Shown here: piece by piece, positions 1 through 64,000 of the stretch
How the letters are laid out: every line of letters begins with the position of its first letter
How positions within the stretch are numbered: the stretch's first letter is position 1
Assembly: GCA_002010305.1 (NCBI GenBank)
Contig: MTND01000009.1
Location: forward strand, 18,805-82,804
Origin: Archaeoglobi archaeon JdFR-42
GTDB taxonomy: Archaea; Halobacteriota; Archaeoglobi; Archaeoglobales; JdFR-42
DNA length: 64,000 nucleotides
Direction: 5' to 3'
Notes under the pieces: model-generated
Seen by the model: the letters and a program-made list of their open reading frames with translations, nothing else
What the model was told of the DNA's origin: nothing
The model's database searches: none
Position numbers and translations under genes: made by a program

Positions 1-1
1 T

Positions 2-328
2 GGTATCCTAGACTCGGTGATGGACAGGTATGTGGATATTGCTCTGTTCATAGGGATTGGGCTAAGCGGAATAAACTGGTTGTATGTTGTAATAGCACTC
101 TCAGGTGCCTTGATGGTCAGTTATGTCCGGGCTAGATCTGAAAATGCCATCAAAAAATGCGCTGTAGGATTTGCGGAAAGAGCTGAGCGGATGATCATAC
201 TGTTTTTTGGGCTTATCACAGGATATATAGAAGTCTCTCTTATACTCATTGCTGTTTTAGCTCATGCCACTGCCATATATAGAATTCTGTACTCTCGGAG
301 AATACTCATCAAAAACTCTATAGATTAA
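2..328 (+). CDS. CDP-alcohol phosphatidyltransferase family protein, C-terminal fragment (5' end lies upstream of the window)
   Basis: The frame is open from nt 2. Translation starts GILDSVMDRYVD, the D-x3-D end of the CDP-alcohol phosphotransferase signature. Hydrophobic helices follow, and the stop is at 326-328. Confidence 0.6.
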   Translation, partial: GILDSVMDRYVDIALFIGIGLSGINWLYVVIALSGALMVSYVRARSENAIKKCAVGFAERAERMIILFFGLITGYIEVSLILIAVLAHATAIYRILYSRRILIKNSID

Positions 329-351
329 ACAGATTTTATGCTACCAACCCT

Positions 352-1167
352 TTAGCGGGATTCAAGTTCACCCACCATACACTCAAAAATTTTTGAACTG
401 ACCAGATGGTAAGACAGGTAATCTCTAAGATGAGTCATTATTTTCTTTTTTGAATAATCATCCACTTCAAAGGTCACGTCTCTATATATCACATTCTTCA
501 GGATGAGTCCATAGGGTGGTGCAGGTTCAAGATGCTCTTCATACTGCTCTGGATTCAGCATATCTTCGAACCATTCGACCTCTCGCTCTCTGTATCCTAC
601 CATTTCCAGTCCTCGAATTATGTTCCTCACCATATTCCAAGTAAATCCGTTGGCAAGAATGTCAATCATAACCAGATCAGCATCCACTCTGATATTTACA
701 CTTTTTACAGTCCTGATGTTCCTTTTTTCTCCCGCTTTTCTGGTAAAATTAGAAAAATCATGAGTGCCAACGAGGAGCTTTGCAGCTTCTCTTACCCTTG
801 GAATATTCAGATCTCTAGCATGAAGGATATAGCGATACTCTCTTGCCTCTGCATCTCCTCTGGGGTCAAACGTATCGTTCACTAAAGCTCGGGCCCATAC
901 AAATATATCATCTGGCAAGTATGAATTGATGATACGAGGGAGTACTTGTTTTGGATCTTGAACATCGAATGCAATTACCTGCCCGATGGCATGTACACCA
1001 GCATCGGTTCTGCCTGCAGTGGCAAAACGTGCTTCTCTTGGATTATCAAATAACTCCATTTTTTTAAAGGCTTTAAACAACTCTCCCTCTACTGTTCTGA
1101 CATTTTTTTGATATTGAGAGCCCTTATATCGCTCCCCTATGTATCCTACTTTGAAAGCAACTCTCAT
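352..1167 (-). CDS. truA: tRNA pseudouridine synthase A (TruA/Pus1 type)
   Basis: 271-aa ORF with the GRTDAGVHA catalytic-Asp motif and overall TruA layout. Confidence 0.9.
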   Translation of the reverse strand: MRVAFKVGYIGERYKGSQYQKNVRTVEGELFKAFKKMELFDNPREARFATAGRTDAGVHAIGQVIAFDVQDPKQVLPRIINSYLPDDIFVWARALVNDTFDPRGDAEAREYRYILHARDLNIPRVREAAKLLVGTHDFSNFTRKAGEKRNIRTVKSVNIRVDADLVMIDILANGFTWNMVRNIIRGLEMVGYREREVEWFEDMLNPEQYEEHLEPAPPYGLILKNVIYRDVTFEVDDYSKKKIMTHLRDYLSYHLVSSKIFECMVGELESR

Positions 1168-1175
1168 CGGCTACA

Positions 1176-1502
1176 TCAGCCCTTCTGCTTTTTTTTCCCA
1201 ATTATTCCATTTACAAAATCCTCTATCTCAGATATTTTAGAATTTACAATCTTTTTAACGTTGGTCTGACCTTCAGTAAATCCAATAGCAGCACCCACAA
1301 TAAATAGAAAATCAATATCATCCAGCTGATATTTCTGTTTCAATGCTTCTAGATCCTTTACTCGACTTTCCGGAAGTCGATCAATCATCTTTTCAGAAGG
1401 CAGTTCTTTTTTGTAAAATATCTGATCTTCATTTAAACTCCATTTCTCCTTCATTTCATCGAAGGCATCCCATAGAAGGCTCTTTTTATCTGCCATTTCC
1501 AT
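1176..1502 (-). CDS. hypothetical protein
   Basis: ORF 1176..1532. GGTGGT (SD-like) sits just 5' of the ATG at 1502 (MEMADKK...). No motif recognised. Confidence 0.45.
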   Translation of the reverse strand: MEMADKKSLLWDAFDEMKEKWSLNEDQIFYKKELPSEKMIDRLPESRVKDLEALKQKYQLDDIDFLFIVGAAIGFTEGQTNVKKIVNSKISEIEDFVNGIIGKKKQKG

Positions 1503-1603
1503 ACAACCACCATCAATCCATACACATGACACAATTTGTATTTTTTGGTTAACTCAATTTGCACCATATTCTCTAAGTTCGCATCATTTTCTTATTTCAC
1601 TAT

Positions 1604-1643
1604 TGTAAATCTTTGATTTACATGTTGTTAACTGTCGTTAACA
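1604..1643. promoter_or_regulatory. composite double palindrome: TGTAAATCTTTGATTTACA + TGT + TGTTAACTGTCGTTAACA
   Basis: Read directly: an 8-bp inverted repeat with a 3-nt spacer, a 3-nt gap, then a 7-bp inverted repeat with a 4-nt spacer. It lies between the purC stop (1628-1630, overlapped) and the start of gene 1176..1502. Confidence 0.6.
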
Positions 1644-2686
1644 ATACCCTGAATGATTTCGAAATACTCTTCAATGACTTCTTTAAACCCTGGAACATCA
1701 AAAAATCTGATTCCTGTTAACTCGTTGGCCATGGATTGATATATACCAGCAACTACATTTTTCACTTCTTCTTCAAGGCAAGGGGGATTCGAGCATAGAG
1801 ATCTCCAGTCTCTTAACCCTTCGACTTCCAGCTTCTTTTTAGCCCTGCACACTTCCCTATACCATTCAGTATTTCTGTAAATATTTCTGAGAATTTCCTT
1901 GCTAACATGATGGCCATTATATGTGAACCGACATTCATCAAGAGTGCCCAAAGCATCCACCACCAGCAGCTCTCTCTCAGGGGTGAAGGCCAGTTCAATC
2001 TTCCCATCCTCGTTGAACAAACCTATCTTTTCCACTTTTTTTGAAATGCAATTATTTATCTTCAAAAGAACTGTCTTTATATTCTCAATCTCACCATCGG
2101 ATAACTTTGCAAGTTCTTTTACCTCCCTCCATGTAACATACCTATCCGTATCTTCCAATTTTGTACTCACATCCAGTATCGGCGTTTCAAGTCTTTCCCC
2201 TGGCTCTGGGATCTTTTTAAGGCCGAATTCCTTTATATCCACACCTTTCTCTATCCGTTGAAAAATGGAACTCCCTGCAGGGAGACCATTTCTATAGATG
2301 AATTCAAAAGGAATGAGGAAATTCACCATTTCTGGGAAGAAGACAGAATAATCATATTCAAGCCCTCTCGATGATGATTTCACCTCTGGATGGATCACTC
2401 GCACAAGATCGATTTCCATTACGTTTACCGGGTGTGACAACTCTCCGATATGAAAGACTTCTCCATCACATACCACGCCCCTGTAGTGGGTACGGACACC
2501 TTCTTTTTCCAGCTTTTCAAAAAACATCGCAGAAGTCAGGCATAACGCTGCACCTTTGCTCGGAATCTCATCAGGCATTGCCCCCCAGTCAAATACAGAA
2601 AAACGATCTGAGAAAATGAATCTGCCCACTCCCATCTCATATTTAGTTGGTTTCCTGACGATTTCCAGATCCTTTACACTACCCAT
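1628..2686 (-). CDS. purC: phosphoribosylaminoimidazole-succinocarboxamide (SAICAR) synthase, long form
   Basis: The ORF resembles the SAICAR synthase family (MGSVKDLEIV N-terminus, FSDRFSVFDWG, LVVDALGTLDECRF). The ATG at 2686 is preceded by GGGTGTGAT. The ORF-track start at 2695 is a GTG inside that SD. Confidence 0.75.
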   Translation of the reverse strand: MGSVKDLEIVRKPTKYEMGVGRFIFSDRFSVFDWGAMPDEIPSKGAALCLTSAMFFEKLEKEGVRTHYRGVVCDGEVFHIGELSHPVNVMEIDLVRVIHPEVKSSSRGLEYDYSVFFPEMVNFLIPFEFIYRNGLPAGSSIFQRIEKGVDIKEFGLKKIPEPGERLETPILDVSTKLEDTDRYVTWREVKELAKLSDGEIENIKTVLLKINNCISKKVEKIGLFNEDGKIELAFTPERELLVVDALGTLDECRFTYNGHHVSKEILRNIYRNTEWYREVCRAKKKLEVEGLRDWRSLCSNPPCLEEEVKNVVAGIYQSMANELTGIRFFDVPGFKEVIEEYFEIIQGIVNDS

Positions 2687-2762
2687 ACATATCACACCCT
2701 ATTTTTACATTGGATACGTGTAAGCCAGAAGGTATATAATAATTAAGGACCTACCAGCAATC

Positions 2763-3050
2763 ATGGAATTCATCCGGGTTGATGGGAGTAATAATCAGCA
2801 TTCTGTAAGAATGTATGCATTAAGCACCTGTGTCTGGTGTAAAAAAACCAAGAAGCTTTTAAACGATAATGATATAACATATGAATATATAGATGTGGAC
2901 CTTCTGGATGAGATGGAACGTCAGCAGGCCACAGATGAAATGATTAAATTAGGAAGTATGGCGTTCCCCACACTCATCATTGATGGAGAGGTTATAACAG
3001 GTTTTGATCAGCAGAAAATACGAAAATCCCTTGATCTACCTAATGGATAA
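2763..3050 (+). CDS. glutaredoxin-like small redox protein
   Basis: 95 aa with a CVWC (CxxC) motif after a beta-strand and a thioredoxin-fold pattern (YALSTCVWCKKTKKLL ... FPTLIIDGE). Confidence 0.75.
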   Translation: MEFIRVDGSNNQHSVRMYALSTCVWCKKTKKLLNDNDITYEYIDVDLLDEMERQQATDEMIKLGSMAFPTLIIDGEVITGFDQQKIRKSLDLPNG

Positions 3051-3446
3051 TTTCATTCGACCGTTTCTGGTAATATACATTCTTATTGACCGTGTGAGGA
3101 CTCTGTTTCTGATAGCTCCTTCTAGCTCATTGAGGACCATGGAAACAATCTCAACGCTGGTGAGGGGGATTTTAACCTTTTTCATATCTCCTCTCTCATA
3201 TACCATTCGAGGTATGTCAAACACATCTGTGCCTGCAGGTATATCTATACTCATTACTGCACTGATCTGTTCCCAGATTTGAATGGTTTTATAGGATTTC
3301 TCAATATTCTTTCTGGCTCTTTTTTCGAGAATAGATACATTGGATTTTGTTGTCCCTAGAACAGATGCAATCTCCTCTAGGGTCATATGTCTGGCCCTCA
3401 TTTCCAAAACCTTGATCTGCAGCTCTGTTAAAAATGACTCTCCCAT
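3036..3446 (-). CDS. tfx: Tfx-family DNA-binding protein
   Basis: N-terminal FLTELQIKVLEMRARHMTLEEIASVLGTTKSNVSILEKRARKNIEK, a LuxR/sigma-70 region-4-like HTH typical of archaeal Tfx. The 3' end overlaps the convergent glutaredoxin-like gene by 15 nt. Confidence 0.75.
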   Translation of the reverse strand: MGESFLTELQIKVLEMRARHMTLEEIASVLGTTKSNVSILEKRARKNIEKSYKTIQIWEQISAVMSIDIPAGTDVFDIPRMVYERGDMKKVKIPLTSVEIVSMVLNELEGAIRNRVLTRSIRMYITRNGRMKLSIR

Positions 3447-3500
3447 CAGATGTTATTCTATATTAAAACTTAAATAGATTATCCATCTCAACCATTATGG

Positions 3501-4205
3501 ATGAAATTCAGAATAAATGGAACTAAACTCCCCAAATTTTTCCTTGGGACCAGTCCTTTCATTGGTGCTTCCCAGTTTGGAGATAAATCAAGAAAATACC
3601 GGGAATTCTGGCTGAAAAAACCTAAGAATCTCGAGAAAATATTTGAGATGGCTGGAGAAATGGATGTAGGTGTCCAGGCAATAGCCTATCCTGAAATACT
3701 TACTGCAATAAAAAATGTAGGAGTCGATTGCCTTGTGTCGGCTGGAGTTAGAGACTTTAACAGGGAAATGGAGAGGATTGGAGAGATTGACGTAAAAGGT
3801 GTACTTCTTCATGCATCTAGGGTAGACGACCGAAAAATTGCGGAAATTAAAACCTACATCGAGCTAATAACCGATATGGGCCTCATGAGCGGGATTGCAA
3901 CTCACAACCCTTCCGATACCATACCGGAAATTTTATCCCTTGAGGGTGTGGAAATTATCATGGCCCCTATAAACGAGCAGGGTATTTTTATGTACCCAAA
4001 TAGAGACTCCGTTATTGAGAGAATTTCCCTTGCAAAAAAGGCCGGAAAAATAATCATAGCCATGAAACCTCTTGGGGGAGGAAGATTACCACTAAAGGCT
4101 TTAAAATTTCCTGTTGAAAATTCTGATGGAGTTGCTGTGGGAATTGGAGAGTTCAAAGAATTTAAAGAGACCTTTGATTTTCTCTTTAAACTGGTGTCAT
4201 CATGA
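3501..4205 (+). CDS. conserved hypothetical protein (possible TIM-barrel enzyme)
   Basis: 234-aa ORF, first gene of a translationally coupled run (ATGA overlaps at 4202 and 4744). No diagnostic motif recognised. Confidence 0.5.
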   Translation: MKFRINGTKLPKFFLGTSPFIGASQFGDKSRKYREFWLKKPKNLEKIFEMAGEMDVGVQAIAYPEILTAIKNVGVDCLVSAGVRDFNREMERIGEIDVKGVLLHASRVDDRKIAEIKTYIELITDMGLMSGIATHNPSDTIPEILSLEGVEIIMAPINEQGIFMYPNRDSVIERISLAKKAGKIIIAMKPLGGGRLPLKALKFPVENSDGVAVGIGEFKEFKETFDFLFKLVSS

Positions 4206-4747
4206 AATTGATAGCTTTTGTAGGAAAACCTCTGGCTGGAAAAAGTGAAGCATCCAGAATAGCAAAAGAGATAGGTCTGACAGTGATAAACATGGGAGAT
4301 GTGGTTCGAGAGGAGGTTAAAAGACGAGGTCTGGAAATGAAAGATAAGATAGTTGGAAAAGTTGCCACAGAATTACGAGAGAGAGAAGGGAAAGACGTTA
4401 TCGCAAAAAGGTGTATAGAAAAGGTAAGACGGATTAGTGGGGAAAATGTGCTGGTCATAGACGGTATAAGGAGTATATACGAGGTTGAAAGATTTAAGAA
4501 AGAATTTGGAGAGGATTTTATTCTTATTTCCATAAAAAGCCCTCTGGAAATACGATTTGAACGTGCCAAGAGAAGACAGAGAGAAGATGACGTATCAACC
4601 ATTGAAGAATTAAAAGAGAGAGACAGAAGAGAGCTCTCATGGGGAATGGGAGAAGCCATAGCCATGGCCAATCTGGTCATAGATAATACAGGAGATATAG
4701 AAGAATTCAGAAAGAAAGTAAAATCGATTCTGGAGGAAATCATATGA
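4202..4747 (+). CDS. P-loop nucleotide kinase, UPF0200 / dephospho-CoA-kinase-like family
   Basis: Walker A GKPLAGKSE at the N-terminus. Size is 181 aa, and it pairs with the next ORF, as is typical for UPF0200/UPF0201. Confidence 0.7.
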   Translation: MKLIAFVGKPLAGKSEASRIAKEIGLTVINMGDVVREEVKRRGLEMKDKIVGKVATELREREGKDVIAKRCIEKVRRISGENVLVIDGIRSIYEVERFKKEFGEDFILISIKSPLEIRFERAKRRQREDDVSTIEELKERDRRELSWGMGEAIAMANLVIDNTGDIEEFRKKVKSILEEII

Positions 4748-5145
4748 AAGTTTCCGTAAGGGTAGAGACAAAAATTTATCCCACTGAAGAAGAAAATATA
4801 GTTATCCACGCAATAAAACAGCTTTTTCCTGAATCTACCATAAAAATAAAAAGAGATATGGTAGTCGGTGAAGTCCACGATCTCAAACATTTCAAAGAAC
4901 TTCTGAACAAACAGAAGATTCTCGATGCCGCTAGATCTGAACTCCTAAAAGGGGTTAAAAATGGACATACGGTGATATATCTTAACAAACAGACTGCTGT
5001 TATAGGAAAAGTCAATTTTACTGATGAAGATGCGTTGTTATCCCCAATCAGGCTTGAACTTAAGTCAGATGACCTTCGGACAGTAATTGACTTTCTTGCC
5101 CCTCCCACTAAAAATGGGAAGCCTCTTGTTGAGGTGGATAAGTGA
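4744..5145 (+). CDS. UPF0201-family protein (putative RNA-binding)
   Basis: VRVETKIYPTEEENIVIHAIKQLFP N-terminus, characteristic of UPF0201. Start overlaps the upstream stop (ATGA). Confidence 0.6.
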   Translation: MKVSVRVETKIYPTEEENIVIHAIKQLFPESTIKIKRDMVVGEVHDLKHFKELLNKQKILDAARSELLKGVKNGHTVIYLNKQTAVIGKVNFTDEDALLSPIRLELKSDDLRTVIDFLAPPTKNGKPLVEVDK

Positions 5146-5936
5146 AAATCGGGATTTCCTATCTTTACTGGCATCAGGATCCTGATGGGTTTAGAGCATT
5201 TCTGGAAAAAAGCAGGATCAGGCGTTGGGAAGTTGTACTGAATAGATCTAATCAGGAACATATAAGGAGACTCATATCTGAATTCTCTGAGATATTCACT
5301 CTGGATATGTCATTCCATGCCCCTTTTTCGGAGTTAAATATTGCATGCTTAACAGATGATGTTAGAAAAGATAGTCTAAAAGTGATTAAAAAAGCCATTG
5401 AGATTGCTTCAGACTTTTCCAGCAGGATTGTAATACATCCGGGACATCTTCGACCTCATGGATTCAATTTTCCAGATAAAGCATGGCTTAAAAACATAGA
5501 GTCCATCCAGATGCTGGCTGATTTCTGTCAGGATCTTGGCCTACGTATGATGCTTGAAAATATGCCTAATTACCCCCATACCATGATAAAAACCTTTCAA
5601 GAGATGGAGGGAATAATTCTTGGGACCGATAGGGACATTGGAATGGTATTTGACATAGGCCACGCACATACTGCTGGAAGTCTTCGGGGATTTATGGATA
5701 ATCTGAAAAAAATAGACCACATCCACCTCCATGACAATGATGGAAAAAAAGATACCCACCTAGCTCTCGGAGATGGAACCGTACCTTGGTACACAATATT
5801 ACCAAAATTAAAAGCATGTGAAAAAGATTTAACCTACGTGGTCGAGATGAGGAATTTTAGAGATGGGATTAAAAGTCTGGAATTTCTCAGCCAGAAGGGA
5901 TTTATAAAGTCTCCAAAAAGATGGTTATTTATATAA
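5142..5936 (+). CDS. sugar phosphate isomerase/epimerase (xylose isomerase-like TIM barrel)
   Basis: HAPF, IHPGH, LENMP, DIGHAH and HLHDNDG metal and barrel motifs. GTG start with GAGGTGGA upstream. Confidence 0.7.
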   Translation: MKIGISYLYWHQDPDGFRAFLEKSRIRRWEVVLNRSNQEHIRRLISEFSEIFTLDMSFHAPFSELNIACLTDDVRKDSLKVIKKAIEIASDFSSRIVIHPGHLRPHGFNFPDKAWLKNIESIQMLADFCQDLGLRMMLENMPNYPHTMIKTFQEMEGIILGTDRDIGMVFDIGHAHTAGSLRGFMDNLKKIDHIHLHDNDGKKDTHLALGDGTVPWYTILPKLKACEKDLTYVVEMRNFRDGIKSLEFLSQKGFIKSPKRWLFI

Positions 5937-6069
5937 AAAAGGTTTTTCAATTTCCTTAACTACTGAACAGGCTTTGAACCGTTAAATCAGATTTATCTAT
6001 AGATGAGTATCCATGACATGAAGAGAATGAAACAAATGCTGGATTCGAAAGATTCATCCAACAATCCTA

Positions 6070-7068
6070 TTACAGGATTATATTGTTCTTATATCCGCAA
6101 AAAGGACATTTTTCTGTCTTAAATAGATTTGCCACAACTTCAAATCCTCTCCGTTCGATTACCATCTCTCCACAATTAGGGCAATAGGTATTCTCATATT
6201 TATGTCCAAAAACATTCCCTAGGTAGACATATTCTACTCCTTCTTCTTTTGCAATTTCATAGGCCATTTCTAGAGTCTCTATAGGAGTTGGTGGTATATC
6301 CATCACTTTATAGTCCGGATGAAATCTAGAAAAATGAACGGGTATTCGTTTATTCAGATCTGCAACCCATCGGGTAAACTCCCTGATTTCGTCAGAGTTA
6401 TCATTTTTGGAAGGGATCACCAGATAGGTTAACTCAAGAAATATTCCTTTTTTTTCCATTAGTTTGATATTTTCGAGGACTTTTTCCAGCGAGCCGCCAC
6501 ACACCTTTCTATAAAAATTCTCCTGAAATGCTTTCACATCTACGTTGGCTGCGTTTAAAATATCTGACATGACTTTTATGGCTTCTTTCGACATGTAACC
6601 GTTAGTTACATACACCGTATACATTCCCTTTTCAATAGCTAGAGAGAAACAGTCTTCAGCATATTCATGCCAGATGCTGGGCTCATTATATGTGAGAGCA
6701 ATACCTTCACAGTTATAACGACCTACCATTTCAACAACAGTTTCTGGCGAAATGTATTTCGTAGGAAAATCCAGATTTGCAAAGGAGATGGAATAATTCT
6801 GACAGTGTTCACATCTGAAATTACAGCTAACACCTCCTAAAGAGAGTACATAAGTTCCGGGTTTAAAATTATGAAGGGGTTTCTTTTCTATCGGATCGGG
6901 ATGGATGGAAGAGACCACACCATAATTAAGGACAAATAATGTTCCATCTCTATTCTCTCTTACTCTGCATATTCCCTTTCTTCCATCTCTGATTTCACAG
7001 TAATGGGCACATGTCTGACATTTTACTCTGCCATCCTTGGACTGATACAATCTTGACTCAATTTCCAT
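6070..7068 (-). CDS. radical SAM enzyme (PflA-like / AmmeMemoRadiSam-type)
   Basis: CNFRCEHCQN radical-SAM cluster motif plus an N-terminal Cys-rich stretch (CQTCAHYC). The ATG at 7068 is preceded by GGTGA, so the longer ORF-track start at 7164 is unlikely. Confidence 0.8.
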   Translation of the reverse strand: MEIESRLYQSKDGRVKCQTCAHYCEIRDGRKGICRVRENRDGTLFVLNYGVVSSIHPDPIEKKPLHNFKPGTYVLSLGGVSCNFRCEHCQNYSISFANLDFPTKYISPETVVEMVGRYNCEGIALTYNEPSIWHEYAEDCFSLAIEKGMYTVYVTNGYMSKEAIKVMSDILNAANVDVKAFQENFYRKVCGGSLEKVLENIKLMEKKGIFLELTYLVIPSKNDNSDEIREFTRWVADLNKRIPVHFSRFHPDYKVMDIPPTPIETLEMAYEIAKEEGVEYVYLGNVFGHKYENTYCPNCGEMVIERRGFEVVANLFKTEKCPFCGYKNNIIL

Positions 7069-7248
7069 GGATCTCTCACCATCGAAGGATAAACATTTAA
7101 ACCAGATAACCTTTTTGCAGAATTTTTTACCACTCAGATATGAGATACCTGCATAAAAAATCACTTCAATCTATAACGGATGGTGCATCCTACCAGCTAA
7201 ACTTTTAAATATCAAAAAATCCATTGTTTCGAATGTTCAACTGACAAG

Positions 7249-8739
7249 GTGATTCTTATAGCAACCGAAACTGAGGCCGAGAGTCCGGAAACTGTACCGG
7301 ATATACAGGATTATGACTACATAATACTCGGCTGTGGAAGCGTTGGATTCAGAGTGATTAGAGAACTTGTTAAATCCAAGAAAAAAATTTTTGCTGTAGA
7401 CCAATCCAAGGAGAAGGTAGAGGTTCTCAGAGAGCAGAATTTTGATGCAGTAGTGGGAGATATCATAGATGAGAACATTCTTAAATCTCTTAACCTTGAT
7501 TCTGTACAGGCTGTTCTCATATTAACCCCTTCACCGGATATCAATAAAAAAGTGGTTCAGGCGATAAGGGAGCGTAACAAAGCGGTATTTATAATAACCA
7601 GAGGTAGTGACCCAAAGAGCAAGGAAGAACTCGAAGACGCTGGTGCGGATGTCGTTCTCATACCCTCGAATGTAATGGCTACCTCAGTTATCAGTTATCT
7701 GACAAGAATAGAGTCCGTTCGGCGAGCTCGACAGTTAAGTCATGTTATTGAAGATGTCCGGGAAGGTGAACTTGCTATTCTGACTCACAACAATCCTGAC
7801 CCGGATGCCATATCCAGCGCTATGACTCTTAAAGAGATTGCTGAGAGAGTGGGTGTCAACGCAGAGATTATCTATTTTGGAAACATTGGTCATCAAGAGA
7901 ACCAGGCTCTAGTGAACCTGCTGAAACTGGACATGAAGCGAGGTGAAGAGGTAGATTTGTCTTCTTTTTCCAAGATTGCTCTTGTTGACTCTTCCAGATC
8001 GGGAAACAACAACACTATCCCTTCAGACCTGGTCATCAATATCGTTATAGACCACCATCCTCCAGTAGACCAGGTAGAGGCGGAATATGTCGATATACGT
8101 TTGGATGTTGGAGCTACAGCTACTATAATGACGAAATACCTTCAGGAACTTGATATTATTCCGTCCAAAGAATTGGCAACTGCTCTATTTTTTGGAATTA
8201 AATCTGAAACTGACGAATTCAAAAGGAATACACATCCATCAGATTTTACTGCTGCAGCTTTTCTATACCCCTATGTGGATAAAGAGCTGATTGAGAAGCT
8301 GGAGACTCCTGCTATGTCTGCTGAAACCCTCGATATCCTCGGGGCTGCCATAACCAATCGACAGGTCTATGGGAGTTATCTGATATCCAACGTAGGAGTA
8401 ATCAGAAATAGGGATGCCCTCCCTCAGGCTGCTGACTATTTGCTTAAACTCGAGGGGGTCACCACCGCCATTGTTTTTGGAATTGGGAAAGAACACATTT
8501 ATATTTCTGCCAGAAACAAAGATATTCGCGTAAACATTGGTGATATCCTGAAAAGGGCCTTTGGAGATGTTGGGTCTGCTGGCGGTCATCCTCATGCTGC
8601 AGGAGCCCAGATACCTCTTGGGGTATTTGGAGACCTCTCAGACAAACAGTCTCTCATGAACCTTGTAGAGGAAGTAGTAACCAAGCGGTTTCTGGAGATT
8701 GCCGGTGTGGAAGGAGAGGAAGGGAGTCAAAAAGAGTAA
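7249..8739 (+). CDS. TrkA-N (Rossmann) domain fused to a DHH/DHHA1 phosphoesterase
   Basis: N-terminal IILGCGSVGFRV Rossmann motif. DHH motifs follow: NPDPDAISSA, DSSR, IDHHPP and GGHPHAAGAQ. The start codon (GTG at 7249) is uncertain. Confidence 0.75.
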   Translation: MILIATETEAESPETVPDIQDYDYIILGCGSVGFRVIRELVKSKKKIFAVDQSKEKVEVLREQNFDAVVGDIIDENILKSLNLDSVQAVLILTPSPDINKKVVQAIRERNKAVFIITRGSDPKSKEELEDAGADVVLIPSNVMATSVISYLTRIESVRRARQLSHVIEDVREGELAILTHNNPDPDAISSAMTLKEIAERVGVNAEIIYFGNIGHQENQALVNLLKLDMKRGEEVDLSSFSKIALVDSSRSGNNNTIPSDLVINIVIDHHPPVDQVEAEYVDIRLDVGATATIMTKYLQELDIIPSKELATALFFGIKSETDEFKRNTHPSDFTAAAFLYPYVDKELIEKLETPAMSAETLDILGAAITNRQVYGSYLISNVGVIRNRDALPQAADYLLKLEGVTTAIVFGIGKEHIYISARNKDIRVNIGDILKRAFGDVGSAGGHPHAAGAQIPLGVFGDLSDKQSLMNLVEEVVTKRFLEIAGVEGEEGSQKE

Positions 8740-8794
8740 GCGAGCAAAATTTATATAAAGCTAATTTAACACTGTTAAACAATGGTGAGTTGTA

Positions 8795-9037
8795 ATGACC
8801 GATGTGAAACCTCACAAAACTGTGGACTGTATAGGTTTATTCTGTCCCGAACCAATATTCAGAACGAGAATAGCCATGGATACACTTAAACCTGGCGAAA
8901 TACTGGAAATATGGGCAGATGACCCTGCCTCAGAGAGTGATATTCAAAGCTGGTCCAAAAGAACTGGCCATGAATTACTAAAGATTGAAAAGATAGATGG
9001 TAAATTCCGATTCCTAATCAGGAAGGTGGAAAAATGA
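8795..9037 (+). CDS. TusA/SirA-like sulfurtransferase
   Basis: 80 aa with the CIGLFCPEP (CPxP) active-site motif. Confidence 0.8.
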   Translation: MTDVKPHKTVDCIGLFCPEPIFRTRIAMDTLKPGEILEIWADDPASESDIQSWSKRTGHELLKIEKIDGKFRFLIRKVEK

Positions 9038-9399
9038 GCAAGAAGAAAATACTGTATGTGCAGACGAGTGGCGTAGATACTCCCGAGAGGCTGTATGCCC
9101 CTTTTATCCTTGCCATGACTGCGAAAAGTATGGATATGGATGCAATCATTTATTTTGTAATAAAAGGAGTTACAGTAGTTAAAAAAGGAGAGGCTGAAAA
9201 AATAAAAATTGGAGAATTCCCAACTCTTGAAGAGATTATGCAACAGGCTATTGAAAGTGGTGTTGAGTTAATGGTCTGCGATAGAAGTGCCGATTTACTG
9301 GGGATTGATAAAGGAAACATAATCGATGGAGCGAAAGTGGTAGGTGCTGCAACCCTCAATGACTTAGTTTTAGAGGCAGATGCCACGATGTTCTTCTGA
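9034..9399 (+). CDS. DsrE/DsrF-like sulfur-relay family protein
   Basis: 121 aa with a DsrE-like pattern (ILYVQTSG..., conserved Cys in ELMVCDRS). ATGA overlap with the tusA-like gene. Confidence 0.65.
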   Translation: MSKKKILYVQTSGVDTPERLYAPFILAMTAKSMDMDAIIYFVIKGVTVVKKGEAEKIKIGEFPTLEEIMQQAIESGVELMVCDRSADLLGIDKGNIIDGAKVVGAATLNDLVLEADATMFF

Positions 9400-9409
9400 A
9401 GGTGGTGAT

Positions 9410-10586
9410 ATGAACGGCAACCGTTAAAGGGTATCTGGATTATACGGCAGGATGTCCTGTCGATAAAAGGGTTATTGAAGCTATGATGCCCTATTTAACA
9501 GAGAGAATTGGTAACCCTTCTTCTCTCCATTCTCCTGGTCTTGAAGCAAGAAAAGCTCTTGATGAATCCAGAGAAAGGATTTCGAAATTTATTAATGGGG
9601 ATGGTGGTGATATTATATTTACCTCGGGTGCCACGGAATCCAACAATATTGCTATAATCGGAACGGCCATGCGAAATTCAGGTAAAGGGAAACACATCAT
9701 CACCTCCTCTATAGAACACATGTCAGTGATTAACCCCTGCAAATACCTTCAGAAACAGGGATTTGAAATAACATACCTCCCTGTAGACAGAAACGGTAGG
9801 GTAGACCCGGACATTGTAGAACAGGAGATACGAGAGGATACCATACTCATCTCCATTCAACATGCCAACGGAGAAATTGGCACCATTCAGCCTATAGAAA
9901 AAATAGGTAAGATTGCATCAGAGAGAGATGTTTATTTTCACATAGATGCTGTGGCATCCCTCGGAAAAATCGAAGTAGATGTGAAGAGAGCTAATGTTGA
10001 TCTCCTTACCATTTCTTCCAACGATATTTATGGACCAAGAGGTGTAGGGGGATTATACATCCGGAAAGGTGTTAAAATTCAACCCGTAATGTTTGGCGGA
10101 GGGCAGGAACAGGGTCTGAGAAGTGGAACCGAGAACGTTGCAGGAATAGTCGGGTTTGGAATTGCTGCAGAGATTATGAGAAAGGAGTACAAGGGTGAAG
10201 CTGAAAGACAGGCCAGATTACGGGATAAACTTATTGCAGGAATACTTGAGAACATAGAAGAGTCGTACCTGAATGGGCATCCAACTGAACGATTGCCCAA
10301 TAACGCAAATCTAAGATTTAGCTATATAGAGGGAGAATCTCTCATACTGAACCTGGATATGGAAGGGATCTATGCATCAACTGGCTCTGCTTGTTCATCC
10401 AAAACTCTTCAACCAAGCCATGTCCTGATGGCCATTGGTCTGAAACACGAGGAGGCCCACGGTTCTCTTCTATTCACACTGGGGAGAGGGACCACAGAGG
10501 CCCAAATTGATCATGTTATGGAAGTTTTACCAAAAGTAGTGGAAAAACTGAGGGAGATTTCTCCCCTGTATAAAAAGGAGAGGTAA
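9410..10586 (+). CDS. NifS/IscS-like class V aminotransferase-fold protein; 5' frame break and no PLP-binding lysine
   Basis: The ORF 9483..10586 has NifS motifs ([25 protein letters not shown]). The conserved N-terminal [24 protein letters not shown] is encoded in the same frame from 9426, but an in-frame TGA lies at 9411-9413. The only SD-preceded ATG (GGTGGTGAT-ATG at 9410) is in the -1 frame and stops after 5 codons. The usual SGHK PLP site reads SSND. Confidence 0.8.
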
Positions 10587-10588
10587 AC

Positions 10589-11053
10589 ATGTATAGTGAG
10601 AAAGTGATGGAGCATTTTCGGAATCCGAGAAATGTTGGTGAGATCGAGAACCCCGATGGTGTTGGTACGGTGGGAAATCCTGTATGCGGTGATTTGATGA
10701 CAATCACCATAAAGGTAAACGGAGATGTTATCGAGGATGTGAAATTTAAAACATTTGGATGTGGAGCTGCCATAGCCACCAGCTCCATGGTGACAGAGCT
10801 GGCAAAAGGGAAGACCCTTGAAGAGGCTGTGAAAATCAGTAAACAAACGGTTGCTGAGGCTCTTGGAGGATTACCACCCCAGAAAATGCATTGCTCCAAC
10901 CTTGCCGCTGATGGATTGAGACGTGCAATTGTAGACTACCTTAAAAAGAGGGGGGAGATGGATCGAATAAAAGAGTTAGGCCTTGAAAGAGATCTTGAAA
11001 AGATGGAGAAAGGAGAAGAAGATGACGAACACGAAGAAACGTGTGAAACATAG
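10589..11053 (+). CDS. iscU: Fe-S cluster scaffold protein IscU/NifU-like
   Basis: NPVCGD, GCGAAIA and HCSNLA cluster-ligand motifs, with an acidic C-terminal extension. Confidence 0.9.
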   Translation: MYSEKVMEHFRNPRNVGEIENPDGVGTVGNPVCGDLMTITIKVNGDVIEDVKFKTFGCGAAIATSSMVTELAKGKTLEEAVKISKQTVAEALGGLPPQKMHCSNLAADGLRRAIVDYLKKRGEMDRIKELGLERDLEKMEKGEEDDEHEETCET

Positions 11054-11062
11054 AGCGCAAGG

Positions 11063-11073
11063 TTTCTTTTTTT
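11063..11073 (+). terminator. oligo-T tract downstream of iscU
   Basis: TTTCTTTTTTT begins 10 nt after the TAG stop, in a convergent intergenic region. Confidence 0.4.
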
Positions 11074-11212
11074 ATTCTAAACATATCTTCCCTAATCCAT
11101 TAGAGTTATCCAACTGAAAACGATTTCAAGGGGGTTGTTAAGTTCTGGAATAGTTGCATCCGGTAATAATTCCAAAAGTAAAACATCTAAAATAACTTTC
11201 AAAACAATATCA

Positions 11213-12229
11213 TCATGGATAAAGGACAACTTTCAAAGAGTCATTTCCCCTAGATGCCAGTTCAAATCCTTTTTTTGCTTCTGTCAGGGGCAGACGATGA
11301 GTTATCAAATCTTCCACCTCTATTCTCCTCGAACGAATCATTTTTAAGGCGATCTCTATGTCCTGGGGACTGCCCCCATACGATGTTGTAATAGTTATCT
11401 CATTCCTCCAGAGTTCCCACACTTCCACAGGAAGAGTCTCTCCAGCCTCCAGAGGGGCAAAGAACAGTACACTTCCTCCTCTATCCACAGAATGAAAAGC
11501 AGTTTTCATGGCAGAGTAGACTGGAGCTGTGACTATCACAACGTCTGCACCACACCCAATTACCTCCTTTATTTTCTCAGGCACATTATCTGTTGCCTTA
11601 AAAGCATAGTCTGCCCCCATTTTTCCCGCCATTTTAAGCTTAAAATCACTTATATCCACAGCTATAACTTCCTCAGCACCTACAGCTTTTGCGTATTTAA
11701 TATGAAGTATGCCTGAAACACCACTTCCTATTACCAGAACTGTGTCACCAGGAGAGACTCTCACATGCCTCTGTCCCCTGACAACACAAGCGAGAGGTTC
11801 TATGAAGATTCCCTGATCATAGGAAACCTCAGGGGGGAGGAGGAACACTCCTCTATCAACGTTAATAGGAGGTATTTTTACATACTCAGCAAAACCTCCC
11901 GGATAGTAATTAGTAGATCTCAAAGTGTCGCAGACGGTATGATGTCCTTTGAGACACCACTTACAGGTATTGCATGGGACATGATGTGAAACGAAAATCC
12001 TATCTCCTTCCACATAATTCTCCACATTTTCTCCCACTTCCACCACTTTTCCTGTCATCTCATGTCCCAGTACTCTTGGAGCTGTCTTTACCCTGTACCA
12101 CTCCATAACGTCACTACCACAGATTCCGCATGCTTTAACTTCTACCAAAAGTTCCTCTGGACCTATCTCAGGTTTTTCCATTTCGATTATTTTTATATTA
12201 TTATTAGAGTAATAGAGGGCCGCTTTCAA
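11213..12229 (-). CDS. zinc-dependent alcohol / polyol / threonine dehydrogenase family protein
   Basis: CGICGSD and GHEMTGKVVEVG zinc motifs and the GSGVSG Rossmann motif. 338 aa. Confidence 0.8.
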   Translation of the reverse strand: MKAALYYSNNNIKIIEMEKPEIGPEELLVEVKACGICGSDVMEWYRVKTAPRVLGHEMTGKVVEVGENVENYVEGDRIFVSHHVPCNTCKWCLKGHHTVCDTLRSTNYYPGGFAEYVKIPPINVDRGVFLLPPEVSYDQGIFIEPLACVVRGQRHVRVSPGDTVLVIGSGVSGILHIKYAKAVGAEEVIAVDISDFKLKMAGKMGADYAFKATDNVPEKIKEVIGCGADVVIVTAPVYSAMKTAFHSVDRGGSVLFFAPLEAGETLPVEVWELWRNEITITTSYGGSPQDIEIALKMIRSRRIEVEDLITHRLPLTEAKKGFELASRGNDSLKVVLYP

Positions 12230-13023
12230 CTGCCCTCCTCCTTCTTTTTTTCCTCCAAGAAAAGTTGGTAGGCTTCGTCAGCGGTGAAGTTATCGTGAAC
12301 GACTGCTCTAACCGCTTTTATCATGGCAACAGGAGATTCAGACTGGAAGATATTTCTTCCCATATCTACTCCCACTGCTCCAGCCTGAATGGCATTATAT
12401 GTCATCTCAAGAGCATCTTTCTCCGGGATTTTCTTTCCACCTGCTATTACAACAGGAACGGGACAGGTCTCAACTACCTTTTCAAATTCCTCACAGTAGT
12501 AAGTCTTAACGATTCTAGCCCCTAATTCAGCAGCCATACGAGAAGCCAGGCTGAGATACTTTGCATCCTTGGTCATTTCTCTACCAACGGCAGTTACAGC
12601 TACAACCGGGATGCCATACCGCTCTGCCTCATCCACTACCTGTGTAAAGGCCAGAATGGTGTCTCTTTCAAATTCTGCTCCAACAAGTATAGAAAAGGCC
12701 ACTCCTACAGCATTTAACCTTATAGCTTCCTCCATAGACGTGATTATTCCTTCATGGAGGAGATTTTTATTGAGAATACTTGTTCCCCCGGAAACTCTAA
12801 GAACTATAGGAATATCGCTCTCAGGAGGAATGTAATACCTCAACGCTCCTCTGGTTAACATGAGAGTATCTGCATAGGGGAGAAGAGGTATCACCGTTTT
12901 TCCTAAATTCTCAAGCCCAGTGGTGGGCCCCAAGAAATATCCATGATCCACTGCCAGCATAACAGTTTTACCATCTTCAGGACATATTATTTTCGATAAT
13001 CTATTTCGCATACCCCAGCCCAT
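12226..13023 (-). CDS. DhnA-type class I aldolase (fructose-bisphosphate aldolase / ADH-synthase family paralogue 1)
   Basis: LAVDHG..., VKTYY and IAGG motifs shared with the second paralogue at 33853..34653. GGAGGTG lies 7 nt before the ATG. There is a 4-nt overlap with the downstream ADH gene. Confidence 0.75.
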   Translation of the reverse strand: MGWGMRNRLSKIICPEDGKTVMLAVDHGYFLGPTTGLENLGKTVIPLLPYADTLMLTRGALRYYIPPESDIPIVLRVSGGTSILNKNLLHEGIITSMEEAIRLNAVGVAFSILVGAEFERDTILAFTQVVDEAERYGIPVVAVTAVGREMTKDAKYLSLASRMAAELGARIVKTYYCEEFEKVVETCPVPVVIAGGKKIPEKDALEMTYNAIQAGAVGVDMGRNIFQSESPVAMIKAVRAVVHDNFTADEAYQLFLEEKKKEEGS

Positions 13024-13482
13024 AAGAACACCTCCTTTGAAATCACTCGTGAGAATGTATTACAACAGGATATAAAGGTTTTCACTTCACTGACGAGATT
13101 TCTTTATTTTTACCCAGTCCTTTAAACCATCCATCAACACATAATTTTAGCTTTATGGAAATGCTATAATTCCTCAAAAACCAAATAAAAGATTACGGCC
13201 CTTTCCAGTGTATGAAATTGCTAGGTAAGTTAACGGCGACTGTCTCTTCTAAAGCCCATGGATAACATTGCAATGAGTCTTTTAGAGTAATTTTAAATAT
13301 CACTTGGATAGTTTATTATCTATAATCAAAATAAAATAAAACAATTAAAACAGTATTCTGATTTCCAATATAACCAGTAAACATCGAATTATACCATTCG
13401 TAGGATTTCCGACTCCCTTTACAAGGTTATCAAAAAATACTGGTAGATAAACTTTAAATAATCATCATCCTTTCATATAACC

Positions 13483-14508
13483 ATGTTCAATACCTTTTTG
13501 CTGTACCATGAAGATTTCCTCAAACATGATACTGGATTGCACCCAGAAAACAGAGATAGGCTCACAAGCATTATGGGATATCTAAAATCAGAGGAGTTTC
13601 TAGATGATTTCGAACTGATAAGACCCAATCCTGCACGACTGGACTGGATCAAGAGGATACACGAAGAAGAGTATATCTCGTATGTTGAAACACTGTGTTC
13701 TTCTGGAGGAGGGTACCTTGACATGGACACTCCTGTTTCAGCTGAGTCATATAAAGCTGCTCTTCTGGCTGCTGGAGCAATCTTGAAAGGTATTGACCTA
13801 ACATTTCAGCATAAAAGACCAGCTTTTGCTCTGGTTCGTCCTCCAGGACATCATGCAGAGAGATCAAGAGGTATGGGATTCTGCCTTTTCAATAATGTAG
13901 CCATTGGAGCTAGATATGCTCTCGAAGAGTACTGCAAGAGCGTGGCCATAGTAGACTGGGATGTGCACCATGGTAATGGAACTCAAGAGGTTTTTTACAG
14001 CTCAAATCAGGTGTTATTCATCTCAATTCACCAGAGTCCATTATATCCCGGAACGGGTAACTATACAGAGATAGGTAGTGGAGAGGGAAAGGGATATACT
14101 ATAAATATCCCTGTACCACCTGGAACAGGTGATTCAGGTTGTATCCAGGCCTTTAACGAGATTATCACACCAATACTACATGAATTCAGACCAGAACTGA
14201 TTCTAATTTCTTCTGGTTTTGACGGTCATAATGACGACATGTTGGGTGGACTAACACTCTCTTGCAATGTTTACCACACTATGGCGTCTGCCCTTTTTAA
14301 GATAGCTGAGAAGTACTCAGGAGGAAGGATTGTTGCTACTCTTGAAGGAGGGTATGATCTGACAGCAATTCCAAAATGCTTCATCAATACAATTTGTGGA
14401 ATAGAAAAAAAAGAGCCCTATGTGGTTGAAAATCATAAAGATGGTAGAGAAATTTATGACAGACTGAGAAACCTCAAGAGCTTTTTTAATAGATTGTGGA
14501 ACATCTAA
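13483..14508 (+). CDS. histone deacetylase / acetoin-utilisation (AcuC) / acetylpolyamine amidohydrolase family protein
   Basis: RPPGHHA, DWDVHHGNGTQ and EGGY motifs. Confidence 0.85.
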   Translation: MFNTFLLYHEDFLKHDTGLHPENRDRLTSIMGYLKSEEFLDDFELIRPNPARLDWIKRIHEEEYISYVETLCSSGGGYLDMDTPVSAESYKAALLAAGAILKGIDLTFQHKRPAFALVRPPGHHAERSRGMGFCLFNNVAIGARYALEEYCKSVAIVDWDVHHGNGTQEVFYSSNQVLFISIHQSPLYPGTGNYTEIGSGEGKGYTINIPVPPGTGDSGCIQAFNEIITPILHEFRPELILISSGFDGHNDDMLGGLTLSCNVYHTMASALFKIAEKYSGGRIVATLEGGYDLTAIPKCFINTICGIEKKEPYVVENHKDGREIYDRLRNLKSFFNRLWNI

Positions 14509-14516
14509 TTATCTGA

Positions 14517-15065
14517 TTAGCGAATGGCAGGTATGTCCTTTACATACCCGTCCAGCATATACTTACAGTCTTCACAAAACAGATAGGATTTAGTATCTGT
14601 ATCCTCAATATTTTTAGAAAAATACATCACGCATCTCCTTAAATTGCAGTGTTTCAACCCCAGTGTATGACCCATCTCATGGACAGCTTCTTTCAACACC
14701 CTGCTCAAAACTAGACCTGTATCCTTTCTATCGTTCCCGTTATTTTTTAACCTGTAGATTGATACGATGGCTGCTTTTCCATGAAGTTCTGCCTGTCCAA
14801 ATATGAAACTCGCTTTATCGGCATATATGTCTACATCTGTTACTCCCAAAATCTTGTCAAATCCATTCATTACTGCCTCTTTTTTACAGAGTCTCAGCAA
14901 GGATGAGGAGCGAAACTGGTTTCTTACAGGATTAAAAGCTTCAGAAGGGATCTCAATTGCTCCTTCCATCCTGAACTCAATAGAATATATTTCTCTTAAA
15001 CGTTTGTTCAAAAAATTAAGAATAGACTGAGGAACGTCCCCAATAGAGATGATTCCAACCTGCAT
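14517..15065 (-). CDS. amzA: archaemetzincin
   Basis: HEMGHTLGLKHC zinc motif plus the C-terminal CEDC pair. 182 aa. Confidence 0.85.
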   Translation of the reverse strand: MQVGIISIGDVPQSILNFLNKRLREIYSIEFRMEGAIEIPSEAFNPVRNQFRSSSLLRLCKKEAVMNGFDKILGVTDVDIYADKASFIFGQAELHGKAAIVSIYRLKNNGNDRKDTGLVLSRVLKEAVHEMGHTLGLKHCNLRRCVMYFSKNIEDTDTKSYLFCEDCKYMLDGYVKDIPAIR

Positions 15066-15188
15066 TGGATGGAAATCAAGAAAGAGATTATTTAAACCTT
15101 TTGGAATAGAATGTCCCCAGTCTGTTAAAAAGCTTACTGCCTGTCCTTTCCTTGAAGAGGATTGAACGATTTATAAAAAAATAGACCT

Positions 15189-15395
15189 TTATCCAGCTTC
15201 TTTTTTCCCTTCTTCTGTAAGGGTCCATTTACCTTTTTCTGGAGACTCCAGCAATCCTTTTTTCCTAAGAGGAGCAACTCTGCAAGAGATCTTGGAGGTT
15301 TTCACTCCAATTTTTTCTGCAATCTCTTTAGTGGATGCTGGTCTCCCGATCTCCTTTAAGGCCTTCAATATTTCCTTATTCAGATCCTGTGTCAT
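15189..15395 (-). CDS. small winged-helix DNA-binding protein
   Basis: 68 aa. ILKALKEIGRPASTKEIAEKIGVKTSKISCRVAPLRKKGLLE fits a wHTH pattern. GGTGGT SD lies 4 nt upstream. Confidence 0.6.
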   Translation of the reverse strand: MTQDLNKEILKALKEIGRPASTKEIAEKIGVKTSKISCRVAPLRKKGLLESPEKGKWTLTEEGKKEAG

Positions 15396-15424
15396 ACTAC
15401 CACCGGTGTTAATTTATACTTTAT

Positions 15425-15464
15425 TGTAAAGCTTTGCTTTACAATTTGTTAATTTACATTAACA
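15425..15464. promoter_or_regulatory. composite double palindrome: TGTAAAGCTTTGCTTTACA + ATT + TGTTAATTTACATTAACA
   Basis: Read directly. Same 19 + 3 + 18 nt architecture as 1604..1643. It lies 30-70 nt upstream of the wHTH gene start (15395). Confidence 0.65.
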
Positions 15465-15500
15465 ATATCATAAAAATACTTTTCGATTATAAGGTATAGT

Positions 15501-16109
15501 TTATACATCAGAACTTTTATCTTCCAAACTTCTATATGTATCCACTGCTCCTTTAAATCTGTTAAGGGTCTTTCTAAGGCTCTTGAACCCTTCTTCATCA
15601 TCCCTCACACCTTGAAGGGTGTCCTTTGACCAGAAAGTAGCACCGAGATTAGCCCCAAAAGCTCCTCCTCCTACGAAAACAACACCATTGATGGTATAGA
15701 AAGTGACTATCTGGAGGATGGCCAGTTCCTGGCCCCCAATTCGATCTCCTCCAACAGCTATGGCCATACCAGCTTTACCGGCGAACACATCTGGATTAAC
15801 AGCCACCATAGCTCTTGTTCGATCTATCACTGCTTTGAGCTGGGCACTGCAACCCCCATTATATACGGGTGTGGCCATTATAATTCCATCTGCTTTCTTA
15901 AAGAGACCATAAAGTTCCTCCATATCATCAGTAAATCTGCACTTTCCATGTTTTAAACAATAATCACAATGGATACAGTAATTGATTTCCTTTCCTCTTA
16001 CTGAAAACATAGATGTTGTATAACTATCTTCTTCCAGATGTTCAAGAGCCCTCTCTAGCACGTATTCAGTGGCACCCTTTCTGGGACTTCCACTTACACC
16101 CACTATCAT
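15501..16109 (-). CDS. iron-sulfur flavoprotein (NADPH-dependent FMN reductase fold, Isf-like)
   Basis: MIVGVSGSPRKG flavodoxin-like start and a compact Cys cluster CIHCDYCLKHGKC. Confidence 0.75.
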   Translation of the reverse strand: MIVGVSGSPRKGATEYVLERALEHLEEDSYTTSMFSVRGKEINYCIHCDYCLKHGKCRFTDDMEELYGLFKKADGIIMATPVYNGGCSAQLKAVIDRTRAMVAVNPDVFAGKAGMAIAVGGDRIGGQELAILQIVTFYTINGVVFVGGGAFGANLGATFWSKDTLQGVRDDEEGFKSLRKTLNRFKGAVDTYRSLEDKSSDV

Positions 16110-16157
16110 ATGAATAACTGTGGAATCATATGTATTAAAACCACCGTATGGAATAAT

Positions 16158-16176
16158 TGTAAAGCTTCGCTTTACA
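16158..16176. promoter_or_regulatory. 19-bp palindrome TGTAAAGCTTCGCTTTACA
   Basis: Perfect 8-bp inverted repeat with a 3-nt spacer, 49-67 nt upstream of the Isf-like start (16109). 17 nt are identical to the copy at 23389..23407. Confidence 0.6.
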
Positions 16177-16208
16177 AAGATAGAAGAAAGATTATCTCAA
16201 AATGACAT

Positions 16209-17066
16209 TCAGATCTCAGACTCTCTCATGGCAATGATATCATGAACAAATCTTGCTGCAAGGACTGAAGTTACACCCGTATCATAAGCTGGCACTACTT
16301 CTACCACATCCATCCCCAAAGATCTTTTGGCGATCTCTCTTAGGATTTCTCTCACATCCCATGGAGTCAAACCAAAAGGTTCTGGAGTTGAAACTCCAGG
16401 AGCATAAGAAGGGTCCAAGGCATCCATGTCCATAGAGATGTAAATCCTATCATAGCTTCTGAGAAGGTCAATCACCTCTCCACACCCAGTTTTCCGTATT
16501 CTAGTGCTAGTAAAATAGGTGATTCCATCCGTCCTATCGGCTAGAGCCTTTTCTTCTCTGGTCCCGCTTCTTACACCAACAAGAATGATCTCTTTGATTT
16601 TCCCATTCTCCATCATATCGAGAAGTCGTTTAGTGACACAAGCATGGCTGAATCTGGTTCCATCAAATTCATTTCTGAGATCGAAGTGAGCATCGAAAAT
16701 TAACACACTTGCATTATTTAACTTCCCAGTGGTCCCTATGGAGATGCTGTGATCTCCTCCAAGGACAATGGGAAATTTTTCCTCATTCAACCACTTTAAT
16801 ATAACATCACTCAAATGAGAAAGAATATTTTTTAGAGATCCTTCAACGGCTAGGTCTCCACAATCATGTATAGGTACTTCCGACAAACTCAGCTCAAACT
16901 CAAGTGAATAACTTTCAAGGTTCCAACTGGCTTCTCTGATTCTGGAGGGGGCAAATCGTGAACCCGGCCTGAAGGACTGAGTTATATCAACGGGAACTCC
17001 CATTACAACATATCGAGCTTCTGAAAAAGATGATGTTGCATCAGCAAATTCAGTCCCGATATACAT
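16209..17066 (-). CDS. speB: agmatinase (ureohydrolase family)
   Basis: GGDHSIS, DAHFD and SMDMDALDP Mn-binding motifs. Located next to aIF5A. Confidence 0.85.
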   Translation of the reverse strand: MYIGTEFADATSSFSEARYVVMGVPVDITQSFRPGSRFAPSRIREASWNLESYSLEFELSLSEVPIHDCGDLAVEGSLKNILSHLSDVILKWLNEEKFPIVLGGDHSISIGTTGKLNNASVLIFDAHFDLRNEFDGTRFSHACVTKRLLDMMENGKIKEIILVGVRSGTREEKALADRTDGITYFTSTRIRKTGCGEVIDLLRSYDRIYISMDMDALDPSYAPGVSTPEPFGLTPWDVREILREIAKRSLGMDVVEVVPAYDTGVTSVLAARFVHDIIAMRESEI

Positions 17067-17069
17067 GAC

Positions 17070-17453
17070 TTACCTGGGAATCAGTTTTCTTCTACCCATA
17101 CTCTCAATGTAGACGACTTCTTCTCCTATAGCTACTTTCTCTTTCATCTCGTCTGGAATTGTCAGCTCGAAGGTACTGTAATCCCCCAAATCCATAAGCT
17201 GAGCCACATCTCCAGAAATCGATATCACCTGAGCAGTTTTCCTTTCTACAATCGGTACATATATCTTTGCAGTAACAGGTTCTATCAAAGATCTTTTCTG
17301 ACCATCGAAGATTCCAACCGCATCAATTCTGGCTTTTGCTGAGCCATGTTTCCCAGGTTTTGAAACAGAAATACTGATTATGGTACACGGTTCGTCTCCA
17401 ACCAGCACATACCTTCCCTCTTTAAGATTCCTAACTTCTGTTTGTTCTTTCAT
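17070..17453 (-). CDS. eif5a: translation initiation factor 5A
   Basis: The SKPGKHGSAKARI hypusine loop. The start at 17453 gives a typical ~127-aa protein. The ORF-track start at 17504 is also possible. Confidence 0.9.
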   Translation of the reverse strand: MKEQTEVRNLKEGRYVLVGDEPCTIISISVSKPGKHGSAKARIDAVGIFDGQKRSLIEPVTAKIYVPIVERKTAQVISISGDVAQLMDLGDYSTFELTIPDEMKEKVAIGEEVVYIESMGRRKLIPR

Positions 17454-17576
17454 GGTCTCGTCCAAACAGTTGGTGACTGGTAATTTAAAATTTTCGATTA
17501 CCATGCAGAAAACAATGCCAGTAAACCATTCTGAATGGATATGGAAATAGATAACTATTGAGGACTTAAAACAACA

Positions 17577-18770
17577 CTATTCTTTTTCCCTTACTTTTTC
17601 TGCAAAACTCTTTCCAAACTCAATACATTGCTGTATCTCGTCTTCTGTAGGAGTATACCTGAATATGAGCCCTGAATCAACTACCTCTATACCCCCCTCT
17701 CTTAACATTTCTTCAGCTTTTTTTACTCCCTCTCCACTCCATCCGTATGAGCCAAACACAGATGCTATTTTGTTAATAGGCTTAAGCCCCTTCATGTACG
17801 TCAAAAATCCCGCCACACTAGGATACAACTCCCGGTTCAAGGTAGGAGTACCTACAAGAATGCCTTTAGCCAGCATTATTTCCTTCATAATCCAGCTCCA
17901 GTCAGAATGTTTGAGGAGATATATCTCGTAATCCATTTTTTCTTCCTCGAGACCTTTCGCTATAGCCCACGCCATTTTTTCTGTACTTTCCCACATAGTA
18001 TCATAAACTATAATTACCTTATCTGCTGCCATTCCACTGCTCCATTTCCCATATAAATCCAAGATTTTTTCTACACCATTTCTCCATATCAGTCCGTGGC
18101 TGGGAGCTATCATTTTAATGGATATGTTCTGCTCTTTCAAATATTTCAGGACTTTCTGGACTTGTTTCGAATACAGCATGATTATGTTGGCATAATACTT
18201 GGCAGCTTCATCATAGGGATCTACGAAGCTAATTTCATCTGCAAATCTTTCCGAAGAAGCGATATGCTGGCCGAATCCGTCGTTGGGAAACAGAATTTCA
18301 TCCTCAACTAGATACGTGAACATGGTATCAGGCCAGTGAACCATGGGCGTTTCAATAAATTTGAAGGTTTTATTCCCGATTGAGAGCTCATCCCCAGTTT
18401 TTACTACATTGATGCTCCATTCATCACTGTAGATTCTCTCAATAACATCTCTTGCTCTTTTTGTGCAAAAGATTTCCCCATCTACTCTTTCCATCAAATA
18501 AGGGAGAGAGCTTGAATGATCATACTCTATATGATTCACAATCACATAATCTATTTTATCAAAATCTGTGACACTCTCTATCCTTCTGAGATACACATCC
18601 TTGAATTTCCAGTAAACTGTATCTATCAGGGCTGTTTTTTTGTCACTGACTAAATATGCATTATAGGTTGTTCCATAGGGGGTGTTGTAGCCATGAAAAT
18701 CCCTAACATTCCAATCTACAGTTCCAACCCAGTATACATTATCCGTCAGATTTATCAGTTTCATATCCAT
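17577..18770 (-). CDS. fprA: flavodiiron protein (FprA / rubredoxin:oxygen oxidoreductase family)
   Basis: N-terminal metallo-beta-lactamase-like domain (NHIEYDHSS, HWPDTMF) plus a C-terminal flavodoxin domain (IIVYDTMWESTEKMA, GSYGWSGEG). Confidence 0.85.
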   Translation of the reverse strand: MDMKLINLTDNVYWVGTVDWNVRDFHGYNTPYGTTYNAYLVSDKKTALIDTVYWKFKDVYLRRIESVTDFDKIDYVIVNHIEYDHSSSLPYLMERVDGEIFCTKRARDVIERIYSDEWSINVVKTGDELSIGNKTFKFIETPMVHWPDTMFTYLVEDEILFPNDGFGQHIASSERFADEISFVDPYDEAAKYYANIIMLYSKQVQKVLKYLKEQNISIKMIAPSHGLIWRNGVEKILDLYGKWSSGMAADKVIIVYDTMWESTEKMAWAIAKGLEEEKMDYEIYLLKHSDWSWIMKEIMLAKGILVGTPTLNRELYPSVAGFLTYMKGLKPINKIASVFGSYGWSGEGVKKAEEMLREGGIEVVDSGLIFRYTPTEDEIQQCIEFGKSFAEKVREKE

Positions 18771-18784
18771 CCCCTTCTAGACAG

Positions 18785-19291
18785 CTATTGTGAGACTTCA
18801 AGAGAGAACTCAGGAATATCAAACCAGAATCCGGTATTTCGAATATAATCAAGCTCTGATTGGATAAGAAGGTAATGAGAGAGTTCCATCTCTCCAAGCT
18901 TTTCCAGAATTTTTCTAGCAACAGGGTCTTTAACTTTTTCCTTTTGTTCCCTGTAAAACCTCATAGACCGTTCTTCCTGCTCAAGAGCCATCTCAAGGGC
19001 ATCAATCTCTTGCATACCAGATTTTCCTTTCTTTTTCTGAATTGAATCGAGCACTGGTATCAGCTTTTCTACCTCAGATTCGGGTATATCTACTTTCTCC
19101 CATCCCTTTTTCTCCCTGATATTATTCAGTTCTTTTTCAAGAATTTCCATATGAGCAAATTCATCTTTTGCGAGAGAGATAAACATATTTTTCCCAGTGA
19201 TATCTCTGGATTTTCTTGCAAATTCCAGATAACTCTTCAACCCGGCCTTCTCCACTTTAATGGCAAATTCAAGGGCCTCAACATCATCCAT
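18785..19291 (-). CDS. rubrerythrin-family diiron protein without a rubredoxin domain
   Basis: Four-helix-bundle pattern with two ExxH motifs (EFAHMEIL, EMELSHYLL) and paired Glu (EKAGLKSY, EQEERSMRFY). Confidence 0.7.
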   Translation of the reverse strand: MDDVEALEFAIKVEKAGLKSYLEFARKSRDITGKNMFISLAKDEFAHMEILEKELNNIREKKGWEKVDIPESEVEKLIPVLDSIQKKKGKSGMQEIDALEMALEQEERSMRFYREQKEKVKDPVARKILEKLGEMELSHYLLIQSELDYIRNTGFWFDIPEFSLEVSQ

Positions 19292-19327
19292 AGCAATCCC
19301 TTCATTTATTCCTTATTAAACTTCGTA

Positions 19328-19492
19328 TTAGATTTTCTCAAAATCTTCCTTTGAAGCTCCACATACCGGACAAACCCAGTCTTCTGGGAGTTCCTCCCAT
19401 TTGGTCCCGGCAGGTATATCATTCTCCTGATCTCCTTCTGCTTCATCATATATATACCCACATACCGTACATTGATACCTTGCCATTTTCAT
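19328..19492 (-). CDS. rub: rubredoxin
   Basis: Not in the ORF track (54 aa). Hand translation gives [54 protein letters not shown], with CxxCG ... CPxCG motifs. The start ATG overlaps the upstream stop (ATGA at 19489-19492). Confidence 0.85.
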
Positions 19493-19905
19493 CCCTCCAG
19501 TAACGCGCTTAATTCAGCATCATGCTTTTCTTCTTCAGATAAAATCCCTTCAAGGAGATTTTTTGTCACCACATCCCCCACATCTTCAGCCAGTTTTATA
19601 TGATTTCTGTATATATTAATGGCACCCCTTTCAGCATCGAGATCATCCTTTATCATTTCCTTAAGGGTCCCACCAACTTGGATTTCAGCCGCTTCACTGA
19701 CTGGAGAGCCACCTAGGTATCGGATTCGCTCCGCCAGTTGCTCTGCATGCATCATTTCCTGAATGGCAAATTTCCTAAAAAGTCCACTTACATCCAAGCC
19801 CCCAATGCCGATAGCCATCACACTGTGCCACATGTATTGCACAATGGATGCGAGTTCAAGTGAAAGATCCCTGTTCAGGGCCTCAATCAGCTCTTCTTTC
19901 CCCAA
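19489..19905 (-). CDS. ferritin-like / Dps-like diiron protein
   Basis: 138 aa. [24 protein letters not shown] and EEEKHDAEL fit ferritin-like ligand spacing. Confidence 0.65.
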
Positions 19906-19914
19906 AAAGATCCC

Positions 19915-20289
19915 TCACTCCACTCTTATTGATTTCGTCCCTTCCCAGACACCATGGAGATTGCATCTGGCAAGAGCTCTGAGAGGGAAATCATCATGAG
20001 GGTGATTAAGAGTGATCCGGATTACAAGCTTTGGATCGGAGAAAACCGGCGTTAAATCAAGTCTAACCAAGAAAGTGTCTCCATGCCACAGTTCAATCCA
20101 TTGAAAATGATGACCAGCTTCATTGGGATGGGCGAGTAATTTTCCCACCTCTACTTCAACTTCAAACGATTCTCCAGCTTTAACAGCATCTGGAGCTTCT
20201 ATAACAGGAGTGTGCTTTTTCTCGAGATCTGACATTTCTTTAGATTGGGCTTTTTTTATCCCACAAAACAGGTCCTCTTCACAACCCAT
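19915..20289 (-). CDS. sor: superoxide reductase (1Fe-SOR, neelaredoxin type)
   Basis: EKKHTPVIEAP, HPNEAGHHFQWIEL and CNLHGVW give the complete His4-Cys plus Glu ligand set. Confidence 0.85.
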   Translation of the reverse strand: MGCEEDLFCGIKKAQSKEMSDLEKKHTPVIEAPDAVKAGESFEVEVEVGKLLAHPNEAGHHFQWIELWHGDTFLVRLDLTPVFSDPKLVIRITLNHPHDDFPLRALARCNLHGVWEGTKSIRVE

Positions 20290-20353
20290 GATAATCCCTC
20301 ATATATACACGGCAGTGGATTTATTTTTCATCTAAACTATAAAAAAATGTTGG

Positions 20354-20476
20354 TTATCTAACGAGGGCCATATCTTCTTTGCAACACACCAGCGTGCCTC
20401 CACCAACTTTGGTAACAACGACTTCATTTCCACATACATTACATCTATATTTTTCACCTACTTTTTTAACAGGCAT
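20354..20476 (-). CDS. desulforedoxin (stand-alone Dx domain)
   Basis: Not in the ORF track (40 aa). Hand translation gives MPVKKVGEKYRCNVCGNEVVVTKVGGGTLVCCKEDMALVR, with CxxC ... GGGTLVCC as in the Dx domain of 2Fe-SOR. Confidence 0.75.
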   Translation of the reverse strand: MPVKKVGEKYRCNVCGNEVVVTKVGGGTLVCCKEDMALVR

Positions 20477-20506
20477 TGTATCACCTCAAAAACCTTTAAA
20501 AGATGT

Positions 20507-20674
20507 TTAAACCTGTTCAATAGATTTTATGGCTTTTTTTAAATAGATGTCTTTTTTAGCTTCAACTTTCATCTGGAAGTTTGCCACTACACCGCATCCA
20601 AGATATACATCTTCAATCTCGAAGATTTCATTGGAAAAGACTGATGTCGAATTGTTCTCCATCATTTCTATCAT
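20507..20674 (-). CDS. small hypothetical protein (55-57 aa)
   Basis: Hand-found ORF (M)IEMMENNSTSVFSNEIFEIEDVYLGCGVVANFQMKVEAKKDIYLKKAIKSIEQV. AAGGAGA lies 6 nt before the ATG at 20674. It would be the first gene of the ROS-defence run. Confidence 0.3.
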   Translation of the reverse strand: MIEMMENNSTSVFSNEIFEIEDVYLGCGVVANFQMKVEAKKDIYLKKAIKSIEQV

Positions 20675-20808
20675 ATACATTCTCCTTTTCAGTTCGTAAT
20701 TGTTATTATACGATAAAGATATTTAAACGTTTTTAATCTATATTAGACTAAAATTACAGATATTAGAAAAAATTATATCGAATAACGTACCAATACATAA
20801 CGACTCAC

Positions 20809-21240
20809 ATGGCTTATGTCGACTCAAAAAATATGAAGATTCTTGAAATACTGCATAAAGATGCTCGAACTCCCAATACCGAGATAGCGAGAGAGATTGG
20901 TATCAGCGAGGCTGCTGTCAGAAAGAGGATCAAAAAACTAGAAGCTCAGGGCATTATAACACGATATACTATCGAAGTGAATCCAGAAAAGATTGGATTC
21001 AGCAGTATCTCCCTTACAGGAATAGATACCGAACCAGGGCTTTTTATGAGCATAGTACAGCAAATCCGTTCTATGGAAGAGGTGAGAGCTATGTATCTGA
21101 CTTCTGGAGACCATATGATAATGGCGGAGATTTGGGGTAAAAATGGTATGGACCTGAGTAAAATTCTCACAGAAAAAATTGGGAAGCTTAAAGGGGTCAA
21201 AAAGGTTTGTCCTGCAATAATACTAGAAAAAATTAAATAA
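20809..21240 (+). CDS. Lrp/AsnC family transcriptional regulator
   Basis: An N-terminal HTH (ILEILHKDARTPNTEIAREIGISEAAVRKRIKKLE) plus a RAM domain. Confidence 0.85.
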   Translation: MAYVDSKNMKILEILHKDARTPNTEIAREIGISEAAVRKRIKKLEAQGIITRYTIEVNPEKIGFSSISLTGIDTEPGLFMSIVQQIRSMEEVRAMYLTSGDHMIMAEIWGKNGMDLSKILTEKIGKLKGVKKVCPAIILEKIK

Positions 21241-21297
21241 GCATTGGTGTCAGCAAAAATATTTAAATCAGCTTGATGAAATTGACTCGGTGAATGT

Positions 21298-21735
21298 ATG
21301 CTCACGATTGAGGGATTTGAATTCGATATAAAACGGTATTATACGAGAGATCACATCTGGGCCCTAGTGGAAGGTTCAGTTGTTCGTGCTGGAATGGATG
21401 ACTATGGAGTCAAAGGTCTTGGAAACATTGAATATCTGGAGCTTCCAGAAGTCGGAGATGAGTTTAAACAGGGAGAAGCTTTTGGATCGGTGGAATCAGA
21501 GAAATGGGTCGGTCAGTTTACCATGCCTGTAAGTGGTAGAATTGTTGAAGTGAACAGAGAGGTGGAAGATGATTTCGATCTTCTGATAGAAAGTCCATAC
21601 GAAGATGGATGGCTCGTGGTTATAGACCCTTCAAATCTGGAAGAAGAACTTGAAAATGATTTTCTCATATATGGTGAGGCTGCAATAAAGAAATGGATGG
21701 CTGAAGAATTGAAAAGAGACGATGAGCACTCATAA
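21298..21735 (+). CDS. glycine cleavage system H-like lipoyl-carrier protein
   Basis: YTRDHIWA ... GSVESEKWVGQF (E-S-x-K lipoyl-lysine context). No other gcv genes are nearby. Confidence 0.7.
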   Translation: MLTIEGFEFDIKRYYTRDHIWALVEGSVVRAGMDDYGVKGLGNIEYLELPEVGDEFKQGEAFGSVESEKWVGQFTMPVSGRIVEVNREVEDDFDLLIESPYEDGWLVVIDPSNLEEELENDFLIYGEAAIKKWMAEELKRDDEHS

Positions 21736-21944
21736 CATTTTGTCTATTCACTGGAATAACTGGGTTCAGATTTTCAAAAGGTGCAACTACTGGAGAAGTA
21801 AATTACTGGAATTTTCAGGGGGAAAAAGAGAGTTGCGTTTTTAAAGGAATAAAACTGCTCTGAAAAACCTCAAATACTACACCAGTTGTATGGAATCAGG
21901 ATACCCACATACCCTGTAGAAATGTTCTGTTAGTTGACGAGAGC

Positions 21945-22502
21945 TCAAACTCTTTTTTTCGATGTTCCATGGACGATGGCAGTAGCAACTAGATGGGCGA
22001 GGCGAAGAGATTCAGGAATATTACCTCTGTTTCTGGAGAGTGAAATCAGTTCCAGAGCATCTTGTTTATCGATACCGGTAAACTGAGCAAAGAGTCCTTT
22101 TTCAATTGCGTGAATTTTTCCAGCCTTTTTAATTATATTAAGTCTCTCTTTCCAGTTATCCAGATTTTTCAGGGCTTTTATGACCTCATCCATATCTGGC
22201 TGTTTTCTCATCAGAACCATTACGGGAATATTCAGCTTTTCGTAGAGTTCTTGAATATCAATAACATTAAAGCCTCCCACAGTGATCCCTTTCAAAAAAA
22301 TCCCTTTTACCTGTTCCAGATATGGTGATTCCACCATCATGGACACAATAGTTGAAGTAGCATCCATTCCATCCACTTCAAAGGTACGGATCATAAAGGC
22401 TTCTGGATAGACTCCACTACAGACACAACCCACCATATATCCTGTTTCAGAAGAAAAACTGTCGTCGAAACCGGCAGTTCTCACAAAAAGTTTAAACTTC
22501 AT
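21945..22502 (-). CDS. DUF99/UPF0215 family protein (endonuclease V-like fold)
   Basis: 185 aa with VRTAGFDDSF near the N-terminus. Conserved position next to rpoL/csl4. Confidence 0.6.
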   Translation of the reverse strand: MKFKLFVRTAGFDDSFSSETGYMVGCVCSGVYPEAFMIRTFEVDGMDATSTIVSMMVESPYLEQVKGIFLKGITVGGFNVIDIQELYEKLNIPVMVLMRKQPDMDEVIKALKNLDNWKERLNIIKKAGKIHAIEKGLFAQFTGIDKQDALELISLSRNRGNIPESLRLAHLVATAIVHGTSKKRV

Positions 22503-22755
22503 TTAGCTGTGTAATGAGATGGTCGCAATCTTCCAGTATCTTCTTCCCAGCTTTAATTACAGATTTAACAGGATTTTCTCCAATTATCTCAAGAATTGGC
22601 TCACCAACCAAGGGATGGGGAGTGTTGTATTTTGCCATCTCTACAGAATCATCTTTAAGGAGATAATGCACCAAAAGGTTCAGCACTGTGTGGTTTTCTC
22701 CTCGGATTTCAAGTTTCAAACTGTCTTTGCTGATATTCAGTACCTTAACCTCCAT
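22492..22755 (-). CDS. rpoL: DNA-directed RNA polymerase subunit L (Rpo11)
   Basis: 87 aa. LEIRGENHTVLNLLVHYLLKD ... YNTPHPL is characteristic of Rpo11. Confidence 0.8.
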   Translation of the reverse strand: MEVKVLNISKDSLKLEIRGENHTVLNLLVHYLLKDDSVEMAKYNTPHPLVGEPILEIIGENPVKSVIKAGKKILEDCDHLITQLNEV

Positions 22756-22764
22756 TACATCACC

Positions 22765-23325
22765 TCATATCGCACCTGATCCATAATCCACAGATAGTTT
22801 TCTCCTTTCTATTCTCCCACATGAAGGACATATAAGCTTACTACCTTTCCGGGTCAATACAACTTTACAGTTGCGGCATATGGCGTGAATAACCCCGAGA
22901 TTATCCTCTGCTATGGTTAACTGAAGTGAATTTTCATCCAGAACCCTTGCCTTGATGACATCAAAGTGTTTGAGTTCATCATCAATCTGAGAAACATATT
23001 CTTTTTTTATGTTGGAGATGTGCAATGCTGCCAGCCCTATATTCGCAAGTTCCCTATCCTCTGATCCCTTTTTCCTTGCAATTTCAACTACTGCTATGGA
23101 ATTCTTGATATCCACTATTCTTCCTACAATCACATCTCCTTTTCTTAAAAGGGGCACCGGGTTGGTCTTTGGTTCTACAGAGACGGTCTTGTCCTTTCCT
23201 ACCGCAACCTCTCCCGCAACACATGCAAAAATCTTCCCACGCTCTTCATATACTCCATAACCCGGAATAAACTCTTCGGAGGTACCTATCAAGTCTCCAG
23301 GCAATACAATTTGACTTGCTTTCAT
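22765..23325 (-). CDS. csl4: exosome complex RNA-binding protein Csl4
   Basis: An S1-like domain plus a C-terminal zinc ribbon (CRNC ... CPSC). ATG at 23325; the ORF-track start at 23331 is TTG. Confidence 0.8.
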   Translation of the reverse strand: MKASQIVLPGDLIGTSEEFIPGYGVYEERGKIFACVAGEVAVGKDKTVSVEPKTNPVPLLRKGDVIVGRIVDIKNSIAVVEIARKKGSEDRELANIGLAALHISNIKKEYVSQIDDELKHFDVIKARVLDENSLQLTIAEDNLGVIHAICRNCKVVLTRKGSKLICPSCGRIERRKLSVDYGSGAI

Positions 23326-23367
23326 TTTCAAACCTTCTCAATTTCTTAATACACTAATTTACAATCT

Positions 23368-23407
23368 TGTCAATTCCTATTGACAATTTATAAAGCTTCG
23401 CTTTACA
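23368..23407. promoter_or_regulatory. composite double palindrome, inverted order: TGTCAATTCCTATTGACA + ATT + TATAAAGCTTCGCTTTACA
   Basis: Read directly. Same 18 + 3 + 19 nt architecture as the other copies. It overlaps the last 10 codons of the methyltransferase ORF and lies 43-82 nt upstream of the csl4 ATG. On the minus strand it carries GCTTTATAAA, a canonical TATA box. Confidence 0.6.
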
Positions 23408-23985
23408 ATCCTGTATACTTCCACATATATATACCCTACATCCTTGCGATGGAACTTATAAATTTTTTTCATAGGTATCTGAAAGTAGGCCACGTCTGTT
23501 ACCCTTGCTGGTTTCACATACTCCTTTATAAATTCTTCACTCCCCCTGCTGTGAATGCTGTATATTACCTTTCCAATCTCAAGGGCTTTATCCAAGAAGA
23601 TTCTGTCTGCATGTCGTTTTTGTATCCCAAAAGGTGGGTTCATCACCACTGTATCTGCGGTACCCTCAATATCTTCAACAGAACTGTGTATAAATTCAAT
23701 CTCAACTCCCAGTTTTTCAGCATTTCTTCTGGCTATCATAAGTGCTTTTGCATCCACATCAACTCCTATAACCTTCTTCGCACCTAGAAGTTTAGCCCCT
23801 ATGGCAAGGATACCATGTCCACATCCCAGATCATACACCACTCCTTTAAGATCTCCTTTGAGATAAGCTAGAAAGAGAAGCTCTGAAGCAAGAACTGGAG
23901 GGGTTGGATATTGTTCCAAAGATAGTTGAGGATTGTCGAACATTTCAAGACCTTCCAAAAGGATTTCCAGATCTTTCTTTTTCAT
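23377..23985 (-). CDS. SAM-dependent methyltransferase (METTL5-like)
   Basis: DLGCGHGILAI SAM-binding motif and the NPPFG catalytic motif. Confidence 0.75.
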   Translation of the reverse strand: MKKKDLEILLEGLEMFDNPQLSLEQYPTPPVLASELLFLAYLKGDLKGVVYDLGCGHGILAIGAKLLGAKKVIGVDVDAKALMIARRNAEKLGVEIEFIHSSVEDIEGTADTVVMNPPFGIQKRHADRIFLDKALEIGKVIYSIHSRGSEEFIKEYVKPARVTDVAYFQIPMKKIYKFHRKDVGYIYVEVYRIVKRSFINCQ

Positions 23986-23986
23986 A

Positions 23987-25384
23987 TCAGCTCAGTAACC
24001 CTAAATGTTTTTTTATCCCTTCTGCTGCAAGAATTCCAGTGCATCCCGCAGTTACAAGACTCCTACTCATTCCTGCTCCATCCCCAATGGTATACAATCC
24101 TTTCACATCTGTTTCAAAGTTCTCACCGACCTTAACTCTCATGGCAGAGAACTTGATTTCAGGGGCATAAATCAGGGTTGAGTCAGAAGCGACCCCTTCC
24201 ACCACTCTGTCCAGCATTTCTAGTCCTTCCAGTATATCAGTCACTATCCTATGGGGCAAAGCCATACTTATGTCTCCGGGTGTGACATCTCTCAGAGTGG
24301 GTTTCACATAACTTCTATTTATTCGACTCCAAGTACTTCTTCTTCCTCTTCGTAAATCTCCCAGTCTCTGTAAGAGGGGTTTTCCTCCACCGATGGTATT
24401 GGCCAGATGAGCAATGGAAAGACCATAAGCCGTGGTATTTTCAACTGGCTCTGTGAGATTTATCCTCACTAGAAATGCAAAATTAGTATTTTCGGATCTC
24501 TCTTCCATCATAGAATGGCCGTTAACTCCCACGACATCACTATAAGTGTCCTTTATCACAAATCCATAGGGGCATGTGCAAAAAGTTCGCACCATGTCAT
24601 CGTAACTCGGGGTATGCATCCTGAATTTTGGATCCCAGTTAATTTCCACTAGATCTTCGTACACAACAGCCGGAACCTCTACTCTCACCCCAATATCAAT
24701 TGGCATAAACTCCATAGTTAGCCCCAGATCTCTTGCCACCTGTTCCATCCATTCGGTTCCAGCCCTGCCAACACCAAGAATGACAAAATCAGCAGACATT
24801 ACATTGCCTTTCGAATCTTTCACCCCGGTTACCCTACCATTTTCAACAATCACTTCCTCAATCCTAGTGTTAAGCTTGAATTTTACTCCCTTTCTTTCAA
24901 GGTTTTTCTTGATTCTCTGGATAACCCGAGGTAATTTATCCGAGCCAATATGCCTCTGTTTTATCGGTATATACTCTATTCCGGCTCCTGCTGCTCTATG
25001 CACAAGTTCATCCCATCGGTTGTTATATTCATCCTGGTCTATTGTATCCGGGCAAAAAAGTTCTTCCACTTTGTTAAGGAGTTCCCATGCTTTTTCTTCA
25101 GAGACATGCTCCAGCAGGTTCCCGCCAATCTGGGGATGGAGATTGAGCTTCCCATCTGACATTCCCCCAGCTCCTCCCACCCCACAGATTACATCACATA
25201 TCTGGCAATCTGTACAAAGACCTGTTTCTATAATGTTGCAGTGTCTTCTAGATATATCCTTACCCATATCCACTATAACGATTTCCAGTCCTGAATCAGC
25301 CAGTTCATGGGCAGCAAAGAGTCCTGCAGGTCCTGCTCCAACGATGATGACCCGCTGCATAGCCTCCCCTAAAACTAAATCCAT
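23987..25384 (-). CDS. FAD-dependent oxidoreductase of unknown specificity
   Basis: VIIVGAGPAGLFAA dinucleotide-binding motif. 465 aa. Confidence 0.7.
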   Translation of the reverse strand: MDLVLGEAMQRVIIVGAGPAGLFAAHELADSGLEIVIVDMGKDISRRHCNIIETGLCTDCQICDVICGVGGAGGMSDGKLNLHPQIGGNLLEHVSEEKAWELLNKVEELFCPDTIDQDEYNNRWDELVHRAAGAGIEYIPIKQRHIGSDKLPRVIQRIKKNLERKGVKFKLNTRIEEVIVENGRVTGVKDSKGNVMSADFVILGVGRAGTEWMEQVARDLGLTMEFMPIDIGVRVEVPAVVYEDLVEINWDPKFRMHTPSYDDMVRTFCTCPYGFVIKDTYSDVVGVNGHSMMEERSENTNFAFLVRINLTEPVENTTAYGLSIAHLANTIGGGKPLLQRLGDLRRGRRSTWSRINRSYVKPTLRDVTPGDISMALPHRIVTDILEGLEMLDRVVEGVASDSTLIYAPEIKFSAMRVKVGENFETDVKGLYTIGDGAGMSRSLVTAGCTGILAAEGIKKHLGLLS

Positions 25385-25428
25385 CAGTCAAATAATGATT
25401 AAAAGAAGGAGATATTAAAGGTTTTCCT

Positions 25429-25743
25429 TCAGCCAAAGAGTGCTCCAAGACCTTCAATAGCCTCTTCTTCAGCTTTTTCTTCCTCTTCTTCCTCCTTCTC
25501 TTCTTCTTTCTCTTCTGCTTCCTCTTTCGTCGCTGGTGCTGCTGCTGGTGCTGTTGCTACCGGAGCGACTGCCGCTGTAGAAATTGCCTCTTCAATGTCC
25601 ACATCTTCCAATGCCGTAACCAGAGCTTTCACTCGTGCCTCTTCAGGCTCTACCCCGGCAGCCTGTAATACTGATTTGATCCCATCTTCATTCACTTCTT
25701 TTCCAGCGCTGTGAAGCAACAAAGCCGCATATACATATTCCAT
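25429..25743 (-). CDS. rpl12: 50S ribosomal stalk protein P1 (L12e)
   Basis: [11 protein letters not shown] start, an Ala/Pro hinge, and an acidic tail ending [11 protein letters not shown]. Confidence 0.9.
25451..25523. repeat. 73-nt block identical to 25795..25867 (acidic-tail coding sequence of P1 and P0)
   Basis: Direct comparison of the two gene 3' regions. Confidence 0.85.
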
Positions 25744-25772
25744 TTTTCACACCTCTCCTTTATCTCATTAAC

Positions 25773-26792
25773 TTAACCGAATAAAGCACCCAATCCTTCA
25801 ATAGCCTCTTCTTCAGCTTTTTCTTCCTCTTCTTCCTCCTTCTCTTCTTCTTTCTCTTCTGCTTCCTTTTCTTCTTTCTCAACTTTTGGCTTTTCTGGAC
25901 TGACAGGGATTGTTGATACTCTTTGCTTTAAATCTTCATCAAGGGCCTCATCTGGAAGCATTGAGACAATGGTAATGAGTCGCTGGTATGCTAGAGCGAG
26001 TATATCTTTGATGATGTCCTTTTCATAAATTCCCGCATTAATGGCCAGATTTCTGGCATCCATGTGTGCTCTTACAAGGATGGTTTTTACTGTTTGTTCT
26101 GTCGGATACACCACATTGACGGAGAGATTAATGGCATTCTGAACTGCTTCCACAAACATATTAAAGTACTCGCTGGTATCCAGTCTGAGAGTCTCAGGCA
26201 GGTATATAACCCCATCCTCGTAAATGGCCCTGACGTCCAGACCAACCTTGATGGGCTTGATCTCAAGTTTTGCAAGCATCTCAGCCAGTTTTGGATTTAC
26301 TTTTTCACCCTGTTTCACAACAACTCTAGTTTCTTTTATAACCACCTTTCCTTTCTCTATGGCAGCAGGAATCCCGACATTTTGAAGTTCTCCCACAACA
26401 GGCCCCGGCCTGAAAGGAGTGGGTCCTTTTTCAATCGTTATGTCCATTGGAGAGATCGAATTAGGTTTTAAAGGAGCATCAGTCTTGCTCTCTTCCATTT
26501 TCTTGAATACCACAAAAGGATTCTCATGGGTAAAAAACAGGGCAGTCTGTCCGTAGACGTATTCTTTGAGTTTTTCCATACCATCTCTGGCCTGATCTAG
26601 TGCCAGTCTTATAAGGGTATTTCTCGAGACCCTCAGCAATCCCATGGATTTTAGCTTCTTTCGAATACTTTGCATTTGTTCCGCAGAAATACCTTCGATC
26701 CCAATAAGAGCTACTACAGGATACATATTACAAAACTCAGATAGCTCCTTGACTTCTTCCTTTTTCCACTCTGCAACGCTCTGAGCTGACAT
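25773..26792 (-). CDS. rplP0: 50S ribosomal stalk protein P0 (uL10)
   Basis: 339 aa with a uL10 N-terminal domain and the same acidic C-terminal tail as P1. Confidence 0.9.
   Translation of the reverse strand: MSAQSVAEWKKEEVKELSEFCNMYPVVALIGIEGISAEQMQSIRKKLKSMGLLRVSRNTLIRLALDQARDGMEKLKEYVYGQTALFFTHENPFVVFKKMEESKTDAPLKPNSISPMDITIEKGPTPFRPGPVVGELQNVGIPAAIEKGKVVIKETRVVVKQGEKVNPKLAEMLAKLEIKPIKVGLDVRAIYEDGVIYLPETLRLDTSEYFNMFVEAVQNAINLSVNVVYPTEQTVKTILVRAHMDARNLAINAGIYEKDIIKDILALAYQRLITIVSMLPDEALDEDLKQRVSTIPVSPEKPKVEKEEKEAEEKEEEKEEEEEEKAEEEAIEGLGALFG
25795..25867. repeat. 73-nt block identical to 25451..25523
   Basis: Direct comparison. Confidence 0.85.
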
Positions 26793-27434
26793 TTAAACCA
26801 CCCTGATTGCAGGACCCATGGTCGTCTTAACAAAGATTGATTTAATGTTTTGGTTCGGGTCTTCCAATTTGCTCTCAACTCTTTTAATTATTTCGTCTGC
26901 ATTTTCTGCAAGTTTCTCCACATCCATATCTCTTGTGCCAATTATGGCATGAAATGTGGGCTTATCTCTTGTTCGTATTTTCACTGAACTTTTCAGTCGA
27001 TTGATTAATGGACCGGGATCGCTCAGTGGAGGTATTGGTGTTGGCATTTTCCCTCGAGGCCCTAGAACCGGTCCCAGCTTTTTACCTATATCAGGCATCA
27101 AAGGAGCTTCTGCAAGGAAGAAATGATACTCATTGGCCATTTTTTTAGCTACTTTCTTATCTTTAGCGAGTTCATCTATATCTTCTGGAGATATAATCAG
27201 ATCGGCTCCACCTTCTTTAGCCTTCAGAGCGGTTTCCCCTCTGGCAAAAACAGCAACCTTTCGTGGTTTTCCTGTGCCATTAGGAAGAAATACAGCCTCA
27301 TCGATTCTATTCTGAGGCTTGGAAAGATCAACATTTTTCAGGTTGATGGCTATTTCCACACTCTCAAGAAACTTTCGCTCTTTCGCCCTGTCAATGGCTT
27401 CCTTGATAGCTTTCTCAACTGCTTTTCTGTCCAT
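26793..27434 (-). CDS. rpl1: 50S ribosomal protein uL1
   Basis: MDRKAVEKAIKEAIDRAKERKF... matches the archaeal L1 N-terminus, with GGGGTGGTGAA before the ATG at 27434. An in-frame upstream ATG at 27482 also has an SD (GTGGTGAGG). Confidence 0.9.
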   Translation of the reverse strand: MDRKAVEKAIKEAIDRAKERKFLESVEIAINLKNVDLSKPQNRIDEAVFLPNGTGKPRKVAVFARGETALKAKEGGADLIISPEDIDELAKDKKVAKKMANEYHFFLAEAPLMPDIGKKLGPVLGPRGKMPTPIPPLSDPGPLINRLKSSVKIRTRDKPTFHAIIGTRDMDVEKLAENADEIIKRVESKLEDPNQNIKSIFVKTTMGPAIRVV

Positions 27435-27448
27435 TTCACCACCCCGTA

Positions 27449-27472
27449 GTAGGCGACCCAGTGGTCTCCTAC
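27449..27472 (-). promoter_or_regulatory. stem-loop between the two candidate rpl1 start codons
   Basis: RNA sense GUAGGAGACC-ACUG-GGUCGCCUAC: a 10-bp stem with one A.G mismatch, directly 5' of the SD of the 27434 start. Confidence 0.4.
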
Positions 27473-27786
27473 GGGTTTTCATAACCTCACCACAGAACTA
27501 ATATTTTAAGGTATCGGTTATAGCTTTTTATAAGAGGTGTATTTAATCTTGTGACAATTCAAATGATAACTCACCAGAGTAGAGTTAGCTCTTTTAGTAA
27601 AGAGAGACACATAACAAAAGCTAAATATTTAATCGATAAATAATAAAGTAATAAAATTAAGAGAACTCGTAAAAGAGAGACTTTACATTTTTATTTTAAG
27701 GGAATATGTGTTATATCTGCCTGTTCAAAAAATGTCTGATATTAGCGTTATTGATTCTTGTTAAATCAAAAGGGAAAAAATGGAAA

Positions 27787-28254
27787 TTATTCCTCTATCT
27801 GTATCTCACCATTATCTATTAGCTTTTGAACCTCTTTCGGACTTTTTCCCTCTACTGTCACACCCATAGATACACAGGTACCAAGAACTTCTTTTACTGC
27901 TCCCTTAATATCATACGAGAGCATCTGATCTTTTTTCACCTTAGCTATGGAGATTACCTGCTCCATTGTCAGATTGCCCACTACTTGGCTGGAATCACTA
28001 GTACCTTTCTCTATACCTAGCTCTTTTTTTACCAATGCAGTCACAGGTGGTATCCCCACTTCTATATCAAAATTCCTGTCTTCTTTTACTATCACCTTCA
28101 CAGGTACCTGCATTCCTGCAAAATCCTTTGTAGCCTCGTTGATTCTATCCACAACATCCTTAACATTTAATCCAAGAGGGCCTATTGCAGGTCCAAGGGG
28201 TGGACCAGGATTTGCCTGTCCACCAGTTACCAGAACTTCAACGATTTCTGCCAT
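27787..28254 (-). CDS. rpl11: 50S ribosomal protein uL11
   Basis: The [12 protein letters not shown] motif and conserved gene order. Confidence 0.9.
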
Positions 28255-28255
28255 T

Positions 28256-28705
28256 TCATTCTCCCTCCTTCATATCGATAACTCTGACGTGGTCCCCTCT
28301 AACAGTAACCGGAATAGGTACAACTGCATCAATCAGCTCTACTGTGATCTCTTCATGGGTATGGTCAACCCTTTTAACCCTTGCCTTTTCTCCTTTAAAA
28401 GGTCCGGAAATTATCTCCACAATACTTCCTTCAGAGATGCTCGCAACAGTTTTCTTCGGGGTTAAAAAGTGTTCAACTTCTTCAAAACTGGTCTCTCCTT
28501 TTATAAGGCCTCTCGCATGTGGAATTCCTCTTATCGCCCTTTCAACATCATCAGATGTCTCTGCTTCAACAAGGACGTATCCTCTTAGTTCTCTGGGAGC
28601 AAGAATAGAATATATCCTGAGATCATCTTTTCTGACTGCAAGTTCCATGAGATTTGCTACTGCTTTTTCCTGATTTACTGTGGTTTTTACAGCAAAAAAG
28701 CTCAT
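28256..28705 (-). CDS. spt5: transcription elongation factor Spt5 (NusG)
   Basis: NGN domain plus KOW motif ([18 protein letters not shown]). Confidence 0.9.
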
Positions 28706-28893
28706 TTCAACAACCCCGGCACATCATTCATGAGGAGATAAATGATGAACCCAAATATACCTATGATCAGTACTCCTGCCACTGTAATTTTCGTAACTTT
28801 GAGAAACTCTTCTCTGGTAGGCTTTCGAGTCATTTTAAGTACATTATAGTATTCTTTGAGTTTCTGCTGAATGTTTTTTATTTCCATATCCAT
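28702..28893 (-). CDS. secE: protein translocase subunit SecE (Sec61-gamma)
   Basis: 63 aa with a single C-terminal TM helix. Position between ftsZ and spt5. Confidence 0.8.
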   Translation of the reverse strand: MDMEIKNIQQKLKEYYNVLKMTRKPTREEFLKVTKITVAGVLIIGIFGFIIYLLMNDVPGLLK

Positions 28894-28921
28894 CCCTGAT
28901 CTTCTTCAGATTAATTCCAGT

Positions 28922-30025
28922 TCATCGAACGAAGTCGATTCCAAACCTCTGGGTAACCCTCCCGGTCTCCTTTTTGCCATAAATTTGAGGAGATTTTACA
29001 CCAGTAACAACAACAAGGGTCCTCACAACACCTTCAAGCTCTGGCTCAATCTGAGCACCCCATATGATCCTCGCATCCGGGTCCACTCTCTGATATATTT
29101 CTTCAACAACTCCTTCTGCCTCTTCCACTGTCATATCAGGGCCCCCTGTTACATTGATCAAGGCTGCAGTTGCTCCACTTATATCCACATCCAGCAATGG
29201 ACTCTTCAGAGCCTTTCTAACAGATTCTACTGCCTTTTCCTCTCCATCTGCTTCTCCAAGACCTATCATTGCCACGCCTCCTTTCTGCATTACAGTTCTT
29301 ACATCTGCAAAGTCCAAATTGATGATACCTGGTTTGGTTATGAGTTCGGTAATTCCCTTGACAGCTCTCATCAAAACTTCATCTGCCACTTTAAAAGCTG
29401 CCTGAAGTGGGAGTCTTGGTACGACTTCCAGCAATTTATCATTCGGAACCACAATTACAGTGTCTGTAACTTCTCTCAGCCTTTCAAGACCAGCTTCTGC
29501 GTTAGCTCTTCGTATTGCACCTTCTACAGAAAATGGGAGAGTTACAACAGCAATGGTAAGGGCTCCAACTTCCTGAGCTGCTTCTGCTATAATAGGAGCC
29601 GCGCCTGTTCCTGTTCCACCTCCAAGACCACAGGTAATGAATACCATATCCGAGCCGTCAACAGCACCTCTTAACTCCTCTTCACTTTCTTTTGCAGCAT
29701 CCTCTCCAACCTGGGGTAAACTTCCGGCTCCAAGCCCTCTGGTACGTTTTCTACCGATAAGAATCTTTTTATCAGCTTTGGTATAATACAGGTGCTGAGC
29801 ATCCGTATTAACAGCTATTAGTTCCGCGCCTCTGATTCCTTCCTCACTCATCCGGGTTACAGTATTACTTCCCCCGCCTCCTACACCAATCACTCTTATG
29901 ATCGTTTTTAACTCATGTAGAACCTCTTCAATTTCCATTTCTTCATCTTCTACAGTTTCCCTGGCCATTCTTGCCCTTTTTTCCCTCTCGGCTCTTGCAA
30001 GAGCCTCTTCAACTATGGATTTCAT
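28922..30025 (-). CDS. ftsZ: cell division protein FtsZ
   Basis: GVGGGGSN and [12 protein letters not shown] tubulin signature motifs. Confidence 0.95.
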
Positions 30026-30231
30026 CTTTATCCTCCTCTGCGATAAACAATATACATTTAAGCTTATGGACTTTCTTATGTAATAAGATTTAAGGATTTT
30101 GTCTCACATGACAACTTGCTGTTTAAATATTTTTGGTTTGCATCTATTTATGAAAAATTGAGATGGGTTCCAACCAAGCTGAGGAATAAAATATTGCATA
30201 TACCATTATGGGTTTTTATCCTGCCCTCCTT

Positions 30232-32109
30232 TCACATTTTCAAAACTTTTTGGAAACATTCTCTAGCATTCCCAAAACATCCGAGGACTTTCAAAAAGGA
30301 TGCCTTTCTTTCAAGAGCTTTGATATCATCTATACTAACTTTTTCCTCCACTTCTACCATGAAAAGATATTTCCCACTCTCATTTCTTGAAGGTCTCGAG
30401 ACCAGTAGCCTCATATTGATCCCTCTCTTTCCAAAATATTCCAGAACTTTCAACAGACTACCAGGTTTATCTTCAACAGAGAAGACCATGGCAGTAATCT
30501 TTCCTCCATCAAAATTGTCTCCATTTTTTGAGATGAGGTAAAACCGAGTGAAATTATCCCTAGAATCCTGGATATCTTCCTCAATAATGTCCAGCCCACT
30601 CATCAGGGCGCCATGTCGAGAAGTTATCGCAACAGAATTCTCATCCACTTTTTCGGCTGCTTCAGATGTACTTCTGGTCAATTGGATTTCAACATCAGAT
30701 AACATGCTCTGAACAAAACTCATGCATTGAGCTAGGGCTACGGGGTGTGAATACAGAGTTAATATATCCCTACCCTCTCCACTTCTTCTCTTTTTTTTCC
30801 CTGCAAGACACATAGAAACTCTAATGGATGTTTCACCTACTACTTTTACATCCCTCCTGACAAGTTCATCGAAAGTCTGACCAATTATACCCTCCAGAGA
30901 ATTCTCTACAGGCACCAGCCCAAAAGTGACTTCCCCATTCTCTACTTTCTCAAAAACTTCCCCAATAGAGCGACAGTAAACCAGAGGTAGTCTTGTACCA
31001 ACTTCCCTTATAGCAGCTTCTTCAGAGAAACTTCCTTCTGGTCCGAGAACTGCCAGAGTGAACATACTGCCTGTTTGCTCGAATTGTACCTGTTTTGTCC
31101 ACTGTATTATCAGTTTGAAGAGCTTCTCTAGAAAAACAGGACTGAGATGTGGGTTGGATCGTATGATATTGTTTATTTTGTTCTTCTCAATTTCAATATT
31201 TGTTACAGGCTGATCCAGTTTCTTTTTCATTTCCGCCAGCTTTCTGGCAAGCTCCATCCTCCTAGATAGTAGCTTAACCATGAGATCGTCCAGTATTTCC
31301 AGCTGAGCCCTTACCTCTAGTATATCTCTCGGCTCATCTATCAGCCTAACTATTTGTAATAACTCACTGGATATGGATCTATCAGAATGGTCACGAATGG
31401 TTGAAAATACGCGCTTGAATTCATTTTTTTCTTTTATCATTGAAATAAAGTTATTGAATGATTTCTCCACCCAATCCTGATTCTTCAGCAATTCCATAAC
31501 TATATGATAATACAGAGAAGGATTTTGCTCCACCATCCTGGAAACGAGCTGGTGCATGATTTTCATAAGAGGGGAGGCCATGGAAATGTTTTTTATTGAT
31601 CCTTTATCGATCATACAATAGGCATTGAACATCAGGAGTAGATGAGGAAGAGCTTGCAACAGTTTCATTTCCCTCTCGTGCTCATCCAAAGACAGTTGGT
31701 GAAGTCTGGCTCCTCCACGTTTCAATACATCCAGCAGGTGTTCCGCCCTTTCATCAGGGATGTCACCTACCACAATAATGTGGCCTCCTGTTATTGGTGA
31801 GGTAGGACCAAACATGGGATGGAGAGATAAAACCGGATTGCCCAGTTCATGCAATGGTCTGGCCATAGATTTAACAGAAGATATATCCACAAGCAAAGCA
31901 TCTTTTTTGATGTTTAATTCACTCACCACATCTTTAATGGATTCCATGGGTACTGAAATCAGAATTATATCAAACTCATCCACCTGGTTTGCTTCAATGG
32001 TGGAGCGGTCGTTTGAAATATCGTAGCTCTCAACTTTCCATCCAGCTTCCTTGAAAAAATCACCAAACAGCCTCCCCATCCCTCCATAACCCACCACAAG
32101 CATTCTCAT
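30232..32109 (-). CDS. trifunctional prephenate dehydrogenase / chorismate mutase / prephenate dehydratase fusion
   Basis: 625 aa. An N-terminal Rossmann TyrA part (VVGYGGMGRLF). A central AroQ-like helical segment (LEILDDLMVKLLSRRMELARKLAEMKK). A PheA domain (TLAVLGPEGSFSEEAA) and a C-terminal ACT domain (DKPGSLLKVL ... SRPSRNESGKYLFMVE). Confidence 0.85.
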   Translation of the reverse strand: MRMLVVGYGGMGRLFGDFFKEAGWKVESYDISNDRSTIEANQVDEFDIILISVPMESIKDVVSELNIKKDALLVDISSVKSMARPLHELGNPVLSLHPMFGPTSPITGGHIIVVGDIPDERAEHLLDVLKRGGARLHQLSLDEHEREMKLLQALPHLLLMFNAYCMIDKGSIKNISMASPLMKIMHQLVSRMVEQNPSLYYHIVMELLKNQDWVEKSFNNFISMIKEKNEFKRVFSTIRDHSDRSISSELLQIVRLIDEPRDILEVRAQLEILDDLMVKLLSRRMELARKLAEMKKKLDQPVTNIEIEKNKINNIIRSNPHLSPVFLEKLFKLIIQWTKQVQFEQTGSMFTLAVLGPEGSFSEEAAIREVGTRLPLVYCRSIGEVFEKVENGEVTFGLVPVENSLEGIIGQTFDELVRRDVKVVGETSIRVSMCLAGKKKRRSGEGRDILTLYSHPVALAQCMSFVQSMLSDVEIQLTRSTSEAAEKVDENSVAITSRHGALMSGLDIIEEDIQDSRDNFTRFYLISKNGDNFDGGKITAMVFSVEDKPGSLLKVLEYFGKRGINMRLLVSRPSRNESGKYLFMVEVEEKVSIDDIKALERKASFLKVLGCFGNARECFQKVLKM

Positions 32110-32732
32110 TTCAGAGCCCCCACGATTTTTCTTGCTTCTGAAGTATGCAACTGGCCTTCTGCTGCCTTATCTCCCAGAAAAGTGTATAAAAATGGTGCGC
32201 CCAGCAAAAAAGCCACTATCCGTGTGAATTTAAAAGTTTCCCCTATGCAAAAAGCAGTTACATTGTCCAGCTCAGATACCAGCTTTAAAAGATTTATAGC
32301 ATCACTGTTTGAACGGCCCATAGTGGCTATTTTCACAGGTCCATAAGAAGAATAATCCTTTACCATAGTTTTTAGATAACGAAAAGAGGGAGTTTTTTTC
32401 AAATTATGATATGAAACCAGAAATGGAACATCTCCGAGTATTTTTTCAGCTTTTTCCACAACATCAACTTCAACATCAAATAGCTCGACTGAACCAATAT
32501 AGGAGGACATCAGCTCGAGTCTTGCATTGTTATCTCCAGCGTAATATCCTCCATCCTGTTTCCGGCGCACTGTAAGTATGATCGGTACGTCTTCAAAGCC
32601 TCTGAGAATTGATGGGGGAATGGGATTCTTATCTAGTCTTACCTCAGCTATATCTCCTCCTTTTTTTCTGACCGTAGGTAATAGAGACTCCTGTTCTGAA
32701 ATTAACGTTGAAACAATTCCTGCCAGAGTCAT
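32106..32732 (-). CDS. aroD: 3-dehydroquinate dehydratase, type I
   Basis: AEVRLD, VSYHNLKKTP and VKIATM (Schiff-base Lys context). Confidence 0.8.
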   Translation of the reverse strand: MTLAGIVSTLISEQESLLPTVRKKGGDIAEVRLDKNPIPPSILRGFEDVPIILTVRRKQDGGYYAGDNNARLELMSSYIGSVELFDVEVDVVEKAEKILGDVPFLVSYHNLKKTPSFRYLKTMVKDYSSYGPVKIATMGRSNSDAINLLKLVSELDNVTAFCIGETFKFTRIVAFLLGAPFLYTFLGDKAAEGQLHTSEARKIVGALK

Positions 32733-32756
32733 ATCTCCAACTATATCTCCAATACT

Positions 32757-33878
32757 TCACTTCTCAATTATCGTCTCGTTAACCTTAATTCCGAAATGTC
32801 TAGCCTGTTCTTCAATGTAGGCGAGAACTTTCATCCCTTCTTTCAGAGCGGTGACTGAGACAGGTCCATCTGGAGTTACCAGCTCTACAGTCTCAGCATT
32901 CTGGAGAATGATCGTCCCTAGAATCCCATTATGATCGGCTTCAACCATAATAAGGGGTCTTTTTTCTATTTTTACCCTTCCGATATATGCTATCCTACCT
33001 TTTCCGTGCATGTCAACGATTTCTACTTCATCTCCGGTTTCGAGTTCAGAAAGGTACTTTGTTGTTTCTCCAACCCTGACGTATGAACTGATGGCTCCAG
33101 CATTCACTCTGAAGGGCCTTGGAGCAGAATACTCACTCCCCCTAGACTCATTATGAACAAGAAACAGAAAACCTGCCCGTGAACCTACTAGCAGCCCTTC
33201 CCCCTCAACCATAAGATCGGTGGTATCGACACATGCTCTCGCACCCATTCCAAGTTTTTTAATCTTGACAATGACTGCATCTTCCAGCCTTAAAAAAGAT
33301 TCCAGTTCCTTAATTGATTCCATAACCTGTGAGAGCTCATCCCTTGTAACATTTTCAAGCAAGATACCATCTGCCCCTTTCTCTAGTGTCAACAATGCAG
33401 TCTTGATGTCGTCCATACTGTCCATTTTTGCGATGATCCTGCACGTCTGTGAAAAGGCTATCAGATTCTCAAGGGGAATGATCTTCCAGTCTGAGAAATC
33501 AAGAAACAGGTAATCGGCAAGTTTTGCCATTTCAACTGCAAACTTCTGAGACTTCTCATCTCTGATCTTGACGAATCCTCCAGTTTTCTTATTTTTTTCT
33601 TTCAGAGTGACCATCAGATTTAAATCCCAGCTTCCTGATAGCTCATCGGGCAATTCTTTAATCCCCTCCCCCTCGCCATCAAATCCTACAACTACCATTC
33701 CATGACTTTCTCCATTTCTGTAAATTCCGCCAACCTGAAGATTACCAAGTTTTCGAATATTGTCAACAAACTCTTCTCGAACTATGATTCCGGTTATTCC
33801 GGTTTCCAGAGCATTGATGGCATTTTTTTTAACTTTATCCCAGTCCTCATTTCTATCCAATAACCATACTTCCTTCAT
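32757..33878 (-). CDS. aroB': 3-dehydroquinate synthase II (archaeal type)
   Basis: MKEVWLLD ... follows the DHQS-II family layout. GGAGGT lies 6 nt before the ATG at 33878. The gene is immediately downstream of the ADH-synthase homologue. Confidence 0.8.
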   Translation of the reverse strand: MKEVWLLDRNEDWDKVKKNAINALETGITGIIVREEFVDNIRKLGNLQVGGIYRNGESHGMVVVGFDGEGEGIKELPDELSGSWDLNLMVTLKEKNKKTGGFVKIRDEKSQKFAVEMAKLADYLFLDFSDWKIIPLENLIAFSQTCRIIAKMDSMDDIKTALLTLEKGADGILLENVTRDELSQVMESIKELESFLRLEDAVIVKIKKLGMGARACVDTTDLMVEGEGLLVGSRAGFLFLVHNESRGSEYSAPRPFRVNAGAISSYVRVGETTKYLSELETGDEVEIVDMHGKGRIAYIGRVKIEKRPLIMVEADHNGILGTIILQNAETVELVTPDGPVSVTALKEGMKVLAYIEEQARHFGIKVNETIIEK

Positions 33879-34653
33879 ACAGTACCTCCAGCGCCATTTC
33901 TGCAGTCCAGTTATCATGGACGATCCTTTTTATAGCCTTCGTAATCTTCTCTGGATTTTTATGCTGGAACACATTTCTCCCTATGGCCACTCCTCCTGCT
34001 CCTGCTTTGATGGCCTCATGAATCATATTCAGCAGATCTATATCTGAATTTACTTTTGGACCTCCAGCTATTACAACAGGAACAGGGCACCCATCCACAA
34101 CTTCTGCAAAGCTCTCAATACTCCCGGTGTAATTTGTCTTGATAATGTCTGCCCCAAGCTCTGCTCCGATTCTTGCGGCATGTTTCACTGCACTGACATC
34201 ATGCTCATGCTTTACCTTTTCACCTCTCGGATACATCATGGCAATTAGGGGTATACCCCATTCTTCTGCTTCTTTCGCAATTTTTCCCAATAGTTCAAGC
34301 TGCCTGCTTTCAGTATCTGAACCAACATTGACATGGATGCTAATCGCATCCGCACCCATTTTGATGGCCTCATCAACTTCCGCGACTATTACCTTATTGT
34401 TTGGATCTTTTCCAAGAGCTGTTGATGCACTCATATGCATTATCAGCCCCATCTTGATTCTATCGGCCATTTTTCTTGCAATTCCTTTATGAAGAACTAC
34501 AGCATCAGCGTCGATCAGGCTCAGAGTTTCTTCAATTACGTCGATTCCGTGAATTGGGCCTACTGTTACTCCATGGTCCATCGGCACTATAACCGTTCTT
34601 CCACTTTTTTCCTTTACTATCTTTTTCATCCTTCTTCTTTTTCCGGTTTCCAT
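33853..34653 (-). CDS. aroA': 2-amino-3,7-dideoxy-D-threo-hept-6-ulosonate (ADH) synthase, DhnA aldolase family paralogue 2
   Basis: DhnA-family motifs (VPMDHG, IKTNY, VIAGG). GGAGGTG lies 7 nt before the ATG at 34653. Adjacent to DHQS-II. Confidence 0.75.
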   Translation of the reverse strand: METGKRRRMKKIVKEKSGRTVIVPMDHGVTVGPIHGIDVIEETLSLIDADAVVLHKGIARKMADRIKMGLIMHMSASTALGKDPNNKVIVAEVDEAIKMGADAISIHVNVGSDTESRQLELLGKIAKEAEEWGIPLIAMMYPRGEKVKHEHDVSAVKHAARIGAELGADIIKTNYTGSIESFAEVVDGCPVPVVIAGGPKVNSDIDLLNMIHEAIKAGAGGVAIGRNVFQHKNPEKITKAIKRIVHDNWTAEMALEVLYEGSMVIG

Positions 34654-34822
34654 TTATACACCTCCTTTTTATATTTTTTGTAAATATATGTTTATAAAAA
34701 AATATTCGCAAAAAGTTGAAAGCAAACAAAGCCTATGCAGGAATTTTCAGTAACTAAACCTATAATAGAAATAGCGGAAGCTAAACCAAAAATCTGGAAT
34801 ATTAACTTCCATTACATTGTTA

Positions 34823-35641
34823 TCATATATCATAGTCATCCACTCCCACTTCCTTACTATATTTAAAATTTTCGGTTCCTTCCTTAAGAGACCTCACTTT
34901 TCTCCTTAACACAGGAGCTGCTGACTCACCATACTTTTCTATTATTCTCACCAAAATACTGCCAGCAACCACTCCGTCGGCCCCTGACATAATCATTTTC
35001 CTGACATCCCGTCTCTCCGTTATCCCAAACCCAACACATACTGGTGTATGCCCTATGGTTTTCTTTATCTCCCGGATTTTCGATCCCACCAGAGCAGATG
35101 GGCTTGAACCTGTTGTTCCATAGGTAGAAACTAGATAAATAAAGCCCGTTGAATACTCTGAGATCTCTTTCAATCTATCTTCAGGTGTATTTAAAGCAGC
35201 AAGCATTATGTTCTCAATTTCATGTTCTTTACTCAGCATACTCACTTCTTCTATCTCCTCGACTGGAATATCCACTATCAACAACCCATCTAGGCCTGAT
35301 TTTTCTGCTTTTGAGAAAAATTCTTCCAGACCTATTGTAAAAATAGGATTACAGTAGCTCATGAGAACTACAGGTATGTTTATACTCTTTTTCACTTCTT
35401 TCACGAAGGCAAGAATTTCAGGTAACCGTACATTGGAGATAAGAGCTCTCCGGTAAGAAGACTGGATTACAGTACCGTCTGCCATCGGATCTGAAAAAGG
35501 CACTCCTAACTCTACCACATCAGCTCCACCATCTGCAATAGCCTTTATATACCTGAAACTCCATTCAAAATTGGGATCTCCTGCCGTGATAAATGCAATG
35601 AGACTTTTTCTCTTTTCTATGGTTTTTCTGATCGAAGCCAT
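34823..35641 (-). CDS. trpA: tryptophan synthase alpha chain
   Basis: ELGVPFSDPMADG and GFGI motifs. Confidence 0.9.
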   Translation of the reverse strand: MASIRKTIEKRKSLIAFITAGDPNFEWSFRYIKAIADGGADVVELGVPFSDPMADGTVIQSSYRRALISNVRLPEILAFVKEVKKSINIPVVLMSYCNPIFTIGLEEFFSKAEKSGLDGLLIVDIPVEEIEEVSMLSKEHEIENIMLAALNTPEDRLKEISEYSTGFIYLVSTYGTTGSSPSALVGSKIREIKKTIGHTPVCVGFGITERRDVRKMIMSGADGVVAGSILVRIIEKYGESAAPVLRRKVRSLKEGTENFKYSKEVGVDDYDI

Positions 35642-35650
35642 TTTTTACCC

Positions 35651-36832
35651 TCATTTCATATTACCTGATCCAATTACCATTTCCAGATCCTTATCTCCCC
35701 TACCAGAAAGACATATAACCACTTTCTCATTATTTCCCATACTCTTTGCGAGCTTAAGAGCGTAATACAGAGCATGAGACGATTCAAGAGCGGGAATAAT
35801 ACCCTCCAGCCTAGACAATAGATGAAAAGCTTTCAGTGCATCTTTGTCACATACAGATACAACTTCCATTCTTCCGCACTCTTTCAGGAAAGCAAGTTCA
35901 GGTCCAACACCTGGATAATCAAGACCTGCTGCGATACTGTGGGTTTCACAAATCTGCCCATCATGCTGGAGAAAATACGAGTACATTCCATGGAATACCC
36001 CCTTCTCTCCTTCACAAAGAGTTGCTGCGCCTTTTTTGCCGTCTCCGCCTGCTTCAACTCCAATCAGTCTTACACTTTCATCAAGAAAAGGATGGAAAAA
36101 ACCAATGGCATTACTTCCTCCCCCTACACATGCCACAAGTACATCCGGGTGTGCCATTTTTTTCTTAACTTCCTGGCCTATGATAGATTGAAAATCCCTT
36201 ACAATAGTGGGATACGGATGAGGACCAACAACAGAGCCAATGAGATAATGGGTTGTTTCAAAGCTGGCAACCCAGTCTTTCAGGGCCTGATTAATAGCCT
36301 CTTTCAGCGTCATGGAACTTTCTCTTACCACATGAATCTTAGCCCCCAGTAACTTCATTCTGAAGACGTTTGTATTCTGGCGTTCGACATCCTTCGCACC
36401 CATATAAATTTCAGTTTTCAATCCAAACAGAGCTCCAACCATCGCTACTGCAGTTCCATGCTGTCCTGCTCCAGTCTCAGCAATTATCCGATTCTTTCCC
36501 ATTTTGAGAGCGAGTAATGCCTGACCGATGGCATTGTTAATCTTGTGGGCACCTCCATGCAAGAGGTCTTCTCTCTTGAGATAAATCTCCGCACCACCAC
36601 TTATTTTCGTGAGATTTCTTGCAAGAGTTAAAGGAGTTGGTCTGCCAGCGTACTCTTTCAGACAGCTCTTGTATAGCCTCCAGAATTCTCGATTCTTTTT
36701 TACCTTCTCATATTCCCTTATGAGCTCTCTCAGAGGCTGAATGAGAGGTTCTGGGACATAATATCCACCAAATTTACCAAATTTTCCAGATGTACCATAT
36801 TTGGTATATTTATTAATCTCTTTCACCACCAT
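35651..36832 (-). CDS. trpB: tryptophan synthase beta chain
   Basis: [12 protein letters not shown]-lysine motif and GGGSNAIG. Confidence 0.95.
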
Positions 36833-36853
36833 ATTCTTCTTCTTTCTATTCCG

Positions 36854-37435
36854 TCACCTTATGTATTCGTTATACCAGTTCTCCATAAGCAGAAATCCCT
36901 GCGGGGATAGAACGCTTTCTGGATGAAACTGAACTCCCTCCAGTGGACGATTTTTATGTCTTAATGCCATAATTATTCCATCTGAAGTTCTAGCAGAAAC
37001 TTCCATAATTCGGGGTGGATTTTCTACAACTAGTGAGTGATACCTCCCAACCCTCATGGGTTCTGGCAATCCTTTGAAAATTGTTTTTCTATCATGAAAT
37101 ATCTTAGAGATCTTTCCATGAACCGGGCCAGATGGACTTAACTTTATTTCGGCGCCATATGCAAATCCAAGAGCTTGATGCCCCAGACATATACCCAGTA
37201 TCGGAATTTCTACTAGATTTTTAATGATCTCTATACAGCTTCCTACATCCCTTTTCCGTCGTGGTGTACCTGGTCCTGGAGAGATTACCACTCCCTTCAG
37301 ATTGCTGAATCTCTTCTCAAGAAAGGCTGAAGTAATAATGTTGGACACCACTTTCACATCTGATTCTATTCTGGATAAATATTCCACCAGATTCCATACA
37401 AAGGAGTCCTTGTTATCTACAACTACCACGGTCAT
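36854..37435 (-). CDS. trpG: anthranilate synthase component II (glutamine amidotransferase)
   Basis: GICLGHQ catalytic Cys motif and the HPES His-Glu. Confidence 0.9.
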   Translation of the reverse strand: MTVVVVDNKDSFVWNLVEYLSRIESDVKVVSNIITSAFLEKRFSNLKGVVISPGPGTPRRKRDVGSCIEIIKNLVEIPILGICLGHQALGFAYGAEIKLSPSGPVHGKISKIFHDRKTIFKGLPEPMRVGRYHSLVVENPPRIMEVSARTSDGIIMALRHKNRPLEGVQFHPESVLSPQGFLLMENWYNEYIR

Positions 37436-37451
37436 TTCATAATCCCCAATT

Positions 37452-38846
37452 TTATAACCCCAGAGCTTTTTTTAACCCCATCATCTTATGTTCTGTCTCG
37501 CGGTATTCTTTCTCCGGGACAGAATCTGCCACAATACCTGCTCCTGCCCTTAGAGTAGCAATCTTCCTTTCAGAATCGTAAATACAGGTTCTAATCGCTA
37601 TAGCAAAGTCTGCATTTCCATTAATTGAGAAATAACCCACTGTTCCACCATATATTCCTCTAGGGGAGTTTTCAAGGCTGTTAATGAGCTCAATGGCCCT
37701 CAGTTTTGGTGCTCCTGTTACTGTCCCTGCTGGAAAGCCAGCTTCTACTGCATCGAACTGATCCTTGTTGTTGTCAAGCTCCCCTTCCACCATACTTTCA
37801 ATATGCTGGACGTGAGAATATTTTACTACTTGCATAAAATCTCTCACTCTGACACTTCCGGGCTTCGAAACCTTTCTGACATCATTTCTAGCCAGATCAA
37901 CAAGCATTACATGTTCTGCTCTCTCTTTCTCATTTTCCAGTAGCTTTCTGGCAAGTTCTTCATCTTCTTTGCTGTTTCTCCCCCTTGGACAGGTTCCAGC
38001 TATAGGATTTATGATCACTTTCCCATTATGAACACTCACCAAGGTCTCAGGACTTGATCCAAAAATATACAGAGGGTTAAAGTCGAGGAAAAACATGTAG
38101 GGGCTTGGATTTAACAACCTGAGCCTGTTATATACATCTCTTATGTTTCCTTCGTAATAAAAATCCAGTTTCCTGGAAATAACAAGCTGAAAAACATCTC
38201 CTTTCATTATGTAATCTCTGGCTTTTTCCACTTTTTCTACAAACTCTAGTTTTTCCATATCTCCTGAAACAAAACGACAGACTTCTTTTTTTGGTTTACC
38301 CTCAGACTTTCTGAACACTCCAAGAATATCTGAATTTCTGTCTGTGAATTCAACGATAAACATCTTTTTCAAAACATGATCCAAAACAACGACTTTATCA
38401 TAGAAGGCGAAATCAGCAAATATCTTTCCCCCTGTACCTTTTCCACTTTCTCCTATCATCAAGCTGGCAGTGTCGTGGGAAATATATCCAACAAGACCTC
38501 CGAGGAAAACCGATGTTTCTAGGCTGATAGAAGGTAACGATACAGGCTTTATCCCTTCCACCATACAGTTCATCACAGCTCTTAATATGGAGAATGGATT
38601 TCCAGTTGAATGATTCAGAGAATCAAGGATTCGTTCTTCAATAGAGGTCTCCCCAACCATCGTTACACCTCTTTCACCAATTTTTATCCTGAAGAGAGGG
38701 TTTCCTCCAACAAAAGTAAACCTACCTTTCTTATTCATCTTCTCTCTAGACTCTAGAATAAATGGGAGATCTGTCATCCTAAATCTCTCATACACATCAA
38801 TTTCCTTCATGTAAGGTCTTTCTGTGATTCTAATCGTAAAATTCAA
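37452..38846 (-). CDS. trpE: anthranilate synthase component I
   Basis: GTVTGAPK and the chorismate-binding C-terminal domain. Confidence 0.9.
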
Positions 38847-39519
38847 AACTTTTCACCTCCCTGACGAACTCAGAGACTTTTTGCCTGTTTTTACGTCCTC
38901 TAATTTCCACCCCTGACGAGACATCTACTCCAGCAGGACGCAGGAAGAGAGCTTGTTGGACATTCTCCGGATTTAATCCACCTGCCAGAATTACCGGAAT
39001 ACTGCTTCCCTGAATTACTTCCCGGCTGACCCTCCAATCATGAGGTATACCAGTTCCTCCTTCCAAGAGATCTGTATCCAAGACAAGACCATCTACCTCA
39101 TATATTTGCTGCAAAAAGAGGAGCTTTTTTGCCTCAATTTCTGGATTTTCAGCTTTTATCGGGACTTTCAGTACTTTGAAAATCTTTCCTGAAAAATCCT
39201 CTTTTATCTTCTCTACTTCCTCAGACGTAATATCTCCGTGAAGCTGAATTGCATCTGGTTTTATATGCTCGATGATCCTAATAATCTCCTCTGAAGATGT
39301 TGAGGTAGTGACAAAGAAACTAGTCAGCCCATTACCTCTTGCCATAGATATCAGTTCTCTCGCTTTATTTGCTGTGATTCTCCTTTTAGAGTTCACCTTT
39401 CCAACTACAAACCCAATTCCGTCCACACCACTCTGAGTAAGGAGTTCAATATCCTTTTCCTCTTTGATTCCACAAATTTTGATAAAAACCTGGTCTTTCA
39501 GAATTTCAAACACGTCCAC
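38830..39519 (-). CDS. trpF: phosphoribosylanthranilate isomerase
   Basis: KICGI start, QLHG, and position within the trp operon. Confidence 0.85.
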   Translation of the reverse strand: MDVFEILKDQVFIKICGIKEEKDIELLTQSGVDGIGFVVGKVNSKRRITANKARELISMARGNGLTSFFVTTSTSSEEIIRIIEHIKPDAIQLHGDITSEEVEKIKEDFSGKIFKVLKVPIKAENPEIEAKKLLFLQQIYEVDGLVLDTDLLEGGTGIPHDWRVSREVIQGSSIPVILAGGLNPENVQQALFLRPAGVDVSSGVEIRGRKNRQKVSEFVREVKSFEFYD

Positions 39520-40522
39520 ACCTCAATCTCCTATAATATGCCATAACTCTTTTCACGTGTTTCAACACTGTACCATCCTCAAAACCGTGTCTGCATGCTT
39601 CAATCCCATCTTCTATACTCTGAACTCTTTCAGCAGCATAAAGAGCCATTCCAGCGTTTATGAGTATAAAATCTCTGATTGGGCCCTCTTTATTGGAAAA
39701 AGCATCCAAGATGACTCTCTTATTATACCTACTGTCTCCTCCAGCAACCTCTGTGAGTTTTCTTCTCTCAAATCCAAAGTCTTCTGGCTGTATAGCATAG
39801 CTATCAACACAATTCCTCACTTCATACACCTGAGTTGCCTCTGCTATAGATACCTCATCCAGTCCAGAGCCATGTACTACAATACCCCTAATACCCAGCA
39901 TCAGCATCGATTCGGCTAGGATCTTGCATAGATGTGGGCTATAAACACCAATAAGCTGATAATCTGGTTCCACAGGATTGGATAATGGTCCCAGGATATT
40001 GAAGATAGTAGGTATCTTCAAAATTTTGCGTACTCCTGCAACTCTGGACATAGTTCGATGGATCAAAGGGGCGTACAGAAAAGAGAGACCAGCTTCCTGG
40101 AGAGTTAGATTCACCATCTCGGATGTCAGGGAAGGATGAATCCCTAATTCTTTCAGTAAATCTGCACTTCCACACCTTGATGTTATACCAGAGTTTCCAT
40201 GCTTGGCAACCGGAATAAAGCATGATAAAACGAGGGCTGATGCAGTGCTCACATTTATTGTATTCAGGCCATCTCCTCCTGTACCACATGTGTCCGCAAC
40301 ATGCATGGAGACCTCTATCTTTCCCGCCATATGCCTTAGTGCTCTTGCAAATCCTGTGACTTCTTCTGAAGTGATCTGTTTAGTCTGTAAGGCTGAAAGG
40401 ATGGCTGCCACTTCAACATCACTTGCATATACCATTTGCCTTAAAAGCTGGTCAGCTTCATCTACTCCCAGATCCTCTCCTGACATCAGTTTGTTTAATG
40501 CTAGAGAAATGCTTGAAACCAT
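39506..40522 (-). CDS. trpD: anthranilate phosphoribosyltransferase
   Basis: DTCGTGGDG and KHGN motifs. Confidence 0.9.
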   Translation of the reverse strand: MVSSISLALNKLMSGEDLGVDEADQLLRQMVYASDVEVAAILSALQTKQITSEEVTGFARALRHMAGKIEVSMHVADTCGTGGDGLNTINVSTASALVLSCFIPVAKHGNSGITSRCGSADLLKELGIHPSLTSEMVNLTLQEAGLSFLYAPLIHRTMSRVAGVRKILKIPTIFNILGPLSNPVEPDYQLIGVYSPHLCKILAESMLMLGIRGIVVHGSGLDEVSIAEATQVYEVRNCVDSYAIQPEDFGFERRKLTEVAGGDSRYNKRVILDAFSNKEGPIRDFILINAGMALYAAERVQSIEDGIEACRHGFEDGTVLKHVKRVMAYYRRLRCGRV

Positions 40523-41199
40523 TATATCGCCTCCACAAAAGATCTTACAGTCTTTTCCGGGTTACTAGCTAGCATAAAGGCTGTTCCAACAAGTATGCCA
40601 TCTACAACTTTCATGACCTCTCTAACATCGGATATAGAGCCTATTCCACTCTCACTGATAAGGATAGATGATTTTGGGACAAACTTCGAGAGTAAGAGAG
40701 TTCTAGAGATATCACCGTCATCCTTTTCCAGCTTTGTAATGTCCCTATTGTTTATGCCAATAAGCTTTGCATGATACTTTTTCGCAATATCAATATCATC
40801 CTTGCAACTGGTTTCTACCAGACCAGCAATACCATAATCGTGACAGTAATCAAGCATGATCCCCAGTCTGTCTTTTACCATGCCTGCGAGGAACAGGACA
40901 GCATCAACTCCACAATCCACACTGTCATCGATATCTTGTATATCCAGAATGAAGTCTTTTCTTAACACAGGTAAGTTGCTCACTGAACACAAATCTTTGA
41001 GAAGTCTCATATCCCCACCAAAAAATCTGCTCTCAGTTATATACGAAATTGCTCTTGCGCCTCCTTTTTCATATGCATCCAGAAGTGTAAAAGGGTCTCT
41101 CCCCCTCATCAGATCTCCATATTTTGGGGATCTCGGTTTGATCTCAGCAATCACCGCATTGGCGCCATTGTCTATACTGAGAGCTCGAATAAACCTCAT
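40522..41199 (-). CDS. trpC: indole-3-glycerol-phosphate synthase
   Basis: IAEIKPRSP and LRKDF motifs. First gene of the trp run. Confidence 0.85.
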   Translation of the reverse strand: MRFIRALSIDNGANAVIAEIKPRSPKYGDLMRGRDPFTLLDAYEKGGARAISYITESRFFGGDMRLLKDLCSVSNLPVLRKDFILDIQDIDDSVDCGVDAVLFLAGMVKDRLGIMLDYCHDYGIAGLVETSCKDDIDIAKKYHAKLIGINNRDITKLEKDDGDISRTLLLSKFVPKSSILISESGIGSISDVREVMKVVDGILVGTAFMLASNPEKTVRSFVEAI

Positions 41200-41297
41200 A
41201 CCACACCCTCTCTTATATTTTTACAATATATCCCGCAAAACAAGCAAACTGTCCAGAAATATCTTTTCAGAGATTTTCTCGAGAAATACTGACTGTA

Positions 41298-41316
41298 TGT
41301 AAATCCGGTATTTACA
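41298..41316. promoter_or_regulatory. 19-bp palindrome TGTAAATCCGGTATTTACA in the trp / ACT-regulator divergent region
   Basis: 7-bp inverted repeat with a 5-nt spacer and the same TGTAAA-N7-TTTACA geometry as the other copies, 99-117 nt upstream of the trpC ATG. A separate perfect 12-bp palindrome TTTCTCGAGAAA lies at 41275..41286. Confidence 0.5.
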
Positions 41317-41611
41317 GTTTCTTTCAAAAAACTGGATTTAAAGGCCGTATATAACTCTGAACCTAATCCTAAATAAAATAACTTTCTGAGATTATAAGGC
41401 CCTAACAGGCCAAACGCATTCACCTCTGGTATTACTTGGTATCACTGTAGCGATTCCTATCATCCATATCACTCGACAATCAACCACATATATGGTATTT
41501 AAATCTTTCTATTATGAATAAACTCAAAAATTGGTATTGAACTACTATAATGTGGTGTAAACCTATAATACAGGGGAAACCTTTAAAAGTTTCTTTATAA
41601 ATCTTCATTTA

Positions 41612-42109
41612 ATGTGGGATCGAATCAAGAGTAAATTTGATAAGTACCCTTCAAGGATGGAAGTAGCCAAAGAATTTCTGAGACTGGGCATTTCGGTCAG
41701 AGATGGAAAAGCCTGGTGTGGCAATATTGAATTAACACCGTCTAAAATAGCCAGAACCCTTGGAGTAGACAGAAAAGTAGTTCTTTCAACTATTCAGATT
41801 ATTGAACGTGATGAAGTCCTCAAAAAGGTATATTCTCTTATAAAACCCATCGCATATATTGGAGATGTGGCCCAACTTTTTGACTTTGGGGTACTGGAGA
41901 TATATGCAGAATCTGAAAAAAGCGGTATTGTTGGAAGTATTGCAGGGATACTTGGGAAAGAGGGTATATCCATTCGGTTTATAATAGCAGAAGACCCTGA
42001 GTTGAGTATTGACCCTAAACTCACCATTGTTACAGAAAAAAGAGTGCCGGGTCGAATTATAGACCAGTTACTAAAAGTCAATGGAGTGAAAAAAATTGTG
42101 GTTTCCTGA
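41612..42109 (+). CDS. ACT-domain putative regulator of amino-acid metabolism (N-terminal DNA-binding-like region + ACT)
   Basis: 165 aa. The N-terminal half is HTH-like (PSKIARTLGVDRKVVLSTIQ). The C-terminal half has an ACT pattern (LEIYAESEKSGIVGSIAGILGKEGISIR). It is divergent from the trp operon. Confidence 0.65.
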   Translation: MWDRIKSKFDKYPSRMEVAKEFLRLGISVRDGKAWCGNIELTPSKIARTLGVDRKVVLSTIQIIERDEVLKKVYSLIKPIAYIGDVAQLFDFGVLEIYAESEKSGIVGSIAGILGKEGISIRFIIAEDPELSIDPKLTIVTEKRVPGRIIDQLLKVNGVKKIVVS

Positions 42110-42110
42110 A

Positions 42111-43286
42111 TTACCTTCTCGAGATGCTCAGCATTTCTACTGTGAAAGCTATGAAGGAGAGCAACAGAATTATCCCTCCTACCATCACTACATATGCCGT
42201 TAAAGGCTGAAGAACGAACAGTATTATACCTGCATTTGTTGAATATAAAAGAGTTCTGGCTAGTTTTGCATTGTACATATCCTTGATCATAGGAACATCC
42301 TGAACTCCAAGTTTCGTGCTGTATTTTTCAATCCAGACCATCATAGGCACTATGTGGTACATGGCACCGATAATGGTGAGAGTTATCCATCCTACCAAGA
42401 TGAAATGCACATGAAGAAACCGGAGAGGATATACAAGATTCAACAGTCCAAGAGTTACCCCAATGACGCTGTAGAATAATCCATACACAAAGAAGACTGC
42501 ACTTATGTCGACTTCATCATGATCTCCCGGCTGAAAGTATGAGCGCACCATATTGTAGAAGAATAGATAAAAAGATACAACAAAGATAGAGCCGGATAAA
42601 ATCAGATAACTTCTGTCGAAAGTGAATGCCAAGAACATTCCCACCAAGCCGACATTAGAGAGCCAAAATTGCCATTTAGCTAAGGTAAGAGAATGGAGCT
42701 TTTTGAGAGCCAGCATTGGCAATAATTCATGGAGACCACCCATGGTAGTTATAACAACCCATCCAATAACAAGCAAGTGGGCATGAGCTAGAACGTTAAA
42801 AGGTACAATCCCCAATCTAGATAACACAACCAGGATGACACCCACAATAAAGTATATAATAGCAGCAACAAAGAACCAACCAGCTGGGCTCATTTTATGC
42901 CATCCTTTCACCCTGAATACTGTGTCAAAAATCATGTAAGCAAAGATAATAGATGCAAGGGCAAAAATCGTTCCAAAGAGTTTCAAAAGGCCGTAATTAT
43001 ACAGGAATGCGAAAAACATACCCATAATACCAATGTTAGACAACCAGAATTGAAGATCAGGCAACCTAGAAAAACGAAGATTGACCCCTAGGAAAGTGGG
43101 AACTATCTGGTACATGGCTCCCATGATTGTCAGAGAGACAAAACCAAGAAGCATCAAATGAACATGAGCAGCTCTGAATTCAGGCTTTAAAGTTACAATG
43201 ATCCCGAAAATAGCTCCCACAACCAAGTAGAATAAAGACGTGATTAGGAATCTCAGCGGTAATTTTTTGTATAGAACATTTTCCAT
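42111..43286 (-). CDS. 12-TM histidine-rich membrane protein with a threefold internal repeat (possibly NnrS-like or heme-copper-oxidase-subunit-I-like; family not assigned)
   Basis: 391 aa. HVHLMLLGFVSLTIMGAMYQIVP (res 41-63), HAHLLVIGWVVITTMGGLHELLP (168-190) and HVHFILVGWITLTIIGAMYHIVP (292-314). Also QFWLSNIGIMGMFFAF (79-94) versus QFWLSNVGLVGMFLAF (206-221). Confidence 0.6.
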   Translation of the reverse strand: MENVLYKKLPLRFLITSLFYLVVGAIFGIIVTLKPEFRAAHVHLMLLGFVSLTIMGAMYQIVPTFLGVNLRFSRLPDLQFWLSNIGIMGMFFAFLYNYGLLKLFGTIFALASIIFAYMIFDTVFRVKGWHKMSPAGWFFVAAIIYFIVGVILVVLSRLGIVPFNVLAHAHLLVIGWVVITTMGGLHELLPMLALKKLHSLTLAKWQFWLSNVGLVGMFLAFTFDRSYLILSGSIFVVSFYLFFYNMVRSYFQPGDHDEVDISAVFFVYGLFYSVIGVTLGLLNLVYPLRFLHVHFILVGWITLTIIGAMYHIVPMMVWIEKYSTKLGVQDVPMIKDMYNAKLARTLLYSTNAGIILFVLQPLTAYVVMVGGIILLLSFIAFTVEMLSISRR

Positions 43287-43314
43287 ACTTTGTTTCCTCC
43301 TTTTTTATCTGTAG

Positions 43315-43479
43315 TTAGATGTATTGCTCTAGTTCTTTGATCAGCTTACCTGTATCAAGATTTTTTTGTTGAGCATGCTTTTCCAGACTCAAATTCCCTC
43401 CACAGCAGTCACAGATTCCATATTTTAAGAGAATTTGTTTTAAATTTGGATACGACCGCAGAACTTCTGAAAGAGTCAT
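43315..43479 (-). CDS. DUF1858-type small redox-disulfide domain protein
   Basis: MTLSEVLRSYPNLKQILLKYGICDCCGG... The ATG at 43479 begins 2 nt after the upstream stop. The ORF-track start at 43506 would overlap it. Confidence 0.65.
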   Translation of the reverse strand: MTLSEVLRSYPNLKQILLKYGICDCCGGNLSLEKHAQQKNLDTGKLIKELEQYI

Positions 43480-43480
43480 G

Positions 43481-43999
43481 TCAGGTCTGATTTTCATTTT
43501 TTTCACGCTCCTTACGAATGTATTTTCTAAGATCAGGAAGTGGTCTACTGAGAGCCTCTTTTACCTTCATCACTTCCATAATCTTTTCGTATTTTTCATC
43601 TCCAACACATTTCTTTGCGTACTCACACCACTCAATACAGCTATCTATATCAAAGATTATCTCTCTTCCACAATTGTCACACGTTCCCTTTATCTCATCC
43701 GTCCACCGTTCCACTTCAGCACCACAGTCAGGACAGTTAACTATCTCCAACTTTGGCCTGAGAATGGTGGCAGCCCCAGGACATCTTCCCGGAACAATCT
43801 CAGGTTTGCGAATCTCCAGTTTCACATAATCTCCCTGCTGAGTAGTAGTCACAGAATAACCTTCATCCTTTAATCGTTTAATAAGAGGAGTAGGCTCTGT
43901 TTCTATGATCACATCTAGCTCTTCAGATTCCCTCAGTTTTTCAAAGATAAGAGGGTACTTCTCTTCTCTTTTCAGATTCCTGACATCCAGAACTTCCAT
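43481..43999 (-). CDS. DUF2249 domain fused to an 8-cysteine zinc-ribbon-like C-terminal domain
   Basis: N-terminal LDVRNLKREEKYPLIFEKL ... DVIIETEPTPLI (DUF2249 pattern). The C-terminal Cys pattern is C-x16-C-x2-C-x14-C-x2-C-x10-C-x3-C-x5-C. Confidence 0.6.
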   Translation of the reverse strand: MEVLDVRNLKREEKYPLIFEKLRESEELDVIIETEPTPLIKRLKDEGYSVTTTQQGDYVKLEIRKPEIVPGRCPGAATILRPKLEIVNCPDCGAEVERWTDEIKGTCDNCGREIIFDIDSCIEWCEYAKKCVGDEKYEKIMEVMKVKEALSRPLPDLRKYIRKEREKNENQT

Positions 44000-44003
44000 G
44001 ACC

Positions 44004-44201
44004 TCACCTTCGGATTTCTACCCTCCAGTGATCTTCTTCTTTAATACTCTTGCATGAATATCCTTTCTGGGTAAGCATCTGGATGAGAGGAACAGGATTT
44101 ACTTCTACGATCAAATCCAATTCCCCTTCTTCCTCAAGCTTCTGTATGACGAGAGGAGGCCTCTCAGGATGAGGTATTTTTCTGACATCAAGGGTTGTCA
44201 T
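44004..44201 (-). CDS. DUF2249 domain protein
   Basis: 65 aa. LDVRKIPHPERPPLVIQKLEE ... LIVEVNPVPLI. Confidence 0.65.
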   Translation of the reverse strand: MTTLDVRKIPHPERPPLVIQKLEEEGELDLIVEVNPVPLIQMLTQKGYSCKSIKEEDHWRVEIRR

Positions 44202-44480
44202 CTAAACCTCCTTCAACATTTCTTCAACTTCTTTATCCCGTATGTAGTCTACTACTTTGATCTCTATTTCCTTCGCTCCCGCTTCCCTTACTGCCTTTTT
44301 AATGGCCACTGCCAGTTGCATTCCAATAGGACAGAAAGGACTGGAAGGTTTGAAGGTTAGCTTAACCAAATCTCCATCCACTGTCAGATCCTCTATGAGA
44401 CCCATATCATACACACTCTGAGCTGTATGAGGGTCCATCACATTTTTTAATTTTTCAATTACTTCTTCTTGTGTTACCAT
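44202..44480 (-). CDS. DUF59 / MIP18-family Fe-S assembly-related protein
   Basis: VMDPHTAQSVYDMGLI ... SSPFCP motif. AGGTGAT lies 5 nt upstream of the ATG. Confidence 0.7.
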   Translation of the reverse strand: MVTQEEVIEKLKNVMDPHTAQSVYDMGLIEDLTVDGDLVKLTFKPSSPFCPIGMQLAVAIKKAVREAGAKEIEIKVVDYIRDKEVEEMLKEV

Positions 44481-44767
44481 CTATATCACCTGTAATACTT
44501 TTATATCTACCACATAATTAAGATATTCCCTTATATGTCAGGTAGAAACAGGCTAGGAGTGAGTATTCTAACCCCCAGAATATGTTTACCCCTCCCCCCA
44601 TAATAGTGAGAGGTACTACCACTTTATTTCTGCAAAGTACTATATCACAAACGAGTCAAGCTTACAATTTTCATAGAGAATGATTATAAAAATATAGAAG
44701 AGAGGATTATCCATTAATGAATTTTTTGCTTTCATTTCTCACAAAAGGAAGTCTCCTAACCTCTATT

Positions 44768-45763
44768 TCATGTCTTCCTTCTTCTTTTCTCATATACTGA
44801 ATTCAAAATTCCCATTATACCTTTGGGAGTTGCAATTATAACAACTATTATAAGAATACCTATGAATATCAGATAATTACGGAAAGTCGTACTCACATAG
44901 TTGATGAACAACACCATGATGGCTGTACCAATGATAGGGCCAGCAATGGTTCCGGACCCCCCAATCAGAGTCCATATAACCGGTTCACCTGAAACGGCTA
45001 TGGTAAAGAGGTTGGCACTAGTGTAGTGAGAGATCAGATTGGCATTTAATGCTCCACTCAGACCAGCAAATCCCCCAGCAACTATGAAAGAAGTTAGTTT
45101 AATCCTCTTGACATTATAACCGATAACGGATGCTCTTAGTTCGTTTTCCCGTATAGACTGAAGAACTTTTCCATATGGAGATTCAACTATCCTCTTGTAT
45201 ATAAGAAAGGCAATTACAAAAAAGATTAGGGCAAAATAATAATCGTTGGTGAGATTGTGGAAAGAGATTGTTGTACCAAAAAACTTCCAGGCTGGCACTC
45301 TGAAGGTTAAACCATCATCTCCTCCAGCAATCCATTTCCAGTTTAATGCAGCGAGATACATCACAACTGAGAATATTATAGTGATAATAGCAAAATAGAG
45401 ACCTGTCACTCTTATAGCAAAAAAACCGATCAACCATGCCGCACCGAGGCACACTATTACAGCAAAAAGGATAGAGGTGAGAAAACCCCCTGAGAGGTGC
45501 TGAATGGTGAGAGCTACCGTGCTGGCACCCAGACCGTAGAATATAGACTGGCCAAAGCTCAGTTCACCGGTATAACCGAATAGAACATTGAATCCCATGG
45601 CAAAAATACTGAATACCAGAATTTGAGTTACCAGCACTTTATAGAAATAACCCAGAAAGGGCTGAAGAATGGCTATAACTATCACCACCACTGTAAATAT
45701 AAAGTAATAAAGGATCTCTTTATTGAGAGCAAATAACTTTCTCTCCATTGGATTTGATCCCAT
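44768..45763 (-). CDS. livM: branched-chain amino acid ABC transporter permease (LivM type)
   Basis: Polytopic membrane protein with a LivM-like pattern. GGAGGT lies upstream of the ATG. Confidence 0.8.
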   Translation of the reverse strand: MGSNPMERKLFALNKEILYYFIFTVVVIVIAILQPFLGYFYKVLVTQILVFSIFAMGFNVLFGYTGELSFGQSIFYGLGASTVALTIQHLSGGFLTSILFAVIVCLGAAWLIGFFAIRVTGLYFAIITIIFSVVMYLAALNWKWIAGGDDGLTFRVPAWKFFGTTISFHNLTNDYYFALIFFVIAFLIYKRIVESPYGKVLQSIRENELRASVIGYNVKRIKLTSFIVAGGFAGLSGALNANLISHYTSANLFTIAVSGEPVIWTLIGGSGTIAGPIIGTAIMVLFINYVSTTFRNYLIFIGILIIVVIIATPKGIMGILNSVYEKRRRKT

Positions 45764-45776
45764 TCTGCATTACCTC

Positions 45777-46634
45777 CTAACGCTTGAACAACCCCTTTGG
45801 ACGCACAAGCAACACAACAGCTAAAACCAGCAGCGATATCATTCTGGCCTCTGTAGGATTGAGTAGCACACTGCCTATTCCTTCAAGCTCTCCGATGATT
45901 ATGGCTCCAATCAGGGTTCCCTTCAGACTACCTATACCCCCGACAATGACAACGATAAAAGCCAGGACTGTCATTTCCAAGCCCATACTATACTCGATGG
46001 CAAGAATCGGAGAAGCCAGAACTCCTCCAATAGCTCCCAGAGCAGCTCCCAGTCCAAAAGTCCACATAAAGACACGGTTTACTGGAATACCCATAGCCAT
46101 GGCCATATCTCTATCCTGAGTTGATGCACGGATCCACAAACCAAATTTCGTACGATAGAGCATAAAATACAGACCTATCAGAATTATGACAGCGATAATT
46201 CCCACTACAATTCTGTATATGGGATAATCAAAGGATAGTGCATGGAATGACTCAGTAATGGGTGGCTCAATTCGTCTTGGAGCACCTCCAAATACAATGA
46301 GCGCCACATGCTGAAACACAAAAATTAAACCGAAAGTTGCAATTAGAATTCGTATAGGATCGTCCTCAATGGGTCTTAAAATCCCTCTCTCAATGGCAAC
46401 GCCCAGAAAAAACACCACTACTATAGCAACTCCAAGACCGGGCCAGAAAAATCCGAGTTTATCTATGGCAAAAAAGCCAATAACAGCCCCAATCATATAT
46501 AGTTCTCCATGTGCCACGTTAGGGACATCCATTGTAAGAATGAGAGATAAACCTAGAGTGATCAGGGCAAGTATTAAACCCCATACAATTCCATTAATAC
46601 CTCCCAATATCAGCTGATCTATCATATTCTGCAC
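45777..46634 (-). CDS. livH: branched-chain amino acid ABC transporter permease (LivH type)
   Basis: 285-aa polytopic protein with a LivH-like pattern (NVAHGELYMIGA). Confidence 0.8.
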   Translation of the reverse strand: MQNMIDQLILGGINGIVWGLILALITLGLSLILTMDVPNVAHGELYMIGAVIGFFAIDKLGFFWPGLGVAIVVVFFLGVAIERGILRPIEDDPIRILIATFGLIFVFQHVALIVFGGAPRRIEPPITESFHALSFDYPIYRIVVGIIAVIILIGLYFMLYRTKFGLWIRASTQDRDMAMAMGIPVNRVFMWTFGLGAALGAIGGVLASPILAIEYSMGLEMTVLAFIVVIVGGIGSLKGTLIGAIIIGELEGIGSVLLNPTEARMISLLVLAVVLLVRPKGLFKR

Positions 46635-46658
46635 CTGAAAAATTAAAAAATAAAAAAG

Positions 46659-47966
46659 TTACATTTTTGTGTAATCTATCTCAGCCGGATACATAGAGTC
46701 TTCCATTGGAATTTCCCATTTCACTTTTAGTTTGCCGTTTTCAACCCTAGACATCCATGTCCTGACGAAGGCTTGATGATCCTGAGCCCTCATATAGAAG
46801 GGTCCCTGGGGATAGGATTTACTTTCCTCACCCCTCATATCCTCAATGGTCTGGATCAACTCCATATTGTCATCCTTGCTTTCCCATCCACTCTTTTCAA
46901 TAGCTTCTTTGAGAAGGAATACAGTCTCAAAATGAGCCCAATAATGAGAACCCACTACAACATTTTTGGGATCATTCACATCTCTTCCTTCAGGATCGAC
47001 TCCACATGCTTCTCTGAAAGCTCTGTGGTATGGCGTATCGAGGCCTTCAAGTCTTCTTGGTAAATATTCTAACATCCATTGGCCTTCTATAATGTCCTTA
47101 ATACCCTCAGTATCTATCCCGTCATTGGCACATATCACACTGAATAGCTCTGCTTCTTTACCCAGCTCTCTGTAAGTGTTCAGGAATCCAATGGTAGTTG
47201 ATCCCAAGGTTGCATAGTACACTGCATCTGATTCATCTGCTATTTTGCTTACATAGGGAACCAGATCCTTAGAACCAAGGGGTATTGGCACGTCTGCTAC
47301 CACTTTTCCCCCATACTCCTCAACTTTCTTTGAGAACCAGTCTCTGTGAGATTGACCCCATGCGTAGTCCAGATATACAATACTCCACTTCTTTCCGATG
47401 TTTTCCAGAACCCAGTCTCCAGCGGCCTCAACCTGAAGTCTTACTTCTGTAATCAATCTGAACATATACCTGTTCCCTTTACTGGCTGTTATAGCATGCG
47501 ACATTCCGGTCGGAAAATACAGAGTGTTGAACTGTTCTGCAAGAGGAGCACTGGCGATACACACTCCAGAATGAACGGATCCGAGAACAAAATCAGCATT
47601 CTGCTCCAGAATTAGCTTTTTCATTTTTTCTGCTCCGACATCTGCTTTAGTCTGAGTGTCTTCAGGCCCCACATACTCAACTGGTCTGTCTGCAATACCT
47701 CCCATCTGATTTACAATGTCTATGGCTGCTTTCGTTGCCCGGTCATACCACAGGCCATAAGTAGCAAGCAGTCCGGTCATTTCATACTGACCGCCTATTC
47801 GTATTGGTTTTCCTTCAGGTTTGGGTGTCTCCTCGGGCTTCTTTTCCGGTGTTGGAGTTGGTTTCTCTTCAGCACATCCAAGGAACGAGGATCCGAGTAG
47901 AAGAGTGCTCCCTACTGCCACCCCCTTGAGGAAATCCCTCCGAGTTACTCCATAGTATTTCCTCAT
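46659..47966 (-). CDS. ABC transporter substrate-binding lipoprotein (LivK/amide-binding family) with a Tat-type signal
   Basis: MRKYYGVTRRDFLKG twin-arginine motif, the LGC lipobox-like cysteine, a P/T/E/K-rich linker, then a type I periplasmic-binding fold. The ATG at 47966 is preceded by GGTGA. Confidence 0.8.
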   Translation of the reverse strand: MRKYYGVTRRDFLKGVAVGSTLLLGSSFLGCAEEKPTPTPEKKPEETPKPEGKPIRIGGQYEMTGLLATYGLWYDRATKAAIDIVNQMGGIADRPVEYVGPEDTQTKADVGAEKMKKLILEQNADFVLGSVHSGVCIASAPLAEQFNTLYFPTGMSHAITASKGNRYMFRLITEVRLQVEAAGDWVLENIGKKWSIVYLDYAWGQSHRDWFSKKVEEYGGKVVADVPIPLGSKDLVPYVSKIADESDAVYYATLGSTTIGFLNTYRELGKEAELFSVICANDGIDTEGIKDIIEGQWMLEYLPRRLEGLDTPYHRAFREACGVDPEGRDVNDPKNVVVGSHYWAHFETVFLLKEAIEKSGWESKDDNMELIQTIEDMRGEESKSYPQGPFYMRAQDHQAFVRTWMSRVENGKLKVKWEIPMEDSMYPAEIDYTKM

Positions 47967-48022
47967 CCAATTCACCACAATTCAACATGATTAAATTAAT
48001 ATATATCTTTATCGATACCTGA

Positions 48023-48964
48023 TTATCGATGACCCCCGGTGAGTAACTGTCCATCTTCTACCAAAGGAGATCCGTCCACCTTTAATGTAGAATTTAAGAT
48101 CATGGCGTCAATATGGATCGCGCTCCTGATCTTTCCCCCAATGGTGTGATTATCCCCAAATGCAATATGAATACTCCCCATAACCTTCTTGGCCATCGCA
48201 AGATTTTCTTCGAGGCTCGCCCATCTACTCGTTCCCACAGCTATTTCACATACCACACTGGAATTTATATCTCGCTGAAAGATGTTCTCCAATCTCCTAT
48301 CTCCATCCACCGAGACTACCTTTCCTTCTCTAATTTCCAAGATCGTTGGTTCTTTAAGCCATCCAATATTATCGACTGGGCCATTAATCAGTAGAACACC
48401 ATTGGTTTTAACTTCATCAGGGGTGATTGCACATTCTCCATCAGGAAGAGCACAAAAAGTGCCTTTCTCAAGAGCCATCCCGTAAAGAGGAATGGATTTT
48501 CTGCCCTGGAGACTGAATTCCAGCGTACCGGCAGAGGTCTCAATTATTCCTTCTTTTCCTTTATTAAAAATATCTGCTACCTGCTCAGTGACCCATTTCA
48601 GTTCTTGGTAATCTACTTCCCCTGCTTTTTTTAAAAGATCCTCTGAAACTCCCCTCAAAATGAGAGTTCTTGCTCCTTTTCTGCTGGCTTTGATTCTAGC
48701 CTGGGTATGGGTTATGGAAGCGGATGTTGCTCCCACTATGACATCTGACGCCATCATCAAAGATTCTGTAAGACTATTGAGTTCTTCATTGTGATATCTT
48801 CTCAAGGGAGTCAGAGCGAGTAGTGTCTCATTATTCATCTTGGAAGCCGCCTCAAAAAAATATTTTGCTATAGACAGCTTATCTTCATCCGTTACTACAC
48901 AGATTTTCTCGTCTTTCTTAACTCCAAGATTCTCTTTTAATATTTTTTGAGCCAGATCTATCAT
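48023..48964 (-). CDS. M29 (AmpS / aminopeptidase T / NicX-like) family protein
   Basis: 313 aa with the overall pattern of short archaeal M29 homologues (ICVVTD..., HIAFGDN). 4-nt overlap with nrpR. Confidence 0.55.
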   Translation of the reverse strand: MIDLAQKILKENLGVKKDEKICVVTDEDKLSIAKYFFEAASKMNNETLLALTPLRRYHNEELNSLTESLMMASDVIVGATSASITHTQARIKASRKGARTLILRGVSEDLLKKAGEVDYQELKWVTEQVADIFNKGKEGIIETSAGTLEFSLQGRKSIPLYGMALEKGTFCALPDGECAITPDEVKTNGVLLINGPVDNIGWLKEPTILEIREGKVVSVDGDRRLENIFQRDINSSVVCEIAVGTSRWASLEENLAMAKKVMGSIHIAFGDNHTIGGKIRSAIHIDAMILNSTLKVDGSPLVEDGQLLTGGHR

Positions 48965-49920
48965 GGCATCTCCAGAGAATTGTAGTCCAGTACATCAACC
49001 ATAATCTCTACTTCCACCTCTATTCCTCTTTCCTGTGCAACTGCCAGAGGAGTAGATGACGTTGCAAGAGCCACACCCGCCCTGTCCACACTCACCGGGA
49101 TGCCAAGAACTTCCTGATTTGGCTTGCCTATACTGAGAACACCATCAATATAGTACTCCTCAAGCTTTTTCTTAATTTTGATCAGTTCGTTATAGGCTAT
49201 TCCTGGTACTTCCCTGAAAGTGGCTGGACACTCACCATCACCCTTATCCAGCACACTTAAAACAGAATAAGGTCTAGCTGAAAAAAGCTCTAGAGAACTT
49301 ATAGATGCAGATTCATATCCCACCATATCGATAAATCTCACAGGAACGAAGTCTTTGAATTCCACAACTCCTCCATATCTCAGATTGACGTTCATCCCAT
49401 GTCTGAGCAGTATACCATCAATTGCAATACCACTGATGTAGTACAACCCAACTTCATTATGGTTCAACAAAGCATTGGTTTCTGTGGTCTTAACCAAGGG
49501 GGAGGTGGCAAGTCCAAGTCGGTAGCATTCCTTGAATATATCGAGAATCTGATCCAGATACTTTCTTTCAAATTTACACAGATTCACAAGGATCTCACCG
49601 GTTCCACTTTCAATATCAAAATTAGAACGGTACATCTGCTCTTCTTTTTTAGCCAGAAAGGAGCCCACACGATACGGAACATTTGCCCTCTTCAATTCAG
49701 ACAGACCTTTCGAAGTAATTTTCCTTCCAAAGTTCCCAACTTTCGTTATATATCCCCTTTCTTCAAGAATCCTAAGGTGATATCGTATCGCTGCTTCACT
49801 TAGCTCGAGACCTATTTCCTTCAACTTATCTGAAAGTTTTCTGGAGCCAATGGGCCCTGTCTCTTCTTTTACTATACTCAGTATAGTGTGCCGTACTTTA
49901 TCATCTGATAACAGCATCAC
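48961..49920 (-). CDS. nrpR: nitrogen regulatory repressor NrpR-like (wHTH + one NrpR domain)
   Basis: N-terminal GSRKLSDKLKEIGLELSEAAIRYHLRILEERGYITKVG wHTH, followed by a ~230-aa NrpR-type domain. Confidence 0.75.
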   Translation of the reverse strand: MMLLSDDKVRHTILSIVKEETGPIGSRKLSDKLKEIGLELSEAAIRYHLRILEERGYITKVGNFGRKITSKGLSELKRANVPYRVGSFLAKKEEQMYRSNFDIESGTGEILVNLCKFERKYLDQILDIFKECYRLGLATSPLVKTTETNALLNHNEVGLYYISGIAIDGILLRHGMNVNLRYGGVVEFKDFVPVRFIDMVGYESASISSLELFSARPYSVLSVLDKGDGECPATFREVPGIAYNELIKIKKKLEEYYIDGVLSIGKPNQEVLGIPVSVDRAGVALATSSTPLAVAQERGIEVEVEIMVDVLDYNSLEMP

Positions 49921-49960
49921 CGAATTTGAGGTGTTATTTTTATTAAAATTTTACCCCAAA

Positions 49961-50004
49961 ACCGATTATCATATTCTCTCTATAAATTATGTCACGAAAT
50001 CGGT
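49961..50004. promoter_or_regulatory. inverted repeat ACCGATT-N30-AATCGGT bracketing a TATAAATT element
   Basis: Read directly. It lies 41-84 nt upstream of the nrpR start in the nrpR / amidohydrolase divergent region. Confidence 0.35.
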
Positions 50005-50020
50005 AAACCTTCATCCTCTT

Positions 50021-50034
50021 TGAAAAATGTTTCC
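50021..50034. promoter_or_regulatory. NrpR-operator-like site TGAA-N6-TTCC (7/8 match to GGAA-N6-TTCC)
   Basis: Read directly, embedded in the 21-nt imperfect palindrome CTTTGAAAAATGTTTCCAAAG. A second 7/8 site, GGAA-N6-ATCC, lies at 50085..50098. Confidence 0.3.
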
Positions 50035-50217
50035 AAAGATGTTATTTCAAGAACCACGATTCTGGAGTGAGAAAGAGAATGGGGGGAAGGTGATATCCCT
50101 AAAAAATGTCTGAAATTAAGATATTTTAAAATAAACGCCTTCAGCTCGTGATTTTGTGTTTTATCAAAATCTATAAATATTTTCATAGTTCATCAGTAAT
50201 CATATATCGGTGATAAC

Positions 50218-51381
50218 ATGCGGTTAAAGATCTCTCAAATAGGGACTATTCTTTCAGGAGATATCTCGAATCCAATTTTAAAAGGAGACTGCATCGTTGT
50301 AGAAAACAATACTATTACCTTTGTGGGTTATGAGGAGGACTATGATGGGAAAGTTGACAAGGAAATAGATGCCAGAGGTATGACTGTCACTCCAGGATTG
50401 ATTGACTCCCATGTTCATCCTGTTCTCGGCGACTTCACTCCTCGGCAACGAACCCTTGATTTCATAGACAGTTCTCTTCATGGAGGAGTTACTACCATGA
50501 TTTCTGCTGGTGAAGCCCATACACCTGGTAGACCCAGAGATATAGCTGGCATCAAAGCTCTCGCTATTCTGGCTAAAAAATCCTTTGAAAATTTCAGACC
50601 AAGCGGAGTAAAAGTACACGCGGGAGCACTTATCTTAGAGAAAGGACTGGTTGAAAAAGATTTTGAGGAAGTTACAGCCCAGGGAGTATGGCTTGTTGGA
50701 GAAATAGGATTGGGTAGCATTTTTACACCCGAAGATGCTAAACCCATGGTTGAGATGGCCCAGAAATACGGGATGAAGGTAACCATGCATACGGGAGGGA
50801 CTTCCATCCCGGGAAGCAGTACTGTTACAGCCGATGATGTGATGGCCATCGAGCCAGATGTAGTATCCCATATAAACGGAGGGCCGACCGCTATCGCTAT
50901 AAATGAATGTCTGAAGCTCGTGGATGAGACCGATTTTCCCCTCGAACTTGTCCATTGTGGGAATCCAAAAGTGCTTATTGAAGTTATCAATGCTGTGGAG
51001 GATAGAGGGGATTTACACCGCATAATTGTTGGAAATGACGCTCCTTCAGGTACAGGTGTCATTCCTCTTGGGATTCTCAGAACTTTGTGTTTGATATCTT
51101 CAATTGGGGGTATATCAGGAGATCTAGCTGTTGCAATGGCCACAGGAAACACTAGATCAGTGTTCGGCCTTAACACGGGCATTATCGAAATAGGGAAAGA
51201 GGCGGATCTTGTGATTATGGATGCGCCAATGGGGAGTGTAGGAAACACTGCTGTAGAAGCAATAGAGGCTGGAGATGTACCGGGTATTGCTCTTGTCATG
51301 ATAGATGGGGAGATTAGGGTGGTAAAGAGCAGGAACACACCCCCGCCCGAGAGGATGGTTAAAATTAAGGAGGTGGAATAG
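50218..51381 (+). CDS. amidohydrolase superfamily protein, enamidase-like
   Basis: GLIDSHVHP metal motif, MHTGGTSIPGSS, VSHINGGP and GNDAPSGTG. GGTGAT SD lies upstream. Confidence 0.6.
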   Translation: MRLKISQIGTILSGDISNPILKGDCIVVENNTITFVGYEEDYDGKVDKEIDARGMTVTPGLIDSHVHPVLGDFTPRQRTLDFIDSSLHGGVTTMISAGEAHTPGRPRDIAGIKALAILAKKSFENFRPSGVKVHAGALILEKGLVEKDFEEVTAQGVWLVGEIGLGSIFTPEDAKPMVEMAQKYGMKVTMHTGGTSIPGSSTVTADDVMAIEPDVVSHINGGPTAIAINECLKLVDETDFPLELVHCGNPKVLIEVINAVEDRGDLHRIIVGNDAPSGTGVIPLGILRTLCLISSIGGISGDLAVAMATGNTRSVFGLNTGIIEIGKEADLVIMDAPMGSVGNTAVEAIEAGDVPGIALVMIDGEIRVVKSRNTPPPERMVKIKEVE

Positions 51382-52263
51382 ATGAAGATAACTCATGGAT
51401 TGATGGGGTCTCTTGTGACTCCTTTTACCAACGGAGAAGTAGATGAGAACAGTTTGAGAAGGCTCATCAATTTTCTCCTTGAGCAGAATGTGGATAGTGT
51501 TTCCACAACTTTGCCAACAGGGGAATTTACAAGCCTGAATTTTGACGAGATGAAAAAGGTAATAGAGATCACCGTTGACGAGGTTAATGGCAGAGTCCCT
51601 GTATGTGCTGGAACAGGCTGGAGTGCAACCAGAGAGACCATAGAATTGAGTAAATTTGCTGAAGATGTCGGAGCTGATGGAGTGATGCCTGTAGTTCCTT
51701 TTTTCGTGAGACCCATGGATAAGGGCATTTTAGCTCACTTCAATGAACTAGCAGAAAAAATCAACATACCCATAATTGTGTACAATGGCCCGGGTAGAAC
51801 AGGGGTTAATCTCAAACCAGAGGTTGTAAAAGAATTGAGCTCTCTTGAGAATATAGTGGGGGTTAAAGAAACAGATAGAGAAATGAGTCAGGTGTACAAA
51901 GTGATACAGATGACGGAAGGGAAAGTGGATGTAATGCAGGGATGGGAAGATCTCCTCCTTCCTTCCCTCGCTCTGGGAGCTACAGGAGTGGTATCAGTAG
52001 CCGCAAGTGTGATAGGAAAGGATATTGCCGAAATGATTAAAGCTTTCAATAAGGGAGACTTAAATAAAGCCAGGGAAATTCATTACAGCATACTTCCCAT
52101 CCTTGACGCTCTTTTCTGTGAATCCAACCCTGTTCCTCTGAAAGAAGCTCTTTTTATGATGGGTGCCATAGAATCTCCGGAAGTTCGTAAACCCCTTATG
52201 CCCATGTTGGAGACCAATAGAGAGGGGCTCAAAAACATCTTGTCAGAAAGGGGATACATTTAG
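51382..52263 (+). CDS. DapA/NAL-family class I (Schiff-base) aldolase
   Basis: LPTGEFTSL (GxTGE-type), VYNGPGRTG (Tyr motif) and VGVKETD (Schiff-base Lys context). The start abuts the upstream stop. Confidence 0.7.
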   Translation: MKITHGLMGSLVTPFTNGEVDENSLRRLINFLLEQNVDSVSTTLPTGEFTSLNFDEMKKVIEITVDEVNGRVPVCAGTGWSATRETIELSKFAEDVGADGVMPVVPFFVRPMDKGILAHFNELAEKINIPIIVYNGPGRTGVNLKPEVVKELSSLENIVGVKETDREMSQVYKVIQMTEGKVDVMQGWEDLLLPSLALGATGVVSVAASVIGKDIAEMIKAFNKGDLNKAREIHYSILPILDALFCESNPVPLKEALFMMGAIESPEVRKPLMPMLETNREGLKNILSERGYI

Positions 52264-53174
52264 CAAAATTCAATTTTTTCATACTCTTTTTTTAGTGTAA
52301 TTCCTTTTAAATCTTCGGGGTACATGGCAACATAGTTTCCCACTTTGATTATACAGGCTTTTACACCCATCTGTTTAGCTCTTTCAAAACCATTTTTTAA
52401 GGCCTCTTTCTGCTCTTCCTTGGTTAACTTTCCTACTCTCACCACTATTTCTTCTCTTGGAATGTCCGTCAATGGTTGTAATACTCCTGCTTTTACCTTC
52501 TTAATAGCCGGTGAATCCACAGAGACTGAATTACCGATTACTGTCGCAAAAGCATCTGCCATAGAAGCAGAGTTTTCAATGCAAGTTACTGCATCAGCTA
52601 TTCCTTTAGTAAAACTTCTCCCCCCAAACCCACTGGTACAAATCCCTCCAGCTACTTTCTCATCACTTATGGGCGGTTCTATTTCCAAATAACCAAAATG
52701 TGTTCCTGAGGCATCAATTAGCCCAACTATCAGTTTACTCGCCTTAAAAGCTATGTCACCATAGTTATTGACCACGATTTTATCCAGTCCGTTCTCCCCC
52801 AGTTCTTCCAGCTCTTTGACCATGAGTTCAGCAATACTTCCTGCCACGGCAGCCATTGGAGTGATTGGTTCACCACTCTTTCTCCAGACTGTTTGAGCTG
52901 CTCTGAACATCATTGCTACCACATCTGGTACATCTCTCCGCAATTCTTCCGGTTCTCTTTCTTCAACCCATCTGAAAAGGAGATCTTTGTGAGATGAGAC
53001 TTCCGATAATAGCTTTACCGCTTTCAATACGCATTTATCCATCACTTCTTCCGTGAAAATACTTCTATTTTCTTTTTCTGCCGTAATAACCAGACCCATA
53101 GGACCCAAGTAAATGTGCAATCTTCCACGGGCATCTATAAAAGTATTCAGATCATTATAATCTCTCAATTTCAT
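52260..53174 (-). CDS. UPF0280 / ApbE-like family protein
   Basis: ICTSGFGGRSFTKGIADAV and ADAFATVIGN resemble the ApbE motifs (ATSG.Y, AKG.A.D, ADA.sTA). 304 aa. Confidence 0.55.
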   Translation of the reverse strand: MKLRDYNDLNTFIDARGRLHIYLGPMGLVITAEKENRSIFTEEVMDKCVLKAVKLLSEVSSHKDLLFRWVEEREPEELRRDVPDVVAMMFRAAQTVWRKSGEPITPMAAVAGSIAELMVKELEELGENGLDKIVVNNYGDIAFKASKLIVGLIDASGTHFGYLEIEPPISDEKVAGGICTSGFGGRSFTKGIADAVTCIENSASMADAFATVIGNSVSVDSPAIKKVKAGVLQPLTDIPREEIVVRVGKLTKEEQKEALKNGFERAKQMGVKACIIKVGNYVAMYPEDLKGITLKKEYEKIEFC

Positions 53175-54894
53175 GTTCTCTCAAAAATTTGCTTAATGGA
53201 GTTACATTCTTAAGATGTCCTCCTATCCGGATAAATACATCTTTAGGCATGGTGTACTCCATAGGGGCAACTGTAGCTGGTGTGGGTATGTATGTGAACG
53301 GTCTCTCACCCATCACCTTTTCAACGTCCACATAGAAGTTTATTCCCCCTCCCGGTAATATGAAAGCCTTTGCTCCCCCTACAGTTACTTTTATTTCACC
53401 TTTATGCACTGCTTCAGTCACTGCTAGAGGGTTATTTGCTATACCGGCTCGAGCGCTACCTCCAACCCCTCCGCAGTAAAGGGCCGATACCTTAGCCTTT
53501 TCACAGTTTTTAGAGATGGTTTTAACAACATCCAATGCCTTTTTATCCGGTTCAATTTCCTTTAAATTCTTTTTTTCTAAGATAAACACGGAAATATGAT
53601 CGCCTGTTGTATCTGTAACAAGAATTCTCATTCCGTCCCAGGCTTGATCAAAATCGATAGATCGGATTGCATCTCTTGGATCTTTTACAGGGGTTCCACC
53701 GATTCCATCTCCATGTTCACCAAAATACCTCCCGTCTGTGCTCTTAATTCCAAAAGGAACTACACCAGAATATTTCATCCCCAAGAACTTGCCTGCTGAA
53801 TGTTCTGAAAGTAGACCAGTTATATGAGAATCCAGCACTATTACCTCATCAGCCACTTCTTTCAACAGGGGTGCAAACATGGCTATTACGGCACTTCCAC
53901 ATCCAAGACGCATTCTTTTAATAACTTCTCCATTGATGACCGGAGGTTTACCAATCTTCACACTCACTTTCACTCTCTTTCTCCCGACTCTGAGTTCCAC
54001 TTCTTCTCCGTTGGCTATTTCAACAACAGTCCTAGCAGCAGTAATTCCATTTTTACCCTGGAATACATTTACCCCACCGATATCTATCATTTTAGAACCA
54101 TATTCCTCTGTAACGATCATACCTACCTTTTTCCCATTTCTGTAAACAGCCTCACCTTCTTCACCGATGAACTCATCCGTGTCAATCTTCAACTTTAATA
54201 AACTAAAACTGAGAGGTGTAGCAGAAACAACGGTAACCACATCCACATCTTCTACAGTGTCCTCAACTATCACAGGAGCAGGAACAAAACATGGCTGAGT
54301 ATTGCCAGCACCAACCCCAGTAACCAGCGGTAAATCTGGAGTTTTCTCTGAGGGAACCGCGATTTTCCTGGCAAGGACTAATGAACCATTCAAATTTTTA
54401 TATCTCAGACAAGCTCCCAGATCTCCTTCTTTAATCTGACAGTTAACAGGACAGTAAGAACATATCACACCCTCAGAGGGATGAATTGAGATAGCATTTT
54501 TGGGACAAACCTTAACACATGTATTACAGTCGACGCAGATGGATGGATTTACATATGCCCTATCTTCTCCAAGGGAAATCGCTTTTTTCGGACACTCCTG
54601 TACACAGACTCCACATTTATTGCAGACATCTGAAACTACAGCATCTCCGCCTCCAATGGGTGGAACAATAACAACAGAATCCCCTTCCTGTATCTCCTCT
54701 GATTCAAAATCTTTCCAGATTACTTTACCATTGATCATAACCCTCGCATGCAACCCCCGTTCGAAAAGAGAATATTTTTCGTTCAGCGTATCAATGAGTT
54801 CCTGAACGGTACCTGTGTATAAGCTTATTATTTCTTTATCTTTTCCAGTTACATCCCTGATATTCGCCAGATATGTTACCCTGATCTCTTTCAT
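53155..54894 (-). CDS. MoaD/ThiS-like domain + 2x[4Fe-4S] ferredoxin domain + third Cys cluster + large uncharacterised catalytic domain (possibly 6-hydroxynicotinate-reductase-like)
   Basis: Residues 1-83 fit a MoaD pattern ending PPIGGG. Then CNKCGVCVQECP, CVDCNTCVKVCP and CSYCPVNC-x9-C. About 410 aa follow with no motif I recognise. Confidence 0.55.
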   Translation of the reverse strand: MKEIRVTYLANIRDVTGKDKEIISLYTGTVQELIDTLNEKYSLFERGLHARVMINGKVIWKDFESEEIQEGDSVVIVPPIGGGDAVVSDVCNKCGVCVQECPKKAISLGEDRAYVNPSICVDCNTCVKVCPKNAISIHPSEGVICSYCPVNCQIKEGDLGACLRYKNLNGSLVLARKIAVPSEKTPDLPLVTGVGAGNTQPCFVPAPVIVEDTVEDVDVVTVVSATPLSFSLLKLKIDTDEFIGEEGEAVYRNGKKVGMIVTEEYGSKMIDIGGVNVFQGKNGITAARTVVEIANGEEVELRVGRKRVKVSVKIGKPPVINGEVIKRMRLGCGSAVIAMFAPLLKEVADEVIVLDSHITGLLSEHSAGKFLGMKYSGVVPFGIKSTDGRYFGEHGDGIGGTPVKDPRDAIRSIDFDQAWDGMRILVTDTTGDHISVFILEKKNLKEIEPDKKALDVVKTISKNCEKAKVSALYCGGVGGSARAGIANNPLAVTEAVHKGEIKVTVGGAKAFILPGGGINFYVDVEKVMGERPFTYIPTPATVAPMEYTMPKDVFIRIGGHLKNVTPLSKFLREHEIERL

Positions 54895-56735
54895 GAGACT
54901 AAACCCAGTTCTTTAAGTTTTTCTTTATGTGGTATGCCATTTTCACTCCATCCTCTTAAACGGTAATATTCATCTAGCATGACTTCCAGTTCTACCACCT
55001 GATTTAAGGCTCCTTTGCTGGGATTGGGCTCATGGGTAAACCTTTTAGGAAGGGTATCATCTTTTCTTGTTACACCATGCTTAACAAGATACATTCTTTC
55101 AAGATTGATTATTCTTTCCCCTATGACCATCAGATCCTTCTCAGTAAATCTCACTCCCGTAGCAAAGGTTAACAATCTCGCCATATGCTCTACTGAAAAC
55201 CCATAAATAAGGTTGGTCATGAATTCACAAATTCCAAGAGAATCTGCCAGAGCTGCCACATGCTCACTCCATATTACTAACTTGGCCTTTCCTTCCACGG
55301 CAAATCTGTCAGAGGCTTTTTCTGTTCCAAACATCTCTTTTGCTCTTTCTGGTGGAAAGGCATACTCTGCTGTTGGAAGAGCCCTCAAATGATCGCCACC
55401 TCGACTTGCAACAGCATATCCAAGACCATAAGCTTTTTTTCCTCTTGGATCCGAAGCACAATGTAACAGCCCCTTTGTATGGATTACAAATTCTTCCCCA
55501 CCCAGCTTTTTTGCGGCTTCATAAGCTCCCTCAGCTAGGATGTCACCGAACCCTTCCCGATGAGCAATCATATCTACAAGGCGAATGATGGAGTCACTAT
55601 CTCCCCATTTAAGCTCAAAACCCACTGTTTTTTTATCTATAATGCCTTTTTCGTAAGCCTCCAGAGCCCAGCTCACCGTTCTAGAGGTGGTTATAACATC
55701 CAGTCCAAGCTTGTTCAGCATAGTATTGAGATATAGCACTGCCTCAGGATCTGATATCCCACATCCTGATCCAAAACCTCCAGTTTGCTCATATTCAGGC
55801 CCCTCACCATATGTTTTATACTTACCATCTTTCACCACATAAAAATGACTGCAATGGATGTAACACATATAGCAACCTTTACTCTTGGTTATATATTTAT
55901 CCAGCAATGTTTCAGCGCTTAAATTTTCAGCAAATTCAAAATCCCCTCTTTGACTGTTATAGGTATTCAGCCACCCCTGTTCATTGGCTATCATTAATAG
56001 GGCTGGAGTTCCGTATGTCGAAAGGCTTCGAGCCATAGGATCAGTCAGTATATCATCTCTGGTTGCAAGAGCTTCTTCAAGGAATTTATCAGGATCATAC
56101 AGACTCACACCTTTCGTCCCTCTAACCACAACACCCTTGAGATTCTTTGAGCCCATCACAGCACCCATGCCACATTTTCCTGCTGCTCTAGACAGGTTAC
56201 TCAGAACACATGCAGTTTTAACAAGATTTTCTCCAGCAGGTCCTATCACAAGTGTTTGGGCTTCTATATCGGTCTCTTCCCTGAGAATTCTATCGGTTTC
56301 CCAGACATTCTGGCCCCATATGTGATTGGCATTTCTTATCTCAATATCATCATCCCTGATTGAGATGTAACAGGGCGTTTTTGCCTTACCTGTCACAATA
56401 AGATGGTCATAGCCAGCAAATCTGAGCTCTGGTCCAAAGTGCCCTCCACTATTTCCATCACAGAGCATTCCATTTATCGGAGACTTTGAGGTGACTGTCC
56501 ATCTGCCTGAAGAAGGAGCGAATGTTCCTCCAAGGGGACCTGTTCCTACAATAAAGGGATTTTCTTCACTGAATGGATGTGTATTCTCATCTGTAAGGTC
56601 ATAAAGTAACTTCGAGTTTCCACCTCGTCCACCTAGAAAATTCAGCCTGATGTCTTCGGGCGTTGGATATACCTTGACATTACCTGATGAAAGGTCCACT
56701 TTGACAATTCTTCCACTCCACCCATAAATATTCAT
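54891..56735 (-). CDS. aor: aldehyde:ferredoxin oxidoreductase family tungsto/molybdopterin enzyme
   Basis: GWSGRIVKVDLSSG start and the LGGRGG motif. 614 aa with typical AOR layout. Confidence 0.85.
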   Translation of the reverse strand: MNIYGWSGRIVKVDLSSGNVKVYPTPEDIRLNFLGGRGGNSKLLYDLTDENTHPFSEENPFIVGTGPLGGTFAPSSGRWTVTSKSPINGMLCDGNSGGHFGPELRFAGYDHLIVTGKAKTPCYISIRDDDIEIRNANHIWGQNVWETDRILREETDIEAQTLVIGPAGENLVKTACVLSNLSRAAGKCGMGAVMGSKNLKGVVVRGTKGVSLYDPDKFLEEALATRDDILTDPMARSLSTYGTPALLMIANEQGWLNTYNSQRGDFEFAENLSAETLLDKYITKSKGCYMCYIHCSHFYVVKDGKYKTYGEGPEYEQTGGFGSGCGISDPEAVLYLNTMLNKLGLDVITTSRTVSWALEAYEKGIIDKKTVGFELKWGDSDSIIRLVDMIAHREGFGDILAEGAYEAAKKLGGEEFVIHTKGLLHCASDPRGKKAYGLGYAVASRGGDHLRALPTAEYAFPPERAKEMFGTEKASDRFAVEGKAKLVIWSEHVAALADSLGICEFMTNLIYGFSVEHMARLLTFATGVRFTEKDLMVIGERIINLERMYLVKHGVTRKDDTLPKRFTHEPNPSKGALNQVVELEVMLDEYYRLRGWSENGIPHKEKLKELGLVS

Positions 56736-57199
56736 CAGACCACCCTTTCTCCAGAAAGAAATCTTTTTACGAGCTCAATCCTTTTTTCACTCCCGGATTT
56801 AAATTCTTCACCGAAGAATATAGCATGGGTGGGACATATTGTCGCGCAAAAAGGGTCTCCACCACATAGATCGCACTTAATAGGTCTATTCCCCCTGACA
56901 GATATTGATCCAAAGGGACAGGCGATAACACATAACTTGCAACCAATGCATCTCTCATCATTTATTATAACGGCTTTTCCCTCCCGTACTACTGCCCCAA
57001 CTGGACACACATTCATACAAGGAGGGTCCTCACAGTGAAAACATAGCACAGGAAAATCTATTCCTTTTTCTTCGAATTTAACTACCTTCACTCTGGAAAA
57101 TGATGGATTCGCTATTTTTTCTTTTATCAAAGAACAACCAGACTCACATATCCTGCAACCGGTGCATTTATCCGGGTCGGATAACAGGATGAACTCCAT
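56735..57199 (-). CDS. 4x[4Fe-4S] ferredoxin-domain electron-transfer protein
   Basis: CTGCRICESGC, CFHCEDPPCMNVCP, CIGCKLCVIACP and CDLCGGDPFCATICP. Start is at 57199 or 57226. Confidence 0.8.
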   Translation of the reverse strand: MEFILLSDPDKCTGCRICESGCSLIKEKIANPSFSRVKVVKFEEKGIDFPVLCFHCEDPPCMNVCPVGAVVREGKAVIINDERCIGCKLCVIACPFGSISVRGNRPIKCDLCGGDPFCATICPTHAIFFGEEFKSGSEKRIELVKRFLSGERVV

Positions 57200-57240
57200 A
57201 ATACCACGTCGCCAATTGCTTATCATCTTACGATATTTAA

Positions 57241-58278
57241 TTATTTCGAATTTATTGAATTAAATACCTCTAAAACTTCTATTGTGAGTTCAATGGAGCT
57301 ACTGGACTTTTTAGCAGATAGTGGATCGAATTCACATATATCAAGGCCCACCACATTGCAATTTTTGATGATCCAAATAACAGAGTCGATAAATGGTTTA
57401 CACCCAATTCCGTTATAGTCATTAAATCTAACTCCAGAGATGCATGTGCCTGATGCCACATCCAAATCGATGGACAGCAAGACTGGTTGCCTTTCGAAAC
57501 CTTTCATCACTTTTTTAAAAAATCCTGCAGGATTGCTCCTGAGTCTATCTCTCTGTATGATTTTCACACCCTGTTTTTCAAATCCAGTGTAGAAATCCAG
57601 ATATTTCTTTACTCTTTCATCATCGATTTCCCATGCATGTTCAGGGGGATAGTCTGCCACTCCAGCTACAACAGTATTTTCAGGGTTCACAATGTTATTT
57701 TCCCATAGATGATACAGATATGAATCAGCATTGTAAGAATTGGGCCTTCCATAGATATACGGGTTGTATAGAGAATATCTGGATTCAGGATTTGTCTCAG
57801 CATCATACTGGATCAAATTGCATCTGATTTCCGGTATTATAGCATCAAAATGAGCATCCAGTACCACATATACAAGATTTTCATAGATATTCGAAAGATA
57901 CTCTGCCAGTCCTCCCGAAAGACTGTGATCAACTCCCACCATCACAGGAATTCCTTCCGCATGATTAACACATGCCTTGAATACTTCCTCTGCATACTCA
58001 TAACATCCATTCGAGTCTATAAAAGCCACAAAGTTATCCACAGTGAGCATGGGTAAATCATATATATCAGGAACAGGTCGCAACCAACTTTCCACTTCAA
58101 TTTTAAAAAAAGAGACACCAACTCGTTTCTCTAGTTCAGTGGATGGATCTATCCAAGAGAGACTAGATGGGTTTAAAACCGCCCTCCTTTTACTTTCTAT
58201 TCTTGGTTCCCTTTCATCTGGATCAAGAGAACAGCTGAGGAACCAACATTCACCGGCAAAATCCCTCATTGAACTCAT
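57241..58278 (-). CDS. ureohydrolase (arginase / agmatinase / formiminoglutamase) family protein with an N-terminal extension
   Basis: VGVDHSLSGG, VLDAHFDA and LSIDLDVASG give a complete binuclear-Mn ligand pattern. The start overlaps the upstream gene by 20-29 nt. Confidence 0.7.
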   Translation of the reverse strand: MSSMRDFAGECWFLSCSLDPDEREPRIESKRRAVLNPSSLSWIDPSTELEKRVGVSFFKIEVESWLRPVPDIYDLPMLTVDNFVAFIDSNGCYEYAEEVFKACVNHAEGIPVMVGVDHSLSGGLAEYLSNIYENLVYVVLDAHFDAIIPEIRCNLIQYDAETNPESRYSLYNPYIYGRPNSYNADSYLYHLWENNIVNPENTVVAGVADYPPEHAWEIDDERVKKYLDFYTGFEKQGVKIIQRDRLRSNPAGFFKKVMKGFERQPVLLSIDLDVASGTCISGVRFNDYNGIGCKPFIDSVIWIIKNCNVVGLDICEFDPLSAKKSSSSIELTIEVLEVFNSINSK

Positions 58279-59284
58279 CAGCAGCCTTTACCATGGCTTT
58301 AAGATTATCCAGAGGTGCCTGAGGAGGTATGGCACACGCACCACATAGCACATCAATCCCATCTTTCAAAGCCTGGAGGGAGAGCTCTTTCACCACCTCA
58401 GGAGTTCCATTGAGCAATCCCTCTACCGTTGGGACGTTGCCGAACAGAGCCAGTTTTCCACCAAGCTTCTCTTTTGCTGTTTTAACATCCACCATAGAAT
58501 CAAATGAATATGCTTCAAATCCAGAATCTGGAATGAAATCCAAGAAATAGCTGGTATTACCACAAATATGCAATATTATTTCACCCTTTACACTCCTGGC
58601 TATTTCTCTGTAAATAGGAATTAATAATTCTTTGAAACTCCTAGGACTGATTAAATCACCACTAGCAGTCGGGTCTGCTATGCATAAAATGTTTCCGCCA
58701 CTTTCCATCACTCTGTTACCATACTCTATATTGAATTTTGTTACTTCATTCAAACCCTCTTTTACTGCTTCTTTTTCCTTCAATGTCATCCTCAGCATTT
58801 TTTCTGTACCAATCAGATGACCTAAAAGCGTGAAAGGACCGACAATTTGAGGGTATATTGGGAGGAAATCTCCATATTTCTCATTTAATATTTCAAGACT
58901 CTTGAAAACCAGGTCAAACCTTCCTTTCTCAAAGACGTCATCGGTGAAGGTCAATTGAGAGACATCCTCGAAAGCTGGTTTGATCACATATGGATTTCTG
59001 CCCATTTTTCCCATATTTAACGTGCTACCAAAAGCTTCTGCTTCCACTGTTAGTTCGAATGGAACTTTAATACCTTTCAAACCCACCACTTCAAAAGCTG
59101 CAGAGGCTAACTTCACCATCAATTCCACATCAGAGTGAGCTTCTGGCCAGAAGGCATTAACAGCTTTCATTTGATCGAAAGTTGGAGTGGTTAAGGGGCT
59201 CGAGGCCAGTGTTTCACATTCTCTTCCTCTTTTTTTCAGAATATCCTTGGTTAATTCCAGATAATTCATGTTTATCCCTTCCAT
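58250..59284 (-). CDS. uroporphyrinogen decarboxylase (URO-D) superfamily protein, MtaA/CmuA-like methyltransferase type
   Basis: N-terminal pattern FDQMKAVNAFWPEAH, and ILHICGNT plus a late Cys (LCGACAIPP), consistent with Zn ligands of MtaA-type enzymes. GGTGA lies before the ATG. Confidence 0.65.
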   Translation of the reverse strand: MEGINMNYLELTKDILKKRGRECETLASSPLTTPTFDQMKAVNAFWPEAHSDVELMVKLASAAFEVVGLKGIKVPFELTVEAEAFGSTLNMGKMGRNPYVIKPAFEDVSQLTFTDDVFEKGRFDLVFKSLEILNEKYGDFLPIYPQIVGPFTLLGHLIGTEKMLRMTLKEKEAVKEGLNEVTKFNIEYGNRVMESGGNILCIADPTASGDLISPRSFKELLIPIYREIARSVKGEIILHICGNTSYFLDFIPDSGFEAYSFDSMVDVKTAKEKLGGKLALFGNVPTVEGLLNGTPEVVKELSLQALKDGIDVLCGACAIPPQAPLDNLKAMVKAADEFNEGFCR

Positions 59285-59310
59285 TTCACCATTCTCATGT
59301 ATTAAAAAAT

Positions 59311-60456
59311 TTAAAGGGAGCGCTGGACAAGCTCCATTATATCATATACCGGTATCGAGGGCTGAGCATCCTGAAGGTTTCTCACACAGAAAGGACATGA
59401 TGTAACAATTGCCTCTACCCCTAAAGATTCTGCTTCTTTTACCCTATCCTTAGAAGTCTGAATAGCAAGATCTGGGAAAGCTCCTTTAACTCCTCCACCA
59501 GCCCCACAGCAGAAAGAGTTGCCTCTGTTTCTCGGCATTTCAATCAACTCAATCCCAAGCTTGTTCAGTATTTCTCTGGGTTCTTCGTATATCTCAGCAT
59601 GTCTTCCCAAATGACATGGATCATGGTAAGTAACTTTCATACCAAGAGATGCTGAGGGTCCCAGTCGGTCTTTCAGGAACTGGGTTATGTGATAGAAATT
59701 CAGTTTGTCATACCCAGGAAACTCAAAACTGGCATAATCTTTGCTGAGGGTTTTGTAACACCCAGCACATGTAGCGACTACATCCTTAATACCCGTCTCT
59801 TTGATCTTATCAATATTTTCACCCATTACTTGCTCTGCAACATCCCACTGCCCAATTCTGATTAATGGAGATCCACAACAAACCTCATCTTTCCCTAAAA
59901 CTGTGAATTCAATACCCAGCTTGTCAAAGACGTCTGCGGTCGCTTTCGGTATGTGGGGTTCTCTTAAAGCAGCTGTGCATCCTACAAAATACAGCACCTC
60001 TCTTCCATCTGCCTTTTTAACCATCCACTCTTCTTTTTTCTCTGGACTCTCTCCATATGGATTTTTAAACTGGAGAACATTCTGGGATATCCTTTCATGC
60101 TCCTTCAGAGATTTTCCATTTTTAACAGCTTCATATCTGAGAGCCTCAATGGTATTCAGAATTTCAGGCTTGAAATCAGTCTGACATTGATATTCACACC
60201 CACCACACACATTGCATGTAAATAGGGCTTTAATCATGGTGTCACTCCAATCCACTTCTTTATTTAGGATGGCTTTAGCCATTGCTGACTTGGATCTACT
60301 TCCCAGAAAAGCGTCAAATTTGAAAGTATTTCCTTGAGGACAGATGGGAGCAAAAAGTGGAGGAGGACCATAGCTGTAAGCAACTTTACATGTTCCACAG
60401 TAGGTGCACATGTACACCGCATCCTTTAATTCCTCAAGTGTTTTAAACCCCATCAT
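59311..60456 (-). CDS. Fe-S oxidoreductase with two CCG domains (GlcF / HdrD-like)
   Basis: CTYCGTCKVAYS and CNVCGGCEYQC ferredoxin-like motifs. Two CCG motifs (VCCGSP, FCCGAGGG). Confidence 0.8.
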   Translation of the reverse strand: MMGFKTLEELKDAVYMCTYCGTCKVAYSYGPPPLFAPICPQGNTFKFDAFLGSRSKSAMAKAILNKEVDWSDTMIKALFTCNVCGGCEYQCQTDFKPEILNTIEALRYEAVKNGKSLKEHERISQNVLQFKNPYGESPEKKEEWMVKKADGREVLYFVGCTAALREPHIPKATADVFDKLGIEFTVLGKDEVCCGSPLIRIGQWDVAEQVMGENIDKIKETGIKDVVATCAGCYKTLSKDYASFEFPGYDKLNFYHITQFLKDRLGPSASLGMKVTYHDPCHLGRHAEIYEEPREILNKLGIELIEMPRNRGNSFCCGAGGGVKGAFPDLAIQTSKDRVKEAESLGVEAIVTSCPFCVRNLQDAQPSIPVYDIMELVQRSL

Positions 60457-60457
60457 C

Positions 60458-61885
60458 TCACCTCACGAGCAGCTTACCAGGATTCATGATATTGTTTGGA
60501 TCGAGCATATCCTTAACCTTCTTCAGCAACTCCACATATCCTGTATCAGCTCGCTTGTATATCTCTTCCTGGAATTCCAGCGGTGGTTTATAGGGTATTC
60601 CCCCCACATCCAGCGCCACTCTTAACGCTTCTACGATAGCATCTCTCGCATTCTTGATCTTCTCTGGGTCTCTTTTATCAAAAGGTGTCATTGCTCTGAG
60701 CATCCCGTAATGGGTCCCCCTATAAAGGGTAATTCTGACAGAAGGGGAAAGATTTCTCCGAATATATATTTCCTTCCATCTATTGTAGGCTTCAGGCCAT
60801 TTAGGAGCTGGAGTGAAGGTCCCTGGCCATGAAATTCCACCCCCTGCCGATTTGGCATAATTTTTGGTAGAGCCAACAATCTGACTTGGAAGCTGAGTCC
60901 TTGCCTTTTTTGCCTCTTCAGGATACTCATACTCCTTCACACTGCTTCCACTTTCCTGTTCTTTTTTAAGGGACATCTCCCACATTTCTCGTTTAGCTTC
61001 TAGCTCTTTTTCTGTAAACCCGGTTATTACACTGTAACTGTACCATTCAGGCTCATCATCCGGTTTAGGTTTATAAGGGTACGGAATAGGGATCTGAGCT
61101 AGCCACCAGCTCACTGCGGTCAAATCATCCGCTGCTTCATATCTACCCCATCGGATCATGTAATTTGTCATATCTTCAACGTTCTCAGCCGAGACTGTTA
61201 ACACATCACTGTAGTCTGGGATTCCTGATACAACAATACCCAGCTTTGTTACGATCCCTGTGGTACCGAGGGTTCCTATAAACAAGCCATCCAGTCTAGG
61301 AACTGGATATAACGAATGCCATGAACCTGTTATCCCTGCACTACCAAGTCTTACCAATTCTCCTGTGGGAAGAATAACCTCCATACTGGTTATCATCTGA
61401 CTGTTAAGGCCATATCTACCGGTAAGATGTCCAATTCCATGATTTATGGCACAAGCCAGTACAGATGCCGATGGTGGACCCACAGGCCATCCAAACCTTA
61501 AGCCCTTTTCATATAGAGCGTCGGCCAGCTGTGCATGGCTGACTCCTGGCTCAATCACCGCATACCTCATTTCTTCATTGATCTCCACAATTTTATTCAT
61601 TCTTTTTAAATCTAAAATTATACCCCCTTTTTCTGGAATGCACAGTCCCCCTATATTGGTCCCCCCTGTAAATGGGATCACCGGGACTTTCTCTTCGTTA
61701 GCCATTTTCATAATAGCCTGAATCTCTTCAACAGTTTCCGGTAGGGCAATGATGTCTGGCATTTTTGGATCCACAAATGACATATCATATGAATACGTGT
61801 ATCTGACGAACTCGTCGTCGGATACCCACTCATCCCCCAGAATGTCAACTAGCCTTCTGTAAACCCTCTTTTTATCCCAACTCAT
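60458..61885 (-). CDS. FAD-linked oxidase (GlcD / D-lactate dehydrogenase family)
   Basis: FAD-binding PCMH-type domain (PFTGGTNIGG). The ATG at 61885 is preceded by GGGTGAT; the ORF-track start at 61918 is a GTG. Confidence 0.8.
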   Translation of the reverse strand: MSWDKKRVYRRLVDILGDEWVSDDEFVRYTYSYDMSFVDPKMPDIIALPETVEEIQAIMKMANEEKVPVIPFTGGTNIGGLCIPEKGGIILDLKRMNKIVEINEEMRYAVIEPGVSHAQLADALYEKGLRFGWPVGPPSASVLACAINHGIGHLTGRYGLNSQMITSMEVILPTGELVRLGSAGITGSWHSLYPVPRLDGLFIGTLGTTGIVTKLGIVVSGIPDYSDVLTVSAENVEDMTNYMIRWGRYEAADDLTAVSWWLAQIPIPYPYKPKPDDEPEWYSYSVITGFTEKELEAKREMWEMSLKKEQESGSSVKEYEYPEEAKKARTQLPSQIVGSTKNYAKSAGGGISWPGTFTPAPKWPEAYNRWKEIYIRRNLSPSVRITLYRGTHYGMLRAMTPFDKRDPEKIKNARDAIVEALRVALDVGGIPYKPPLEFQEEIYKRADTGYVELLKKVKDMLDPNNIMNPGKLLVR

Positions 61886-61981
61886 AACATCACCCGATAA
61901 AGGATAACCATTTATCACACATCAATAATGTTAAATAAACCTTTTTATTTTTCAATCTAATAAGTAAAGGGATAGGAGCAT

Positions 61982-63154
61982 ATGGAGGTACCATCACCAA
62001 AAAAAATTGGATTCAGATATTTCTATCGAAAAAGAGTTAGAACATTTGTAGCAATATTTGTAATTGCTCTCTCAGTGGGAATTGTGATTTCCAGTTCACT
62101 TCTCATCTCTCACTCTATAACAGAAGTAAACAAACTTGGTAATCTGGCCGGGGCAGATCTTGTGGTGATTCCCAAGGGTAGCAAACACGCTTATGAAGGG
62201 CTTATGCTTGTTGGGGAGCCTTCCACATTTTTTATGGAAGATTCAATACTGAGTGAAATCCAGAATATGGATCATGTGAAACAGGCAACACCCCATCTGT
62301 ATATGATTACTCTTTCAGAGTCTTTTGGATGCTGTGGCCTATCTAATACTGAGGTTGTAGGAATAGATCCAGAAACAGATTTTGTTTTCAAAAATTTCCT
62401 TCCGGATGAGTTTGTTTTAAAAACAGGTGAATGTATTCTCCCATTCACTGTTCCTGGAAATCCTGGTCAGACCATTCCTTTATTTGGAAAATCCTTTACC
62501 ATAGCTTATAATCTGCCTTATACGGGCACACCACTGGATTACTTCATAGTTATCAGATTGGATGACATGAGAGATGTGTTAAAAAGTAATCCTGATGTAA
62601 AGATAGACTATTCCACTCTTATATCAGCAGTGCTGATCAAAGTGGATGATCCCATCTATATAGACTTACTGAGGGCGAAGATCACTCATGCTGAGGATGT
62701 GGAAGTCATCACTCAGGATACACTGGTCGCTTCAGCTTTAAGAGCCCTTCAGAGCACAGTGAGTGTTTTCAAAATTGCCATCCCTGTGGTAATCGCCTTT
62801 TCAGCTCTGTCCATGGGAGGAGTGATGCTGGCAGGAATGGGTGAGAGAAAAAGAGAGATAGGTCTCCTTAAAGCTATTGGTGCATATGACAGCTACATAC
62901 TCCAGATTTTCTTAGTAGAGGGCTTCCTGAATGTCATTACAGGCTGGATAATCGGGCTAGGAGTAGGATATCTGATGTACATGTTCCTATCTTCTTCTCC
63001 CGGGATTCAGATAACCACTGAAATAGAATTGAGAGAGTTTCTTGAAGTGAGTGGAACTGGTCTGGCTATTGCTTTAGTCCTTGGAATGATGCCGGCATTA
63101 TATTCATATTTCGTTTCTAAGAAGGAGATGATAACCCGTATTGTGAGGGAATAA
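61982..63154 (+). CDS. ABC transporter permease, FtsX/MacB type
   Basis: An N-terminal TM helix, a large extracytoplasmic domain, and a C-terminal FtsX-like 3-TM bundle. Confidence 0.75.
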   Translation: MEVPSPKKIGFRYFYRKRVRTFVAIFVIALSVGIVISSSLLISHSITEVNKLGNLAGADLVVIPKGSKHAYEGLMLVGEPSTFFMEDSILSEIQNMDHVKQATPHLYMITLSESFGCCGLSNTEVVGIDPETDFVFKNFLPDEFVLKTGECILPFTVPGNPGQTIPLFGKSFTIAYNLPYTGTPLDYFIVIRLDDMRDVLKSNPDVKIDYSTLISAVLIKVDDPIYIDLLRAKITHAEDVEVITQDTLVASALRALQSTVSVFKIAIPVVIAFSALSMGGVMLAGMGERKREIGLLKAIGAYDSYILQIFLVEGFLNVITGWIIGLGVGYLMYMFLSSSPGIQITTEIELREFLEVSGTGLAIALVLGMMPALYSYFVSKKEMITRIVRE

Positions 63155-63202
63155 CTATGGACAGATGGAGTGAGGACAATGCCATCTGAAATAGGAGGGA
63201 GC

Positions 63203-63880
63203 ATGATTGAACTTGTCAATATCAAAAAAACATATATAGATGGAGACATCAGGGTGGAAGCTCTTAAGGGTATCAGTCTTACAATCAACCCGGGAGAGAT
63301 TATCTGCATTACCGGACCATCTGGTGGGGGAAAAACAACCCTGCTTAATATTACGGGAGGGCTTGACAGACCCACTTCTGGCAAAGTTATCATACGAGGG
63401 GAGAATCTAGCTGATTTTTCCAGTTCTCAGCTGAATGAGTTTAGAAAAAGTATTGGATATATATTCCAGTATGATTTTTTTATCTCGACTCTGAACCTTA
63501 TAGAAAACCTGCTTGTTCCTGCATCAATATTACAACTAAACTCTGAAGAAAGAGAGCAGATTGTGACTAAAGCTGAGACCTTGCTGGATTTCATGGACCT
63601 CTCTCATCGTGCAGATCACCTTCCTTTCCAGTTGAGTGGTGGAGAATTAAGGAGGGCTACCATAATACGCGCTTTATTGTATGAGCCAGATGTCCTCCTG
63701 GCAGATGAGCCCACTTCTAACATAGATAAAGAGAATAAAGAGATTGTTATGGAAATGCTGAGGAAAGAACGGGGTAAAAGAACGATAGTGATTGCCACAC
63801 ATGATATAGAATTGCTAAATATTGCTGATAGAGGCTTTAAAATGAATTTTGGAGAGTTAATTCCTCTTGATTTTCAGTAA
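63203..63880 (+). CDS. ABC transporter ATP-binding protein (MacB/LolD type)
   Basis: Walker A GPSGGGKTT, signature LSGGELRR and Walker B LLADEPT. GGAGG lies 5 nt before the ATG at 63203. Confidence 0.9.
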   Translation: MIELVNIKKTYIDGDIRVEALKGISLTINPGEIICITGPSGGGKTTLLNITGGLDRPTSGKVIIRGENLADFSSSQLNEFRKSIGYIFQYDFFISTLNLIENLLVPASILQLNSEEREQIVTKAETLLDFMDLSHRADHLPFQLSGGELRRATIIRALLYEPDVLLADEPTSNIDKENKEIVMEMLRKERGKRTIVIATHDIELLNIADRGFKMNFGELIPLDFQ

Positions 63881-64000
63881 TTTTTATGGATTATTTTGAT
63901 GGATGGGTATATGCAGAGCATATACACCAATTTCATAACTAAATCACTGTTTGTCAAATATCATGTTAAGAGGGGGCACATACATCCACACCAGAAGAAA

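Follow-up and report, generated by a model that had tools for sequence, protein, structure and literature searches.

The window analysed here comprises 64,000 nucleotides of a contig of 113.5 kb from an Archaeoglobi MAG (GCA_003935005.1 RSFX01000020.1, JGI 3300037583 Ga0314848_000065). The nearest named relatives of its proteins are found in Geoglobus and the Archaeoglobaceae, and amino-acid composition gives an estimated growth temperature of ~65 °C. The window contains a family of seven palindromes at four loci, all of them junctions of co-directional minus-strand genes and none between divergent or convergent genes (n=4). The palindromes are of two kinds, A and B. At locus a they stand in the gene-strand order B-A between a PurC-like gene and the gene for a 108-aa protein of unknown function, which is followed by TruA. 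Locus b, again B-A, lies between an iron-sulfur flavoprotein gene and the gene for a 68-aa winged-helix (wHTH) protein, followed by archaemetzincin. At locus c a single A separates an agmatinase gene from an iron-sulfur flavoprotein gene, and at locus d the order is A-B between a METTL5-family methyltransferase gene and csl4, followed by rpoL. The downstream genes (csl4-rpoL, the iron-sulfur flavoprotein, the wHTH protein and the 108-aa protein) are functionally unrelated, and the copies sit -30 to +36 nt relative to the stop codon of the upstream co-directional gene. Candidates for a protein that binds the palindromes are, beside the wHTH protein, those of the Lrp/AsnC (20809-21240), Tfx (3036-3446) and TrpY (41612-42109) types encoded in the window. 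The features and their coordinates are collected in Table 1.

Table 1. Palindromic modules, possible remnants and selected genes, in positions of the window.
Feature	Position	Strand	Description
A, locus a	1602..1624	-	CATGTAAATC-AAA-GATTTACAAT (gene strand), 8-bp arms; inner pair T-A vs G-C elsewhere
B, locus a	1625..1644	-	TTGTTAAC-GACA-GTTAACAA; overlaps last 6 codons (stop counted) of PurC-like ORF 1628-2695
Possible B half remnant, other side of A at locus b	15406..15419	-	12/14 match to plus-strand start of B at locus b, 9-mer TGTTAATTT; tentative
A, locus b	15423..15445	-	ATTGTAAAGC-AAA-GCTTTACAAT, perfect 23-bp palindrome; ends 27 nt before wHTH start codon
B, locus b	15446..15465	-	TTGTTAAT-GTAA-ATTAACAA; upstream of A on gene strand
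A, locus c, without B	16156..16178	-	TTTGTAAAGC-GAA-GCTTTACAAT; ends 46 nt before iron-sulfur flavoprotein start
Imperfect 20-nt palindrome, locus c	16178..16197	-	AGATA-N10-TATCT; in B-module position, unrelated sequence; may be chance
Left-arm remnant of a second A, locus d	23358..23366	-	GATTGTAAA; complete in strain L136; edge of 43-bp unit deletion
B, locus d	23367..23386	-	TTGTCAAT-AGGA-ATTGACAA; downstream of A on gene strand, contains METTL5 stop codon
A, locus d	23387..23409	-	ATTGTAAAGC-GAA-GCTTTATAAA; inside last 10 codons of METTL5-family ORF
Separate palindrome	41298..41316	.	TGTAAATC-CGG-TATTTACA; between TrpY-family gene and trp operon
68-aa winged-helix protein	15189..15395	-	downstream of locus b; candidate binder of the sequence-only reading
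csl4 (exosome subunit), then rpoL	22765..23325	-	downstream of locus d

Module A has the form ATTGTAAAGC-RAA-GCTTTACAAT, or (A)TTGTAAAGC-TTY-GCTTTACAA(T) when read on the opposite strand. It is up to 23 bp long, with arms of 8-10 bp around a 3-nt loop. The copy at locus b is a perfect 23-mer, and the copy at 16156 has one deviation from the consensus, that at 23387 two and that at 1602 four. Module B is a 20-bp palindrome, TTGTYAAY-N4-RTTRACAA, at 1625, 15446 and 23367, and it abuts A at three of the four loci; the window copies have 8-bp arms and a 4-nt loop, and across all copies the arms measure 7-8 bp and the loop 4-5 nt. Both modules begin and end with TTGT...ACAA, without variation in any of the 11 palindromes. 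In six of six copies RAA forms the centre of A on the gene strand, also where A and B stand in reverse order, and the gene-strand loops are purine-rich in all copies (RAA, GACA, GUAA, AGGA, UAGAG). The modules are regularly spaced at 21-22.5 bp and all have one polarity. We also considered an alternative register in which the repeated motif would be the junction ACAA-N1-2-TTGT; this motif shows no enrichment, and at locus c A occurs by itself.

All sequences quoted in an earlier sequence-only reading of this DNA are present where it placed them, and the architecture of two palindromes at fixed spacing that it described is upheld: the centres of A and B lie 21.5 bp apart at all three composite loci. 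Both modules are present as it described them, and both are longer than the 19 and 18 bp given there (A up to 23 bp, B 20 bp). Its placement in short gaps upstream of minus-strand genes is correct as to the junctions and has to be modified for locus a, where B overlaps the end of the upstream ORF, and for locus d, where A and B both do. At locus d the two modules take in the final 10 codons of the METTL5-family ORF together with its stop; the ORF runs through A to a stop inside B, and the C-terminal extension RSFINCQ of the window's METTL5 is encoded by the element. The C-terminal ~7-10 residues of the PurC-like protein do not align to its homologues, which have unaligned tails of similar length.

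The number of copies exceeds chance expectation by far. With at most one mismatch, TGTAAA-N7-TTTACA occurs six times in the window vs 0.31 expected (~20-fold), a count that none of 100 dinucleotide shuffles reached. The three matches to TGTYAA-N6-TTRACA (0.92 expected) are all exact, and each of them lies 3 nt from a 19-mer, for which chance is no explanation. The 23-bp consensus of A recurs with 0-4 mismatches at four sites only. Of the five loci claimed originally, four form one family and the fifth, at 41298, stands apart with different flanks and a different centre. We count four loci because 41298 and a sixth one-mismatch 19-mer match (61013, inside an ORF) fit the loose pattern only, and because 41298 was not reported by the covariance model of A. 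An added flank of 18.8 kb contained no further copies, giving four loci in 82.8 kb, all inside 22 kb, and a search of 175 kb with covariance models of A and B returned the training copies only and no diverged ones.

Searches in wider collections gave little. A scan of a genome collection with TGTAAAGCNNNGCTTTACA, which did not reach any Archaeoglobi genome, had scattered bacterial genomes among the matches listed. In metagenome contigs the 21-mer TTGTAAAGCTTYGCTTTACAA had only six matches, one of them on a bacterial contig that was also matched in the genome-collection scan, and none on the host's own JGI contig; the collection apparently lacks the source metagenome. Viral contigs gave a single 21-mer match to A, which we read as chance, and no A-B composite, so that a viral origin is not indicated. 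Rfam and tRNA scans of the window found nothing, and in the literature the motif string was matched by primer sequences only.

The palindrome at 41298 (sequence TGTAAATCCGGTATTTACA) was missed by the covariance model of A even at E<=10. The ACT-domain protein encoded at 41612-42109 belongs to the TrpY family (TrpY_fam, 184.8 bits vs a cut-off of 180), and its gene is divergent from a trp operon in which trpC (IGPS) comes first and starts at 41199, with the palindrome 99 nt upstream. In Methanothermobacter thermautotrophicus the TRP box is TGTACA; the palindrome at 41298, TGTAAATC-CGG-TATTTACA, differs from it in sequence and resembles the TrpY system of that organism in lying in the control region common to a divergent TrpY-family gene and trp operon. 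TrpY operators of Methanothermobacter are found in the shared trpY/trp control region, and TrpY homologues of the Archaeoglobaceae are uncharacterised (PMC6737238). The palindrome at 41298 is best treated as a candidate TrpY site that stands outside the A/B family.

On the gene strand, the half of A that is proximal to the downstream gene reads GC-RAA-GC TTTAYAAT, similar to the local BRE/TATA. The comparison was made with a PWM of 12 further promoters on the contig, which read RAAANN-TTTAWAWA and precede the ATG by 27-58 nt. The proximal half of A scores 7.1 bits at locus b, 6.3 bits at locus d and 3.7 bits at locus c, which is within the top 0.15-1% of positions and at the low end of real promoters (5.3-15.6 bits for the twelve). 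The opposite strand of A scores mostly lower, and at locus a the highest score falls at the B/A junction, in another register. The start codon follows the proximal end of A at a distance of 27-63 nt for loci b, c and d and of ~100 nt for locus a. The RAA loop gives a purine-rich, BRE-like part in one direction only, which faces the downstream gene in six of six copies, and this polarity of A is constant though B precedes A on the gene strand at loci a and b and follows it at locus d. The resemblance to BRE/TATA noted before is hence real and correctly oriented, with a score that is only weak to moderate and with another register at locus a. As such it suggests that A may have promoter activity.

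The arms of both modules change symmetrically between copies, and the covariation is weakly significant in statistics that are limited by the few copies. In B all cells (100%) are paired and double changes occur at two pairs (T-A/C-G and A-T/G-C), a result equalled by 22 of 500 shuffles; direct reading gives a third double change, C-G/T-A at position 8. In A 94% of cells are paired, with one double change, and 79 of 500 shuffles do equally well. Two changes in A depart from Watson-Crick pairing, and both give G.U if the gene strand is read and A.C if the opposite strand is; at locus d one such G.U-type gene-strand position gives the proximal arm TTTATAAA in the window's single-unit version. 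Near-perfect symmetric arms together with purine-rich loops suggest pairing, or else some process by which perfect palindromes arise. Predicted hairpins have fold z-scores of -4 to -6 against shuffles, and locus d folds better on the gene strand (-13.7 kcal/mol) than on the other strand (-10.6 kcal/mol). The hairpins are AT-rich; at ~65 °C folding is predicted to yield no more than -2.7 to -4.3 kcal/mol for each locus, and at 85 °C no stability is left. The stem sequence of each module type is kept far more strictly than pairing alone demands.

For locus d the comparison with relatives covers two evolutionary depths. In L136, a strain with 97% identity in the METTL5 protein and nearly identical flanks at this locus, the junction contains A-B-A'-B', vs A-B and a remnant arm of A' in the window, and the alignment gap is exactly 43 bp. 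There is thus a copy-number polymorphism at an orthologous site, one unit vs two, locus d being the one locus compared. The second unit of L136 has diverged (B' is TTGTCAG-TAGAG-CTGACAA), with arms that still match each other. Its first A is decayed and its second intact, and in the window the only A is intact; a C-to-T change beside the loop of A in L136 creates an earlier TGA in METTL5. The spacer between METTL5 and csl4 is 51 nt in the window and 115 nt in L136. In two relatives whose METTL5 is 66-67% identical (L137 and L138) the METTL5 stop is 3-4 nt from the csl4 ATG and there is no element. As the two genes abut there, the whole window spacer is therefore new in its lineage, and its addition has turned a coupled METTL5-csl4 pair into separated genes. 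Palindromes of the TTGT...ACAA type are absent from ~60 kb of six other Archaeoglobi genomes, and the motif is likewise missing in front of the wHTH orthologues of five genomes and in the neighbourhood of an ISF homologue in L140. The wHTH orthologues are 66-78% identical, stand in other gene contexts in the five genomes and have an invariant recognition helix. At their TATA boxes they have other, mutually different palindromes.

The explanation we tentatively prefer, at somewhat less than an even chance, is a modular palindromic repeat of REP/BIME type that may supply or overlap promoters. It would be a lineage-specific repeat of two related, hairpin-capable modules that share TTGT...ACAA ends and alternate head to tail (A-B-A-B) with linkers of 1-2 nt and constant polarity relative to the flanking co-directional genes. 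The repeat would have inserted into very short gene junctions or onto gene 3' ends, and whole A+B units of ~43 bp would be gained and lost. Promoter function would then be a likely side-effect and possibly the reason for retention: the proximal A arm and the purine loop might serve as a BRE/TATA facing the downstream gene, and an inserted unit could uncouple the formerly fused METTL5-csl4 and give the downstream gene its own promoter. We infer both the mechanism of insertion or mobility and the formation of hairpins in vivo; no transposase, RAYT or IS200/IS605 gene is seen among the annotated genes of the contig stretches examined (the window is partly annotated). We prefer a repeat because of the unit-sized strain difference, the empty ancestral site, the symmetric arms, the unrelated neighbours and the restriction to one lineage. 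The sequence-only reading had mentioned a REP-like tandem-hairpin element as its alternative, and it is this alternative that fits the comparative data better. Against a repeat it can be held that only four loci occur in 82.8 kb, all within 22 kb, and that the invariant TTGT...ACAA ends and the two-turn phasing of 21-22.5 bp are also expected from a cooperative DNA-binding protein. To our knowledge REP-like families are not established in Archaea, where short dispersed palindromic repeats are barely documented, and the prior for such a reading is therefore low.

The main rival is the model of the sequence-only reading, an array of operators for a dimeric DNA-binding protein, and we regard it as possible, if rather doubtful. 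According to this model A and B would be two versions of one operator type (TTGT-N12/13-ACAA), bound cooperatively on one helix face 21.5 bp apart, and binding at A, which overlaps the downstream BRE/TATA, would repress or modulate transcription. The outer half-sites are indeed invariant in every copy where inner positions vary, and the proximal A arm is BRE/TATA-like and correctly oriented in all six copies. Loci b and c flank the wHTH gene, as autoregulation combined with control of a neighbour would have it, and the decayed first and intact second A of L136 might indicate selection for at least one working A before csl4. At ~65 °C an AT-rich palindrome is better suited to binding a protein than to forming a stable hairpin, and operators have the higher prior in archaea. 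The two-turn phasing is as in cooperative archaeal regulators, but natural archaeal Lrp-type sites are 13-17 bp long and degenerate with an AT-rich centre, unlike A and B (PMC2995911). Near-perfect arms that differ symmetrically between copies are also unexpected for independent half-sites of one factor, the position of B relative to A is not constant (upstream at a and b, downstream at d), and A at locus a is ~100 nt from the start codon. The comparative data weigh most. The earlier proposal was an operator for a dimeric transcription factor, and absence of the motif from orthologous intergenic regions of relatives had been named as a finding that would speak against it; the orthologous junctions do lack it, as do the regions before the wHTH orthologues, and a conserved operator or regulon is thus not supported. 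The functionally incoherent target genes and the difference of a whole unit between near-identical strains point in the same direction. The 68-aa wHTH protein, put forward as a binder, is not supported as the cognate factor, since orthologues of an A/B binder would be expected to keep similar sites and here the recognition helix is invariant across orthologues without the motif. The repeat and the operator array are not mutually exclusive.

A purely RNA-level role appears quite improbable to us. In this case the tandem hairpins would act in read-through transcripts, intercistronically or in the 3' UTR, and would either protect the upstream cistron from 3'-5' decay or serve as marks for processing, in the manner of REP hairpins in the operon mRNAs of bacteria. 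The location of every copy on or just after the upstream stop codon would agree with such a role, and so would the strand bias of the palindromes: on the gene strand both of A's non-Watson-Crick changes give G.U instead of the A.C of the other strand, every loop is purine-rich, and locus d folds better. The predicted stability at the estimated 65 °C is only marginal, however, the stem sequences are more strictly conserved than pairing needs, and there is no match to an Rfam family. A T5 tract is the usual archaeal termination signal; at locus b such a tract lies upstream of the palindromes, so that the upstream transcript probably ends before it reaches them. A chance resemblance of unrelated AT-rich intergenic sequences, for which one could cite the AT-richness of intergenic DNA and the fifth and sixth loose 19-mer matches that are probably unrelated to the family, is refuted for practical purposes by the shuffles, the recurrence of the 23-bp consensus at just four sites, the identical module spacing at three loci and the A and B modules in a second strain.

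Short dispersed palindromic repeats of bacteria affect mRNA stability, supercoiling and genome plasticity and are used in strain typing. If a whole-genome census were to confirm the family, the modular repeat that we prefer would be a compact case of a repeat remodelling operon structure, in which one or two units have separated a translationally coupled housekeeping pair, METTL5-csl4, and the family might distribute ready-made archaeal promoters. In its strongest form, which we consider unlikely, it would be an archaeal REP/BIME counterpart acting as a portable promoter: a two-hairpin unit of ~43 bp that spreads in one Archaeoglobi lineage and splits operons. Such a unit would insert at junctions, bring an oriented BRE/TATA on A and make separately transcribed genes of METTL5-csl4, perhaps mobilised by an unrecognised enzyme of the HUH type or another kind. 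If the loci are an operator array instead, they would represent a new motif and a small regulon beside a cluster of oxidative-stress genes of an uncultured thermophile. The scope is narrow in either case, with one species-level lineage and four loci seen.

Several classes of known elements do not match. Integron attC sites can be set aside, as the palindromes have no GTTRRRY core, are not long enough and lie between housekeeping genes in conserved synteny. For dif sites and origin-recognition boxes copy number and sequence are wrong, and C/D-box sRNAs would need boxes that are absent here. A longer element of the MITE type is rejected as well: flank alignments show no significant similarity beyond the palindromes (p = 0.2-0.97), a 15/18 match between the tails of loci a and d has p = 0.2, and there is no consistent target-site duplication (flanks TA/TA at a and b, GA/GA at d, T/T at c). 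The Correia elements of Neisseria are 100-155 bp long, end in inverted repeats of 26 bp, duplicate a TA target and can carry a promoter. Like them, the present family is a small non-coding intergenic repeat with a possible promoter and a hairpin in read-through RNA; unlike them, its units are ~43 bp, no target duplication could be demonstrated for them, and they resemble one another within the palindromes only.

Operator palindromes of archaea include the boxes of the Lrp family (Ss-LrpB, FL11), the TGM of the TrmB family and the A. fulgidus sites of MDR1 and HSR1. A and B are similar to them as inverted repeats, as clusters two or three helical turns apart on one face, and in a possible overlap with BRE/TATA, by which operators of this kind repress transcription; they differ in being 19-23 bp long and near-perfect, with a GC-RAA-GC centre and sites that are not kept in relatives.

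REPs, finally, are typically G+C-rich, occur in more than 100 copies per genome, have a GTAG or CGTC tag and are associated with a RAYT transposase (tnpA-REP). The window copies, in contrast, have 15-33% G+C (42% in one copy of L136), with no GTAG or CGTC tag at either end and no RAYT among the annotated genes, and the host is an archaeon. In BIMEs successive REPs alternate in orientation, whereas all A and B modules have one polarity. REP/BIME elements are described as short palindromes in regularly spaced clusters of strain-variable size, with species- or lineage-specific sequence (PMC2817692, PMC3733652). The stem-loops by which such elements are recognised are predicted here, with arms of 7-10 bp and fold z-scores of -4 to -6. 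REPs are as a rule extragenic, between co-directional or convergent genes; the present elements stand at co-directional junctions and at two of the four loci reach into the last 6-10 codons of the upstream ORF. As in the REP/BIME of Enterobacteria and Pseudomonas, near-perfect palindromes of 20-40 bp sit at co-directional junctions or gene 3' ends, at least two related palindrome types form regular clusters, the size of a cluster varies between strains, and the sequence is specific to the lineage.

At locus d, the palindromic element extends into coding sequence: the METTL5-family methyltransferase gene (window 23377-23985) gains from it seven extra C-terminal residues, RSFINCQ. In the corresponding region of strain L136 (L136 27-614), whose METTL5 protein is 97% identical, one C-to-T change beside the loop of module A (the 23-bp palindrome) puts the stop back at its usual position, giving 195 aa. 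At locus a, the 108-aa protein encoded downstream had no match in Pfam or NCBIfam.

Orthologues of the 68-aa winged-helix protein (wHTH) encoded downstream of locus b have, in other Archaeoglobi (L004/L006, L007, L009), a palindrome at or beside the TATA box in each case. These palindromes differ from one another in sequence; the recognition helix is invariant across the orthologues. We also noted an oxidative-stress gene cluster on the minus strand (window 15501-20289); among its genes, only that for the iron-sulfur flavoprotein is flanked by A/B palindromes.

Two further palindromes in the window resemble the modules in form. The one at locus c has exactly the length of module B (the 20-bp palindrome) and directly adjoins module A; its sequence is unrelated to B, and it could be a chance occurrence or a replaced module. 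The hairpin at 63907-63925 follows an ABC-ATPase gene, 27 nt past the stop codon and past two T-rich tracts. Its geometry and its GC-NNN-GC inner stem are those of module A, and on the gene strand its loop consists of purines; its arm sequence is unrelated to that of A.

Genes, palindromes and genome matches considered here (window coordinates unless a locus is named)
Feature	Position	Strand	Context
108-aa protein gene	1176-1502	minus	downstream of locus a, then truA
Iron-sulfur flavoprotein	15501-16109	minus	last of cluster
Imperfect palindrome AGATA-N10-TATCT, 20 nt	16178-16197		locus c, expected B position
eIF5A, agmatinase		minus	between FprA and iron-sulfur flavoprotein genes
Flavodiiron FprA	17577-18770	minus	after rubrerythrin
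Rubrerythrin	18785-19291	minus	after ferritin-like
Ferritin-like	19489-19905	minus	after SOR
Desulfoferrodoxin/SOR	19915-20289	minus	first in cluster order
Lrp/AsnC gene	20809-21240		divergent from SOR
trpC	40522-41199		trp operon
8-3-8 palindrome TGTAAATC-CGG-TATTTACA	41298-41316		control region common to TrpY-family gene and trp operon (41200-41611)
TrpY-family gene	41612-42109		divergent from trp operon
8-3-8 hairpin GTATATGC-AGA-GCATATAC	63907-63925 (= L135 11927-11945)		intergenic
TATTCTTC-T-GAAGAATA	L004 4975-4991, L006 1713-1729		at/beside TATA box of wHTH orthologue
TGACA-N17-TGTCA	L007 ~4950-4990		at/beside TATA box of wHTH orthologue
AACATTT-A-AAATGTT	L009 ~4950-4975		at/beside TATA box of wHTH orthologue
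Enterobacteriaceae-labelled MAG matches	L026, L032, L035, L044, L049, L054, L060, L061, L063, L066, L070, L077, L079, L080, L084		

Among the matches listed in a scan of the genome collection, the core of module A also occurs in bacterial genomes as (G/C)TGTAAAGC-NNN-GCTTTACA, mostly with C next: in many copies in two MAGs (66-73% G+C) that bear the label uncultured Enterobacteriaceae, and as one copy each in five Rheinheimera genomes (L024, L027, L039, L057, L073). The central triplet of the bacterial copies varies freely, as one would expect of a true operator. The bacterial copies and the archaeal A/B element are unrelated.

The TrpY homologues of Archaeoglobi are uncharacterised (PMC6737238, for Archaeoglobaceae). 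Between the TrpY-family gene and the trp operon, the palindrome at 41298-41316 is a candidate operator for TrpY in the Archaeoglobi; two more TGTAAA/TTTACA hexamers accompany it, at 41221 and 41556.

Follow-up and report, generated by a model that had tools for sequence, protein, structure and literature searches.

A lysine-less IscS homologue encoded with TusA, a DsrE-like protein, and IscU: a candidate carrier-fed sulfur supply for Fe-S cluster assembly in Archaeoglobi

Background

From where does IscU receive its sulfur when the cysteine desulfurase homologue encoded beside it lacks the lysine that holds PLP? This question is raised by a 64,000-nucleotide stretch of Archaeoglobi archaeon JdFR-42 (contig MTND01000009.1, assembly GCA_002010305.1), hereafter the window, in which genes for a TusA-family protein, a DsrE3A-like protein, a lysine-less IscS homologue, and IscU stand together. 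According to the summary of PMC7585200, the IscS of A. fulgidus has no desulfurase activity, and its cysteine ligates a [2Fe-2S] cluster on IscU; the initial annotation of the window had cited such a precedent, and it is real. The Lys-to-Asp IscS is therefore already known, and the linkage to two sulfur carriers is apparently the new part.

Organization of the operon

The 4 genes at 8795-11053, delimited by open reading frames and Pfam matches, constitute one operon (Table 1), and the ORF layout agrees with the plus-strand run of 4 genes that the initial annotation had described. The ATGA coupling that it had proposed between tusA and dsrE was also found, with the tusA stop and the dsrE start overlapping at 9034-9037. 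The gap from the dsrE stop to the ATG at 9410 is 10 nt, that from the iscS stop to the iscU start is 2 nt, and a Shine-Dalgarno sequence lies 5' of each start in the operon. At one end of the operon, the TATA-like box is located 38 nt 5' of the tusA start, inside a 55-nt gap behind the preceding gene; at the other end, the T-run 3' of the iscU stop is, from its sequence, likely an archaeal oligo-T terminator, and the gene downstream is convergent.

Table 1. Features of the tusA-dsrE-iscS-iscU operon and its flanks (positions in the window)
Feature	Coordinates	Strand	Description	Basis
TTTATATA	8750..8757	+	TATA-box-like archaeal element	Sequence read directly; promoter role putative
tusA	8795..9037	+	80 aa, TusA-family sulfur carrier	ORF and Pfam
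dsrE-like gene	9034..9399	+	121 aa, DsrE3A-like	ORF and Pfam
Ancestral iscS start and short ORF	9410..9427	+		Three-frame translation; alignment with syntenic relatives
iscS gene body	9426..10586	+	Lysine-less IscS (MisS-type)	PDB 4EB5 match; E. coli IscS column comparison
iscU	10589..11053	+	154-aa scaffold	Pfam and NCBIfam
TTTCTTTTTTTATT	11064..11077	+	T-rich run	Sequence read directly; terminator role putative

Sulfur carriers and scaffold

The tusA product matched the TusA Pfam model with 92.8 bits (cutoff 28.6; E 1.2e-26) and the E. coli TusA structures 1DCJ and 3LVJ_C over residues 5-77 (3e-13 to 5e-13), combining the TusA fold with a CPxP motif, here CPEP with Cys17 (codon 8843-8845). 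Five residues ahead of Cys17 stands another cysteine, Cys12 (codon 8828-8830), which is present in 52 of the 65 sequences covering its column in the alignment of cluster TusA proteins (69 aligned). The score against the E. coli TusA equivalog NF001423, which represents the tRNA 2-thiouridine relay, was 63.2 and remained below the cutoff of 78. The DsrE-like protein matched Pfam DsrE with 72 bits (E 5.9e-20), and its best solved relative was 3MC3 (5e-19), named S. solfataricus DsrE3A in PMC11094781, with the active-site cysteine aligned. The protein has the DsrE fold and the active-site cysteine of the DsrE3A type; this putative sulfur-binding residue, Cys82 (codon 9277-9279, motif VCDRS), is invariant across 23 diverse homologues, and the carrier cysteines as a whole are invariant or nearly so in the DsrE and TusA alignments.

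The iscU product was identified by Pfam NifU_N (171.6 bits, E 9.8e-51) and by NCBIfam TIGR03419 (205.1 bits, above the cutoff of 187.9), and it contains the ligand motifs CGD, GCGAAIA, and HCS, that is, the 3 Cys, the Asp, and the His of a scaffold. Its acidic C-terminal tail carries a further cysteine (EETCET); a role of this residue as a general relay site was considered and rejected, since comparison of the tails limited it to an Archaeoglobus-like subclade. As a separate observation, the IscU of Methanoperedens carries a fused pyridine-nucleotide-disulfide oxidoreductase, a possible source of the 2 electrons that persulfide sulfur needs.

An IscS homologue without the PLP lysine

The IscS-like protein belongs to Pfam Aminotran_5 (E 1.4e-71). 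The initial annotation had claimed a Lys-to-Asp replacement and a preserved persulfide loop, and its proposed alignment with characterized IscS has now been run: codons 10020-10025 are AAC GAT (Asn-Asp), reading SSND where IscS enzymes have SxHK, and the column-by-column comparison with E. coli IscS showed K206 replaced by D, H205 by N, and Q183 by A, with the equivalents of H104, D180, and C328 retained. The flexible loop STGSACSS is read at 10377-10400, with its Cys codon at 10392-10394. The match to A. fulgidus IscS2 (4EB5; E 3e-170, residues 6-388 against 2-382) showed about 70% identity, and the 10-residue motif at the Lys-to-Asp site is the same in both proteins, residue for residue, which substantiates the replacement. 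A D199K variant of A. fulgidus IscS2 is available as 4R5F. Among the best matches, the closest relatives were 3 sequences at 76-80% identity, followed by Archaeoglobus MAGs at 70-73%.

Of the 120 best database homologues, 117 carry Asp at the PLP-lysine position, so the substitution is not due to chance. Far from being rare, IscS of the Asp type makes up a very large family in archaea, and variants with Gln, Tyr, or Ser at this position exist as well. At the Q183 column, 51 of 54 lysine-less sequences have Ala and all 64 Lys-type sequences have Gln; at the H205 column, the Asp and Gln classes both have Asn. The loop cysteine is present in all loop-covering sequences of every lysine-less class. 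Judged from these alignments, the PLP pocket is altered in a coordinated way, with K206, H205, and Q183 changed and the Cys loop kept. The window protein scored under the NCBIfam equivalog cutoffs for NifS (TIGR03402, 510 versus 530.75) and IscS (TIGR02006, 449.5 versus 643.2), passing only the broad subfamily model NF002806 (333 versus 304). Of the features of a canonical group-I cysteine desulfurase (EC 2.8.1.7), it has the loop cysteine, and it lacks the lysine and the equivalog-level scores; it does have the full-length, IscS-homologous class-V aminotransferase fold, with the PLP lysine exchanged for Asp, that characterizes the A. fulgidus IscS2 type. That a lysine-less IscS cannot desulfurate cysteine rests on the experiment with the A. 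fulgidus orthologue, for which the lack of a PLP aldimine is likewise known from the literature (PMC7585200).

A single origin of all lysine-less IscS, suggested by a first neighbour-joining tree in which they formed one clade, was later dropped. In a bootstrapped tree built without the defining columns, the Asp class received 96%, the group of Gln, Tyr, and Ser types 80%, and their union 12%.

A 5' frameshift in this iscS copy

The listed iscS ORF spans 9483-10586, and homology to IscS begins earlier, at about 9426. The ancestral start at ATG 9410 is kept, with its Shine-Dalgarno sequence AGGTGGTGA at 9400-9408; a 13-nt insertion, AACGGCAACCGTT (9413-9425), puts the gene body out of frame, and three-frame translation showed that ATG 9410 now opens a 5-codon ORF, MNGNR, followed by a stop. 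This copy accordingly does not have an intact frame from the conserved N-terminus, and its activity is uncertain because the insertion breaks the 5' end; from the sequence, it may be N-terminally truncated or inactive. A programmed frameshift or a non-canonical start was rejected as the main explanation, since the relatives simply do not have the 13 nt and no slippery motif is evident.

A possible, though not probable, explanation of the locus is that the module is decaying in this organism, leaving a relic with an iscS pseudogene or a crippled, truncated protein. The insertion is missing from the 2 closest syntenic relatives, L168 and L170 (ATG AAG GTT TAC ATG GAT), and the insertion-bearing sequence occurs in 5 assemblies and 2 haplotypes, one of the assemblies being a 2-SNP variant of the window, so a random assembly error is an unlikely source. 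After the in-frame stop at 9411-9413, no ATG, GTG, or TTG occurs in frame until ATG 9483, the first canonical start of the gene body, which is preceded by only a weak G-rich stretch. Against decay stand the remaining 367 iscS codons, which are unbroken and 76-80% identical to intact relatives, and the intact tusA, dsrE, and iscU around them; reinitiation at ATG 9483 or 9486 is also possible.

Linkage of the carriers to lysine-less IscS

The initial annotation had proposed a survey of the co-occurrence of tusA, dsrE, iscS, and iscU, which we carried out from 2 anchors. In the IscS-anchored sample, comprising 80 species genomes with loci classed by the residue at the PLP-lysine position, tusA and/or dsrE lay directly upstream of iscS in 9 of 10 Asp-type loci versus 0 of 61 Lys-type loci (Fisher p = 1.3e-10, a value that is overstated since related loci are not phylogenetically independent). 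TusA-like genes also flanked both Ser-type loci and 2 of 6 Tyr-type loci in this sample. One Asp-type locus (L006) had neither carrier, and lineages with a single carrier exist, A. fulgidus having dsrE and no adjacent tusA. In the DsrE-anchored sample of 80 metagenome loci, of which 57 were evaluable, iscS-iscU adjoined dsrE in 44, with the order tusA-dsrE-iscS-iscU in 27 and iscS-iscU-tusA-dsrE in 17; wherever a same-strand adjacent IscS had its motif covered, Lys was replaced by Asp, Asn, or Gln. The other 13 evaluable loci showed other contexts, such as a neighbouring ThiF-like E1 or PALP enzyme.

The linkage is thus specific to lysine-less IscS, survives rearrangement of the gene order, and spans distant lineages. 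A fifth conserved gene for a reductase, carrier, or regulator was not found among the neighbours of the related loci, and since no other neighbour is conserved, it is the linkage as such that has been preserved. Archaeoglobi, Methanoperedens, Bathyarchaeia, and Asgard archaea carry the module, and TusA-linked lysine-less variants were also identified in Aquificota and Desulfobacterales. Within the accessible literature, no paper was found that describes DsrE and TusA with IscS-IscU as an Fe-S module, which leaves uncontradicted the claim of the initial annotation that the arrangement is undescribed.

Proposed sulfur supply and alternative explanations

We consider the chances about even that the operon represents the minimal ISC-type (MIS) Fe-S machinery in a cysteine-independent form, in which a relay from DsrE to TusA would feed the IscS loop or IscU. 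In this relay, Cys82 of the DsrE3A-like protein would capture sulfane sulfur from polysulfide, thiosulfate-type compounds, or another persulfide donor and would pass it to Cys17 of TusA, the direction reported as preferred for DsrE3-type proteins in PMC11094781. TusA would then hand the sulfur on, either to the loop cysteine of IscS or to IscU, reversing the IscS-to-TusA transfer of E. coli, in whose complex TusA Cys19 lies about 4 Å from IscS Cys328 (PMC2854127), and the sulfur would be reduced to sulfide during cluster building. The comparative genomics clearly strengthens the case for such a putative carrier relay, suggested by the initial annotation, over cysteine desulfuration.

A sulfur source that bypasses the carriers is rather unlikely. 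In that case, the lysine-less IscS-IscU pair would use free sulfide, which is abundant in these anaerobes, with IscS acting only as structural partner and ligand, which is how the summary of PMC7585200 reads the A. fulgidus protein (a ligand, not a sulfur donor) and which resembles SMS, the other minimal archaeal system, known to use sulfide (PMC12192291). The absence of an adjacent tusA in A. fulgidus and the DsrE/TusA pairs beside the ThiF-like E1 and PALP enzymes are also in keeping with it. Direct use of sulfide, however, leaves unexplained why the carriers are linked to lysine-less IscS alone (9/10 Asp versus 0/61 Lys loci), why the linkage recurs in 2 gene orders without any other conserved neighbour, and why tusA and dsrE are translationally coupled.

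A flow in the opposite direction, with TusA and DsrE taking sulfur from IscS-IscU or from the cluster for other targets, or stripping stray persulfide from the loop, is improbable: E. coli IscS does donate to TusA (PMC2854127), and sulfur transferases form bidirectional networks according to PMC11094781, but a lysine-less IscS has no known means of making a persulfide and nothing obvious to donate, and the same paper gives donation from DsrE3-type proteins to TusA as the preferred direction. That the window IscS is still a PLP-dependent cysteine desulfurase acting through another lysine is highly improbable, for although several PLP-pocket residues corresponding to H104, D180, and T76 of E. 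coli are kept, Lys206, His205, and Gln183 are all replaced clade-wide, PMC7585200 reports the near-identical protein of A. fulgidus to lack desulfurase activity, and the scores stay below the equivalog cutoffs of NCBIfam for NifS and IscS.

A point against the carrier relay comes from a comparison of the contact residues of the E. coli IscS-TusA complex, W45, E49, and D52 of IscS against R27 and R31 of TusA. The TusA-binding residues on IscS were conserved inconsistently and co-varied with TusA inconsistently: the E49 column is mostly Lys or Arg in the Asp class, where the TusA R31 column is mostly Asp, and in the Gln class both columns are acidic.

Implications

Beyond this locus, we propose only tentatively, and with some doubt, that TusA (often with a C-x4-C arrangement), the DsrE3A-like protein, lysine-less IscS, and IscU represent a distinct and widespread route of sulfur mobilization for Fe-S clusters, in which the pseudo-desulfurase receives persulfide from the carriers. 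The comparisons point to a large branch of the MIS IscS family that has no catalytic lysine and is persistently and specifically tied to 2 persulfide carriers. If the route is true, annotations of archaeal "cysteine desulfurases" would need a different reading, and the route may reflect a state of the ISC/NIF machinery before cysteine desulfurase chemistry or repeated reversion to that state. It bears on the sulfur supply for Fe-S clusters in anaerobic archaea and on the role of the inactive A. fulgidus IscS. The hypothesis is a concrete one, and the 4 proteins involved are small and easy to express; for one of them crystal structures already exist.

Comparison with known systems

The nearest characterized relative is the IscS2-IscU pair of A. 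fulgidus (AF0564/AF0565; 4EB5, 4EB7, 4HVK), which shares with the window the motif and Cys loop at about 70% full-length identity, an iscU directly downstream, and a dsrE-like gene directly upstream. It differs in having no adjacent tusA, which in the window is translationally coupled to dsrE, and the iscS copy in the window has the 5' frameshift. In PMC7585200 and PMC13066941, AfIscS-IscU is presented as a two-protein system, and the neighbouring DsrE gene goes unmentioned there.

MIS (MisS and MisU; Garcia et al. 2022) is described in PMC13066941 and PMC12192291 as a desulfurase and a scaffold with no accessory components, found mostly in anaerobic archaea. The window resembles it in having an IscS-like and IscU-like pair without HscAB, ferredoxin, IscA, or IscR; however, these papers describe MIS with a cysteine desulfurase, whereas the window "desulfurase" is without the catalytic lysine, and the statement in PMC13066941 that there are no additional components is contradicted by the 2 conserved sulfur-carrier genes found here. 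As for the full ISC system, a Pfam search identified none of hscA, hscB, fdx, iscA, and iscR beside the window operon, in contrast to the E. coli locus, and none of them was a conserved neighbour in 55 related loci.

The E. coli IscS-TusA complex (3LVJ/3LVK) involves the same 2 protein families, and the TusA CPxP cysteine, the 2 TusA aspartates near it (E. coli D45 and D51), and the IscS loop cysteine are conserved in the window, whereas conservation does not extend to W45 and E49 at the IscS interface. In E. coli, IscS makes its sulfur from cysteine and passes it through TusA to tRNA thiolation and Moco synthesis; the window IscS cannot make a persulfide, and any flow is probably toward IscS-IscU. 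Neither tusBCDE nor mnmA was present at the locus, by Pfam analysis of the window and in the neighbours of related loci.

The DsrE3A-TusA pair of Sulfolobales (Metallosphaera cuprina; 3MC3) and the DsrE3B/C-TusA pairs of bacterial sHdr systems combine, like the window, a DsrE3-type protein bearing an active-site Cys with TusA. According to PMC11094781, M. cuprina DsrE3A and bacterial DsrE3B/C bind thiosulfonate or persulfide and pass it to TusA, and these relays, encoded in linkage with hdr-like genes, serve the dissimilatory oxidation of sulfur. The window pair is linked instead to Fe-S assembly genes in anaerobes, and no hdr-like genes were found in its neighbourhood or in the related loci. 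SufE and SufU of the SUF system embody the same concept, a small persulfide carrier between the sulfur source and the scaffold, but they belong to unrelated families, and their sulfur source is SufS, an active cysteine desulfurase.

Organization of the operon

Four plus-strand ORFs at 8795-11053 look, from their sequence, like a self-contained archaeal operon. The run of tusA, dsrE, iscS, and iscU genes and the coupling of the first 2, both described in the initial annotation, were confirmed by the ORF map and Pfam, with the dsrE start overlapping the tusA stop as ATGA, only 2 nt between the iscS stop and the iscU start, and a Shine-Dalgarno sequence read directly before every start of the run. 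Pfam identified the flanks as unrelated housekeeping genes, including radical SAM, TrkA-N/DHH, zinc alcohol dehydrogenase, and DeoC-type aldolase genes.

Features of the tusA-dsrE-iscS-iscU region in the window
Feature	Position	Strand	Evidence
TTTATATA element, inside the 55-nt gap 3' of the preceding gene	8750-8757		Read from sequence
tusA	8795-9037	+	ORF; Pfam TusA, 1.2e-26
dsrE-like gene	9034-9399	+	ORF; Pfam DsrE, 5.9e-20
iscS-like gene	9483 (listed ATG) to 10586	+	ORF; Pfam Aminotran_5, 1.4e-71
iscU	10589-11053	+	ORF; Pfam NifU_N, 9.8e-51
T-rich run ahead of the convergent gene	11064-11077		Read from sequence

A 5' defect in the window iscS

In a three-frame reading, IscS homology reaches beyond the listed ATG to ~9426, and its frame is closed by a TGA at 9411-9413, with no ATG, GTG, or TTG in that frame between this TGA and 9483. 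The ATG at 9410 has a strong Shine-Dalgarno sequence and lies in another frame, encoding MNGNR and then a stop (a 5-codon ORF). Alignment with relatives identified a 13-nt insertion, AACGGCAACCGTT, at 9413-9425, directly after the ancestral iscS ATG, which shifts the frame. The 2 closest relatives (IscS identity 76-78%) have the whole neighborhood in common with the window and share the ATG; they lack the insertion, and their iscS is intact (386 aa). Five assemblies, 1 of them 2 SNPs off the window, carry the insertion in 2 haplotypes, and it is therefore genuine in the population. The window gene would yield either an IscS short of ~19 N-terminal residues or no product.

Replacement of the PLP lysine

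The proposed loss of the PLP lysine from the window IscS was borne out by alignment. Codons at 10020-10025 read AAC GAT, and relative to E. coli IscS (MG1655 record), K206 is replaced by Asp, H205 by Asn, and Q183 by Ala, with H104, D180, and C328 kept. Asp also occupies the K206 column in A. fulgidus IscS2, whose solved structures (4EB5, 4EB7, and 4HVK) match the window protein over its full length (E 3e-170), with no differences in the 10-residue Lys-site motif or the 20-residue Cys loop; PDB 4R5F is an engineered D199K version. The precedent given in the initial annotation agrees with the literature, in which A. fulgidus IscS is without desulfurase activity owing to the Lys-to-Asp change, and M. 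acetivorans IscS1 likewise lacks the lysine (PMC7585200). The window IscS scored under both cutoffs of the NCBIfam equivalog models NifS and IscS.

The Lys-to-Asp substitution is not uncommon, with Asp in 117 of the best 120 homologues and Glu in 1; the sole Lys belongs to the engineered mutant. Where the source names organisms, these include Archaeoglobus, Ferroglobus, Thermoplasmata, Bathyarchaeia, and Thaumarchaeota. Across all aligned IscS, the Q183 column holds Gln in 64/64 Lys-type and Ala in 51/54 lysine-less sequences. All classes keep H104, D180, and the cysteine loop. In the Asp and Gln classes, Asn fills the H205 column and the phosphate-site Thr is kept, as it is not in the Tyr and Ser classes.

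Linkage of carriers to lysine-less IscS-IscU

We scanned 1 genome per species for IscS, giving 80 loci whose six-frame ORFs were searched with the 4 window proteins and whose IscS sequences were all aligned. As had been proposed, the co-occurrence of the 4 genes was surveyed, and tusA and/or dsrE lay immediately upstream on the same strand in 9/10 Asp-type loci, whereas neither gene accompanied any of the 61 Lys-type loci (Fisher p ~1e-10, inflated by shared ancestry). Both carriers were found in an Archaeoglobaceae MAG, a "Halobacteria" MAG, a Promethearchaeota MAG, and 1 MAG labelled bacterial, tusA only in an Archaeoglobus MAG, a Bathyarchaeia MAG, and an unclassified archaeon, and dsrE only in 2 Methanoperedens-type loci.

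A metagenome scan anchored on DsrE gave a further 80 loci (62-83% identity to the window DsrE), of which 57 were evaluable and the rest were too short to judge. The order tusA-dsrE-iscS-iscU occurred in 27 (L167 assigned by hand), with Asp, and once Asn, at the lysine position, and the rearranged order iscS-iscU-tusA-dsrE in 17, with Gln (motif LAGNQFYGP); 13, evaluable on both sides, had no iscS or iscU. No adjacent same-strand IscS had Lys wherever the motif was covered. Clustering of neighboring ORFs from 55 loci identified no fifth conserved gene, and therefore the four-gene linkage is what is maintained. TusA and DsrE are probably tied functionally to lysine-less IscS-IscU.

In L091 (1-855, minus strand), a divergent Lys-type IscS fragment lies beside a tusA-dsrE-iscS(Asp)-iscU module; therefore, both IscS kinds stand side by side in some organisms. 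Judged by N-terminal sequences only, superoxide dismutase-like genes lie near modules in 6 loci (L167 1516-2172 and 5 others) and rubrerythrin-like genes in 4 (L121 4418-5050).

Other lysine-less classes, named by the residue in the Lys column, were also present in the IscS-anchored sample, with 6 Tyr-type loci in Aquificota (FTGHYFYAP; tusA downstream of iscU in 2/6), 2 Ser-type loci in Desulfobacterales (LSGISLGAP; a TusA-like gene directly upstream in 2/2), and 1 Gln-type locus in Dehalococcoidia with no carrier. The Gln, Tyr, and Ser classes, drawn from L021, L035-L043, L054, L060, and L109-L165, all have Ala at the Q183 column. Every lysine-less IscS fell into 1 clade in a first NJ tree; when the defining columns were removed and the tree was bootstrapped, support was 96% for the Asp class, 80% for the Gln, Tyr, and Ser group, and 12% for their union. 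Either 1 or 2 losses of the lysine in IscS are possible from these sequences.

Carrier proteins and IscU variants

The window TusA, whose CPEP cysteine is Cys17, aligns to E. coli TusA, and the 2 aspartates described beside the E. coli acceptor cysteine (PMC2854127) are kept. A second cysteine lies 5 residues before the CPxP cysteine (D-C-x-G-x-x-C-P-x-P; window 8828-8845 and TusA genes of L001-L167). It is kept in 52/65 cluster TusA sequences covering the column, where E. coli TusA has Ala, and could serve as a resolving thiol. The closest solved relative of the window DsrE-like protein is 3MC3 (5e-19, cysteine aligned), which is S. solfataricus DsrE3A (PMC11094781). The family of this DsrE-like protein is large, comprising 3731 clusters at E < 1e-10, and Cys82 is invariant across a diverse 23-sequence alignment. 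According to PMC11094781, DsrE3-type proteins form homotrimers and bind either sulfane sulfur or thiosulfonate, with TusA as the preferred recipient.

The window IscU carries a ~30-residue acidic tail at its C-terminus (10970-11053), restricted to an Archaeoglobus-like subclade and closed by a conserved Cys (EETCET, GELCEGV, and GEYCEA among the window, L001, L002, and the A. fulgidus locus, L081). In Methanoperedens-type L004 (7153-8493) and L007 (2382-3725), IscU is fused to a full pyridine-nucleotide-disulfide oxidoreductase domain (Pyr_redox_2, 1e-42) downstream of dsrE and Asp-type iscS; in L008 and L025, the extension at the C-terminus is shorter, and in L155 (5546-7108), a LAGLIDADG intein splits IscU where the first cluster-ligand cysteine lies (GNPIC / intein / GDLM).

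A possible sulfur relay and comparison with known systems

The initial annotation suggested a carrier relay feeding IscU in place of cysteine desulfuration. In lysine-less systems, sulfur would pass from DsrE to TusA and from there to either IscU or the loop Cys of IscS, giving cysteine-independent S(0) that would be reduced during assembly. TusA is known to dock on IscS with the 2 cysteines ~4 Å apart (PMC2854127), and the Methanoperedens IscU-flavoprotein fusion and the second TusA cysteine lend the relay circumstantial support. In a simpler model, clusters may be built from free sulfide with a purely structural IscS; the catalytically dead A. fulgidus orthologue uses a Cys to ligate the [2Fe-2S] cluster held by IscU (PMC7585200). 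Counting against the relay, carrier linkage is incomplete, the 13 DsrE loci apart from iscS or iscU lie in other sulfur-related contexts, and residues of the E. coli IscS-TusA interface are inconsistently conserved. We consider the case for the DsrE-TusA relay evenly balanced. DsrE of the same subfamily and TusA adjoin a ThiF-family E1-like enzyme in L153 (402-2240) and a PALP (cysteine-synthase-like) enzyme with a DtxR-like regulator in L095 (3731-5402), which suggests that the carriers also supply other sulfur-incorporation pathways.

Lysine-less IscS itself is already known. In the literature searched, which excluded the A. fulgidus primary papers, the 2019 TusA review, and Garcia et al. 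2022, its conserved pairing with TusA and a DsrE3A-like protein was nowhere described; an earlier mention is possible. As in the window, a DsrE-like ORF (94 aa in the old annotation; a 119-aa form is also on record) lies directly upstream of IscS2-IscU in A. fulgidus, but unlike in the window, no tusA adjoins them. In that locus (AE000782.1 507338-518486), FeoB-like fragments and a gene with an iron-dependent repressor domain precede dsrE-iscS2-iscU, and a 112-aa HTH protein follows. The minimal ISC-type system, MIS (MisS and MisU), "does not contain additional components" according to a 2026 review (PMC13066941), whereas the IscS-IscU pair of the window is accompanied by tusA and dsrE.

What the first reader, a model, noticed from the sequence alone, without database searches (positions are those of the whole stretch)
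15424..16177. Two copies of the palindrome bracket the iron-sulfur flavoprotein gene and sit at the promoter of a 68-aa wHTH protein
TTGTAAAGCTTTGCTTTACAA (15424-15444) starts 29 nt upstream of the wHTH ATG. TTGTAAAGCTTCGCTTTACAA (16157-16177) starts 48 nt upstream of the Isf-like ATG. The two 21-mers differ at one spacer base. A small DNA-binding protein with a near-perfect palindrome on its own promoter and on the adjacent redox gene is the classic layout of an autoregulated local repressor. That makes the wHTH the prime candidate for the cognate factor.
Basis: partly seen in the sequence, partly recalled or inferred. Interest (0 to 1): 0.55.

Follow-up and report, generated by a model that had tools for sequence, protein, structure and literature searches.

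The report
Conserved paired palindromes at archaeal promoters
The two 21-base palindromes are real, but they belong to a wider set of paired palindromes that sit between genes in two lineages of heat-loving archaea. They most likely bind a regulatory protein, and the evidence does not point to the small neighbouring DNA-binding protein as that regulator.

Summary
TTGTAAAGC-N3-GCTTTACAA ("A") sits at 15424-15444 and 16157-16177, exactly as described. The expected chance count is 0.02.

The picture is wider than two sites:
- Two more A copies lie at 23388-23408 (1 mismatch, upstream of exosome Csl4) and 1603-1623 (3 mismatches, upstream of a 108-aa protein).
- Three of the four A copies have a second perfect palindrome "B" (TTGTyAAy-N4-rTTrACAA) exactly 1 nt away.
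- A second Archaeoglobi assembly, Ga0180887, carries four exact A copies with four different spacers. Each has a TTGT/TTAT/TTGC-initiated neighbouring sequence 1 nt away, and three of these can pair.

Invariant arms with a free spacer point to a dyad site for a sequence-specific protein at or near promoters.

The link to the 68-aa winged-helix protein is weak:
- Seven ortholog lineages have a near-identical recognition helix, yet none has A or B at the promoter or within 2.6-8 kb.
- No archaeal species-representative genome scanned has an exact A.
- None of the Ga0180887 sites lies near an ortholog.
- The protein is a bare DNA-binding domain with no dimerisation or sensor part.

An RNA or single-strand tandem-hairpin role is a live rival, because the B arms covary and the departures are G·U on the sense strand.

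Verdict: an ordinary kind of element and an undescribed motif. The cognate factor is unresolved.

The parts
15424..15444 (.). Palindrome A, copy 2 (TTGTAAAGC-TTT-GCTTTACAA). It spans -49 to -29 relative to the wHTH ATG.
   Evidence: Exact 9-bp arms.
15446..15465 (.). Palindrome B, copy 2 (TTGTTAAT-TTAC-ATTAACAA). It is 1 nt from A, with centres 21.5 bp apart, and lies 35 nt after the Isf stop codon.
16157..16177 (.). Palindrome A, copy 4 (TTGTAAAGC-TTC-GCTTTACAA). It spans -68 to -48 relative to the Isf ATG and lies 31 nt after the agmatinase stop codon. It has no B partner.
23388..23408 (.). Palindrome A, copy 3 (TTATAAAGC-TTC-GCTTTACAA, 1 mismatch). On the minus (sense) strand it reads GCTTTATAA, which is a canonical TATA-like box. 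It lies inside the last codons of the methyltransferase ORF.
23367..23386 (.). Palindrome B, copy 3 (TTGTCAAT-TCCT-ATTGACAA). It is 1 nt from A and 41 nt upstream of the Csl4 ATG (23325).
1603..1623 (.). Palindrome A, variant copy 1 (TTGTAAATC-TTT-GATTTACAT). It carries a symmetric G>T / C>A change in both arms.
1625..1644 (.). Palindrome B, copy 1 (TTGTTAAC-TGTC-GTTAACAA). It overlaps the stop codon of the SAICAR synthetase gene.
15189..15395 (-). 68-aa stand-alone winged-helix protein. It is a candidate factor by adjacency only.
15501..16109 (-). Iron-sulfur-flavoprotein-like gene. It has the FMN_red fold and the cysteine motif C45-X2-C48-X2-C51-X5-C57.
   Evidence: PF03358, 1e-30. The motif is read from the translation.
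16106..16129 (-). 7-codon upstream ORF (MIPQLFI). Its ATG lies 10 nt after GGTGGT, and its TGA overlaps the Isf ATG (ATGA). It sits between A copy 4 and the Isf gene.
   Evidence: Read. The function is inferred.
22765..23325 (-). Exosome Csl4 gene, followed by RpoL and endonuclease dU. It lies downstream of the A3/B3 pair.
1176..1502 (-). 108-aa protein of unknown function, followed by TruA. It lies 100 nt downstream of the A1/B1 pair.
   Evidence: (JGI gene call). No family match.

Best explanation
A and B together form a composite cis-regulatory site in double-stranded DNA.

A is a high-specificity dyad with 9-bp arms and a free 3-nt spacer. A symmetric dimer of a sequence-specific DNA-binding protein recognises it. 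B, or a B-like sequence starting with TTGT, sits 1 nt away with its centre about two helical turns from the centre of A. It acts as an auxiliary, lower-specificity dyad that lets a second dimer bind cooperatively on the same face of the helix.

The sites fill the short gaps between co-directional genes and fall where the core promoter of the downstream gene should be. Occupancy would therefore control TBP/TFB or RNA polymerase access. The likely outcome is repression at the wHTH gene, where A spans -49 to -29. The effect at Isf is unclear, because A there lies about 16 bp upstream of a TTTTAATA box.

The factor is not identified. It must be shared by the window's organism and Ga0180887. The neighbouring 68-aa wHTH is one candidate, and I put it at roughly one chance in five to six.

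Shown: the existence, copy number, architecture and cross-lineage conservation of the sites, and the absence of the motif around wHTH orthologs. Inferred: protein binding, promoter overlap and the regulatory outcome.
For: (1) Non-random and multi-copy. The window has 4 A sites against 0.02 expected and 3 B sites exactly 1 nt from an A.

(2) Arms are conserved and the spacer is free. Six of the eight A copies, from two lineages, have all 18 arm bases identical. The spacers are TTT, TTC, TTC, ATG, GTA, AAG and CAT. The 9-mer half-site never occurs alone in about 170 kb of these genomes. This is the signature of a dimeric DNA-binding protein. It does not fit neutral repeat copies or a loop-recognised RNA.

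(3) Conservation across a deep split. The best non-self hits of the Ga0180887 chorismate synthase are 65-68% identical, and the named ones are Archaeoglobales. The four sites there are at unrelated loci.

(4) Low copy number. Ga0180887 contigs have four exact copies in the metagenome scan. There are none in a further ~19 kb flanking the window.

(5) Position. In 6 of 8 sites the element ends 23-47 nt before a start codon. In wHTH orthologs a canonical TATA is centred about 37 nt before the ATG, which is where A sits in the window (my reading of the sequences).

(6) Constant geometry. A and B centres are 21.5 bp apart in all three window pairs (coordinates).

(7) No known RNA family matches.

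(8) The predicted hairpins are only -2.7 to -4.6 kcal/mol at 65 C. The proteome composition suggests growth near 67 C (using the IVYWREL relation from my own knowledge).
Against: - No factor is identified and no binding was tested.
- The downstream genes have no common function: Isf, wHTH, Csl4-RpoL and an unknown protein plus TruA in the window; a corrinoid protein, a membrane protein and a DUF429 protein in Ga0180887.
- One Ga0180887 copy starts 6 nt after a tRNA-Lys and has about 390 nt of non-coding DNA downstream. That does not look like a promoter.
- The composite occurs in both orders relative to the downstream gene: B-A-gene 4 times and A-B-gene 2-3 times.
- The B arms differ between copies by symmetric, pairing-preserving changes (T:A to C:G at position 5; C:G to T:A at position 8). 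Seven of eight transition-type departures are G·U on the sense strand. Independent half-site recognition does not predict this.
- Promoter overlap is inferred without any transcription start data.
Confidence: 0.45

Rival explanations
1. The 68-aa wHTH binds A (and B) and represses its own promoter and that of the adjacent Isf gene, as a local autoregulated repressor.
For: - The A+B pair lies 28 nt upstream of its start codon, in the position of the core promoter.
- The protein is a confident winged helix whose closest folds are DtxR/IdeR DNA-binding domains. Those bind 19-bp dyads with 9-bp arms (operator length from my own knowledge).
- An invariant Cys38 in the recognition helix could give redox control next to a redox gene (speculative).
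Against: - Seven ortholog lineages with an almost invariant recognition helix have no A or B and share no palindrome upstream.
- No exact A occurs in any archaeal species representative. That collection should include the Geoglobus species that carry orthologs, although I did not verify this.
- The four Ga0180887 sites have no wHTH gene within the 3-12 kb held.
- A also precedes Csl4 and an unrelated 108-aa gene.
- The Isf-wHTH adjacency is unique to this lineage. In three of the seven relatives examined (L024, L080, L093) the gene sits next to a divergent ArgG, and BtpA follows it in two of them.
- The protein has no dimerisation or sensor domain.
Confidence: 0.18
2. The element works as nucleic-acid structure. 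Two adjacent stem-loops form in the sense transcript, or in transiently single-stranded DNA. They would act as an intercistronic processing, stability or 3'-end signal, with the invariant A stem read by a sequence-specific hairpin-binding protein.
For: - Seven of eight sites fold as tandem hairpins, with z-scores from -3.2 to -4.4.
- The sense strand folds better than the antisense strand in 6 of 7 informative sites.
- B arms covary. Seven of eight transition departures are G·U on the sense strand, and 4 of 4 imperfect elements favour that strand (p about 0.04-0.06).
- Several elements start at or within a few nt of the upstream gene's end, and one starts 6 nt after a tRNA.
- This organism has an exosome, whose 3'-5' decay could be blocked by hairpins (inference).
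Against: - In A the stem sequence is invariant and the loop is free. This is the reverse of what is usual for protein-recognised RNA hairpins.
- The stems are A+U-rich and only marginally stable at the estimated growth temperature.
- No T-run follows in 6 of 8 sites, so these are not canonical archaeal terminators.
- No Rfam family matches.
- The strand-bias statistics are weak, and the B-like elements in L066 and L063 may be over-read.
Confidence: 0.25
3. A and B are copies of a small selfish palindromic repeat (REP- or MITE-like) that has settled in intergenic gaps and has no regulatory role.
For: - The copies are intergenic, palindromic and in either orientation.
- The neighbouring genes are functionally unrelated.
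Against: - Copy number is low: 4 in about 83 kb here and 4 exact in Ga0180887.
- Similarity does not extend into the flanks.
- The spacer differs in most copies while the 18 arm bases do not. This means selection on the arms and rules out recent copying.
- No transposase or HUH gene is seen in the annotated parts of the contig.
- No match in plasmid or phage collections, and only one exact match, not examined further, in viral contigs.
Confidence: 0.07

Closest known systems
Arrays of dyad operators bound cooperatively by archaeal regulators, for example Ss-LrpB of Sulfolobus solfataricus. It has three regularly spaced 15-bp boxes, consensus TTGCAAAATTTGCAA, in its own control region (PMC1802622).
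   Same: - Adjacent palindromic boxes lie in front of a small regulator gene.
- The outer half-site bases are alike (TTGTAA/TTACAA here against TTGCAA/TTGCAA).
- The centres are a whole number of helical turns apart.
- The boxes differ in how closely they match the consensus.
   Different: - A is 21 bp with a G+C centre (AGC-N3-GCT), whereas the Ss-LrpB box is 15 bp with an A+T centre.
- There are only two boxes, and they abut (1-nt gap).
- The neighbouring gene is a bare 68-aa wHTH and not an Lrp. An Lrp/AsnC gene does exist 5 kb away at 20809-21240, but nothing links it to the motif.
DtxR/IdeR-type operators and their N-terminal winged-helix domain
   Same: - The wHTH model superposes best on DtxR/IdeR DNA-binding domains (TM 0.75-0.80).
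- JGI names the protein DtxR family.
- DtxR boxes are also dyads of about 19 bp with 9-bp arms (my own knowledge).
   Different: - The protein stops after the DNA-binding domain. It has no metal-binding or dimerisation domain.
- The A sequence is unrelated to the iron box.
ArsR/SmtB-type autoregulated repressors (the NCBI name for the Geoglobus orthologs)
   Same: It is a small winged-helix protein with a dyad on its own promoter.
   Different: - It scores below the family cut-offs: HTH_5 21.5 against 22 and NF033788 27.1 against 55.
- It lacks the flanking helices that form the ArsR dimer.
- The operator is not conserved in orthologs.
Bacterial REP/BIME elements and intercistronic stabiliser hairpins
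   Same: - They are short palindromes, often paired, in gaps between co-directional genes.
- They can form hairpins in mRNA.
   Different: - Copy number is low.
- The stem sequence is invariant across a deep lineage split and the loop is free.
- No associated transposase was seen.

Membership tests
Autoregulated local repressor with its operator | The protein has a DNA-binding domain. | tested here: met
   HTH_24 scores 25.1 bits against a cut-off of 21.9. The AF2 winged-helix model has pLDDT 87. The best fold matches are DtxR/IdeR DNA-binding domains.
Autoregulated local repressor with its operator | A dyad operator overlaps its own core promoter. | tested here: inconclusive
   A spans -49 to -29 from the ATG, where orthologs carry a TATA box. 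No transcription start data exist, so the overlap is inferred.
Autoregulated local repressor with its operator | Regulator and operator co-occur in related genomes. | tested here: not met
   Seven ortholog lineages have no A or B at the promoter or within 2.6-8 kb. Four A sites in Ga0180887 have no wHTH nearby. No exact A occurs in archaeal species representatives.
Autoregulated local repressor with its operator | There is a dimerisation surface and a signal-sensing part. | tested here: not met
   The 68 residues form H1-H2-H3-wing-short helix only. Matches cover only the DNA-binding domain of DtxR. The invariant Cys38 is the only conceivable sensor.
Autoregulated local repressor with its operator | The protein binds the 21-mers specifically. 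| not testable with these tools
   This needs EMSA or footprinting.
ArsR/SmtB family | The protein scores above the family threshold and has the five-helix dimeric fold. | tested here: not met
   HTH_5 scores 21.5 against a cut-off of 22. NF033788 scores 27.1 against 55. The model shows three core helices plus a wing.
DtxR family | An N-terminal wHTH is joined to a metal-binding and dimerisation domain. | tested here: not met
   Only the N-terminal domain is present. Fe_dep_repress scores 21.7 against a cut-off of 26. The protein is 68 aa long.
Iron-sulfur flavoprotein (Isf) | A flavodoxin-like FMN reductase fold with a compact CX2CX2CX4-7C cluster motif. | tested here: met
   PF03358 matches at 1e-30. 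C45-X2-C48-X2-C51-X5-C57 is read from the translation. The motif definition comes from my own knowledge.
Lrp-type operator box | A dyad of about 13-15 bp with an A+T-rich centre. | tested here: not met
   A is 21 bp with the centre AGC-N3-GCT. The Ss-LrpB box is the 15-bp TTGCAAAATTTGCAA.
Archaeal or intrinsic terminator | A T-run follows the element in the direction of transcription. | tested here: not met
   A T5 run follows only in L042, and about 20 nt later in L066. None follows at the four window sites.
REP/MITE-like repeat | There are many copies, similarity extends into the flanks, and there is an associated transposase. | tested here: inconclusive
   There are 4 copies in about 83 kb and 4 exact copies in Ga0180887. 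There is no flank similarity. The complete genomes could not be scanned.
Known RNA families (Rfam 15) | A covariance-model match. | tested here: not met
   No hit at gathering score in the window. No hit at E <= 1 in 15100-16300.
Z-alpha domain (structure-specific wHTH) | Significant similarity to the family, and a left-handed-helix-prone (alternating purine-pyrimidine) target. | tested here: inconclusive
   The fold is very similar (TMt 0.89, rmsd 1.1), but the sequence E-values are 0.016-0.5. The arms TTGTAAAGC do not alternate purine and pyrimidine. The Z-DNA contact residues were compared only from memory.

The most novel reading that the evidence does not exclude
The A+B pair may be a structure-level element: an archaeal tandem-hairpin signal in transcripts or in single-stranded DNA, conserved across Archaeoglobi lineages. 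A dedicated sequence-specific hairpin-binding protein would read its invariant A stem. That protein could be the minimal Z-alpha/DtxR-like 68-aa winged helix itself. This would define a new small-protein/hairpin system for intercistronic control in thermophilic archaea.
Probability: 0.12. Interest if true: 0.6.

Novelty: new member of a known kind. Interest (0 to 1): 0.35.

Why it matters
Very few cis-regulatory motifs are known for Archaeoglobi, and none for these uncultured lineages.

This motif is an 18-of-18-base conserved dyad with a fixed auxiliary partner, shared by two distant genomes. That makes it a clean handle for finding its regulator by DNA-affinity capture, DAP-seq or phylogenetic profiling, and for defining a small regulon that includes an iron-sulfur flavoprotein gene.

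It also shows that a palindrome sitting on the promoter of a small HTH gene is not sufficient evidence of autoregulation. If the structure-level reading were right, it would add a new type of intercistronic signal in archaea.

Tried and rejected
- **Chance.** Rejected by shuffles.
- **Exact-A scan of 185,579 species genomes.** It gave 23 hits, all bacterial, at about the expected chance number. It was uninformative except for showing that the motif is absent from archaeal representatives.
- **Exact-A scan of metagenomes.** It gave 48 hits. Only the four Ga0180887 contigs are related. Three Ga0210057 contigs carrying the same 21-mer with a fixed TTA spacer come from pilin-encoding, probably CPR-like bacteria and are unrelated.
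- **Viral contigs, plasmids and phages.** One exact match in viral contigs, not examined further, and no matches in plasmids or phages.
- **Gene-cassette idea.** I considered that two A copies flank a mobile Isf cassette, like integron attC sites. I dropped it because Ga0180887 copies are single, with no second exact copy in the 3-12 kb held around each site, and the sequence does not fit the attC R-site consensus (from memory).
- **Centromere or parS-like site.** Dropped because the four Ga0180887 copies lie on four different contigs.
- **Terminator.** No T-runs follow the element.
- **Sigma-70 promoter scan.** Not applicable to an archaeon.
- **Literature search for the sequence.** It returned only primers and shRNAs. 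A general search on Archaeoglobus regulators gave nothing relevant.
- **Linking Ga0180887 to an NCBI assembly** through its chorismate synthase. This failed because the protein is not on record. P0134 turned out to come from another sample and carries no motif.
- **Intra-species variation.** Three independent assemblies of the locus are identical, so they carry no footprinting information.

Full report
**Observation.**
They have perfect 9-bp arms and differ at one spacer base. The distances to the start codons of the 68-aa gene (15189-15395, minus strand) and of the Isf-like gene (15501-16109, minus strand) are 29 and 48 nt, as stated. A scan for TTGTAAAGC-N3-GCTTTACAA with up to three mismatches finds four sites against 0.02 expected. 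The other two sites are 23388-23408 (one mismatch) and 1603-1623 (three mismatches).

Three of the four copies are followed after exactly one base by a second perfect palindrome, B (TTGTyAAy-N4-rTTrACAA). These lie at 15446-15465, 1625-1644 and 23367-23386. The A and B centres are 21.5 bp apart in all three pairs. Only the copy upstream of Isf has no partner.

All four sites lie in tight gaps between co-directional minus-strand genes:
- SAICAR synthetase, then a 108-aa protein plus TruA
- Isf, then the wHTH
- agmatinase, then Isf
- a small methyltransferase, then Csl4-RpoL-endonuclease dU

**Organism.**
The window is part of contig Ga0314848_000065, which is RSFX01000020.1 of GCA_003935005.1. 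The gene content is archaeal: aIF5A, archaemetzincin, exosome Csl4, RpoL, F420H2-oxidase-like flavoprotein, rubrerythrin, rubredoxin and desulfoferrodoxin. All close wHTH homologs come from Archaeoglobales. The amino-acid composition suggests growth near 67 C (the relation used is from my own knowledge).

**Related sequences.**
An exact-A scan of one genome per species returned 23 hits. All are bacterial, at about the chance number, so no archaeal representative carries an exact A.

The same scan of metagenomes returned 48 hits, mostly chance. Four come from one assembly, Ga0180887 (contigs _122, _132, _136, _139; GC 0.39-0.42). The best non-self relatives of its chorismate synthase are 65-68% identical, and the named ones are Archaeoglobales. 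It is therefore another, deeply separated Archaeoglobi lineage.

All four Ga0180887 copies have the 18 arm bases intact. Their spacers are ATG, GTA, AAG and CAT. Each has a sequence beginning TTGT, TTAT or TTGC one base away, and three of these can pair. Their positions are as follows:
- 23 nt before a corrinoid-protein gene. Its GGTGGTAGTAATG mirrors the GGTGGTAGTATG of the wHTH gene.
- 35 nt before a 140-aa membrane-protein gene.
- In front of a DUF429 gene.
- 6 nt after a tRNA-Lys, with about 390 nt of non-coding DNA downstream.

Ten kb beyond each end of the window holds no further copy.

**What the pattern means.**
Eighteen invariant arm bases, with a spacer that differs in most copies, at non-homologous loci in two distant genomes, cannot be neutral copying. 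It is the classic signature of a symmetric dimer reading double-stranded DNA. The half-site never occurs alone.

The elements end 23-47 nt before a start codon in six of eight cases. In wHTH orthologs a canonical TATA box is centred about 37 nt before the ATG, exactly where A lies in the window (my reading). I therefore favour a composite operator: A as the specific dyad, and B as an auxiliary dyad two helical turns away, which together control access to the core promoter.

The closest described architecture is the array of regularly spaced dyads bound cooperatively by archaeal Lrp-like regulators such as Ss-LrpB (PMC1802622). Box length and box centre differ, however.

**Is the 68-aa protein the factor?**
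It is a confident winged helix. Its best fold matches are the DtxR/IdeR DNA-binding domain and Z-alpha domains. It has nothing beyond that domain.

Its orthologs are 63-79% identical and keep the recognition helix almost unchanged. I read the surroundings of seven ortholog lineages (L024, L026, L028, L080, L084, L085, L093). The results were:
- None has A (up to 4 mismatches) or B (up to 1 mismatch) anywhere in the 2.6-8 kb held on either side.
- Their upstream regions share no palindrome.
- None has Isf as a neighbour.
- In three of them (L024, L080, L093) the gene sits next to a divergent ArgG, and BtpA follows it in two.

None of the four Ga0180887 sites is near a wHTH gene. It is not excluded, because I could not search the rest of Ga0180887.

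**The rival that gained ground.**
Seven of eight sites fold as two adjacent stem-loops, with z-scores from -3.2 to -4.4. The B arms differ between copies by pairing-preserving double changes. Seven of eight transition-type departures from perfect symmetry are G·U on the sense strand. The sense strand folds better than the antisense strand in six of seven informative sites.

This hints at selection on pairing in a single strand, RNA or DNA. Several points count against it:
- In A the stem is invariant and the loop is free.
- The A+U-rich stems are worth only -2.7 to -4.6 kcal/mol at 65 C.
- No T-run follows the element.
- No Rfam family matches.
- The statistics are weak (p about 0.04-0.06).

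**Other readings.**
A selfish repeat is unlikely given the low copy number, the absence of flank similarity, the conserved arms with a free spacer, and the absence of plasmid or phage matches and of all but one (unexamined) viral match.

**Verdict.**
This is an undescribed motif of an ordinary kind.

Noticed in passing
window 16106-16129 (minus strand): A 7-codon upstream ORF (MIPQLFI) starts 10 nt after a GGTGGT Shine-Dalgarno-like box. It ends with a TGA that overlaps the Isf ATG (ATGA). This layout suggests translational coupling or leader-peptide control of Isf.
   Followed up: no
window 17577-20289 (minus strand): A cluster of oxygen-defence genes lies on the same strand just upstream of aIF5A-agmatinase-Isf: a flavodiiron-type protein, rubrerythrin, rubredoxin, a ferritin-like protein and desulfoferrodoxin. 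Its 519-bp upstream gap (20290-20808), shared with a divergent Lrp/AsnC gene, has no A or B site.
   Followed up: partly
window 15189-15395; alignment A1: The wHTH family has an invariant cysteine (Cys38) in the middle of the recognition helix (S-C-R). In two relatives (L026, L085) the gene is followed 3 nt later by a DJ-1/PfpI gene. This is a possible thiol-based redox switch.
   Followed up: no
L024, L080, L093 compared with window 14517-16109: In three relatives the wHTH gene sits next to a divergent argininosuccinate synthase gene, and it is followed by BtpA in two of them (L024, L093). In the window's lineage it has moved between Isf and archaemetzincin, and the A+B pair sits at that junction.
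   Followed up: partly
window 16163-16169 and 23394-23400 (minus strand): The centre of two A copies reads GCGAAGC on the sense strand. From memory, this is the heptamer known as an exceptionally stable DNA mini-hairpin. The other copies do not have it.
   Followed up: no
L066 5002-5511: In Ga0180887, A begins 6 nt after an intron-containing tRNA-Lys(CTT). It is followed by about 390 nt with no convincing ORF before a Rieske-protein gene. This could be an unannotated RNA or a remnant of integration.
   Followed up: partly
L055 1374-1450; L071; L073: Three contigs of metagenome Ga0210057 (pilin-like genes, probably CPR bacteria) carry the same 21-mer with a fixed TTA spacer. In L055 it lies inside a nested array of direct and inverted GTGGTTGTAAAGCT units. 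This appears to be an unrelated repeat family that happens to share the sequence.
   Followed up: partly
window 15396-15408 and L037 9234-9256: The leaders of the wHTH gene and of the Ga0180887 corrinoid-protein gene share GGTGGTAGT directly before the ATG, in addition to the A site.
   Followed up: no
window 13024-13482: A 459-bp A+T-rich gap lies between divergent genes (a DeoC-family aldolase and a histone-deacetylase-family protein). It has no ORF and contains a lone CTTTACAA at 13417-13424.
   Followed up: no
window 39999-40021 and 63907-63925: Other perfect palindromes unrelated to A and B: TTGAAGATAGTAGGTATCTTCAA, and GTATATGCAGAGCATATAC. The second lies 27 nt after the end of the last gene in the window.
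   Followed up: no
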